From: a virus
Taxonomy: Duplodnaviria; Caudoviricetes
DNA: 37,065 bases
IMG/VR virus record: IMGVR_UViG_3300020042_006894
Location: 1-37,065 of that record
Direction: 5' to 3' (one strand)
The notes under the pieces: model-generated
Databases searched by the model: none
What the model saw: the letters and a program-made list of their open reading frames with translations, nothing else
What the model was told of the DNA's origin: nothing
Part shown: in pieces, positions 1-37,065 of the stretch
How the letters are laid out: the number at the start of each line of letters is the position of its first letter
Numbering within the stretch: the first letter of the stretch is position 1
Position numbers and translations under genes: made by a program

Positions 1-121
1 CTGATTTTTATCTTGACTCGCCTGCTGGTCATTATGTTTGGTGTAATCCGCCATATTCAGACATTATGCCCTGGGTAAAGAAAGCCGCTGAGCAGTCAAA
101 GCGCAACGGCATAGGCGTCGT
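1..121. repeat. Terminal direct repeat, left copy (circular overlap)
   Basis: Bases 1-121 are identical to 36945-37065 and an ORF reads through the join, so this is most likely an assembly overlap of a circular or permuted genome. Confidence 0.95.
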
Positions 122-350
122 GATGCTGGTAATGGCTGACACCTCTGTTGGCTGGTATGCTGAAGCAATCAAAACCTGTCAAGAAGTGCGCTTTGTTATC
201 GGCGGTAGATTGGCTTTTATCAATCCAGAAACAAAACTACCAGTCGGCGGAAACAACAAAGGCAGCATGTTTTTAATTTGGCATCCGTTTGCCAAAGGCG
301 ATTTGGTTATTAAGCACGTTCACCGCAGCGAATTAATTGGGAGTAAATAA
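1..350 (+). CDS. dam: Phage DNA N6-adenine methyltransferase (Dam-like), C-terminal part continuing from 36788
   Basis: In-frame VWCNPPYS (NPPY motif IV) lies just upstream of the listed ORF start; ...GRLAFINP...GNNKGSM is typical of phage Dam proteins. Confidence 0.9.
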   Translation, partial: DFYLDSPAGHYVWCNPPYSDIMPWVKKAAEQSKRNGIGVVMLVMADTSVGWYAEAIKTCQEVRFVIGGRLAFINPETKLPVGGNNKGSMFLIWHPFAKGDLVIKHVHRSELIGSK

Positions 351-351
351 C

Positions 352-873
352 ATGGCAATAGATTGGAGCAAAGCGCCTGAAGGGGCGGAGTTTTATGCTG
401 GCGAGCATTTTTGCAAGCTACATCATGATGAAGTAAGATTTTTTTCATTTGGTTCTAACAGATGGGATTATTCAGTTCATTCGCTTGGTGAATGTATTAA
501 ATTTGACGATTACCAGATGCGTCCAAAACAATGGCCAGAAACCGACGAGCGCATAACAGCGATCGCGCAGAATGGCAATACTGGCGAGCATTATCCATCA
601 CCAAAGCACGACAGCGACAAACCGCGTTACGATTTGCTGCCGCCAATTGCGATTGACTATATGGCACAAGTGCTGACGTTTGGCGCGAAGAAGTACAAGC
701 CGGAAGGCTGGCGCACAGTAGATAATGCAATACAGCGCTATCAGGCTGCATTGTTGCGCCACTCATTCGCCATGTTGAAAGGTGAAGTGCTAGACCCTGA
801 AAGCGGATTGCCACACGCTGCCCATGCGATGTGTTGCGCTGCTTTTATTGCGGAGTTACAAGGCGAAAAATAA
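352..873 (+). CDS. dATP/dGTP diphosphohydrolase domain protein (DUF5664-type) with N-terminal IDWSKAPEGA domain
   Basis: KHDSDKPRYDLLP...VLTFGAKKY...W...AALLRH...DPESGLPHAAHA signature; GGAG upstream of ATG 352. Confidence 0.8.
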   Translation: MAIDWSKAPEGAEFYAGEHFCKLHHDEVRFFSFGSNRWDYSVHSLGECIKFDDYQMRPKQWPETDERITAIAQNGNTGEHYPSPKHDSDKPRYDLLPPIAIDYMAQVLTFGAKKYKPEGWRTVDNAIQRYQAALLRHSFAMLKGEVLDPESGLPHAAHAMCCAAFIAELQGEK

Positions 874-886
874 TTCGCCTTTTTTT
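860..886 (+). terminator. Intrinsic terminator
   Basis: AAGGCGAA-aaataa-TTCGCCTT stem followed by a T run. Confidence 0.8.
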
Positions 887-896
887 GATTTATCAC

Positions 897-925
897 TTGA
901 CCGTTATCGGTATCGGTATTATATT
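897..925 (+). promoter_or_regulatory. Sigma70-type early promoter
   Basis: TTGACC-17 bp-TATATT; the spacer contains tandem TATCGG repeats. Confidence 0.75.
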
Positions 926-970
926 AAATCCATCACAGGCAATAATGCCGACAACGGAAGGAAAGAGAAA

Positions 971-1213
971 ATGAACAACCAAGCCAAACTGCAAGTGTTA
1001 GAGTCAAAGCTGCAAGCTGTTTTATCAAAAAAAGTTGAGCTTGACGACATCCCTCGTTTTGTTGAGTGTCGTGTTGATGTTCTTATGCTTTGCAGCGAGG
1101 CTTGGTTTGATCTGTATTATGACCTGCAAAAGCAGCTTGAGTCATCAATCGAGTTTGTTAAAGCTCAGATTCTACTTGAGCAAATGCTGTCGCTCGACGT
1201 TACCAAGATTTAA
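971..1213 (+). CDS. Hypothetical early protein (80 aa)
   Basis: AAGGAAAG RBS then ATG 971, directly downstream of the promoter. Confidence 0.7.
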   Translation: MNNQAKLQVLESKLQAVLSKKVELDDIPRFVECRVDVLMLCSEAWFDLYYDLQKQLESSIEFVKAQILLEQMLSLDVTKI

Positions 1214-1259
1214 CAACCGCGCCGCCAGTCGCTAACTGGCAATCAACCGGAGCAATAAA

Positions 1260-1595
1260 ATGAAACCAACAAAAGAAATCGCCAAGGCATACAACCTGTC
1301 GCCAAACAGCGTTAAAAAATGGTCTGTAGCTAAGCGTGAGCGCGCATCAACCTTGATTGATATGCAAATCAACCCAGTTATTATGCAACTAACAGGTGAG
1401 CTTTACGCGGCATGTTTTGCCACTAGCAACATGAACAATAAGCTAATCGCCAATGTGTTCACCAAAGACGGTTACGGTCATTTCAGCGTGTCTGTGCTTG
1501 ATGAGTCGCCGATATACTTCGTTGACCTGCAAGATTTAACCGTAGCAAACCTACAAAATGCAATTGCAAAGATAGAAGGAATTATTTATGCGTAA
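1260..1595 (+). CDS. Hypothetical protein with N-terminal HTH-like segment
   Basis: GGAG RBS; KEIAKAYNLSPNSVKKW is HTH-like. Confidence 0.65.
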   Translation: MKPTKEIAKAYNLSPNSVKKWSVAKRERASTLIDMQINPVIMQLTGELYAACFATSNMNNKLIANVFTKDGYGHFSVSVLDESPIYFVDLQDLTVANLQNAIAKIEGIIYA

Positions 1596-1710
1596 TGATC
1601 GCCGGAAGTGTTTCAAGTCTCGCTTCTTTGAAGGCTTGGCTTGGTGTGTGCCGACAATGTTGCTTTTCTTTTATGTGATTTACGTGTTTTTTATGGAGTT
1701 GTCAAAATGA
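1588..1710 (+). CDS. Small membrane peptide (40 aa, not in ORF track)
   Basis: AAGGA RBS; MRNDRRKCFKSRFFEGLAWCVPTMLLFFYVIYVFFMELSK; stop overlaps the next ATG (ATGA). Confidence 0.55.
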   Translation: MRNDRRKCFKSRFFEGLAWCVPTMLLFFYVIYVFFMELSK

Positions 1711-2153
1711 GCGGAAAACTTGTATCGGTTTACTCTGTAGGCTGCGAGCATATCTCAATGCCTGAAAGCGCAATTCACTTTGAGACAATGAAATTTGCAC
1801 CAAGATTTAGCTTAAGAGATTTTGATGCCATGCCTGATTTTGCTCAAAAAGTTTGCGTTGAGCGGTGGCCTGTTGTTGAGTTTAGAAATGCTGCTGACGG
1901 CGAATGGCCGTTTAGAGAACAGCCAGAATTCCCTCCGCTGTTCAAAAGTACATTTGTAGCGGTTGATCCTGAGCTTGAGCGGCTGATTTCCATCAAGTAC
2001 AAAAGTGAAATTGATACAGCAAAATCAAAGGCGCTAGTAGCAATAAGAAGCCTAGAGAAAATGCAGGGCAGTATCAATAAGTTCTTGGCGCTGCCTTGGC
2101 ATGTACGAGTGTGGCAATCTGTATTTACTAAAAACTTGGAGTTGTCGAAATGA
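1707..2153 (+). CDS. Hypothetical protein
   Basis: GGAG RBS; ATGA-coupled at both ends. Confidence 0.7.
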   Translation: MSGKLVSVYSVGCEHISMPESAIHFETMKFAPRFSLRDFDAMPDFAQKVCVERWPVVEFRNAADGEWPFREQPEFPPLFKSTFVAVDPELERLISIKYKSEIDTAKSKALVAIRSLEKMQGSINKFLALPWHVRVWQSVFTKNLELSK

Positions 2154-2320
2154 ATACAACACTTGCAATTTTCTTTGTTATCGCAGCAATCGCTTTGATT
2201 GCATTAGTTATCCGCGATGCTCGCAAAGATGCACGCCGGATTGAAGAGAATGACCGTATTCGTGCAGACTTTGAGAAGTTTCTGCGCACTGGAAATGACA
2301 AGCCTTGGGGTCAGAAATGA
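2150..2320 (+). CDS. Small protein with N-terminal TM helix (56 aa, not in ORF track)
   Basis: MNTTLAIFFVIAAIALIALVIRDARKD...; GGAG RBS; ATGA coupling on both sides. Confidence 0.65.
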   Translation: MNTTLAIFFVIAAIALIALVIRDARKDARRIEENDRIRADFEKFLRTGNDKPWGQK

Positions 2321-2700
2321 GCAGAGTAATCAAGTTTAGAGCGTGGAATGCAAAGCATAAATACATGGATGATACCGTATTTATCCGCACTTGCGATGGC
2401 GCAGTATTTGACGTTCCAAATGTAAGGTATGACACTCCAAATACGGAAATTGAATTAAGCAATGATTTGGTAATTATGCAATTCACTGGACTGTCAGACA
2501 TCAACGGCGTTGAGATTTATGAGGGCGATATAGTAAGCGTTGCCGGACATGGGAATTGCGAAGTCAAAATAACTACTTACTTTGGAGTTGTTTATGTTGA
2601 CTCTGATGGCTACGAAGCGACTCATTATGACTGTGCCGCTGAACAAGACTACCCGACAATTATCGGCAACATCTACCAAAATCCGGAGCTATTAAAATGA
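2317..2700 (+). CDS. YopX family protein
   Basis: IKFRAW...MQFTGLSDINGVEIYEGDIV...IIGNIYQNPELL signature. Confidence 0.9.
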   Translation: MSRVIKFRAWNAKHKYMDDTVFIRTCDGAVFDVPNVRYDTPNTEIELSNDLVIMQFTGLSDINGVEIYEGDIVSVAGHGNCEVKITTYFGVVYVDSDGYEATHYDCAAEQDYPTIIGNIYQNPELLK

Positions 2701-2909
2701 AAGGCCTAGCCGAAGCAAAAGCCGCCATCATCAGGGCGCGAAATCAAGATGAATTATACAAAGCCGTTGAGTCTATCTGTTTCGATTCAGGCTATCGTTT
2801 CGCCGACGATTGCGATTTGTTAGAAAATGCCGAGTTTGCGAAATTGCAGAATAAGCCTGGGGTTTCTGAACTTTTACGATTTGCAGATATTTGGGAGCGG
2901 AAGTTATGA
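2697..2909 (+). CDS. Hypothetical protein
   Basis: GGAG RBS, ATGA coupling. Confidence 0.65.
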   Translation: MKGLAEAKAAIIRARNQDELYKAVESICFDSGYRFADDCDLLENAEFAKLQNKPGVSELLRFADIWERKL

Positions 2910-3277
2910 ACCTAAAATCCCAAATCATGGCAGCAATAGAGCAAGGCTTAACCAATAAGAAAATCGTCGAGCAAGTGCCAACTACGCTTAATTATGTTGT
3001 GCGCGTGCGTATTCAATATAACGAAATAGCGCCGGAGCCTATTCGCTGCCCTGTGCAAGATAAGCCGAAGGAAGGCACAGCCAGCCGATTGGTTTATGAT
3101 TACTTGACTGCCAACAGAAGCGCAAAGCCAGGCGAAGTTAAGCGAGCAACAGGGGTAGATTATGGGGTTATATACTCAGTGCGCAAGCTGTTTTTTGGTC
3201 ACAAGCCGCGCGTTAACAAGTGGATTACTCAGCCTGTTGCTATGCAGACAGTTGAACTATCGGAGCTTGCAGCATGA
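2906..3277 (+). CDS. Putative DNA-binding protein (two HTH-like segments)
   Basis: EQGLTNKKIVEQVPTTLNYV and KPGEVKRATGVDYGVIYSVR; ATGA coupling. Confidence 0.6.
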   Translation: MNLKSQIMAAIEQGLTNKKIVEQVPTTLNYVVRVRIQYNEIAPEPIRCPVQDKPKEGTASRLVYDYLTANRSAKPGEVKRATGVDYGVIYSVRKLFFGHKPRVNKWITQPVAMQTVELSELAA

Positions 3278-3495
3278 ACAGCAGAGAAAAAAGAAAGCTA
3301 GAAGCTCAACAGCATAACGATGCTATAGACTATGAAAGATGGCTCAAGAAAAACGCTATATATTCAAGAGTTGAATCTGTTGAAGAGTGGCGAAAGCATG
3401 GATATACCAAAGCAAGAAGCCAAAAGCTATCAAGACATGGCGCACTTGTTCTTGCTAGTTATTATGCATTATCAGTGGGAGCGCTAACAACATGA
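3274..3495 (+). CDS. Hypothetical protein
   Basis: GGAG RBS, ATGA coupling. Confidence 0.6.
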   Translation: MNSREKRKLEAQQHNDAIDYERWLKKNAIYSRVESVEEWRKHGYTKARSQKLSRHGALVLASYYALSVGALTT

Positions 3496-3635
3496 ACCAA
3501 CCAAAAACAGCAGTAATTCGCATCCTTAAAACTGGCGAGCTAGTAACCGTCAGAAGTTACGGGTCCGGATGGATCGACGCAAAAGGCAATCTGCACCACA
3601 AAACAACAGCGAAATTGGTGAAAGTAAATGGCTAA
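3492..3635 (+). CDS. Small hypothetical protein (47 aa, not in ORF track)
   Basis: GGGAG RBS; MNQPKTAVIRILKTGELVTVRSYGSGWIDAKGNL...; fills the gap between neighbouring genes. Confidence 0.55.
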   Translation: MNQPKTAVIRILKTGELVTVRSYGSGWIDAKGNLHHKTTAKLVKVNG

Positions 3636-4080
3636 CTTAAATTTAGTATCACAGGAAGATAAGCACCTGATCGCAGAGCTTGCAAAGTCCAACATGACAG
3701 CGAGTCTTATCGGTAATAAGTTTGGGTTCAAAGCAACCAAGGTTGTAGCTATCTGTGAATCTATGGGCGTTAAAGTCCGATACAACCAGCGCAGCAGCAA
3801 AGATGCGCGATTGCTTGAAATGATTAAGTCACAGAAGTATTCAGCTAACTTCATTGCGTCAAGTCTTGGCATGTGCGCAAATACCGTAAGAGCTGCACAG
3901 CGCAATCTTGGCTTGACCTATTCTGAAGCGGTGAAGAAGCGCAATGCCAAGATTAAGCAAGTCTATACACTCTGTAAAGACGGAATGACAACAAAAGAAG
4001 CCTGCGCCGTTGTCGGCGTCACTGTGTCGATGTATAACCGATTGAAATACGAAATCGGATTGATAAAGAAAGGCGCTTGA
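3628..4080 (+). CDS. Multi-HTH DNA-binding protein, possible regulator
   Basis: Basic protein with three HTH-like repeats (TASLIGNKFG, SANFIASSLGMCANTV, TTKEACAVVGVTVSMY). Confidence 0.65.
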   Translation: MANLNLVSQEDKHLIAELAKSNMTASLIGNKFGFKATKVVAICESMGVKVRYNQRSSKDARLLEMIKSQKYSANFIASSLGMCANTVRAAQRNLGLTYSEAVKKRNAKIKQVYTLCKDGMTTKEACAVVGVTVSMYNRLKYEIGLIKKGA

Positions 4081-4088
4081 TGCGCCTT
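4070..4088. terminator. Hairpin at the convergence of the two genome arms (possible bidirectional terminator)
   Basis: AAGGCGC-ttgat-GCGCCTT spans the two convergent stop codons. Confidence 0.6.
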
Positions 4089-4392
4089 ATCTTATTACCA
4101 AACTATTCTGCAACACTCTCAACTTTTCACCGGATAGTAAATATCCATCATCGAATTGCGCAGAGAATCCGACAATCTCAGGATAGTAACTGCCTGGAGC
4201 TAAAGCTGTAGTGTCACCAATCGACAAAACCAAAGCATTGCCGTCAATGTCCAGCTCTGCGCTGCCGCTTGTGTAAGTCTCGCCACCTAAACTAACAGTG
4301 ATTGAAGTAAACGACGCAAGTGTAACGTCACCTGTGAACGTGAATTCAATCCTTGCTGGATTGTCCTTGCCTTTGATAATCACGTTTTGCAT
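4087..4392 (-). CDS. Small beta-rich (Ig/BppU-like) virion or adaptor protein
   Basis: Last gene of the late operon; alternating beta-strand pattern, LAPGSYY. Confidence 0.5.
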   Translation of the reverse strand: MQNVIIKGKDNPARIEFTFTGDVTLASFTSITVSLGGETYTSGSAELDIDGNALVLSIGDTTALAPGSYYPEIVGFSAQFDDGYLLSGEKLRVLQNSLVIR

Positions 4393-4400
4393 AGTGTCAC

Positions 4401-4823
4401 CTATGACGCTGAAATCAATGGCGAGGCTAATTGGATCCGATGCGTGTCACCTGATGCTAAAGTGATTGCACTGCCGAAGTTCCAAAACGCGATCAGCTCT
4501 TTGTTAGTTGCTGTGTCGTTATACAAAACAGCGTATTGATATGGCCCAACCGCACCAGTTGCTGTGATTGTCGTATCAACCGAAACAGCTAGCGAGTATG
4601 TGCCGCCCGTTTGACTTGATGCCGTAACAGTTACAGCAATGCCGCCTGCTGTGTAGCCATTACCGCCTGCAATCTCAGCAACATCTGCTTTGACATTGCT
4701 TGCTGATGCGCTTGGCGTTGCGTTGGTTAAATAAACCTTTAGCGAGTCAGAAGAAAGGTTGTGCTTCTTCTCGTAAACCGCCTCGATAAACGATTGGATC
4801 TTTGTTGCCGTTAGTGTTGCCAT
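4401..4823 (-). CDS. Conserved ~140-aa virion fibre subunit-like protein
   Basis: HNLSSDSLKVYLTN...GYTAGG...GPYQYAVLYNDT...LIAFWNFGSAITL..GDT, a pattern recognised from aquatic phage structural proteins. Confidence 0.6.
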   Translation of the reverse strand: MATLTATKIQSFIEAVYEKKHNLSSDSLKVYLTNATPSASASNVKADVAEIAGGNGYTAGGIAVTVTASSQTGGTYSLAVSVDTTITATGAVGPYQYAVLYNDTATNKELIAFWNFGSAITLASGDTHRIQLASPLISAS

Positions 4824-5494
4824 GTTATCTCCAAAATATCTGCTGCATAGCCTGCGCTGATGCCGTTGTTTGCATAAGCCGCAGCAATAGCGCTATCGGC
4901 AAACTTAATTGTATAACCTTCAATCGTTACTGTCACTTCACCGCTGCGAGTTGACGTTAGTTGTCCAACAGTTGACGAATAAACTGCACCGGATAAAGCA
5001 GAGTTGTAACCAAGTCCAGCGGTCATTGAACCAATCGAGCTATTGAACGCAATACCATTTAAAACGCTTGCGCGCTGCACTGTTGACATCATCTCGCCAA
5101 GGCTTGACGTATACAGCAGACTATCCAATAAGCTGTCATAGCCTGATGCGCTTGTCGTGGTTGACGTCAAGTCGCCAATCGAGCTTGAGTAAGTCGAAGC
5201 GCTCAACACCGACGAATAGCCGCGAGTAGCTGTTAAGCTGCCTACAGAGCTTGTGAAGCTGATGCTGCTTAATGTGCTTTCATAGCCTATAGCCGCTGTC
5301 AGATTGCCAACGCTGCTGCTATAGCTTGCACCTGATAGTGTGTCAGCCTTTGATCGCTCTGATGTTAGCGAGCCAGTAGAGCTAGTGAAGGTAACGCCGC
5401 TTAATGTGTCGTCATAAGTAGTGCCACCACCACCGCCTGAAAAGCTCGCAACAGTGCCAAGCTGCATCAACCCATTATGCGCTAGCCCGTACAT
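4811..5494 (-). CDS. Ser/Thr-rich repeat protein (7 x ~22 aa), putative fibre scaffold
   Basis: Repeat consensus Y/xxSxLSxxx[YF]xSSxGxLT visible in the translation. Confidence 0.65.
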   Translation of the reverse strand: MYGLAHNGLMQLGTVASFSGGGGGTTYDDTLSGVTFTSSTGSLTSERSKADTLSGASYSSSVGNLTAAIGYESTLSSISFTSSVGSLTATRGYSSVLSASTYSSSIGDLTSTTTSASGYDSLLDSLLYTSSLGEMMSTVQRASVLNGIAFNSSIGSMTAGLGYNSALSGAVYSSTVGQLTSTRSGEVTVTIEGYTIKFADSAIAAAYANNGISAGYAADILEITWQH

Positions 5495-5976
5495 TTAATG
5501 GCCCAAAGTTCTTGCAAGCGGTGCAATTCTCCGGTGTCAGGTAAAGCCTTAACTTTATCCTCTAGCGCATCTTTTGCGCCTTGCAATCTGCCGTACAGCA
5601 CAGAGAATAACTCAGCTTTAGCTTTCACCTTCATCACTAGAGTTTCAACTTCAATTCCGCGAGCTTGAGCCATTGCAGCAAGCATCGAGATTGGCCGATA
5701 GCCATGCGCCTCACTTACTTGCACCGACCATGAGTCGCGCTCTACTTGTGTAGTTCCTGCGGTTAGCTTTTCCACTTCAGCCTGAAACCATTCGTTGATC
5801 TCGATTAGCTTCTTGGCTTTCTCTGCACCCCAAGGATTGTAAGCTGCAATCAGGTTGTTTACTCTCTCGTCGCTTGCGTTTGATAGCCATTCGCCGCTTT
5901 GTGATTGCTCAATAAATACGCCTTCTTTCGCTAGGTATTCATGCAAACCAATGCCAAGCTCGATGTAGTTAATCAT
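5482..5976 (-). CDS. Tail fibre assembly/chaperone-like protein
   Basis: ERDSWxxQxxEA...LAAMAQARGI...LVxKVxAKA...GRLQG motif, typical of genes downstream of fibre genes. Confidence 0.6.
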   Translation of the reverse strand: MINYIELGIGLHEYLAKEGVFIEQSQSGEWLSNASDERVNNLIAAYNPWGAEKAKKLIEINEWFQAEVEKLTAGTTQVERDSWSVQVSEAHGYRPISMLAAMAQARGIEVETLVMKVKAKAELFSVLYGRLQGAKDALEDKVKALPDTGELHRLQELWAIKCTG

Positions 5977-6842
5977 TGGATACCACCTCTAAACATAACC
6001 TGTGGAGCGCCTGAGTTCATTATAACAGGCATATCTCCGCGAGTGGTTGACGGAAGCGCTGTGAATGATGGCGCGTTGTCGTTGTACCAATAAGAGACAG
6101 GATTATATTGATAGCTATTGCCTGAAATACCCATATCCATTAAGTTTGTACCGCCTGCCATTAATTTCGGCGCACCATTACTGATAACTGCGAAACCGTA
6201 AACGCCTTGACCGAGTTTTAAAGTTGTTGTAATTGGCTTAATGCCTGTAGTGCTAACATCGACAGCGCCAAGGTCAGTTAATAACGTGAAGTTGGTATCG
6301 TAACCGTTTCCGCCGTCTGGCTGTTTTAGCAGGTTATAAAGACCAATGCGAGCGGACGAGCTTGCAGCCAATAAAGTTACAGTAATGCCAATTGAAGATA
6401 GCTTAATTGGAGCTTGCACAATGATTGGCACAATGTAAAGTCTGTTTGCAGTGAGCGTTATCTCGCCGCGTATACCTATTGTTGGCCCTGGAAGTTGCCA
6501 GTTGACATTGTTAAGCATCCTGCCGCCGTAACCTCTTGCGTCAGTTGGAACAAATACAAGTTTATCGCCTGCTGAGAAGTTAATCTTAGCCGTTGTGCCT
6601 AGCGAGTTGTTAAACACGTTTTGACGCACAAGCGTAGTTGATGCGCTTAAGTAACCTTCGCCGCTTTCCCAATTGCCGGAAGTGTCGCGGATCATGTAAG
6701 GAAATACGTGATTGGTACCGTAAAAGCTGTTGAAGGTCAAATTTCCGGTATTGAAAGTGCCTGACTGTGACCAAGCACCTGCAAGCGTGAAGTTGCCTGT
6801 GCCAGTGCTTGTGCTTGTCTCTGCAATGTTATTTGCGCTCAT
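5973..6842 (-). CDS. Second fibre/receptor-binding-like protein
   Basis: N-terminal ETSTSTGTGNFTLAGA...WESGEG...TLVR...INFSAGDK domain common in phage fibres; beta-rich C-terminus. Confidence 0.6.
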   Translation of the reverse strand: MSANNIAETSTSTGTGNFTLAGAWSQSGTFNTGNLTFNSFYGTNHVFPYMIRDTSGNWESGEGYLSASTTLVRQNVFNNSLGTTAKINFSAGDKLVFVPTDARGYGGRMLNNVNWQLPGPTIGIRGEITLTANRLYIVPIIVQAPIKLSSIGITVTLLAASSSARIGLYNLLKQPDGGNGYDTNFTLLTDLGAVDVSTTGIKPITTTLKLGQGVYGFAVISNGAPKLMAGGTNLMDMGISGNSYQYNPVSYWYNDNAPSFTALPSTTRGDMPVIMNSGAPQVMFRGGIQ

Positions 6843-7059
6843 TAAGCCTGTCCCATTCTATCGACTCAAAGCAGTGATTTTTCTGCCATGGTCGAAACAG
6901 TGAATTGATAAACCATTGATACAGTTTATAACGTTTTTTGTCAGTAGTCAGCGCTTTATAGCCAACATAGCCGGATATAGTTTGATCAGGGTGTGTGCCG
7001 AATAAAAGCACCGCGAAAAACTGGTCTATTGAGATTAGTAGGTTGTAGGCTCGGCTCAT
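6829..7059 (-). CDS. Conserved small phage protein next to lysis genes
   Basis: NLLISIDQ...PDQTIS...INSLF...NHC motif. Confidence 0.65.
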   Translation of the reverse strand: MSRAYNLLISIDQFFAVLLFGTHPDQTISGYVGYKALTTDKKRYKLYQWFINSLFRPWQKNHCFESIEWDRLNERK

Positions 7060-7499
7060 TTGTTAAGCAACCTTGTCTTTTCCTCACTGCCGCGAGTGGT
7101 ACCAAACCAATATTGCATTGCACCGCCCCATTCTTTAACCACGATACCAAGCAGCATAAATAAAACTTCTTTGCTGCCCTCAGGCATTTCGACGTAAAAC
7201 AGCAGGAAAACAATGCCAGCAATAAAGCATGTTAGCAGCAGCGAAAGCATTGCAGGCATCAAAGACAGCTTGTGTTCACTGCGAGCGTTTTTCTTATCGT
7301 CAGCTTCAGTCTGTAGTTGCGCCTGCGTTAGCTCAGCCAGCTTTATTTCTTTCTCATGCTCAGCTTCAGTCAATCGCATTTCAAGCTCTGCGCGCTTCTC
7401 CGGCGATAAATCCGGCGGCCAATAGTCTTTAATTAGCTCTTTGGCCTCCTTGAATAATCCGCCGCCAACGAAGTCTGTGATTTTGTCTAATAGGCTCAT
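7056..7499 (-). CDS. Putative holin
   Basis: Amphipathic N-terminus, coiled coil, two TM helices and a YWFGTTRGS tail; coupled to the endolysin gene. Confidence 0.7.
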   Translation of the reverse strand: MSLLDKITDFVGGGLFKEAKELIKDYWPPDLSPEKRAELEMRLTEAEHEKEIKLAELTQAQLQTEADDKKNARSEHKLSLMPAMLSLLLTCFIAGIVFLLFYVEMPEGSKEVLFMLLGIVVKEWGGAMQYWFGTTRGSEEKTRLLNK

Positions 7500-7882
7500 A
7501 ACAATGTCACCTCAAATTCATCCGGCAACAACGCCAGAAGTTTTGCCAAAGTATCTTTGCTGTTGGTCACATCTGGAATTGTATCTGAATCCAAGAATGT
7601 GACACTTGAGCCGACTAGGATGCAACCTTGAATCTGCCGCGTATAGTTACCCGAGTGGCATTGAATGCTTGAGCGCTGCGGCACATTGCGCAATTCAAAC
7701 ACTGAGCCATTGCGCTGACTGATGCGCTTAAATGCTTTATAAGTGCCTTTCGGAATGCAGCTTACATTCGCCTCATTCTCTAGCCATGGCAATTCCAAAG
7801 TAAAGCACTGAAACGCGCTGCCGGACAGCATGAGCCGCCCAACAGTGCAATCGTTATGATACCAGCGTTTGATTGTGATCAT
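7496..7882 (-). CDS. Putative endolysin (DUF5675 / L,D-transpeptidase-like)
   Basis: TLELPW...SCIPKGTY...R..I..HSGN....QGCILVG signature; GGAG 9 nt before ATG 7882. Confidence 0.75.
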   Translation of the reverse strand: MITIKRWYHNDCTVGRLMLSGSAFQCFTLELPWLENEANVSCIPKGTYKAFKRISQRNGSVFELRNVPQRSSIQCHSGNYTRQIQGCILVGSSVTFLDSDTIPDVTNSKDTLAKLLALLPDEFEVTLL

Positions 7883-7883
7883 G

Positions 7884-7976
7884 TTAGTCATCTCCGTTAG
7901 TATCTGAACTTCCAGAAACAAGAGCTACAAAAGCCAGAGAAAGCAAAACCCATAAGACCATAATTGACAAAATCAT
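7884..7976 (-). CDS. 30-aa single-TM peptide (not in ORF track)
   Basis: GAGGG RBS; MILSIMVLWVLLSLAFVALVSGSSDTNGDD; stop is 1 nt before the endolysin start. Confidence 0.55.
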   Translation of the reverse strand: MILSIMVLWVLLSLAFVALVSGSSDTNGDD

Positions 7977-8004
7977 AAAATCCCTCTTTATTCCCTATTT
8001 TAAC

Positions 8005-9516
8005 TTAAGAGACAATAGTGTCATTTGAAACAAAAAGCCAGTTTGCGCCGTCGCTATATGCTGGTTTATTTGCTCTGTCTAAGACTCTTATCATGCCGCC
8101 GCTAAATGTCGCAGCGGATGGTAGTGATGCTGTGTTATACCCCCTCAGAAGAAAAGGTACTTGCGCCTCTACCATTTGATTTGATGGGGCTGTTACCTGT
8201 GTATTTCCTGACGTTGCTTGTATTGGCTTGTTTATCTTTACGCGCTTTGTTGTATCTCCGCTTGACAAAAGCCAGACGTCGCCATCTAACGCCTCAAGAC
8301 CTATGCCGTTTGTCCTGTTAGCCTCTGTGCGCAGAATTGTTCTGGTGAATGAAACATCATCCCTAATTGAGAATGATCGCTGATTAGCTACTCCGTTTAA
8401 CACGTCTAAAATATTTACATGCTGATTTGTTGTTTGCAGTCTAAATGCAGCCGTGCCATCATCAGCTCTGTTTTGCCATAATGTCGCAATTCCGGCAACG
8501 CCAGTCCATACAATTTTAAAGTCTTTATCTACAAAGCCAAGAGTTTGACTGTAGCCAAGAGAATAGTTGTGCTTGTCAAATCTTATGTATGTTCCAGATC
8601 CTACAAAGTCAGCAGGCTTATCACTGCGCCTTGTTGGGTTATGGGCATTTTTCAGTGTGATTATATTGTTCGCTTCACCAACGTTATCAACCTGAATCAT
8701 TGCGCCATCTGTATAATGGTGGAATACAAAACCAATTGATGCCGATCCGCCAAGCGTTTGCCCTGCAAAGTTTGCAACATCAAAAACGCCAGTTGTCGAG
8801 CTTGTGCCGTTAATGTATTTAAATCTGCCGTAAGTTGTTTGATTTGTTTTATTTGCATTTGACATAGCAGCGCGCAAGCCGTCAGCATCTTCATCTGGCA
8901 GGGAAAAGTTAACGGTTGTTTTATATCTATTGTAAGCGTCCCCGCCAAACCCTACGCTTTCAGCGGACTTACCTCCGACAACTTCAGTTGAGTCAGCAGC
9001 AGCTAATGAGTCAATAAAATCATCAAGAGCTGCAGCGCCGCCAACAACAAACCAACCGCCAACGCCAACCGGAGTCGGCGCACTGCCTGCCGTAACAACT
9101 TTCGGAAAGCTGCCATCCCAACGCCAATATGACGAGCCATCAGAAAGCACTTGGTTTGCTTGCGTCAGTGTTGCGCCTGCTGCAAAAGTCCCTGAAGGAA
9201 TATAGCCAGCATTTAAAACAGCAGCGTCAAACTGAGCCTGAAGCTCTGCAACGTCTTGTAACTGGATTACTTGCACCGGAGTTGAGTCAGAGAAAGTCAG
9301 CGTATAAACATCGTCCGGCGCATAGAATGCAAAATGTCCGGTCGATGTTGTTGTAATCGGATTCGATAGCGTAGCGCCTGCAATGTTATTTTCTACGTAA
9401 AGCGTTGCAAGTCCTGCATCTGACTGTCTGCGCACCGTAACAGTAACACCGCTTGCTGCGTTGCCTGTGATGCTTGACGCGAATTGCCGGATAAGCTGAC
9501 CGTTGTATTTCTGCAT
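8005..9516 (-). CDS. Tail fibre/tailspike (receptor-binding protein)
   Basis: Follows the tail hub gene; YWRWDGSFPKVVTAGSAP tailspike N-domain motif; AAGGAG RBS. Confidence 0.8.
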   Translation of the reverse strand: MQKYNGQLIRQFASSITGNAASGVTVTVRRQSDAGLATLYVENNIAGATLSNPITTTSTGHFAFYAPDDVYTLTFSDSTPVQVIQLQDVAELQAQFDAAVLNAGYIPSGTFAAGATLTQANQVLSDGSSYWRWDGSFPKVVTAGSAPTPVGVGGWFVVGGAAALDDFIDSLAAADSTEVVGGKSAESVGFGGDAYNRYKTTVNFSLPDEDADGLRAAMSNANKTNQTTYGRFKYINGTSSTTGVFDVANFAGQTLGGSASIGFVFHHYTDGAMIQVDNVGEANNIITLKNAHNPTRRSDKPADFVGSGTYIRFDKHNYSLGYSQTLGFVDKDFKIVWTGVAGIATLWQNRADDGTAAFRLQTTNQHVNILDVLNGVANQRSFSIRDDVSFTRTILRTEANRTNGIGLEALDGDVWLLSSGDTTKRVKINKPIQATSGNTQVTAPSNQMVEAQVPFLLRGYNTASLPSAATFSGGMIRVLDRANKPAYSDGANWLFVSNDTIVS

Positions 9517-9553
9517 TGTGTAAAGCTCCTTAATTCAATCAGTCTAGTTTATA

Positions 9554-11881
9554 TCAGATTATCGCGCCACGCACTTGTTCTGAATTGTTTCCGCCTGTTA
9601 TTGTGATCGTGTTGCCGTTTGTAATGATTGATGGTGCGTTACCTAGCGGCCCACCAGAAGCGCCCTGCTCTGTGCCAGTGCCACCACCAGCGCCTGGATA
9701 GTTTTTATCGCCAATAGAACCGTCGGTTGATGTTTCAGTGCCAGTTCCAGCTGTGCCGCCTAGCCCGCCGACAAAACCCTGACCGCCGCCGCCACCGCCG
9801 CCAGGATATGTTATTGATACTCCTTGGCATCTTCCAGTGCCACCAAATCCGCCCTCGCCGCCGCCAGCGATGAGTCCAAAAGTATTATCAATGACAACAT
9901 CAGTAGTAAACTCAGAGCCAGCCCCCCCAGTGCCACCAGCCCCGCCGATAACATCTAAGCAAGCAAGCAATTCAGGGTCCCAAATAGGCGATGCACCTTC
10001 ACCGCCAATGCCACCAATGCCGATAAACTGCCCTTGGTTGATTAGCTTAAGAATTGCACCACTTGCAAACGTACCTTGCCTAAACGCGGCCCAAGCCTCA
10101 GAAGTTGAGCCAAAGATGGCGCCTTGACTGACGACCACGATATATTCTCTTGCTTCGCTAAAGTCGAAGTTATCTGAAAGGATATAGTTAAAATACTCGC
10201 CTGCTGCAATGTAATAATCTGCATTCGGTGGCACGTTTGCCTTATAGCTGATACCTGTAACTTTCCATTTATCCGCCTTGCTTGATGCAACTACGCTAGT
10301 GCATTGGCAGATTAAAACCTCAGGATTAAATGCGCCATCACAATAAACAGTGTTGACTGTTTCAATGGCAAAGACTGAGCCAAGCCACAAGCGGCCACCT
10401 GCGATTGTGCCGATGTACTTGCTATCAACCTCAAAAGACACTTCAATAGGAACTTGTGAATATCGCGCAACGTTTCGCTGCGCAATCCCTGTTGCAATTA
10501 AATTGCCATCCGGTGTGTTAGGTAGCCATCGAGAAACAACGTCAGCGCCTGCGTTTTTAGTGCCAAGCCTGCTTTTATCTTCTTCAAGTATCGCAGCCAC
10601 GCGGAAAGTCTTTGCGTAGTTTTGCTGGTCTGTGCTTGAGTAGTTTAATGGCGCCCATGACACGAGCTGCCGAGTGATCAACTTGTCGAACTTGTTTTTA
10701 ACTTGCAGCGAGCCAAGCTCTAAATGCTCAACTTGGTTGAATGTAATAACCGGATCATCAAAGCTCGGAGTTGCTACTATTTTAATCTTGCGCTCGACAA
10801 CATCAACATACATTGTCAAGCCAGCGATTTGGATTAATTCATTAAGCAGCTTTTTAACTTCAGTCTCTTTTGCTATGCAGTTTTTCAGCATGAATCCGGC
10901 CAAGTCGCCAGTTTTCAAATCATCCCATTCGGAAGTCGGAATGTAAGTTTCGTCGATGTCTGTGTAATCGCGGAAAATCTCATCAATAATGTCAATGATG
11001 TTGGTTAAGTCCGGCCAAGCCAAGCACTTTTGCACTGTTGTATTGACGGCATGCTCTGCAAGCGCAGTCCCAAACGATGCGCGAGTATCAAGCGAGACAA
11101 CTACCGGAGCAACGCCCGTTGCGCTTGTGACTGTGTACTCTATGTATTCGCTATCTATGGCTAAAGTGCCTTGAAAGCCATTAGCGCCAAACTTCGCTTC
11201 AATTTCCGCAGCCGTTAATCCGCTCTCAAGCGTTATTGTTGCAGTTGTTGAAGATGTAGTGAGCGGAGCGTTTAACGTCGCGTTGCTTGCCTCTGGCGCT
11301 TTTGCGTTGATGCCATTGGTTAATGCTAAAACGTCAACTAATGAAAAGGTAACTGAGCCGCTTAAAGTTGGATTCTGATACTCATCGACAATGTAATGCT
11401 CGACGTTAAAGTTTGCATCATCATAAACGCCGTTGACAAGGTAGCCGCGCTTAATGCGTGCAGGGCGATTTTTGATAAAGTTTCGAGCGAATAACTTTGC
11501 CCAATGCGCACCGCTGACTCGACGGTCAGCATATAAGCCTGTTAACTCGAAAGCGTCAGAGCTAACAAAGTCTTTTAGTGTGATGTTAGCCGAAGCCCTG
11601 AAGCCAATGTCGAAACTTGGGTTTGCCTTTGGTGCGTTGCTTTTTGCATCCGTCAGGTATGGAAAGCAATCTAGGTTAACTATTCGCTGATTTGAATAGC
11701 GATAAGTCCTGAATTCGCCCTCTTTGTATGCGCGAATGTCATTAGTGGTCTTTGGTGTGCCGTAGCTTGATGGATCTAATGCAAACTCATCATCATAAGC
11801 TGGATCGTTAATATCTAAATCAATTTCAAAGATAACGCATAACTCGCGCTGAGATTGCGCCTTCAGAGTGTCAAAGCTCAT
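9554..11881 (-). CDS. Central tail/baseplate hub protein with Gly-rich C-terminus
   Basis: 775 aa, second gene after the tape measure; IAGGGEGG and GGGGGG motifs. Confidence 0.75.
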   Translation of the reverse strand: MSFDTLKAQSQRELCVIFEIDLDINDPAYDDEFALDPSSYGTPKTTNDIRAYKEGEFRTYRYSNQRIVNLDCFPYLTDAKSNAPKANPSFDIGFRASANITLKDFVSSDAFELTGLYADRRVSGAHWAKLFARNFIKNRPARIKRGYLVNGVYDDANFNVEHYIVDEYQNPTLSGSVTFSLVDVLALTNGINAKAPEASNATLNAPLTTSSTTATITLESGLTAAEIEAKFGANGFQGTLAIDSEYIEYTVTSATGVAPVVVSLDTRASFGTALAEHAVNTTVQKCLAWPDLTNIIDIIDEIFRDYTDIDETYIPTSEWDDLKTGDLAGFMLKNCIAKETEVKKLLNELIQIAGLTMYVDVVERKIKIVATPSFDDPVITFNQVEHLELGSLQVKNKFDKLITRQLVSWAPLNYSSTDQQNYAKTFRVAAILEEDKSRLGTKNAGADVVSRWLPNTPDGNLIATGIAQRNVARYSQVPIEVSFEVDSKYIGTIAGGRLWLGSVFAIETVNTVYCDGAFNPEVLICQCTSVVASSKADKWKVTGISYKANVPPNADYYIAAGEYFNYILSDNFDFSEAREYIVVVSQGAIFGSTSEAWAAFRQGTFASGAILKLINQGQFIGIGGIGGEGASPIWDPELLACLDVIGGAGGTGGAGSEFTTDVVIDNTFGLIAGGGEGGFGGTGRCQGVSITYPGGGGGGGQGFVGGLGGTAGTGTETSTDGSIGDKNYPGAGGGTGTEQGASGGPLGNAPSIITNGNTITITGGNNSEQVRGAII

Positions 11882-12648
11882 GCAATCCCCTTGATAGTTA
11901 ATTGAACAGATGTGAAGTAAGAAGTATCAAACTTAGGCTTTGACGCTTCCCAATGGCCGAAGATAACCGCGCCTTGTTTGTCGTATTGATTCCAGCCACA
12001 CCAAACGGGCCTGCCCTTGGCAATCTTGCGGAGCTGTTTGAACTGTCCATCCATGAAATCTGAAGTAATGTAGTTAAACTGCATAACCTGAGTTGAGCCT
12101 TTGCGCTCGATGGTTGAAGCGCCTAAGTTCAAGCTCTGCGTAGTTGATGCAGTTATCTCATCGTCGTCTGACCATTCGCCAGGCTGCAAACCAACTGAAG
12201 GCAAAGATGGCATTTGCATCGCCTCGCCGAAAGCAGCCTCACCAACGTATAGCGTAGCAGTTGACGTAAATACAAACTTAACCTTTGTCGTTTCAACCTG
12301 AGTGAATACGCGCATAACTGGCTTGTGGTCTTCGTCTGCCGTGAGATTGCATTGCAGCACATAAGCGGAGCCATTCCATGTGTAGAAATCGCATTCAACG
12401 CCACCGGATAACCAGTTAACACCTGCAAGCCCGACGCAGTTAACAGGCTGCGAAGTGAATGATAGTTCAACAGTGTTCGTGCCAGCAGATTGGCTATAAA
12501 AAATGTTAGTCATCCAATCATAAAGCCTGCCAACATCGCCACCAGTAACAACCGTAGCGCCTTGCATGGCGTTTTGATAAAGGATAAAAGTTGCTTTAGT
12601 ATTTGAACCGCCAGCAACAACGCTTTCAGGCGATAAGAAAATGTCCAC
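11878..12648 (-). CDS. Distal tail (Dit-like) protein
   Basis: Immediately after the tape measure; GTG start with AAGGAG RBS. Confidence 0.65.
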   Translation of the reverse strand: MDIFLSPESVVAGGSNTKATFILYQNAMQGATVVTGGDVGRLYDWMTNIFYSQSAGTNTVELSFTSQPVNCVGLAGVNWLSGGVECDFYTWNGSAYVLQCNLTADEDHKPVMRVFTQVETTKVKFVFTSTATLYVGEAAFGEAMQMPSLPSVGLQPGEWSDDDEITASTTQSLNLGASTIERKGSTQVMQFNYITSDFMDGQFKQLRKIAKGRPVWCGWNQYDKQGAVIFGHWEASKPKFDTSYFTSVQLTIKGIA

Positions 12649-12649
12649 G

Positions 12650-14449
12650 TTATGCTCCTTGTAAGCGCTGCACTGATTCTAATGATGCCAGAATTCTCTG
12701 AGTATATCCAACAGGCAGCACCTGATCAGGGTCAAGATTCTTTATTTCATTAGCTAACTCTGAAAGCCCGCTTATCTCAAAAGCCCCAACTGTCGGCGCT
12801 GCTTGCGGAGTTGTTGGCAATGTCGCGCTAGCGCTTGATATTGAAGCAGATGAACCGCCGCCGCTAATGTTGGTTGATTTGATTGTACTAATTAAAGCCG
12901 CGCCTTCTGCTGCAACTTGAGCAGCGAAACCTAAGTTTGCCGGATATGGATTGTTAAGCGCTTGAGCTACGCCGCCTGCAATGTTTACAAGTGATGTTGC
13001 AATGGCTGCGTTTTTCTGTGCCTGAAATGACTTAGAGCCAAAAGCAGCAACTAACTGGATCCCTGCATTAGCCGCTGACTGTTGAGCGTTTAGCTCTCGA
13101 CTCCACATCTGCTGCTTCATTTGCAGTTTTGCTTCGTCGTATTGCTGGTTGATAGCAAGAATTTGGTCTTGAAATGCTAATTCAGCTTGTAGCTTTTGCT
13201 CTTTGTTGATGTTGTCCATTTCCATCAACTGCTGATACTCGCTTGACGCTGCCAATAGTCGCGCTGAAGTCTGAGCCGCTAAGCTCGCTTCTTCTTGTGA
13301 AAACAATCCATCGCGCACGCTTTGCTGCAAAACCGCTTCACTGGCTAAAGTCTGAGTTTCAAGCCTGATGTTAGCAATGCGTTGGTCGATTCTTTCTTGA
13401 TCGCGCTTAGCTCTTTCTGCTCTGCGCTTCTCTGCTTCAATCTCTTTTAAATCTGCATTAGCTAAAGCTGTGATTTCTTTCTCAAGCTCTGATGCAGATA
13501 ATGCAGTTGCTTTTTGCTGCTGCTCAAGATTGTAGTTGTCAGTGATTAACGATTTAATCTTTGGATCTAACTCATCTACTGAATCTGCCTGCGTGCTGAA
13601 TGCCGCCGCTAATAATCTAGCTGCAAGCTCGCCTTGTGTTAGCTCGATGCGCTGCAATTCAAGCTGCTGAGTGAGTGATGCAGTTTTGTCTACTGCATCG
13701 TTTTGGCCGTCAACAAGTGATTCGTTAATCACCTTGCTTGTGTTGTTCATTTGGTCGGCATAAGACTTCATTTCAGCTTGAGCTTTCAACAGCTCTGCAC
13801 CAACTGCATTAAGCCTTACCGCTAACCTGTCTTGCGCAGGGCCGGAAGATTCTAGCAATTCTTTGGTTAGCTTCTCAGACTCTAGCCGCAGCTTGGTAAC
13901 TTTGTCCTGTTGCTTTTCGTATTCAGTTGATAGCTTTCCTAGCTCAACCTGAGTGAAAGCCTTTTTACTTTCTGCGTCTAAGTCTTGCAATGACTTTTGC
14001 AGATCATCAAGTTTCTTTTTCAAGTCGTCGGATGATTCTCCGGCATTGATGAAGCTGCTGATTAATGGCCCGCCAACAGCCGCAGCGATACCAACAACAG
14101 CACCAAGCAACGGAAAGCCAAGTACAAAGCCTAAGTCTGTCGCTTGCTGTGACAGTGCAACTAATGGCGAAACGCCGCCTTGCACCTGCCCGACGAATTG
14201 CTGGATTTGAATACCTGCTTGACCTGCTTGGCGTCCGAAGTTACCAAGAGCGCTTGAGTTAGTGCCAAGCGCCTGACTAACAGCTTGAGCCGTTTTGGTT
14301 GTCTGCGTGTTAACCTGGTTAAGCTGTCCAATCTCGGCGGTTGTCTTGTCAGCAGCAGTGCCAAGCTGCACCATTGACTTGTCTAAGCTGTCAATCTGCG
14401 CCTTGCTGTCGCCCGCATCAATCTTGACCTTGATTATTTTTTCACTCAT
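12650..14449 (-). CDS. Tail tape measure protein
   Basis: 599 aa, Ala/Gln-rich and helical; QIQQFVGQVQGGVSPLVALSQQ motif; follows the chaperone genes. Confidence 0.9.
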   Translation of the reverse strand: MSEKIIKVKIDAGDSKAQIDSLDKSMVQLGTAADKTTAEIGQLNQVNTQTTKTAQAVSQALGTNSSALGNFGRQAGQAGIQIQQFVGQVQGGVSPLVALSQQATDLGFVLGFPLLGAVVGIAAAVGGPLISSFINAGESSDDLKKKLDDLQKSLQDLDAESKKAFTQVELGKLSTEYEKQQDKVTKLRLESEKLTKELLESSGPAQDRLAVRLNAVGAELLKAQAEMKSYADQMNNTSKVINESLVDGQNDAVDKTASLTQQLELQRIELTQGELAARLLAAAFSTQADSVDELDPKIKSLITDNYNLEQQQKATALSASELEKEITALANADLKEIEAEKRRAERAKRDQERIDQRIANIRLETQTLASEAVLQQSVRDGLFSQEEASLAAQTSARLLAASSEYQQLMEMDNINKEQKLQAELAFQDQILAINQQYDEAKLQMKQQMWSRELNAQQSAANAGIQLVAAFGSKSFQAQKNAAIATSLVNIAGGVAQALNNPYPANLGFAAQVAAEGAALISTIKSTNISGGGSSASISSASATLPTTPQAAPTVGAFEISGLSELANEIKNLDPDQVLPVGYTQRILASLESVQRLQGA

Positions 14450-14796
14450 CGCGCACCTTTTCGCTTAATCGCGTCAATGTCTTTTTGCCGCTTGTCGTTG
14501 ATTAGTTTCATCAAGTGATCATCCAATCTCTTCAATACGGCAATCGCTAAATCTTGCTCATACTCTATTCTAGCAGTGACTTGCTCTAATGTCGCTAACG
14601 ATGCTCGTCTATCTGGCTCGGCTTCTCTGCGCGCTTCGTAGAAAGCACAAAGTAAAGCAAATTGCCTTTCGTCTAGCTCTATCGATTCAAGCTCTTTTAG
14701 CACTTCAGCAGCGTGATTTGTGCCGCCGTATTTATCCATTTGTAGCGCCGCTTTGTAATCCGCTTGCAAGTCCCGACCGTTAAAGTCGGCTGCTAC
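14446..14796 (-). CDS. Tail assembly chaperone frameshift extension (gpT-like)
   Basis: Open in the -1 frame from the slippery site (KVAADFNGRDLQADYK...). Confidence 0.8.
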   Translation of the reverse strand, partial: VAADFNGRDLQADYKAALQMDKYGGTNHAAEVLKELESIELDERQFALLCAFYEARREAEPDRRASLATLEQVTARIEYEQDLAIAVLKRLDDHLMKLINDKRQKDIDAIKRKGAR

Positions 14797-14802
14797 TTTT
14801 TT
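14773..14802 (-). other. Programmed -1 ribosomal frameshift signal
   Basis: A AAA AAG heptamer (14802-14796) before TAG, 6-nt spacer, then CCGAC/GTCGG hairpin. Confidence 0.85.
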
Positions 14803-15197
14803 TCTAGCTTGTCTCCGTCTGCCTGAGCTTCATCGTGTAGATAGTTTTCAAATCGCAGAGCCGCGCTAACTAAGATGTCATTGAGTGATAGAAAATATTC
14901 TGGATTAGTGAAGATATTGCGCGCTGCGTCTTTCGAGTATTCAAGTGCGCCGTCTTGGTCTTCTAAGCCTTGCCAATTGGTAACGCCGTACTCAGTGAGC
15001 CAGTGACCATATAAGCGGTTATTATCGACTTCTGACATCTTATGAAATGGCCCGTACAATTGCTGCCGGATATTCTTCAGTGATTCTTGGCTTTCTTTCG
15101 TGCCAAGTCTGCGCACATAAAACACAGCATCACCGACAACGATTGGCGCACCGCCTTGCTGTAACTCTTTTGACTCTCTTACTTCTGATAGTTTCAT
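14793..15197 (-). CDS. Tail assembly chaperone (gpG-like)
   Basis: Between tube and tape measure genes; AGGA RBS before MKLSEV; NWQGL motif. Confidence 0.8.
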   Translation of the reverse strand: MKLSEVRESKELQQGGAPIVVGDAVFYVRRLGTKESQESLKNIRQQLYGPFHKMSEVDNNRLYGHWLTEYGVTNWQGLEDQDGALEYSKDAARNIFTNPEYFLSLNDILVSAALRFENYLHDEAQADGDKLEKK

Positions 15198-15211
15198 TTT
15201 GTTCCTGCAAT

Positions 15212-15232
15212 AAAAAAGGGGCATTAAGCCCC
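15212..15232 (-). terminator. Intrinsic terminator after major tail gene
   Basis: GGGGC-ttaat-GCCCC-TTTTTT on the minus strand. Confidence 0.8.
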
Positions 15233-15253
15233 TAGTTTATACTTAACTGACCA

Positions 15254-16435
15254 TTAAGACCAGTTGCGGAAAACTGCGATTGTATAACCTAGTGCAGCAG
15301 ACTTTTCAGCCGCGGCACTGAAGCTGTCAGCGCTGATTGCATTCTGGCCGTCTTCCATATCCCACTCGGTTAAGACAACCTGCGGAAGATGAACAACAGT
15401 TTTATGGCCGCCACCATGATCAAACTCAACACCGAAAGAAACGCGAGTGCCTGCGTAGTACAGACTGCGCACAGCCATCGAGTTAGCAATAGTTGAACGT
15501 GAAGCGCCGTCCATTGTGACTTCAAATTGGCCGCGTGACATGCGAGGCGTGCAACCTGCTGCTTGGTCTGTTTGGTAGTTGTTGTTAACAGTGATATTTG
15601 CAGACTTCAGCACACATAAGGCTGTTAAGTCATTAAAATACCAGTTGGCCACGTTTTGCACCGCTGATAATGGATCATCAGTTAGTTGTGCGCCGTCAGT
15701 TTGGCCGCTGATTGCCGTCGCTGCTGCCGAGTCTTTCTCAAACATCATTGAAACGGTTGAAGTGATAACGCCTGTCTCGCCGACTTCCAAAGTCTGCTGG
15801 TTGATCAAGCCATCATAAGGCGTGTCGTAGTTAACATCGCCTACAGCGGCATCATCAATAACGCGGTTTTGGCCTGCGTAGTAAGTTGGCGTGTTGGCGT
15901 TGTATGTCTTGCGCGTTGCAATAGTAATCGATGGCCCTGCAACTGCGGTAGCTGCTGGCACCGGGTAAGTGCTGATGGAGCCGTTACTTGCTTTGGCACT
16001 GATGCGGTAAGTCCGGTTATTTAACGCGTTAGCAAAGCCAGTAACGAAAATAAAATCACCGACTGACAAGTTAGTAAAACCGTTTGCAGAGTCTGTTAAG
16101 CCTGAAGCTGTTGCAGCAATGCCAGTGCCTGTGACCGTAACCGCTGACTCAGTGCCATGAATAGTTGACAGTAACAGGCTGATGGTTTGCTTTGTGGCTT
16201 CAGTGGCAATCTCTGCCATTAGCTCTTTTGTGTCTTGAATTTGCTTTGCAGCGTTGAAGTCTAGTGAAACCTCGGCGCTTTGCGTGTAGCTAATCGACTT
16301 CTTGAATCGACCGCTAACACGTCGCACCGGAGTAAATACCGGACTTACGTTAATTGTGCCTTTAGCGGCTTGTTCGCTAAGGTAGAATTTCCAATCACCG
16401 CCAACAATTTGACGGTCAGCTACAGTTGTTGGCAT
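15254..16435 (-). CDS. Major tail tube protein
   Basis: 393 aa, Thr/Ala-rich, follows the tail terminator gene and is followed by a terminator and chaperones. Confidence 0.85.
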   Translation of the reverse strand: MPTTVADRQIVGGDWKFYLSEQAAKGTINVSPVFTPVRRVSGRFKKSISYTQSAEVSLDFNAAKQIQDTKELMAEIATEATKQTISLLLSTIHGTESAVTVTGTGIAATASGLTDSANGFTNLSVGDFIFVTGFANALNNRTYRISAKASNGSISTYPVPAATAVAGPSITIATRKTYNANTPTYYAGQNRVIDDAAVGDVNYDTPYDGLINQQTLEVGETGVITSTVSMMFEKDSAAATAISGQTDGAQLTDDPLSAVQNVANWYFNDLTALCVLKSANITVNNNYQTDQAAGCTPRMSRGQFEVTMDGASRSTIANSMAVRSLYYAGTRVSFGVEFDHGGGHKTVVHLPQVVLTEWDMEDGQNAISADSFSAAAEKSAALGYTIAVFRNWS

Positions 16436-16437
16436 GT

Positions 16438-16842
16438 TTAGAACCCCTCACAATAAAAATTAATAGTTACTTGATAACCCAGCCAAGGATCATCTTCAAT
16501 TTTAGCAGTATTGGCTTCGAATGTCTTCACGTTGCCAAACTCGGTATTTTCTAGCAGCGCAATGAAAGCTTCGCACAGCGCTAGGTTATTGTTAACGCCT
16601 GAGCCTTTCGGCGTAAATACGTCAACTACTAAAAGCCCGTTGCGCCTAACCCAAGCTGAGCCGCCGCCAACTGCAACGTTATTCGATGCGGTATTGATAA
16701 CATTAATCCGCGCCCATGGTGCATTGACTGGCTGCTGCCATCCTGACTGGTTTGGATATTGAATTGAAACACCTGAAGGCGGAGCGCCTGCAAGCTGTGC
16801 AGTAATACTTTTTACCGCTTCGCTAAATCTTTTATCTGCCAT
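16438..16842 (-). CDS. Tail terminator protein
   Basis: YPN...PWARI...RRNGLLVVDVFTPKGSG pattern and gene position. Confidence 0.75.
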   Translation of the reverse strand: MADKRFSEAVKSITAQLAGAPPSGVSIQYPNQSGWQQPVNAPWARINVINTASNNVAVGGGSAWVRRNGLLVVDVFTPKGSGVNNNLALCEAFIALLENTEFGNVKTFEANTAKIEDDPWLGYQVTINFYCEGF

Positions 16843-17221
16843 AGCTTACCGCCTGTGCAATTGCTTGTTCTACATATTTACTGCCAGCTTGAGCAGACCA
16901 GCCTTCGTTTAATCTCTGAATATACGGCAAGTTATTAACTATCCATAAAACAGGCAAAGAATCTGACGGATAGCTTTCAGTTACTGTGCGAGCTAGATCA
17001 ACGGAGTAACTGCCTGAAGCGTTGAAAGTAGATGTGTTTTCATTGATTCGCGTTTCTGGCTCGTTGATGCTCATCAGCCAGTTAGCCTTTGCTTGGCCAT
17101 CCTTGAATGGAGTTGCCGCAACAATGGCTTGGTCTGCTAACATGCCGAGCTTGCGAATTTCTTCAGATGCAAACTCTGTTAGCTCGACTCTTATTGAAAA
17201 GCCTTCAGCGTATGCAGCCAT
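16832..17221 (-). CDS. Neck/tail completion protein (HK97 gp10-like)
   Basis: TPFKDGQAKANW...NNLPYIQRLNEGWSAQA motif. Confidence 0.8.
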   Translation of the reverse strand: MAAYAEGFSIRVELTEFASEEIRKLGMLADQAIVAATPFKDGQAKANWLMSINEPETRINENTSTFNASGSYSVDLARTVTESYPSDSLPVLWIVNNLPYIQRLNEGWSAQAGSKYVEQAIAQAVSYGR

Positions 17222-17577
17222 TAGCGCACCCTCAACACAAGTTTTACGGCAGCGTCAGCAGCATCTAGCTTGATGGCAATGATTGACATAGCTACGCCGC
17301 CCAATGTGCAGTAATCTCCCACGCTTGGCGCAAATGTATCAATGCGAGTATAAACAGCGCCAGTGTCGCTCTGCTGTGCGTCTGTGCCTTGCCAATCAGC
17401 TAGGTCAACTCCAAACTTGATCGCTTGGTAGGTACGATTCGTTGCGCCTGTGTACGATTCCGTCACCGGATTATAAGTGCCGCCGCTTGTAATAACCAAA
17501 GCCTGCCGAAAGTCGGCAAACTCAGAGTCGATAAGCTCACTTGCTAGGTCTTTAAATTCTTGCTTTGTGGTAGCCAT
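17221..17577 (-). CDS. Head closure/stopper protein
   Basis: GGTYNPVTES motif; lies between adaptor and neck genes. Confidence 0.7.
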   Translation of the reverse strand: MATTKQEFKDLASELIDSEFADFRQALVITSGGTYNPVTESYTGATNRTYQAIKFGVDLADWQGTDAQQSDTGAVYTRIDTFAPSVGDYCTLGGVAMSIIAIKLDAADAAVKLVLRVR

Positions 17578-17579
17578 GA

Positions 17580-18026
17580 TTAGCCCCTTTGCAATCCTGA
17601 ATTGCCTTTAACGAAAGGCATCAGCAAGCGGTCAAGCTCAGGCACTCGCGCCTTATATGTAACCTGCGAGCCGGATTCGTAACTAACTGACTTTGAACCA
17701 ACGCCGTCAAGTGATTTTGACTCTGCCGCAATCAATCCGCCAGCCAATACAGCTGCATCAAGTGACAATCGACCTGCCTGCTGTAGCTCTACAGCTTTCA
17801 ATGCCGCCTTGCTAATGTCAGCAATAGCAACAACATCAGTCGGCAAGCTCATTGCCTGCGCTGCGTCTAGCTCTTGGCCTTTGAAAGTGTAATATGTATC
17901 AATGAAGTCAGCAGATAAAATCAAATCCTGGTCAAGTGTTGCGTTTGATACAACAATGCCGCGCTCTGCTGCGTATGCTTCGTATAAAGCCGCTGTGGTG
18001 TAAGAGTTTGTGCCGAGTGTAGCCAT
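17580..18026 (-). CDS. Head-tail adaptor (often labelled DnaT-like)
   Basis: NSY...AYAAERG...SADFID...FKGQ...QAMSLP...KSVSY pattern. Confidence 0.7.
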   Translation of the reverse strand: MATLGTNSYTTAALYEAYAAERGIVVSNATLDQDLILSADFIDTYYTFKGQELDAAQAMSLPTDVVAIADISKAALKAVELQQAGRLSLDAAVLAGGLIAAESKSLDGVGSKSVSYESGSQVTYKARVPELDRLLMPFVKGNSGLQRG

Positions 18027-18376
18027 TACTTACCCCCGAAGGCGAACAAAGCTGCAATAGCTGCCGGACTAAGCAAAGTAGAAACCAGCAGCCAGCTAAT
18101 CTTGCCGCCGAAGTTTCTGATGCTGTCAATCATTGGCTGATTAGCTGCGGCTTGCTCGCGTAAAGCTCTGACGTCTTTTGATAGCTCGCTAGACTGAGCT
18201 GCAACGTGATCATGCTTTACCATATACTGCTGAAGGGTAACAACTAAATCCTGAATAGCCTTTGTCGATGACTTTTGACTTTCAATCATGTCACGGGAGA
18301 AACTGCGTATCTCGATGATCTCCCTGTCGTGCTGGTCTACTTTCTTCTGGATGCTGCCGATCAGTTCTTCGCTCAT
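18026..18376 (-). CDS. Coiled-coil protein with C-terminal TM helix (possibly holin-like)
   Basis: Heptad-rich N-terminus, WLLVSTLLSPAAIAALFAF C-terminus. Confidence 0.6.
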   Translation of the reverse strand: MSEELIGSIQKKVDQHDREIIEIRSFSRDMIESQKSSTKAIQDLVVTLQQYMVKHDHVAAQSSELSKDVRALREQAAANQPMIDSIRNFGGKISWLLVSTLLSPAAIAALFAFGGK

Positions 18377-18387
18377 GTTTCATAGCC

Positions 18388-18888
18388 TTACATAAATTTA
18401 GAATCACTATTAAAGCGATTATAGTTTGAACTGTTACCAGTACGCAAACAACTATTAATATGTGTTCGTTCAACGGCTGCACTCCCTAGCACCGCAAACA
18501 GCACGTCCAAAGGTATCGAGAACTCTTGACGTATAGCGTGCGCTTTATAAATCATTGATAAATTTGCTAATTGGTCTAACAGCATCGCGCCGTTTAACAA
18601 CAAGCTAGTCCCAATGATAGCGCCATAAGCGAAATAAATCCTTGTGAAATTGTGATGGAAAGTTGATAAATATATGATAGAGACAAGCATCAAGCTATCT
18701 ATACTGCATTGGATGGCATAAGTGCCGTATGTTGTTTCTGCATCAGCTTGCACAAGGCTGGTTATATTGTACGGAGTTGCGATCAGGAAGGTTAAGTAAT
18801 AGGCGATAATTAGAAAGCAGAGGTTTAACCCTCTGCCACTAAAAAGCCATATTGCCGCAATGACAATTAAAGCTGCTTCGTTACTCAT
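18388..18888 (-). CDS. Multi-pass membrane protein
   Basis: About four hydrophobic segments; ATGA-coupled to the upstream peptide. Confidence 0.65.
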   Translation of the reverse strand: MSNEAALIVIAAIWLFSGRGLNLCFLIIAYYLTFLIATPYNITSLVQADAETTYGTYAIQCSIDSLMLVSIIYLSTFHHNFTRIYFAYGAIIGTSLLLNGAMLLDQLANLSMIYKAHAIRQEFSIPLDVLFAVLGSAAVERTHINSCLRTGNSSNYNRFNSDSKFM

Positions 18889-18956
18889 TTTTTAGCTGGC
18901 TTCTTGCCGTTTGAGTTAACTGGCTTGTCTTTCACTGGCGTACCTTGCTTTGGCAT
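18885..18956 (-). CDS. 23-aa Lys/Pro-rich peptide (not in ORF track)
   Basis: AAGGGG RBS; MPKQGTPVKDKPVNSNGKKPAKK; stop overlaps the next ATG. Confidence 0.55.
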   Translation of the reverse strand: MPKQGTPVKDKPVNSNGKKPAKK

Positions 18957-18981
18957 TGCTTACCCCTTAATAAGTTAAGTT

Positions 18982-19027
18982 ATCGCCGCGACTCATCCAT
19001 GAGAAGCTCCGGCGATTTAGTATAGCA
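18982..19027 (-). promoter_or_regulatory. Extended -10 promoter and leader hairpin with CsrA/RsmA-type site
   Basis: TGcTATACT (19027-19019); CUC-AUGGAU-GAG hairpin (19003-18992) inside an ATCGCCG/CGGCGAT stem. Confidence 0.5.
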
Positions 19028-19106
19028 TTTATTCAGCAGGCATACGCAATACTAAAGAACCACTTACATTTATAGCTTTGCGCTTACTTTTAGGAATTAC
19101 ACTTAC

Positions 19107-19133
19107 AAAAAACAAAACCAGCACAAGGCTGGT
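19107..19133 (-). terminator. Intrinsic terminator
   Basis: ACCAGC-cttgt-GCTGGT-TTTGTTTTTT. Confidence 0.8.
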
Positions 19134-19308
19134 CTGTTTGCTGCGGCTTCGGCATCGAGCAGCTACGACGGAAAGGTAGAAACCGTACTATGTGGACGGA
19201 AAGAACCTGCCTGCGACAATTTCAACAGAGAAGCTAAGGCGATTGGAGGAAGGCCAATCTAGTCTGTAACTCTGCATCGGCCATTAGTCGCCAAGCCTCG
19301 AGGTATGC
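19107..19308 (-). ncRNA. Candidate structured small RNA (~200 nt)
   Basis: No convincing ORF; upstream TTGCTA-17-TAATCT; nested stems; ends in a terminator. Confidence 0.55.
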
Positions 19309-19312
19309 AAAT

Positions 19313-19341
19313 AGATTAGCCTAATCAACAAAGTTTAGCAA
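19313..19341 (-). promoter_or_regulatory. Putative sigma70 promoter with overlapping palindrome
   Basis: TTGCTA (19341-19336)-17-TAATCT (19318-19313); GATTAG-C-CTAATC palindrome at 19314-19326. Confidence 0.45.
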
Positions 19342-19890
19342 CTATGGCCTTTCTTCCCATATAAGAGAAAATACGCCTGTCGCTGTGCCGCCATCTGCTG
19401 TAAGTCGCAAATAGTAATCACCCGCTGGCAATCCGCGCTCTGATGATGCAGTGAAGCCTACGCTCGCCTGCTGTGCTGTTGCGTTGGCTGACTTGACTCT
19501 TACAACTTCAGCAACTTGACCGCCTGACACTGTGCCGCCTGTGCTTATTGTTATTTGCCCCACGTATAATGGCTGCTCATCCATTCGATTCTTACCCCAT
19601 ACAGTAACCGGAGTATCAAAAGTTCCGATAGGCGTGCCACCGACAACAGCCTCGAAAATAACTATGTTTGCATCGCAGGTTATTACTTGCTCCCATAGGA
19701 TAAAGTTAACCGGACTGGAAAACTTAAATACCAATGATGCACCATGAGCAATTGAGTATTGCTGACTGATGCGAAACTCTCGGCGCTCAAAGAATCCTGT
19801 TTGGCCTATGTCTACTTTTAGTCTTGCTGTGTCCTTGCCTGATCCTGTCATAACTCCAGGTATGCCATTTGGAACGTATGGGTTTGACAT
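19342..19890 (-). CDS. Putative virion structural (head-associated) protein
   Basis: GGAG RBS; beta-rich; RLKVDIGQTGFF..REFR motif; downstream of the capsid gene. Confidence 0.6.
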   Translation of the reverse strand: MSNPYVPNGIPGVMTGSGKDTARLKVDIGQTGFFERREFRISQQYSIAHGASLVFKFSSPVNFILWEQVITCDANIVIFEAVVGGTPIGTFDTPVTVWGKNRMDEQPLYVGQITISTGGTVSGGQVAEVVRVKSANATAQQASVGFTASSERGLPAGDYYLRLTADGGTATGVFSLIWEERP

Positions 19891-19906
19891 TTTCACTACT
19901 CCATAT

Positions 19907-19935
19907 AAAGAAAAAGCCGCTTATTCTGCGGCTTT
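19907..19935 (-). terminator. Intrinsic terminator
   Basis: AAAGCCGC-agaataa-GCGGCTTT-TTCTTT. Confidence 0.75.
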
Positions 19936-20067
19936 CTTTTTAGCTTTTGGCTCTGGCTTTGGCTCTTCGGCTGGTTTGTAAAACTCATCAACAACCTTAA
20001 AGCCTTTTTTGTTTAGCGCTCGCTTTTCTTCAAGGCTAATTGGCATCGGTAGATAAACGATTTCCAT
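19921..20067 (-). CDS. Small post-capsid protein (48 aa, not in ORF track)
   Basis: GGAG RBS; MEIVYLPMPISLEEKRALNKKGFKVVDEFYKP...KKKAAE. Confidence 0.7.
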   Translation of the reverse strand: MEIVYLPMPISLEEKRALNKKGFKVVDEFYKPAEEPKPEPKAKKKAAE

Positions 20068-20077
20068 AACTTACTCC

Positions 20078-20103
20078 AAAAGTAAAGCGGAGCGAACTCC
20101 GCT
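20078..20103 (-). terminator. Terminator/stabilising hairpin after capsid gene
   Basis: AGCGGAG-TTCG-CTCCGCT-TTACTTTT. Confidence 0.7.
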
Positions 20104-20108
20104 GTTAG

Positions 20109-21080
20109 TTATGCTTTCGCTTCGTCACCGATAGTGACCACGCCAGCTGTCATCTTGATGTCGGTGGCAACTTTGTCCCAGTTGGTAGCAGTGCCAAGCT
20201 CTGCGTCAGTTGGCGACTTGCCGCCGTTTGACTCATCCCAGGTGTAGCCCTTCAAGCCTAAACCAAACGAATAATCGACTTGCATCGTTGTTTCGATGCG
20301 GTCTTTGCCGTTGTTGGTTTGAATGTTGCTGATAACGTCGCCTGCATCGTGAACAGTTGCAGCAGAGTCAACCAAAGACAGTGCGTAAACTTTGTTTGGA
20401 GTGCCTGCAACGCGCAATGCTGGTGCATCTGTAACAATCATGGCTTTGCCAAGGATGTCAACAACGCGAACGTTTTGAGCCTGGAACAGTTGCGGAGTGT
20501 TGGTTAGGTTGTCGCCGATCAACTTGTGATAGACAGCGCCAGAAACAACAGTTGCAACTAAATCGCCTGAGCGATCGCCAAACTTGGCGTGTGCGCCGTT
20601 CATGCTTGTATAGTTGATACCAGCAGTTGCAGACACGTCGTTAGTTGCAGAAGCTTGGCCTGCGATTGCAGCGCGTAACGCTAAGATGGCGCTGTTTAAC
20701 TGGTCAGCTAACAATGCTTCTGCAAAGTTGCGGCTTGCCACTTCGATACCGCGTGCAGTTGGCATGGTTAACCAAGTCATTTGCGAAGGCTCGAAGCGGA
20801 TTGGACCGAAACCGCCAGCGACTTTTACAGTGCTGTGCTTCAGTTGTGACAAGTCGGTAACTGATGGCGTGCCGTTGGCTGCGTAGCGATCAACGCGACG
20901 TTGTGCAGCGTGAATGCCAGCAAAGAAAGACTCTTGCAGGAAGTCACCAGTAAAGCCAGTTGTAGTTAAGCGAATCGCGCCGTTAGAAGCCGCGTTGAAT
21001 TTGTCGATCATCTGACCAAGCGTTTCAATTGTCGCTGGCATGATGTATTCGTTAAACACCTGCATTTGTGATAATGCCAT
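20109..21080 (-). CDS. Major capsid protein
   Basis: 323 aa; QMIDKFNAASNGAIRL...GLGLKGYTWD...NWDKVATDIKMTAGV resembles PA73/KL1-type siphovirus capsids; follows the scaffold gene. Confidence 0.92.
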   Translation of the reverse strand: MALSQMQVFNEYIMPATIETLGQMIDKFNAASNGAIRLTTTGFTGDFLQESFFAGIHAAQRRVDRYAANGTPSVTDLSQLKHSTVKVAGGFGPIRFEPSQMTWLTMPTARGIEVASRNFAEALLADQLNSAILALRAAIAGQASATNDVSATAGINYTSMNGAHAKFGDRSGDLVATVVSGAVYHKLIGDNLTNTPQLFQAQNVRVVDILGKAMIVTDAPALRVAGTPNKVYALSLVDSAATVHDAGDVISNIQTNNGKDRIETTMQVDYSFGLGLKGYTWDESNGGKSPTDAELGTATNWDKVATDIKMTAGVVTIGDEAKA

Positions 21081-21094
21081 GATGGTACTCTCCG

Positions 21095-21790
21095 TTAGTT
21101 GATTGGTAATTTAAACTTTTTAGCTAAAGCTGCTTCACGCTCTGAGCGTGAGCCGCCTAAATTGCCAACAGAAGAAGCACCGCCTGCACCTGTTGAGCCT
21201 TGAGCATTGCCACCGCCTTTGGTAACAACACCTGCTTTAAGCAGTGGTGCAAAGCTATCATCTTTCAACAACTCCGCTTTGAACCCTGCCAAATCTAACG
21301 ACGAGGCACCGCCATCATCATTTAAAAACGTTACTTTGCCCGTTTCTGGGTCAATGTCGATACGATCTGCAACTAGGCGCTTAAATGCCTTGCTGCCGCT
21401 ATCTGTTGCTAACTCGCTTGCTAAATCTGCTACAAGTGCAGAGCGCTTTTCGGTCTTGATGCTACCCATGAGGCGGTCAATGCGCTCTTGCGCTTGCTTC
21501 GCTGTCTCACCATGTCGGCGCTCAAGGTCGGCAATGATCTCATCTGTCTTGCCTTCAGCCTTCAACTTCTCAAGTGCCTTGCGCTCTGCTTCAGCCAGCT
21601 TTTCTGCTTGCTGCTTTTCAAATTCTGATAAACGGCTTTTGACCGTCTTGTTTTCTTCTTTGACGTTAAACGCTAGTTGTTTTAGCGCTAGGCTGTCTTT
21701 GTCTTGATAGCCTTTTTTACCGTCAATCTCTACTTCTACGAACTGATCGCGCCAATCTTCTGGCACTTTTTCTAATGATTCAACAAACAT
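21095..21790 (-). CDS. Capsid scaffolding protein
   Basis: Charged coiled coil with a Gly-rich tail, between portal and capsid genes; ATG 21790. Confidence 0.85.
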   Translation of the reverse strand: MFVESLEKVPEDWRDQFVEVEIDGKKGYQDKDSLALKQLAFNVKEENKTVKSRLSEFEKQQAEKLAEAERKALEKLKAEGKTDEIIADLERRHGETAKQAQERIDRLMGSIKTEKRSALVADLASELATDSGSKAFKRLVADRIDIDPETGKVTFLNDDGGASSLDLAGFKAELLKDDSFAPLLKAGVVTKGGGNAQGSTGAGGASSVGNLGGSRSEREAALAKKFKLPIN

Positions 21791-21793
21791 TGT

Positions 21794-21825
21794 AGGCACC
21801 GCCTCTAGTTATGACGCACCGCGTC
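21794..21825 (-). promoter_or_regulatory. Tandem GCGGTGC hairpin element (scaffold leader)
   Basis: GACGC-GGT-GCGTC and AGGC-GGT-GCCT; cores 20 nt apart; 5 nt to ATG. Confidence 0.7.
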
Positions 21826-21851
21826 GCTTTAGTGATTTTATACCTGTCTTA

Positions 21852-23306
21852 CTAAACCGTCAAATCATCGCCACTATCAATGGCATTTAGCACCGCTTCG
21901 CCATCATCCATTGACCAACCGCCTTCAGCTAGTTCGCGGATTGCCAGCGACTTAGGCTTTAAGCCATTATTAAACAAGTCTTGAATAGTGCGCACTTCTT
22001 CAACAGATAACTTCGATTTTGCAAACGTGCGAGGCAGGCTGATAACAACTTGATCCATGTTCTGCTCGATGGCATCAGCACTCCATAAACCCTCAAACAT
22101 GCCGCAGTATAAAATTGCTTTCTGATATGCAGACTCTAAGCCTTGAGCCAATGCAACCAAGCGAGCGTTATTCTCTGCTGCGGCAATCTCTGCCTCTGTC
22201 GCTGTTGCGGCTTTCACGTCGCCCTGTAGCACTGCGCCCATCTGACGAGCTTCTTGTGTGTTGCGCTCAAAGTAGCTTTCATACGGTTGAACTGATGTTT
22301 CACATCCAATCACTTCAACTGTGCAGCCTTCTGGTAACGTGTTGCGACTGCCTGAACCTGTCTCGATGTAGCCGCGTCCGTTTGCCGCTTCAAATTGTTC
22401 AATAAAGTTACTACGCGCACCAAAAACATAAGTAGTTGGCGGCAAGTTGCGAATAGTCTCTTTGTATTCAGCACTCATGCGATAGCGAGCAAGTGCTAAG
22501 TCGCAAATTGGACTGATAAAGCCCATTTGTTTTGGCAATGCGCCTGCTTTGATTTCTTCGTCAGATGCGAATGTCACTGGCAACCAGGTTAATGGCGAGC
22601 CGCTAACGGTCATGTAACTACGCTCACCTTCAACAAGTCCAGCCAAACGCTTTACAATCTTTTGCTGATAGTAAAAACCATCATCATCAAGCGCTAAGAT
22701 TAAATATGACTCGATGACTGTGTGCTTTGCTGTGTCTGGTTCAAACTCTGTGCCGTCTTCGCGTAGCATAATATAAGTCAACTGCATAGCGCCATTAATG
22801 CGGCTAAAGTGCCAGTTAACTACCTTGTCGCGGTTGTATGCTTTGATTGTGGCGCGAGGATTAGCGCGTTTAACATCTTCGATTGATACGTCAGTCAAAT
22901 CTACTTCAGACAATCCAAGGTAATCAGACACAAGCACTTGCCATTTGATCGGCATTAGCTCTGACGCTGTTTGCTCAATCATGCCTGTCAAACTGGTACC
23001 GTCATTGTCGGCAGACTCTAGCAGGTAGCTTAAGCGCTCAGGAATTTGTATATCCGCTTCTTTGATCTTCATCCGGCCAAGCAAGCTCGCTAACGTCTGA
23101 CCGCCATAGTTTTGGTACTCAGCGTTTGAAATGTAAATCGCATAACGATTCTTTGCATCAACAGTTGTCTTGTCGCCGTCGCTCGGATGCGGCAACAAAT
23201 CATACTGGGCTTGTTTAACAAAGAACTCACCAGCTAAGGCGATTCTTGTTTCTTCAATCTTCGGCAACATCAGCGCCGCTTCGGTGTGTAATGTGATCTG
23301 CTGCAT
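21852..23306 (-). CDS. Portal protein (DUF4055-like)
   Basis: 484 aa in the head module; RYAIYISNAEY, ADNDGTSL and ATATEAEIAAA motifs. Confidence 0.85.
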   Translation of the reverse strand: MQQITLHTEAALMLPKIEETRIALAGEFFVKQAQYDLLPHPSDGDKTTVDAKNRYAIYISNAEYQNYGGQTLASLLGRMKIKEADIQIPERLSYLLESADNDGTSLTGMIEQTASELMPIKWQVLVSDYLGLSEVDLTDVSIEDVKRANPRATIKAYNRDKVVNWHFSRINGAMQLTYIMLREDGTEFEPDTAKHTVIESYLILALDDDGFYYQQKIVKRLAGLVEGERSYMTVSGSPLTWLPVTFASDEEIKAGALPKQMGFISPICDLALARYRMSAEYKETIRNLPPTTYVFGARSNFIEQFEAANGRGYIETGSGSRNTLPEGCTVEVIGCETSVQPYESYFERNTQEARQMGAVLQGDVKAATATEAEIAAAENNARLVALAQGLESAYQKAILYCGMFEGLWSADAIEQNMDQVVISLPRTFAKSKLSVEEVRTIQDLFNNGLKPKSLAIRELAEGGWSMDDGEAVLNAIDSGDDLTV

Positions 23307-23339
23307 GTTGCGCCCTTAATCGTTTTTAATAGTTTACTT

Positions 23340-24437
23340 CTAAATGCCAATCTTAGCAAAAGCCTTGCTGTCTCGCTCGCGTAACTGCTCTAAGGTTAAC
23401 GGATTGCCAAAGGTATCTGTCATGCTTTCAATCTTCAATCCGCCGTCAAGGAATAGCTCTGCGCGAGTCTTGCCGAGTGAATCAATAACAAACTCTCTCG
23501 ACTGCTGCCTTAACCATGTGTCCGGCGAAATATCAGCAGGCACTTGCTCAATCTTGAAAGTGCCTAAGTCTTTACGTCCTTTGTAGGTCGGCTTCTTGTC
23601 TGCATCTTCAGGATAGTCAGCGCCGGATCCAATAGCCGGAGCCATGCCGATTGGCTTGTTCTGACCTTCTAGCAGATAGACATAACTTGAGCGGCAACGG
23701 AAATGCCTAGGCAGCCTAACATAGCTGTCATCTTCTAGCTGCCATGTGCGACCATGTAAAGAGCGGCAACCAAGTGATGTGCGATTGTCGAGCATTGCAA
23801 GAAAGTAACGCTTGTCGATTATATCGCGGTTATCAACTGCCATTGCCTCTCGTGCGCTTTGTGCGTAGTGCATGACGCCTGTGCGAGCCAACGCTTCAGC
23901 TTGTTGCTTAGCTAGCCCTTCGTTGAAAGTCTTGAGTGACTTAGTTATTTGCTGAACCGTTGCGCCGCGAGTGTAGCCAATCTTCACAAGGCTGTTGTAC
24001 TGCTGTGCGTATTCTTGCGTTGCAGTGTTCACAAACTCAGCCCATGCGCCAACCTTTGCGCGTTCTCCTTCACCAAGCGCCATTAAAGCTGCGTTGACAT
24101 AATCAATAACGCTTTTACTTCCCGGGATAGCTAACTCAACATCATTCCACTTGCCGATAAGCTCTGCATAATAGCTCGATTCGTAAACCGCCAGCGATTG
24201 CAGCTCTTTAGTTGCCTCTTGCCATCCTGCCGAGTAAATCTCTGTGACTGACTTGCTGATAGCTTTCGTTATCCGGTTAAGCTGCGCTGCGCTCTTGATT
24301 TCCTCTTGAGCTAACAGGATTTCGCGCACTGATTTGTAAGCCTCAGCGAGCGACGGGTATACGTTAGTTTTGAGCAAGCCAGTTGCCACTCGTTGCAGCA
24401 TTGCTTCATGTCGTAGTTGATCAGCGGTTATACTCAT
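23340..24437 (-). CDS. Head morphogenesis protein (Mu gpF/SPP1 gp7-like)
   Basis: AEALARTG...AMLDNRTSLGCRSLHG...PRHFRCRS signature. Confidence 0.9.
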   Translation of the reverse strand: MSITADQLRHEAMLQRVATGLLKTNVYPSLAEAYKSVREILLAQEEIKSAAQLNRITKAISKSVTEIYSAGWQEATKELQSLAVYESSYYAELIGKWNDVELAIPGSKSVIDYVNAALMALGEGERAKVGAWAEFVNTATQEYAQQYNSLVKIGYTRGATVQQITKSLKTFNEGLAKQQAEALARTGVMHYAQSAREAMAVDNRDIIDKRYFLAMLDNRTSLGCRSLHGRTWQLEDDSYVRLPRHFRCRSSYVYLLEGQNKPIGMAPAIGSGADYPEDADKKPTYKGRKDLGTFKIEQVPADISPDTWLRQQSREFVIDSLGKTRAELFLDGGLKIESMTDTFGNPLTLEQLRERDSKAFAKIGI

Positions 24438-24603
24438 CGATTAAATCTCTCAATGCTGTAGCTAGTATTTGAAGCATTATGGCTTTATCACCGTTATAAG
24501 GCAAACCCTGAGCCATTCGGCGTATATCAGTCAGGCATAAAACGTGAACAGCTTCAGCAGTTGCTACGACAATGTGTGGTTGATGCTCTGACAGGTTCGT
24601 CAT
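24421..24603 (-). CDS. Small hypothetical protein
   Basis: ATGA-coupled to terL; overlaps the gpF start. Confidence 0.55.
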   Translation of the reverse strand: MTNLSEHQPHIVVATAEAVHVLCLTDIRRMAQGLPYNGDKAIMLQILATALRDLIDEYNR

Positions 24604-25850
24604 CTGCGGCCCCATGCTAGCGGTGCTGTGATTGGTCTAACAATCGGCATCAGATAGCAAACAGGATAGCCAAAGGCATCAGATTGATGGTCAAGCCCGC
24701 CTTTCTTGTCTGGTTCTCCGTTGTTGTCGTATGGCTGCTGCTCGATGCACTTTGCCGACTCCGGACAAGCTGCGGCATTAATCCATAATCGCCCTTCTTC
24801 AAAGGCTTTGTTCACAGATATAACCCTGTCTTTAACTCTTGGGTTTGAATCGTGCGCGATAACTGAGAACTTAGCATTCTCAAGCAATCCAATATCAGAC
24901 AAGGAAGCGCCTTTACTGCTCGTGTTTTTGCCGCTTGCGTCAGGATAGATAGATATTCTATGACCTTGAGACTGCCAGCGCTCTTGGATTAGTTTAATCA
25001 TGTAAGGTGTATCTTGACCGCCGCTAATCTCTGCGACTTGGTGCATACCTGTTGGACGCTGCACAAATACGCAAGCAGCCATCTTGCCAACGTTAAAATC
25101 CATGCCGATGATTAAGTGATCATGCGGTTGAATAACTTCGTGAGAATTGCATCGCTGACGATTATATGACGGGTAAACGCTACCGGATGTAAGGTTAACA
25201 AACCGCCCTCGCAAATAGGCTTGAATTAAGCCTGCTGGATAAGTCTCTAGCAGCGTATCAATGTAATCCGGTGGCAGATAGTCGGCATTCTCATAAGTCG
25301 AAGCCTGCACCATTGAGTAGCTTTGTGTTGGATTCTCTTTAAACTTGCTGTAAACGAATAAGAACCCTTCCGGCGTAGTTGTAACGCCTATTCCGTTTTC
25401 AACGCCTGGAATAACCAAGCGCAAACGCGCCACGATTTTATTCCATGCAAGAGTAGCTTTGTTTTTTGGCAATGTGTCGATTTCATCAACCAGCGCCCGC
25501 GCAATCTTAAAGCCTACGATTGATGCAGGATTATCCATTGACCGACAAATTACAGTCCCGTAATAAACGCGCCCTCGATAGATGTGAACCTCTTTGTGGC
25601 TCTCGATAATGTCAACGCGAAAGCCCATCATTTCTGCGGCTTCGGTGAATGTCGGATAGAAAATATCCCTTATCGAAGGGTAAGAAGTGCCAAAATAGCC
25701 CTGCACAGTCTTTGGGTTCTGGCTTGCAAATATCAGCAAATCCAAGCAGCCAACAAAGGTCTTGCCAGAACCAAATCCGCCAACGTAAGCGCGATATTTG
25801 GTATTCAAGCCATTAAGGAAGATGTTCTGCGGAGCGCTAAGACTTAGCAT
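24600..25850 (-). CDS. terL: Terminase large subunit
   Basis: Walker A GGFGSGKT, Walker B ALVDE, TTTPEG coupling motif, nuclease GMDFN and DHQSDA. Confidence 0.95.
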   Translation of the reverse strand: MLSLSAPQNIFLNGLNTKYRAYVGGFGSGKTFVGCLDLLIFASQNPKTVQGYFGTSYPSIRDIFYPTFTEAAEMMGFRVDIIESHKEVHIYRGRVYYGTVICRSMDNPASIVGFKIARALVDEIDTLPKNKATLAWNKIVARLRLVIPGVENGIGVTTTPEGFLFVYSKFKENPTQSYSMVQASTYENADYLPPDYIDTLLETYPAGLIQAYLRGRFVNLTSGSVYPSYNRQRCNSHEVIQPHDHLIIGMDFNVGKMAACVFVQRPTGMHQVAEISGGQDTPYMIKLIQERWQSQGHRISIYPDASGKNTSSKGASLSDIGLLENAKFSVIAHDSNPRVKDRVISVNKAFEEGRLWINAAACPESAKCIEQQPYDNNGEPDKKGGLDHQSDAFGYPVCYLMPIVRPITAPLAWGRR

Positions 25851-26238
25851 TCGTTATTTCTATGCTGTCTGCTGCATGTCTAACTTCAAAAGTGATCGCC
25901 AATGGCTGTGCTTTTGTTTCCTCATCTTCATCAGCCGGAGCTTTATCAGTCCACTTGAATCTGTTTGCAAAGTACAGCTTCACAAGTGGCGCGTTGACCT
26001 CTCTTGAAAGCATCATATCTTCCAACTTGGTTTCCCAAGCTGCTTGACTCCACTCTTGCGCCAGCGTTAATGCGTCCGAAAAATCTTGATGCTCTTGCGC
26101 CCACAGATAGACAGTTGACTTGCTAACTCGAAGCTCAAAAGCAAACTGAGTCACAGATTTACCTTGCACACCAACAAACTCTAAAGCTCGTTCGATGTAC
26201 TCAGGTTTGTATTTAGATGGTCGCCCTAACTCGCTCAT
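25837..26238 (-). CDS. terS: Terminase small subunit
   Basis: GRPSKY, HTH (FAFELRVSKSTVYLW), ANRFKWTDK; directly upstream of terL. Confidence 0.9.
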   Translation of the reverse strand: MSELGRPSKYKPEYIERALEFVGVQGKSVTQFAFELRVSKSTVYLWAQEHQDFSDALTLAQEWSQAAWETKLEDMMLSREVNAPLVKLYFANRFKWTDKAPADEDEETKAQPLAITFEVRHAADSIEITNAKS

Positions 26239-26275
26239 ATCAAGCACCGCTTAATAAACACCAGCACCGCTGGCA
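26239..26275 (-). promoter_or_regulatory. Tandem GCGGTGC hairpin element (terS leader)
   Basis: CCAGC-GGT-GCTGG and ATTAAGC-GGT-GCTTGAT; cores 20 nt apart; 5 nt to ATG. Confidence 0.7.
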
Positions 26276-26294
26276 GATTGGTTGAGTATAGCGC

Positions 26295-26319
26295 AAAAGA
26301 AAGCCGCTATAAAGCGGCT
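26295..26319 (-). terminator. Intrinsic terminator at the early/late boundary
   Basis: AGCCGCT-ttat-AGCGGCT-TTCTTTT. Confidence 0.8.
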
Positions 26320-26530
26320 ATTTACTCAGCATCTTCATAAGCAGAATCGGCCACAACATCAAGCAGATTAGAAATATGCCAATATCAGCAAGAATTGAGC
26401 GGTCTAACTCTTCGTCATCAATTTTCATTTCATCAATAAGCATTTCTTTAATTGTCTTGCCGATAAAGCTAGTCTTTGCCCAATGATTGCACATTGCTGC
26501 GCCGATTAAATACATGATTGCGTATTGCAT
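26318..26530 (-). CDS. Small membrane protein
   Basis: Hydrophobic termini, LMLWPILL. Confidence 0.6.
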   Translation of the reverse strand: MQYAIMYLIGAAMCNHWAKTSFIGKTIKEMLIDEMKIDDEELDRSILADIGIFLICLMLWPILLMKMLSK

Positions 26531-26700
26531 TATTCTAATTCCGTTATATCAAGCTCCACAACATCATCAATAGCAACCTTATGCTCAACTGCTAACTCGT
26601 AAACCATAGGATGCACAAGTGCTAGCATGTTGCTTGCTGTGATTTCGGTTTGTATAAAGTCGCCGGAGCGTGTTGTTGCTGCAATTCTGTATGTGTTCAT
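26530..26700 (-). CDS. Small hypothetical protein (56 aa, not in ORF track)
   Basis: AAGGAG RBS; MNTYRIAATTRSGDFIQTEI...; coupled on both sides. Confidence 0.65.
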   Translation of the reverse strand: MNTYRIAATTRSGDFIQTEITASNMLALVHPMVYELAVEHKVAIDDVVELDITELE

Positions 26701-26864
26701 TTTATCTCCTTACTTGCTGCCACTGTGCCAATGCAAACCACTTTAAAAAGCTCAGGCTTGTCTTTGTGCCAGTTGCTTAGAGTTTGCAGTGACACTCCTG
26801 TCAACTGCGTTACTTGCGAAAGGTTCTTACAGCCAAGCGCCTTTGCTGTTTGTGATGGTGTCAT
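26697..26864 (-). CDS. Small HTH protein (55 aa, not in ORF track)
   Basis: GGAG RBS; MTPSQTAKALGCKNLSQVTQLTGVSLQTLSNWHKDKPELF. Confidence 0.75.
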   Translation of the reverse strand: MTPSQTAKALGCKNLSQVTQLTGVSLQTLSNWHKDKPELFKVVCIGTVAASKEIK

Positions 26865-26878
26865 TTTCTTTCTCCAAG

Positions 26879-27631
26879 TTAAAACATATCCAATTGAATT
26901 TCAGACTTTGAGCCTGATTCCTTTTTTATTAAATTTATAGAGTCTGTCGAATTTAACTGCTCTATTCTTTCGACTAAAACGGCAGCTCTAGTCTCTTTGC
27001 TAGCTGGCTGATATGTTCCACGCCAAGCACTATCAATTCCGATATTGCGAGCGACATTCGTGCTATCCGCCGACGATAGCGGAAGCCTAGAAAAAACAAC
27101 AGGGTTCAGCATTCGCAGACCATGCAACTTACATATTGGCCTTCCGTTTCTATCGCAGATGTGCGGCAACACATCAGCCATGCGATCAATCAATCGCTCC
27201 GGCTTAGAAACGTCATATTCACCAGAGCTGCCAATTGCTACTGTTGGCCATTCATTTGCTAACATAACTAATCGATCAATTGATTCGTTTGTGTGCCAAA
27301 CTGCAGCAGCTTGATGCCGTTTAAATGGCCATAAATTCAATAGATCATTATTTTCTTTTTCAGTTCCTTCTATAACATCAGGTACAACTGCAAAATCGAA
27401 GCCTGGATGATTGCGCCATATATCTACCCATTTAAAATATGATGACCAATCAACTGACTTTCCAGTCTTCCAAAAGCTAAAAGCTCCGTTATCAAGTGAA
27501 AAACTCTGACAAATCTCAGCAGCCAAACCTAGCTGTCGATAATCCGCAAAGCTTATGAATGCATGCCTCCCTTTCCATGTCTTTATAGCGCATGGATCGG
27601 GAGTGATTGGGCCACCATGATAATGGATCAT
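26879..27631 (-). CDS. TGT/DpdA-fold putative base-exchange transglycosylase
   Basis: LDNGAF, PDV, HGL and SADS motifs in the order seen in tRNA-guanine transglycosylase/DpdA barrels. Confidence 0.65.
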   Translation of the reverse strand: MIHYHGGPITPDPCAIKTWKGRHAFISFADYRQLGLAAEICQSFSLDNGAFSFWKTGKSVDWSSYFKWVDIWRNHPGFDFAVVPDVIEGTEKENNDLLNLWPFKRHQAAAVWHTNESIDRLVMLANEWPTVAIGSSGEYDVSKPERLIDRMADVLPHICDRNGRPICKLHGLRMLNPVVFSRLPLSSADSTNVARNIGIDSAWRGTYQPASKETRAAVLVERIEQLNSTDSINLIKKESGSKSEIQLDMF

Positions 27632-27634
27632 TAT

Positions 27635-27835
27635 TCAAAAAGCCGTTGATAAAATTTCAGATCTGCGCTCTATAATGCAAGCGTAAGATTTTACGAAATC
27701 TTCTACTGAAGCAATATTGTGGTCTTCAATCCATTCTGCATAATCGGAGCTATCCCAACATTCAACGCAAGAGTCATATCCGCTCTCATAGTTAGAACGG
27801 CAGAATTGTTTGATTTCTAAAATTAATGTTTTCAT
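27635..27835 (-). CDS. Hypothetical acidic early protein
   Basis: First gene after a strong promoter; AAGGAAA RBS. Confidence 0.7.
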   Translation of the reverse strand: MKTLILEIKQFCRSNYESGYDSCVECWDSSDYAEWIEDHNIASVEDFVKSYACIIERRSEILSTAF

Positions 27836-27882
27836 TTTTCATTTCCTTGCTTGCTTCGGCGTTATTGCCTTGGTATGTGTTT

Positions 27883-27910
27883 ATTATAGCAAACTATTTT
27901 ATCGTTACAA
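27883..27910 (-). promoter_or_regulatory. Sigma70-type early promoter
   Basis: TTGTAA-16-TATAAT with extended TGn. Confidence 0.75.
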
Positions 27911-27923
27911 GTATTATTTCAAA

Positions 27924-28376
27924 TTATTTTAAAATATTTATTAGATTGTCGATTAGTAGAGTTTCCGTAACATCATCCACAAAAGCTGGCGGTGTAGGAA
28001 CTGCCACCCATCCGGCATCTATGACTTCGCATTTGCCTTTGCAATCGTCAATCATAGCCTGGTGTTCGACTCTCAGCCACTCAGTTAACGCGCTATGCTT
28101 ATACGGCGCTGCTAATCGTGCCCACTTAGTCAGCGTTTTGCTCTTTCCGTTGCGCTCTACTGCATTAACCACTAATAAGATGGCCCATTTGAACGCTGTG
28201 CGGTCTAAAGCCTGTGCGACAGACTGACCTACTGCCTCAGGCTTGCTCGTCTTGTAGTTGATTACATCAACGCCTTTGTCGACTTCCGACAGCTTCATGG
28301 TCAACGCCAGGTTTCGCATTGCTATGATGGATTGCGTGATTAGCCGCTTGTTTTGGTTGTGGGGTTTTCTTTTCAT
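27924..28376 (-). CDS. Hypothetical protein
   Basis: 150-aa ORF in the co-directional gene chain. Confidence 0.7.
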   Translation of the reverse strand: MKRKPHNQNKRLITQSIIAMRNLALTMKLSEVDKGVDVINYKTSKPEAVGQSVAQALDRTAFKWAILLVVNAVERNGKSKTLTKWARLAAPYKHSALTEWLRVEHQAMIDDCKGKCEVIDAGWVAVPTPPAFVDDVTETLLIDNLINILK

Positions 28377-28573
28377 CTAACCACCACCGATAAAGCCCAA
28401 AATATTGCGCAAGCAATCAGCAGCACAATTACCAGAATCCAAACAATTTGAATTAAAAGCACTACAAACCCAAGCAAGGAATTTTTAATTTTAACTGCAT
28501 CAAACGCGAATGCTATCAAGCTCAATGATGATGCGACAGCTAAAATAGCCCAAGCCAAATATGTCTCGTTCAT
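28373..28573 (-). CDS. Two-TM membrane protein
   Basis: GAGG RBS; two hydrophobic helices. Confidence 0.65.
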   Translation of the reverse strand: MNETYLAWAILAVASSLSLIAFAFDAVKIKNSLLGFVVLLIQIVWILVIVLLIACAIFWALSVVVR

Positions 28574-28598
28574 TTCTTCTTCCTCAAGCGCCGAAGCG

Positions 28599-28883
28599 CT
28601 ATTTGCTATACTGTTGAGCCAATTTCATTGCCTGGCGATCTAACCATTTATCAGCAAACTTAGTCAAAACCTTCGCACAAGTTGCCGGATCTCCACCTAA
28701 GAACATCAACTGAATAGCCTTGCAACACTCAACATCAAATGAAGCATCGCACTCAATCTCTTGGATAAAATCCGAAGGATTCATTTCCTTTCTGATTTGC
28801 GAGGCTGAGTATTCTAACTGTGCCTGCTTGATGCTGTCGTCAGCGTAATCAAAAAACTTCCATACATCGTATGCTGTTGTCAT
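28599..28883 (-). CDS. Hypothetical protein
   Basis: GGAG RBS, ATGA-coupled start MTTAYD. Confidence 0.65.
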   Translation of the reverse strand: MTTAYDVWKFFDYADDSIKQAQLEYSASQIRKEMNPSDFIQEIECDASFDVECCKAIQLMFLGGDPATCAKVLTKFADKWLDRQAMKLAQQYSK

Positions 28884-29047
28884 TTCTTCAACTCCCCAAT
28901 CACAAAACCAGTTCCGCACTTGCTTTTAATCAGCTCGCCTTGTGCGATTAAGCGCTTAGCAATCTCAAGGCTGTTTGGCCCCAATTCTGATAGCCGCAGC
29001 ACGCCGTTGGTGGCTTTTTGTTTTACTTGGTAAGTGAGTCCTTTCAT
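28880..29047 (-). CDS. Small basic protein (possible winged helix)
   Basis: GGAG RBS; MKGLTYQVKQ...; ATGA coupling. Confidence 0.6.
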   Translation of the reverse strand: MKGLTYQVKQKATNGVLRLSELGPNSLEIAKRLIAQGELIKSKCGTGFVIGELKK

Positions 29048-29208
29048 TTCGCTTTCTCCAATTCTGTGCAATAAAACCAAATAACAATAGAGCCAACACT
29101 TACAAGCGCAAAGCCTGACAGTGTAGTAACGCTAAATCCTGCTGCCGCGCAAACTACGCCCCAAATGGATGCAATCAAATATTTAAAGCTTTTTATTGTA
29201 ATGCTCAT
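29044..29208 (-). CDS. Small two-TM protein (54 aa, not in ORF track)
   Basis: MSITIKSFKYLIASIWGVVCAAAGF...; ATGA-coupled on both sides. Confidence 0.6.
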   Translation of the reverse strand: MSITIKSFKYLIASIWGVVCAAAGFSVTTLSGFALVSVGSIVIWFYCTELEKAK

Positions 29209-29450
29209 TTCGTTTTACCTAACTTAAAGTTATAAAACTGATGATTAAAGTCATCTGCCGCTTCTGCTGGCGAAGATCCAAAACCAGCTATACCGCTTTG
29301 CAGGTCTTTGCCAAGCAAAAAGTAAAACTGATTGCCGTCAACACCAAATTCAGGCTTGAAAATAGCAACCGGAGTTTTTGCTAAACCTGCATTAATTTCG
29401 TCAAATGCGTTTCTTAAAACGTTTGTTAGATATTCAATTGATTCGCTCAT
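29205..29450 (-). CDS. Hypothetical protein
   Basis: DGNQFYFLLGKDLQSGIAGFGSSP looks like a conserved phage motif. Confidence 0.65.
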   Translation of the reverse strand: MSESIEYLTNVLRNAFDEINAGLAKTPVAIFKPEFGVDGNQFYFLLGKDLQSGIAGFGSSPAEAADDFNHQFYNFKLGKTK

Positions 29451-29623
29451 TCCTCTTCCCCTTTGTAATTAGTCTCTGCCGTCTTAATCCAAACAGCGCC
29501 GTCGCCGTCAATCTTAGCGCCTGCCTTAACCCATCGGTCCACAGTCGCATGGCATCGGTTTAGCACCTTGCCTGTTTTGCGCAATGAGCCGTATTTGCGC
29601 ACTAGGTCTGATATTGGTTTCAT
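29447..29623 (-). CDS. Small Cro-like HTH protein (58 aa, not in ORF track)
   Basis: GGGAG RBS; YGSLRKTGKVLNRCHATVDRW. Confidence 0.65.
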   Translation of the reverse strand: MKPISDLVRKYGSLRKTGKVLNRCHATVDRWVKAGAKIDGDGAVWIKTAETNYKGEEE

Positions 29624-29625
29624 TT

Positions 29626-29940
29626 CTATCTCCCAAGTTTGCCAGCAATAAAGTAATCTTGATGTTTATGATCGCTGCCACTCATACTGTCATCAATAAC
29701 AAAAACTGGCACGCCTAAAACCTTTCTATAGTCAATTTCAAAATCATATCTAGCAGATTTTACAAGCTCAAAATAAAAGCTTCTTGATACATAAACCGCT
29801 TTTATGTCTGAAATATCTTTAGTTCTGTAAACTGCATTTACAGGCTCAGCGCCTTGCTTGCTTATGATTGGCATGTGTGGCATTTCAACCTGCCTGCACC
29901 ATGCATACATTGCTGTCTTGAGTTCGTCTATTGCGTTCAT
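29626..29940 (-). CDS. Hypothetical protein
   Basis: ORF with GGAG RBS downstream of a promoter. Confidence 0.6.
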   Translation of the reverse strand: MNAIDELKTAMYAWCRQVEMPHMPIISKQGAEPVNAVYRTKDISDIKAVYVSRSFYFELVKSARYDFEIDYRKVLGVPVFVIDDSMSGSDHKHQDYFIAGKLGR

Positions 29941-29970
29941 TTCATCTCTCCGTCATTGTTTCGTAAATCC

Positions 29971-29998
29971 AGTGTATCAGATGTGCGCCAATGGTCAA
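29971..29998 (-). promoter_or_regulatory. Sigma70-type promoter
   Basis: TTGACC-16-TACACT with extended TGn. Confidence 0.6.
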
Positions 29999-30540
29999 GC
30001 TGAAAGTTGCTTTATTTTTTGCTTGTACTCTGCAATTAATTCTTTGATTTCTTCGATTGTTAGTTTCAGTGGCTCATGCTTGCCTTCAAGCCATTCGACT
30101 TTCTCAAGTCCGATTCTATTTATTAGCTCAACACGATAAGGCACCAAGTTTCCGGATAAAAAGTTATTGCACGTGGCACAGCTTGCATGGCAGTTCATTT
30201 CATTCAAAGCTAATTCAGGATGCGCGCCCCTGCTTTTGTAGTGGCTAGCGTGTCGTTGATGGTCATTGCCATCAGGCCGCCCACAGCTAACGCAAGGCAA
30301 GCCTTCATCCCTTAGCCGGATAAACTTATTAAAAACTGTCTGCGCATCTTTCAGCCACTCTTGGCGAGTCTTTAGCTTCTGCTTTCTCTGCCTAGTTTCA
30401 GCGTTGAACTCTTTTTGCTTCTTAACCTTCGACTTATCAGCCTGGAGTTTTGACCAGCTCACCGCGCAATCTATCGAGCAGAATAGTTTTAGGTTAATTC
30501 TGAGCGTTGCTGGCGCTTTGCAGGTAGGGCATTTAGTCAT
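29995..30540 (-). CDS. ninG: NinG/Rap Holliday junction endonuclease
   Basis: FCSIDC, AQTVFNKFIRLRD..PCVSCG, H...CATCNNFLSGN..YR..LI.RIG. Confidence 0.92.
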   Translation of the reverse strand: MTKCPTCKAPATLRINLKLFCSIDCAVSWSKLQADKSKVKKQKEFNAETRQRKQKLKTRQEWLKDAQTVFNKFIRLRDEGLPCVSCGRPDGNDHQRHASHYKSRGAHPELALNEMNCHASCATCNNFLSGNLVPYRVELINRIGLEKVEWLEGKHEPLKLTIEEIKELIAEYKQKIKQLSA

Positions 30541-30916
30541 TGAACTTAACCCCATGCTCAGCTCCAAAAGCATGGATAAGCTCTATCATTTCTGAAAGCT
30601 CTCCGACACTCATTTTACTTGTTGACTTACCAAGCACCACAAAGCCGCTGCCGTCGATATTTGGAACTGACCGCTGCCTATGTATTGCCGAGCTAAAAAT
30701 ATGCTTCCAATCCTCGCTGGATAGCGTTAAACCATGCCATTTAACTTGCTTTGAGACCTCCGCCAGCATCGCCCACAATTTTGAGTTTTGATCAATGGTT
30801 CTTGCCAGCGGCTTAATCTCAATGACAAATGGCTTTTCATAGCCTAATGACTCAGCATAGCGATAACAGCTAACCAGATTTTCTCTGCTGCTGATGATTG
30901 CCTGAAACTTTTCCAT
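30533..30916 (-). CDS. ninB: NinB/Orf recombination mediator
   Basis: RTIDQNSKLWAML.EVSKQVKWHG..LSSEDWKHIF...STSKM...ELIHAFGAEHGV. Confidence 0.92.
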   Translation of the reverse strand: MEKFQAIISSRENLVSCYRYAESLGYEKPFVIEIKPLARTIDQNSKLWAMLAEVSKQVKWHGLTLSSEDWKHIFSSAIHRQRSVPNIDGSGFVVLGKSTSKMSVGELSEMIELIHAFGAEHGVKFND

Positions 30917-31074
30917 TAAACCCTCACAACCTTTTTGTATGCAGTAATATTCCGCTTAATGTTTTTCGCAAATCTCGCGCATATCGTCAGCCGCTTAAAA
31001 TCATCGCAGATGATCTTCACTAGCTGATAAGGTGGCTCGTTGATCTCGTTGTTTGTTACTGGTTGATAGCTCAT
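30916..31074 (-). CDS. Small hypothetical protein (52 aa, not in ORF track)
   Basis: GAGG RBS; coupled to the dnaB stop and ninB start. Confidence 0.55.
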   Translation of the reverse strand: MSYQPVTNNEINEPPYQLVKIICDDFKRLTICARFAKNIKRNITAYKKVVRV

Positions 31075-32450
31075 TGATCAAACCTCTTGTAAGTTTTCTT
31101 TGGTTGTTCTTCCGTTTTTGGCGCTGGCAATCTGGTTGTATCTGAAAACCGACTAAAACCAAGCTCAGGCTGTAGGAATGTTGAGCCGATTGCAGCCATG
31201 CGTTGCTTTGCGAAAATGATTTCCGTGAGGCTGTCTTGCGTACGCTGCCCTTCGTAATCTTCATCATGCAGGAACATAACAACGTCTGCATCTTGCTCGA
31301 TGCTGCCAGAATCCCGAAGGTTTTTCAGTTCAGGCTTGCCAGTTAGCGCCCGATTAAGCTGCGACAATGCGATAACTGGACACTTGAGCGCCTTTGCTAA
31401 TTCCTTTAAGCCCTTTGATACATTACCAATTCTGATTGTTTGGCTTTCGCCTTCAGCGTTAATCATCTGCAAGTAATCGACAACAACAAGCGATAAGCCG
31501 CCCATCTTCATTGATGCGCGTTTTGCTCTAGCCTGGATTTGGCTGATATGCTGGCCGCCTTTGTCGTCAATGCGCAAAAACTTAGAATTGCGTTTGACGA
31601 TTTCAAGCGCAGTGCCGACTCTCGCAACATCATAATCATTGCCCATAGCCTGACCGTTTAAAACCTTGCTCAGCATCAAGTTACCAACTCTCGCAATTGT
31701 CTTTTGCATTAGCTGTTCTGCTGGCATTTCTAAGCTGATAAAAAGCACAGGCTCTGGATTGTCAGAAAGTAGCGCAACATTCTCGGCAATGTTCAAACAG
31801 AAAGTAGATTTACCCATTGATGGCCGAGCTGCAACAATAATCAAATCGCCATCACGAAAGCCGCCAGTCATTTGGTCGATGTTGGCAAATCCAGACGAAA
31901 GCCCGACGATGTTAGTTCCTGATGTGAACGCTGCCTGCATCCTGTCCAAAACTGACATTGCAACATCAGCCGGATCTTTCAATTCGTCTTGCGATTCATC
32001 AGCGCCAATATCTGCAACCATGCTTAAAGCTGTGTTGATCCGGTCGATAGGGCTTACAGCTTTATCGTGAATTGCATTGCTTGCGTCATATAGCTTGCTA
32101 AGCGCATCCCGCAGCTTTGCATGGTCTTTGACTATCTTGGCGTAAACGTGAACGTTTGCTTGGCTTGGCGTGTTTTTGGATATTTCACCAAGGTAAGAAA
32201 ACCGAATATCGTGATCTGCATTGTCGCGCTCAAGTTGATCTGCAACCGTCACAATGTCGATTTGATAGTTTGCAGAAAATAGTTGGCGGATTGCTTGCCA
32301 GATTTGCCGATGCTGCCGCAAATAAAAATCTTCAGGATTAAGCATCTCCAAAGCCGTCAGCGCCTTGTCAGAGTTTGCGTTTAAAAGAATGCCGCCGATA
32401 ACCGATTGCTCTGCGTCTGCTCTGTAGAATTGTTCCATGTTATTGACCAT
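31071..32450 (-). CDS. dnaB: Replicative DNA helicase (DnaB family)
   Basis: AARPSMGKS, VVDYLQ, LSQLNR, LRDSGSIEQDAD. Confidence 0.96.
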   Translation of the reverse strand: MVNNMEQFYRADAEQSVIGGILLNANSDKALTALEMLNPEDFYLRQHRQIWQAIRQLFSANYQIDIVTVADQLERDNADHDIRFSYLGEISKNTPSQANVHVYAKIVKDHAKLRDALSKLYDASNAIHDKAVSPIDRINTALSMVADIGADESQDELKDPADVAMSVLDRMQAAFTSGTNIVGLSSGFANIDQMTGGFRDGDLIIVAARPSMGKSTFCLNIAENVALLSDNPEPVLFISLEMPAEQLMQKTIARVGNLMLSKVLNGQAMGNDYDVARVGTALEIVKRNSKFLRIDDKGGQHISQIQARAKRASMKMGGLSLVVVDYLQMINAEGESQTIRIGNVSKGLKELAKALKCPVIALSQLNRALTGKPELKNLRDSGSIEQDADVVMFLHDEDYEGQRTQDSLTEIIFAKQRMAAIGSTFLQPELGFSRFSDTTRLPAPKTEEQPKKTYKRFDQ

Positions 32451-33159
32451 TTTCTTTCATCCACCTTGCTTTAAAGTCTTCAAGATATGCTGGCTCATCT
32501 TCCCAGCGCTTTTGATTAATGAATGTTGACGGGTGTAACTTGTCAGCACCAACATCGCCGCGATCAATACAATCACTGTGGTAGTTCAAAAGCAAGTCCA
32601 CCCAAAACTTAACTTGCCCTTCCCGCTTTCCTTTCATCAACTTTCTGAAAGCCTTCTCAGCAGGAACTTTGGATTTTTTCACAGGGTAATACCTGTAAAA
32701 TCTTGCAAACTGAACGTCGATAAAATCAATTTCTTCAACCGTCTGATTCGCAGAATCTGACAAGATATTATCTTTCTTATCTTCTTTAATTCTTATAGTG
32801 TTGTTGCCTGCTTGTTCTGTGCTTGTTGTCTGCTTGTTGTCTGCCTGATGCTTGTCGTAGTTAACTATTGATATTAAAGAATATTTTGACTTTATTACCC
32901 TGTTAATCATCTGATGCTTTTCTAGCAGATCAATGAGCCTTCTCAAGCGCATTACAGACACTTTTGTTTTCTCTGAATAGCTATCTAAACCAAAGATTAA
33001 CTGCCCTCGCCCGACCGTAATAACCTGGCCGTTGAACATCTTGGTTTGTGGCTCAAAGTTAGCTTCAGAAAGCATTCTTATCCAAACGGAAAGATACTCT
33101 GCATCCTGAGCAATCCAGTGATCCATAATGTCGCGCTGTAGCTTTATCCAACCTGACAC
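32440..33159 (-). CDS. Replication initiator (lambda O-like)
   Basis: GWIKL.R N-terminus; F..FY..YP.K..K..A and HPSTFINQKRWEDE C-terminus; upstream of dnaB. Confidence 0.85.
   Translation of the reverse strand: MSGWIKLQRDIMDHWIAQDAEYLSVWIRMLSEANFEPQTKMFNGQVITVGRGQLIFGLDSYSEKTKVSVMRLRRLIDLLEKHQMINRVIKSKYSLISIVNYDKHQADNKQTTSTEQAGNNTIRIKEDKKDNILSDSANQTVEEIDFIDVQFARFYRYYPVKKSKVPAEKAFRKLMKGKREGQVKFWVDLLLNYHSDCIDRGDVGADKLHPSTFINQKRWEDEPAYLEDFKARWMKENGQ
32767..32856. repeat. Putative replication origin (iterons plus AT-rich tract)
   Basis: TGCTTGTT at 32809, 32820 and 32831 (11-bp period), a variant at 32849, beside a strand-asymmetric AT-rich tract inside the initiator gene. Confidence 0.7.
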
Positions 33160-33188
33160 GTTATACTCTCCATCTCAGCTATTAAATT

Positions 33189-33217
33189 GCCCATTGCCAG
33201 CCAGCGTGGGCTTTTTT
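33189..33217 (+). terminator. Antisense-oriented terminator upstream of the initiator gene
   Basis: GCCCA...TGGGC-TTTTTT on the + strand within a - strand operon. Confidence 0.5.
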
Positions 33218-33821
33218 ATTTGGTGAAGCCTAACTTTAGCAATTTTGAGTCATCGCCATTAAGCGCACACATCAGAGCGTCTATAGCTTTGGCCTTTATG
33301 TGATTGCTAACAGATAAAACTGCAATTGGACAACTTAAAGACCTCATAAACTCCACCGCGTCTTTTTCATCGCCGAAGTTGTCTAACCACTCATTACACT
33401 CGTTTATGCATGATTTCAAAAGGTCATCATTTGCAGAAACTAACTCTTTTGGTTGCTTTAAAATTTGAGACATTGCTTTATGTATCTTTTCAGATGCAAG
33501 CAACTCATCAGCCTCAATTTCTGCAACTCTTTTATCTGTTACCGCTTCGCAGAACTGATTTATAACATCAATTGCCTCGCTCATTTTTATCATAAAAGTT
33601 TCAGAAAAGATTTTTCTGTTAGAAAGGTGCTTATGTATTGAGTTTTCTATAGATAGGTGCGACTCAACCAATTCAGACACAAAATATTCAGGACTTTTGC
33701 AGCCGTTCATTGCAGCAAGAGTTTTTACTCTCTTATCTGGAAATCTAGATGCGCCAATCTTGACGAATCCATGCAGCTCAACAGCATAAATATATCCAAC
33801 TCTTTTCATTGTTAGCCTCAT
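33216..33821 (-). CDS. T5orf172/GIY-YIG-like domain protein
   Basis: GYIYAV...VKIGASRFPDKRV...IENSIHKHL...ETF. Confidence 0.8.
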   Translation of the reverse strand: MRLTMKRVGYIYAVELHGFVKIGASRFPDKRVKTLAAMNGCKSPEYFVSELVESHLSIENSIHKHLSNRKIFSETFMIKMSEAIDVINQFCEAVTDKRVAEIEADELLASEKIHKAMSQILKQPKELVSANDDLLKSCINECNEWLDNFGDEKDAVEFMRSLSCPIAVLSVSNHIKAKAIDALMCALNGDDSKLLKLGFTK

Positions 33822-33988
33822 TTCCAGTTTTGCAGATAGTCAGAAAGCGCCTTGACTGTACTGTAAGCCGGATCACACTCCTGGTTCATCAACTTATAAA
33901 CTGTGTTGTAATGAATGCCAGCAGCTTCAGCCACAGCCTTAAGATTGCTATGCTTCAGCCTGTCTTTGATTTGCTCTAGTGTTAGCAC
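33818..33988 (-). CDS. Cro-like XRE HTH regulator (56 aa, not in ORF track)
   Basis: GAGGA RBS, GTG start; NLKAVAEAAGIHYNTVYKL...PAYSTVKALSDYL. Confidence 0.85.
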   Translation of the reverse strand: MLTLEQIKDRLKHSNLKAVAEAAGIHYNTVYKLMNQECDPAYSTVKALSDYLQNWK

Positions 33989-34024
33989 GTTTATTTCCTC
34001 ACTTGGTTAAAATTACTCGTTAAT

Positions 34025-34065
34025 GTGTTGACAAGCATACAAGCATGAATTAAATTAGTCAACAC
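34025..34065. promoter_or_regulatory. Overlapping divergent sigma70 promoters
   Basis: + strand TTGACA (34028)-17-TAAATT; - strand TTGACT (34062)-17-TATGCT; GTGTTGAC/GTCAACAC inverted repeat; ACAAGCAT x2. Confidence 0.8.
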
Positions 34066-34085
34066 CAACAACGAGGAAAGAAGAA

Positions 34086-34982
34086 ATGAGCCAAGTAATG
34101 ACAATCCCCGACATGGTGCGAGGCGTAGAACCTGAGTGCCAGCAATTAATAACAGCGCACAATGCTGTCAATTGGCCTGCTGAGGCTAATTATGCAATGC
34201 AGTTACTTTGTGCCAATCCATTTGCCATGAGCATTGCTCAGCAAAACCCAGTTTCAGTGCAAAACGCGCTGCGTAACGCATCAGCAATTGGAATTAGCCT
34301 AAACCCAGCAAGTAAGCACGCTTATTTAGTTCCGCGCAAAGGTCAATCAGGCATGGCTATCTGCCTTGATATTTCTTACATGGGGCTTTTGCATCTTGCT
34401 ATGTCAACCGGATCAATAGAGTTCGGGCAGGCAAAGCTTGTTTATGCAAGCGACATTTACGAAAACCAAGGCGTTGACTCTGCGCCAATCCATAAATACA
34501 GCGCTTTTGGCAGTCGCGGCGATTTAGTCGGCGCTTATTGTGTTGTTCGCACATCGACAGGCGCTTACTTAACGGAAGAGATGGACATTAAGCAGTTACA
34601 TGAAGTTCGCGCACGATCAGAGGCTTTCAGTGGCGGAAAGCAAAACAAGCCACCATCAGGCCCATGGGTAACTGACTATGAAGAAATGTGCAGGAAAACC
34701 GTAGTTAAACGCGCATCAAAATACTGGCCTAAAGTTGACCGCCTGCACAATGCTATTGAATACCTAAACACAGAAGGCGGTGAAGGTATCAACAAAGAAG
34801 AGCCAGCGCGTGACGTGACGCCAATCAGCATTGAGTCAGAGGCTTGGCTGACTGATTACATGAATGCGCTGAACGACGAGCAAAAGCCAAAGATGATGGC
34901 TTGGCTTAAAGTCGAATCAATCTGTCAACTAACCGAGCAACAAGCTCAATCAGCAATTAAAACTTTGGGACAAAAGAAATGA
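34086..34982 (+). CDS. recT: RecT/Red-beta ssDNA annealing protein
   Basis: [45 protein letters not shown]. Confidence 0.92.
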
Positions 34983-35344
34983 AACCAACTTATGAAGAAT
35001 TAGCGGCTCAGAATGACTGCTTGCAAAACCTGTGTTATCAACTATGCACTGCGGTTAGTGACATGGATGATTGTGAAGATAATTCTGAAGAGATGGAATC
35101 TGCTATAGACCAACTTTTTCAAATAACAAGAAGGGCATACGGCGTTGTTCATGGCACCCCACAACAAGCACTAGCAGAAATTCGCGCTGAGGCTGTTGCC
35201 GATTTTGCAAAGGCGCTATCAAACACCGTACAGATACCAAATGGTCCGATGACAAGAGTAGATTACTACAAGGCTGCAATTCGTCATGCCATTCAATTCG
35301 CAAGCCAGTATGCCGAGCAAATCCGGCAAGGCGGTGTGAAATGA
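34979..35344 (+). CDS. Hypothetical protein
   Basis: ATGA-coupled; LAEIRAEAV...AEQIRQGG resembles lambdoid early proteins. Confidence 0.7.
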   Translation: MKPTYEELAAQNDCLQNLCYQLCTAVSDMDDCEDNSEEMESAIDQLFQITRRAYGVVHGTPQQALAEIRAEAVADFAKALSNTVQIPNGPMTRVDYYKAAIRHAIQFASQYAEQIRQGGVK

Positions 35345-36057
35345 GCATTTATGACCGCGCAATGGCGCAGCTTAAAGCAATGGGAAGTGTTTTTGGATTT
35401 GATCCGACTGTGGTTGATCAAAAATCAGCAGATTGGCACATTATGAAACTAGGCGTAATCAGTGCCAGCAATGCCGATAAAATCGTTATGAAGCGTGACA
35501 GTGAAACACGCGCCACTTACATGGCAAGTTTAATCAGTCAGATTTGCTCATGCACTTTGCCGGATGAAATGACATTCAAGCAGATTGAGCATGGCAACAC
35601 CTATGAACCTGTGGCGCGTGATGCGCTCTCTGCTGCGCTTGGCTTCATTGAGATTAAAGAGTTGCCATTCTTATACATGGATCAAGCAATGCGCGTTGGC
35701 GTGTCGCCTGATGGTGTTTTCAATGATTCAATCGTTGAAATCAAATGCCCGTTCAATGGTGAGAACTTTATCAAGTTCGCAGCATTCGGAGCTAATAAGA
35801 AATCCTGGCGCTGGCAAGCTCAGTTCCAAATGTTTGCAAGTGGCGCAAGCGAGCATATCTTTTGCCAGTACGATCCGCGCATGGTCTTATGCAACAACCT
35901 AAGCTATGCAAAAACAGAATTGTCAGATGCAGACCAAACAACACTGCGTGATGCAATACCGCAATTTATTGCTGATATGGATGAAGCCTTGAATGCTTTA
36001 GGCGTTACATTCGGTCAGCATTGGGAATATTTAAAACAACAACGGAGTAAAATTTAA
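35341..36057 (+). CDS. exo: Lambda-type (YqaJ) exonuclease
   Basis: W...KLGVISAS, GNTYEPVAR, SPDG...EIKCP, QAQFQM. Confidence 0.92.
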   Translation: MSIYDRAMAQLKAMGSVFGFDPTVVDQKSADWHIMKLGVISASNADKIVMKRDSETRATYMASLISQICSCTLPDEMTFKQIEHGNTYEPVARDALSAALGFIEIKELPFLYMDQAMRVGVSPDGVFNDSIVEIKCPFNGENFIKFAAFGANKKSWRWQAQFQMFASGASEHIFCQYDPRMVLCNNLSYAKTELSDADQTTLRDAIPQFIADMDEALNALGVTFGQHWEYLKQQRSKI

Positions 36058-36266
36058 TGGCTTGCGATACCTGCGGCAAAGCTGATGCAGAGCTTGAGCC
36101 AGTAAACGATATTTTTAGAACTAGCGATGTGCAAATGATTTGCCCGAAATGCAAAGATGCGATCAACAAGCAAATCTTTAAAATCAGACATTCAACATCA
36201 ACGCTGATGAAAAACCTGGTTAAAGAATACCTTTCAAACTTAAATAAAAAATGGAGATCAAAATAA
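36057..36266 (+). CDS. Small zinc-finger protein
   Basis: CDTC...CPKC; GGAG RBS. Confidence 0.65.
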   Translation: MACDTCGKADAELEPVNDIFRTSDVQMICPKCKDAINKQIFKIRHSTSTLMKNLVKEYLSNLNKKWRSK

Positions 36267-36745
36267 TGGCAACAACAGTAGTCGGCAAAATAAACAAAGC
36301 CGCAACGCAATTCCAAGCAGGTGAATCAACAGGCTTCGGCATTCGCTTAGGCGTGAAGTATTATGATCGCGAAAGCAAAGCAGACGCCTATACCAACTAT
36401 GAAGCTGTGGTATTCGCCAAAGCTCCGGCGCAAGTGCAATTCTACCAGCAAGTATTGGTTGAGGGTGCAGTAGTTGAAGTTTCAGGCGACAAGCTGAAGA
36501 TTCGCCAGTTCCAAGGCCAAAACGGTTTGAGTCTATCGATTGAATTGCTTGATGCGAAATTGGGCTTTGTTCATGCGCCTCAGTCAAGCACCAATCAAGC
36601 ACAGGCACCGCAGCAGCAAAGGCCGCAGCCGCAACAACAACCGCAGCAGTCATACAATCAGCCACGCCAACCGCAGCAAAACTACCAGCCGCAGATTGGT
36701 CAGCCGTTTCAAGCGCCGGACTTCGACGATGACATCCCGTTTTGA
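36266..36745 (+). CDS. ssb: Single-stranded DNA-binding protein
   Basis: OB-fold-like N-terminus, Q/P linker, acidic tail FDDDIPF. Confidence 0.92.
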   Translation: MATTVVGKINKAATQFQAGESTGFGIRLGVKYYDRESKADAYTNYEAVVFAKAPAQVQFYQQVLVEGAVVEVSGDKLKIRQFQGQNGLSLSIELLDAKLGFVHAPQSSTNQAQAPQQQRPQPQQQPQQSYNQPRQPQQNYQPQIGQPFQAPDFDDDIPF

Positions 36746-36754
36746 TTAAATAGC

Positions 36755-36772
36755 AGCGCCTTCGGGCGCTTT
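36755..36772 (+). terminator. cUUCGg hairpin after ssb (weak terminator or stabiliser)
   Basis: AGCGCC-TTCG-GGCGCT-TT. Confidence 0.55.
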
Positions 36773-36787
36773 CCCCGAGGAAATAAA

Positions 36788-37065
36788 ATGAACAGAGACT
36801 GTTGGTCAACGCCAAAAGAAGTATTTCAAGCGTTGCATAATGAATTTAGTTTTACTGTCGATGTTGCGGCAAGCGCAGAAAATACTCACTGCCAAGAATA
36901 TATCGACGAAACCGAAAACGCTTTAGGCTGCCGCGAGTGGACGCCTGATTTTTATCTTGACTCGCCTGCTGGTCATTATGTTTGGTGTAATCCGCCATAT
37001 TCAGACATTATGCCCTGGGTAAAGAAAGCCGCTGAGCAGTCAAAGCGCAACGGCATAGGCGTCGT
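36788..37065 (+). CDS. dam: Phage Dam-like methyltransferase, N-terminal part (continues across the join)
   Basis: GAGG RBS; MNRDCWSTPKEVF...FTVDVAASAEN...VWCNPPYS. Confidence 0.9.
   Translation, partial: MNRDCWSTPKEVFQALHNEFSFTVDVAASAENTHCQEYIDETENALGCREWTPDFYLDSPAGHYVWCNPPYSDIMPWVKKAAEQSKRNGIGV
36945..37065. repeat. Terminal direct repeat, right copy
   Basis: Identical to bases 1-121. Confidence 0.95.

What the first reader, a model, noticed from the sequence alone, without database searches (positions are those of the whole stretch)
19107..19341. Candidate ~200-nt structured sRNA with C/U-rich loops in the head gene region
Seen: a gap with no convincing ORF in an otherwise tightly packed genome, bounded by TTGCTA-17-TAATCT and a strong terminator. 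On the - strand the 5' ~110 nt fold by eye into one long rod (ACCU/AGGU, GCUU/AGGC, GCGAC/GUCGC, CAGAG/CUCUG, GAUUGG/CCAAUC) with apical loop CCUUCCU. Two further hairpins follow (ACGG/CCGU and GCUGC/GCAGC). CUUUCCGUC occurs twice, and a bulged UCGAG could pair with the distal CUCGA. Inference: the anti-SD-like motifs may pair with purine-rich leaders. UUCUUUCC matches GGAAAGAA in the recT RBS (~34075), and CUUUCCGU matches ACGGAAGG in the leader at ~954. They could instead pair with the GGA repeats of host CsrB/Rsm RNAs. It may be a late RNA that shuts off early genes or acts as an anti-sRNA. These pairings are short and could be chance.
Basis: partly seen in the sequence, partly recalled or inferred. 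Interest (0 to 1): 0.75.

Follow-up and report, generated by a model that had tools for sequence, protein, structure and literature searches.

The report
Phage RNA with anti-Shine-Dalgarno loop
A roughly 195-letter non-coding element whose folded shape is kept by paired changes across dozens of related phages, and which matches no catalogued RNA family, carries an exposed loop that likely pairs with strong ribosome-binding sites to damp the translation of selected messages during infection.

Summary
The RNA is real; its job is inferred. The minus-strand element (19107-19306) recurs in 34 other distinct sequences from mosaic siphophages and P22-like phages with unrelated capsids. 24 of 38 pairs show two-sided change, G·U outnumbers A·C 75 to 5 and no ORF is conserved. 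There is no Rfam match and no homolog in 50 genomes of the likely host genus. Architecture: a rod with an invariant kink-turn signature, an apical pyrimidine loop, a hairpin with a U-rich internal loop, an H-type pseudoknot whose second stem changes completely in two divergent homologs, and a terminator. The apical loop varies only as Y-Y-U-C-C-W. GGAGG is one of only three 5-mers that all five loop variants pair with, so I favour an anti-Shine-Dalgarno arm (0.4) over a protein decoy (0.3). Expression is untested.

The parts
19313..19341 (-). predicted sigma-70-type promoter, TTGCTA-17-TAATCT; start site predicted near 19306
   Evidence: sequence; same geometry in 21 of 36 sequences, other promoter-like pairs in most of the rest; activity untested
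19107..19306 (-). structured non-coding RNA gene, about 195-200 nt
   Evidence: 32 distinct aligned copies, plus L148, L545 and L565; pair counts
19214..19290 (-). 5' rod: P1 (19290-19283 with 19220-19214), P2 (19275-19270 with 19230-19225), P2b (19262-19260 with 19236-19234), P3 (19259-19254 with 19246-19241)
   Evidence: P2 4 of 6 and P3 5 of 6 pairs with two-sided change; P2b C-G to U-A in 2 of 26; P1 mostly invariant
19222..19281 (-). predicted kink-turn: bulge 19281-19279, GAU 19278-19276 opposite UGA 19224-19222 (G·A, A·G, U·U)
   Evidence: G·A, A·G, U·U and the preceding G·A in 26 of 26; geometry inferred from the k-turn consensus (PMC5061560, start of abstract seen)
19247..19253 (-). 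apical loop CCUUCCU; family consensus Y-Y-U-C-C-W, anti-Shine-Dalgarno-like
   Evidence: variants CCUUCCU, CUUCCU, CCUCCUU, UCUCCA, one CCUACCU; predicted largely unpaired in 4 of 4 folded
19174..19208 (-). second hairpin: P4 (19208-19205 with 19177-19174), U-rich internal loop (19204-19200, 19182-19178), P5 (19199-19196 with 19186-19183)
   Evidence: P4 3 of 4 and P5 4 of 4 pairs with two-sided change
19140..19170 (-). predicted H-type pseudoknot: S1 19170-19166 with 19157-19153; S2 19163-19159 with 19144-19140; conserved CGA at 19151-19149
   Evidence: S1 3 of 5 pairs covary; S2 is GCUGC/GCAGC here, UUGUC/GACAA in L545, CUGA/UCAG in L565; chance per sequence 0.05-0.08
19107..19135 (-). intrinsic terminator
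   Evidence: 4 of 6 pairs with two-sided change
18984..19024 (-). neighbour, a separate element: extended -10 (TGC-TATACT) and leader hairpin with AUGGAU loop (CsrA-type site) before the small-peptide cassette
   Evidence: A-N-GGA or AGGA loop with varying stem in most cassette leaders printed; CsrA consensus recalled
19342..19896 (-). upstream neighbour, 184-aa protein of phrog_13935 (unknown function); not required, absent beside most copies

Best explanation
This is a self-contained phage RNA gene whose fold is conserved across related phages, and its kinked arm likely presents the apical Y-Y-U-C-C-W loop to GGAGG-type Shine-Dalgarno sequences of other messages, which would block their translation initiation. 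Shown: conserved secondary structure, strand, lack of coding signal, portability between unrelated head modules. Inferred: transcription from its own host-type promoter soon after infection; a kink-turn that aims the arm; a 3' pseudoknot and terminator that make the RNA stable; invariant internal loops that bind a host helper and supply the specificity that 5-7 loop pairs cannot. Likely targets are the few host messages with a full GGAGG site, for which the type I-F csy1 and csy2 leaders are a lead.
For: Of 1024 5-mers only GGAGG, GGGGA and GGGGG pair fully with all five loop variants (one of the five is the tentative homolog L361). Loop changes are C-to-U swaps opposite what would be G. The L545/L460 loop equals the 3' anti-SD of the host-genus 16S. 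The stem under the loop changes freely while the loop core does not. Carriers under-use GGAGG in coding sequence (25 seen, 170 expected under synonymous shuffling; non-carriers 113 of 249; host 68 of 187) and in leaders (8 of 359 versus 32 of 452). GGAGG is in only 11 of 309 sampled host leaders but in 4 of 4 csy2-type, 3 of 4 csy1-type and 1 of 1 cas5fv-type leaders, and I-F spacers of this genus match carrier phages (12 of 399 at 7 or fewer mismatches, 0 of 399 reversed controls).
Against: No target, transcript or binding was shown. Pairing is 5-7 bp, and 6 with a G·U for the main family. One copy has CCUACCU (L126). The GGAGG deficit is matched by a CCTCC deficit on the same strand (6 of 31 versus 18 of 51) and by other strand-symmetric deficits (CCGTG/CACGG), as restriction avoidance would give; the non-carrier G858 is just as depleted (2 of 33.5); the seven carriers are one recombining population, so p 0.007 overstates. 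The cas leaders are homologous, so about three independent cases; csy3/cas7 (0 of 5), cas6 (0 of 5) and cas1 (1 of 3) mostly lack GGAGG, gene names were given by order, size and recall, and only 6 of 50 genomes of the genus show such arrays. Most invariant letters lie in internal loops, which suits protein binding as well. 8 of 8 near-complete relatives that are hit by the same spacers lack the RNA.
Confidence: 0.4

Rival explanations
1. Protein decoy or scaffold: the RNA binds a host protein (a ribosomal or RNA-binding protein, a nuclease, or a defence toxin held by an RNA antitoxin) through the kink-turn, the invariant internal loops, the U-rich loop and the pseudoknot, and so titrates or neutralises it.
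For: Letters invariant in 26 of 26 cluster in non-canonical loops (GGUUA.AGA.U, UA.CUUC, UGAAAUUGU, CGA); a tertiary fold is more than an antisense RNA needs; no phage protein was found that is shared by all carriers and by the relative of the divergent lineage, so a partner would be host-encoded.
Against: No partner identified; no Rfam family of protein-binding RNAs, leaders or type III antitoxins matched; does not by itself explain the anti-SD-compatible loop variation.
Confidence: 0.3
2. Csr-network RNA: the UCC loop kisses GGA loops of CsrB-like RNAs, or the GGA-loop leader of the phage's own peptide/membrane-protein cassette, shifting CsrA control.
For: A conserved A-N-GGA hairpin leader lies 100-900 nt downstream in many carriers; the host genus has CsrB-like RNAs (5 of 5 genomes, below the Rfam cut-off).
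Against: The commonest host repeat AGGAUG gives 3-4 pairs and the cassette loops 3-4; the hairpin occurs without the RNA (L438, L604) and the RNA without the hairpin (L041, L619).
Confidence: 0.1
3. Cis element: a 3' stabilising or processing module of head or terminase transcripts, or a relic leader switch whose loop masks a downstream SD.
For: Always just downstream of a capsid, head-accessory or small-terminase gene; no clear promoter in a few copies; the tentative homolog L361 has no terminator and runs into a UGGAGG site.
Against: Own promoter and terminator in most copies; upstream and downstream genes are unrelated between copies.
Confidence: 0.1
4. One reading: a late RNA that shuts off the phage's own early genes through the recT and ~954 leaders.
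For: The linker 19182-19170 gives 11 pairs with both leaders; the recT-type leader recurs in G209 and G211.
Against: Energies only -9 to -10 kcal/mol, top hits differ between phages; the linker is partly helix P4 and is not kept in L545 or L565; matches at chance level.
Confidence: 0.07
5. RNA anti-CRISPR that pairs with or mimics the type I-F repeat.
For: Two main-family segments (19182-19177 and 19164-19159) together are the exact complement of the last 12 letters of the I-F repeats; the hosts' I-F arrays target these phages.
Against: Noticed after the fact; the second segment is replaced by unrelated pseudoknot stems in L545 and L565; no repeat family matched in Rfam.
Confidence: 0.03

Closest known systems
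Phage trans-acting sRNAs (VpdS of VP882, PreS of lambda, AsxR of Stx prophages; PMC12197685, first sixth of the text and three passages read)
   Same: Phage-encoded, intergenic, own promoter and terminator, proposed action on other RNAs.
   Different: Those are from temperate phages and act with Hfq; the review text has no mention of 'pseudoknot'. This RNA is far more structured, and five carrier records show no tyrosine integrase (0 of 5).
T-box stem I / kink-turn riboswitches (SAM-I, lysine, cobalamin; recalled, k-turn role from PMC4316175 and PMC5061560, start of abstracts)
   Same: Long rod with a basal kink-turn that aims an apical loop, then a second hairpin and an H-type pseudoknot.
   Different: No T-box bulge, specifier loop or expression platform; closed by its own terminator; no fixed downstream gene; no Rfam match.
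RNA anti-CRISPRs, Racrs (PMC10651486, start of abstract)
   Same: Small phage RNA in phages targeted by type I-F CRISPR.
   Different: Racrs are solitary repeat units; this is 195 nt and its repeat-like letters are not conserved.
Type III antitoxin RNAs (ToxI, AbiF RNA; recalled)
   Same: H-type pseudoknot of similar size.
   Different: Single copy, no toxin gene in cis, large extra 5' domain, no Rfam match.
Orphan structured phage RNAs (GOLLD, ROOL; PMC12286853, listing and start of abstract; candidates of PMC10690425)
   Same: Free-standing structured RNA of unknown function in phages.
   Different: Much smaller; its letters were not found in 7 searchable supplement files of PMC10690425, but files 1 and 2, too large to read, may hold it.

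Membership tests
Any Rfam 15 family | covariance-model score at the gathering threshold | tested here: not met
   0 hits in the window; best local E 9.5; nothing over the element in L545, L565, L361 beyond a terminator-driven E 0.2
Structured trans-acting sRNA | conserved secondary structure with compensatory change | tested here: met
   98.3% of cells paired, 24 of 38 pairs two-sided, score 0.46 against at most 0.08 when slid (alignment fitted to the model); 18 of 43 on the plain MAFFT alignment
Structured trans-acting sRNA | no conserved coding frame | tested here: met
   internal ATG lost in 4 of 26, 3 codons in 10, 7 in 1, 27-29 in 6, 37 in 4, 56 in 1
Structured trans-acting sRNA | discrete transcript from own promoter | tested here: inconclusive
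   promoter geometry conserved; only contigs were available, and those in RNA libraries run past the terminator
Structured trans-acting sRNA | demonstrated target or Hfq/ProQ binding | not testable with these tools
   needs experiment
Kink-turn | bulge of about 3 nt followed by G·A and A·G pairs | tested here: met
   26 of 26 for the pairs; bulge 3 nt in most, 4-6 in some, one 19-nt insertion at the bulge
Kink-turn | kinked geometry on ion or L7Ae binding | not testable with these tools
   needs FRET or structure
CsrB/Rsm sponge (plus strand) | many GGA loops on the transcribed strand | tested here: not met
   functional strand is minus: 75 G·U against 5 A·C cells, terminator and promoter on minus
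Racr (solitary repeat unit) | resemblance to the host CRISPR repeat kept across homologs | tested here: not met
   repeat-complementary segment lost in L545 and L565
T-box riboswitch | antiterminator with UGGN bulge upstream of amino-acid genes | tested here: not met
   no such segment in the alignment; downstream genes vary; motif recalled
Type I toxin-antitoxin locus | conserved short hydrophobic ORF with antisense partner | tested here: not met

The most novel reading that the evidence does not exclude
A new class of phage RNA that works as a free-floating mimic of the 16S anti-Shine-Dalgarno tail: a kink-turn arm holds the loop out, a pseudoknot protects the 3' end, and the RNA silences the small set of host messages with a full GGAGG site, including the Cascade backbone genes csy1 and csy2, while its carriers purge GGAGG from their own genes.
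Probability: 0.15. Interest if true: 0.9.

Novelty: new variant of a known kind. Interest (0 to 1): 0.64.

Why it matters
Phage small RNAs with known functions are few and mostly simple Hfq-dependent antisense RNAs of prophages. This is an uncatalogued, tertiary-structured RNA in apparently lytic phages, short enough to synthesise, with natural variants (a 3'-domain deletion, two divergent homologs, five loop sequences) that make a structure-function study direct. If the anti-SD reading holds it is an RNA-level route to selective host shut-off or counter-defence; if it is a protein decoy it points to an unknown host factor in phage defence.

Tried and rejected
Single-sequence folding was uninformative (z -1.05 minus, -0.65 plus). 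No match in cultured phage records, none by one exact pattern in GTDB contigs, none in 301 family genomes apart from a shared terminator after tRNA-Arg, none in 98 capsid-related or chance-pattern loci beyond terminator noise, none in 50 genomes of the host genus (8 weak hits, all alignments viewed terminator-driven). The first pair count used a mis-registered structure string and is superseded. The regular-expression prevalence count misses copies with A at one pattern position; the model-based counts are used instead. Expression: 8 of 13 listed runs hold part of the element, none half of its words; all were contigs, those in RNA libraries run beyond the terminator, so no finding. Complementarity to SRP and 6S RNAs from five Alteromonadales-like genomes was 6-11 nt and not shared by all variants. 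A U-rich triple-helix clamp for AGAAA and complementarity to the I-F repeat were attractive in the main family and fell with L545 and L565. Self-avoidance of the exact loop complement AGGAAG was not seen (rank 2225 of 4096). L460 first looked like an ancestral one-domain form but is better read as a deletion of the L545 type. L361/L362 is not detected by the model; it is kept as tentative on a 12-letter match at the same position (0 of 200 shuffles). Host naming through protein clusters could not be made; RecT, capsid and DnaB searches did not name a host. Literature: searches listed no paper describing this RNA; only listings and starts of abstracts were seen except where stated.

Full report
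Setting. The window is a complete 37,065-base virus record with direct terminal repeats: a lambdoid-style siphophage with replication, RecT, head and tail genes and no integrase among 65 proteins scanned. The finding lies on the minus strand between a 184-aa gene downstream of the major capsid gene and a cassette of a 23-aa peptide, a 166-aa membrane protein and a 116-aa protein.

Is it real? Alone the sequence folds no better than shuffles and matches no Rfam family. Pattern scans of viral and metagenome contigs gave 32 distinct copies including the window (53 matching loci; alignment) and one more (L148). Conservation starts just after the -10 box and ends at the U tract; flanks are unrelated. 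On the plain alignment 98.7% of cells pair and 18 of 43 pairs change on both sides, against at most 3 when partners are slid. A last, looser scan (120 loci) yielded two divergent full-length homologs, L545 and L565 (101 and 88 bits). With them 24 of 38 pairs change on both sides (26 sequences chosen from the 35, alignment fitted to the model). G·U cells outnumber A·C cells 75 to 5, fixing the minus strand, and the internal ATG frame is absent, 3 codons, 7, 27-29, 37 or 56 codons long in different copies. TTGCNN-17-TAATCT lies at the same place in 21 of 36 sequences and other promoter-like pairs in most others.

Anatomy. The 5' rod has a mostly invariant basal helix, then a bulge followed by G·A, A·G and U·U in 26 of 26, the sequence signature of a kink-turn (PMC5061560, start of abstract); one copy carries a 19-nt insertion at the bulge. 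Above it lie a covarying helix, an invariant asymmetric loop, a 3-bp helix with one compensatory change, and a freely covarying apical helix. The second hairpin has two covarying helices around a U-rich internal loop. L460 is an L545-like copy lacking the whole 3' domain. L361/L362 hold a probable distant homolog without terminator (not found by the model; 12-letter match at the same position, 0 of 200 shuffles).

Distribution. Copies sit right behind three unrelated capsid types (323, 378 and 421 aa), behind head-accessory genes, or behind a small terminase gene, and are followed by varying inserted genes. By the model, 6 of 6 loci with a capsid 95% or more like the window's and 14 of 15 with a head-tail adaptor 91% or more alike carry it (the miss lacks upstream DNA); 0 of 11 loci at 90-93% capsid identity do. 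Eight near-complete relatives examined in detail lack it. No tyrosine integrase was found in 5 of 5 carrier records. The host is probably one genus of 50 species in an Alteromonadales-like family: 12 of 399 type I-F spacers from 6 genomes match carriers at 7 or fewer mismatches, many with a CC PAM, against 0 of 399 reversed controls; the window itself has one 6-mismatch hit, and all 8 non-carriers are hit too. Its 16S looks to me like the Rheinheimera/Alishewanella group (recalled, from no call). No homolog was found in those 50 genomes. No phage protein tracks the RNA into the divergent lineage.

How it may work. After the divergent homologs, little single-stranded sequence is left that could pair with a target. 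The apical loop keeps Y-Y-U-C-C-W. Only GGAGG, GGGGA and GGGGG pair fully with all five variants; the canonical SD gives 5-7 pairs with each, the dominant CsrB repeat AGGAUG 3-4. Carriers use GGAGG less than non-carriers in coding sequence (25 of 170 expected against 113 of 249) and in leaders (8 of 359 against 32 of 452), and the truncated-RNA phage G855 has the most GGAGG leaders (10 of 62). Against this, CCTCC and other motif pairs are also low on both strands, G858 is depleted without the RNA, and the carriers are kin, so restriction avoidance explains the pattern equally. In the host, GGAGG is in 11 of 309 sampled leaders but in 8 of 9 csy1-, csy2- and cas5fv-type leaders and 1 of 13 other cas leaders of those types I could place (names by order, size and recall; about three independent cases). 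I therefore commit to an anti-SD arm acting in trans at 0.4, with a host-protein decoy at 0.3 because most invariant letters sit in internal loops. Both could be true, since 5-7 pairs need help for specificity. Transcription, timing and targets are untested: public RNA runs were contigs only.

Comparison and novelty. It works most like a phage trans-acting sRNA (PMC12197685, first part and passages read) and is built like a kink-turn riboswitch or T-box 5' domain (recalled), but fails membership of every Rfam family, of T-boxes, CsrB sponges, Racrs (PMC10651486, start of abstract) and type I toxin loci. Eight literature searches listed no description, and its letters were absent from the 7 readable supplement files of PMC10690425; two large files could not be read and may list it as a candidate. 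The scan's own index had nothing on this sequence and one unrelated note by place. Verdict: a new structured phage RNA family, existence about 0.95, mechanism open; interest 0.64.

Noticed in passing
window 18984-19024 (-) and 18026-18956 (-): A conserved leader hairpin with an A-N-GGA loop (AUGGAU, ACGGAU, AAGGAU, AGGAU, AUGGAC) and varying stem precedes a short lysine-rich peptide, a 137-172-aa membrane protein of at least three sequence types and a holin-like gene in carriers and some non-carriers. It looks like CsrA control of a possible lysis or signalling cassette; the membrane protein has only unnamed look-alikes.
   Followed up: partly
L022, L035, L127 (about 400 nt after the RNA): An inserted gene of about 105-125 aa is flanked by a second copy of the RNA's last 40 nt, so the terminator end serves as a cassette boundary for gene insertion.
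   Followed up: partly
window 19063-19106 (-): Three GTAAG repeats 19-20 nt apart just after the terminator, also in several homologs; possibly operator sites.
   Followed up: no
L361 4364-4537, L362: A 174-nt non-coding insert in the same slot shares the kink-turn left strand, a UCUCC loop and the pseudoknot, lacks a terminator and runs into the peptide's SD; probable distant homolog used as a leader.
   Followed up: partly
L460 7815-7931: Natural deletion variant with the 5' rod joined directly to the terminator; the next gene's SD is the exact 7-letter complement of its loop.
   Followed up: partly
window, whole genome and other carriers: Strand-symmetric deficits of CCGTG/CACGG, CACCC/GGGTG, GGGTC/GACCC and CAGCTG in carrier phages but not in most relatives suggest unrecognised restriction or BREX-type sites in the host.
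   Followed up: no
window 26879-27631 (-): Queuine tRNA-ribosyltransferase-like gene (phrog_887), probably a DNA-modification gene, with no other queuosine-pathway genes named by the scan.
   Followed up: no
window 33818-34086: Only a small Cro-like gene faces the RecT operon across about 100 bp; no CI-like repressor or integrase was named, so the phage looks lytic despite its lambdoid layout.
   Followed up: no
window 18742-18762: A 13-letter copy of the terminator's GCACAAGGCTGGT lies inside the 166-aa gene; probably chance.
   Followed up: no
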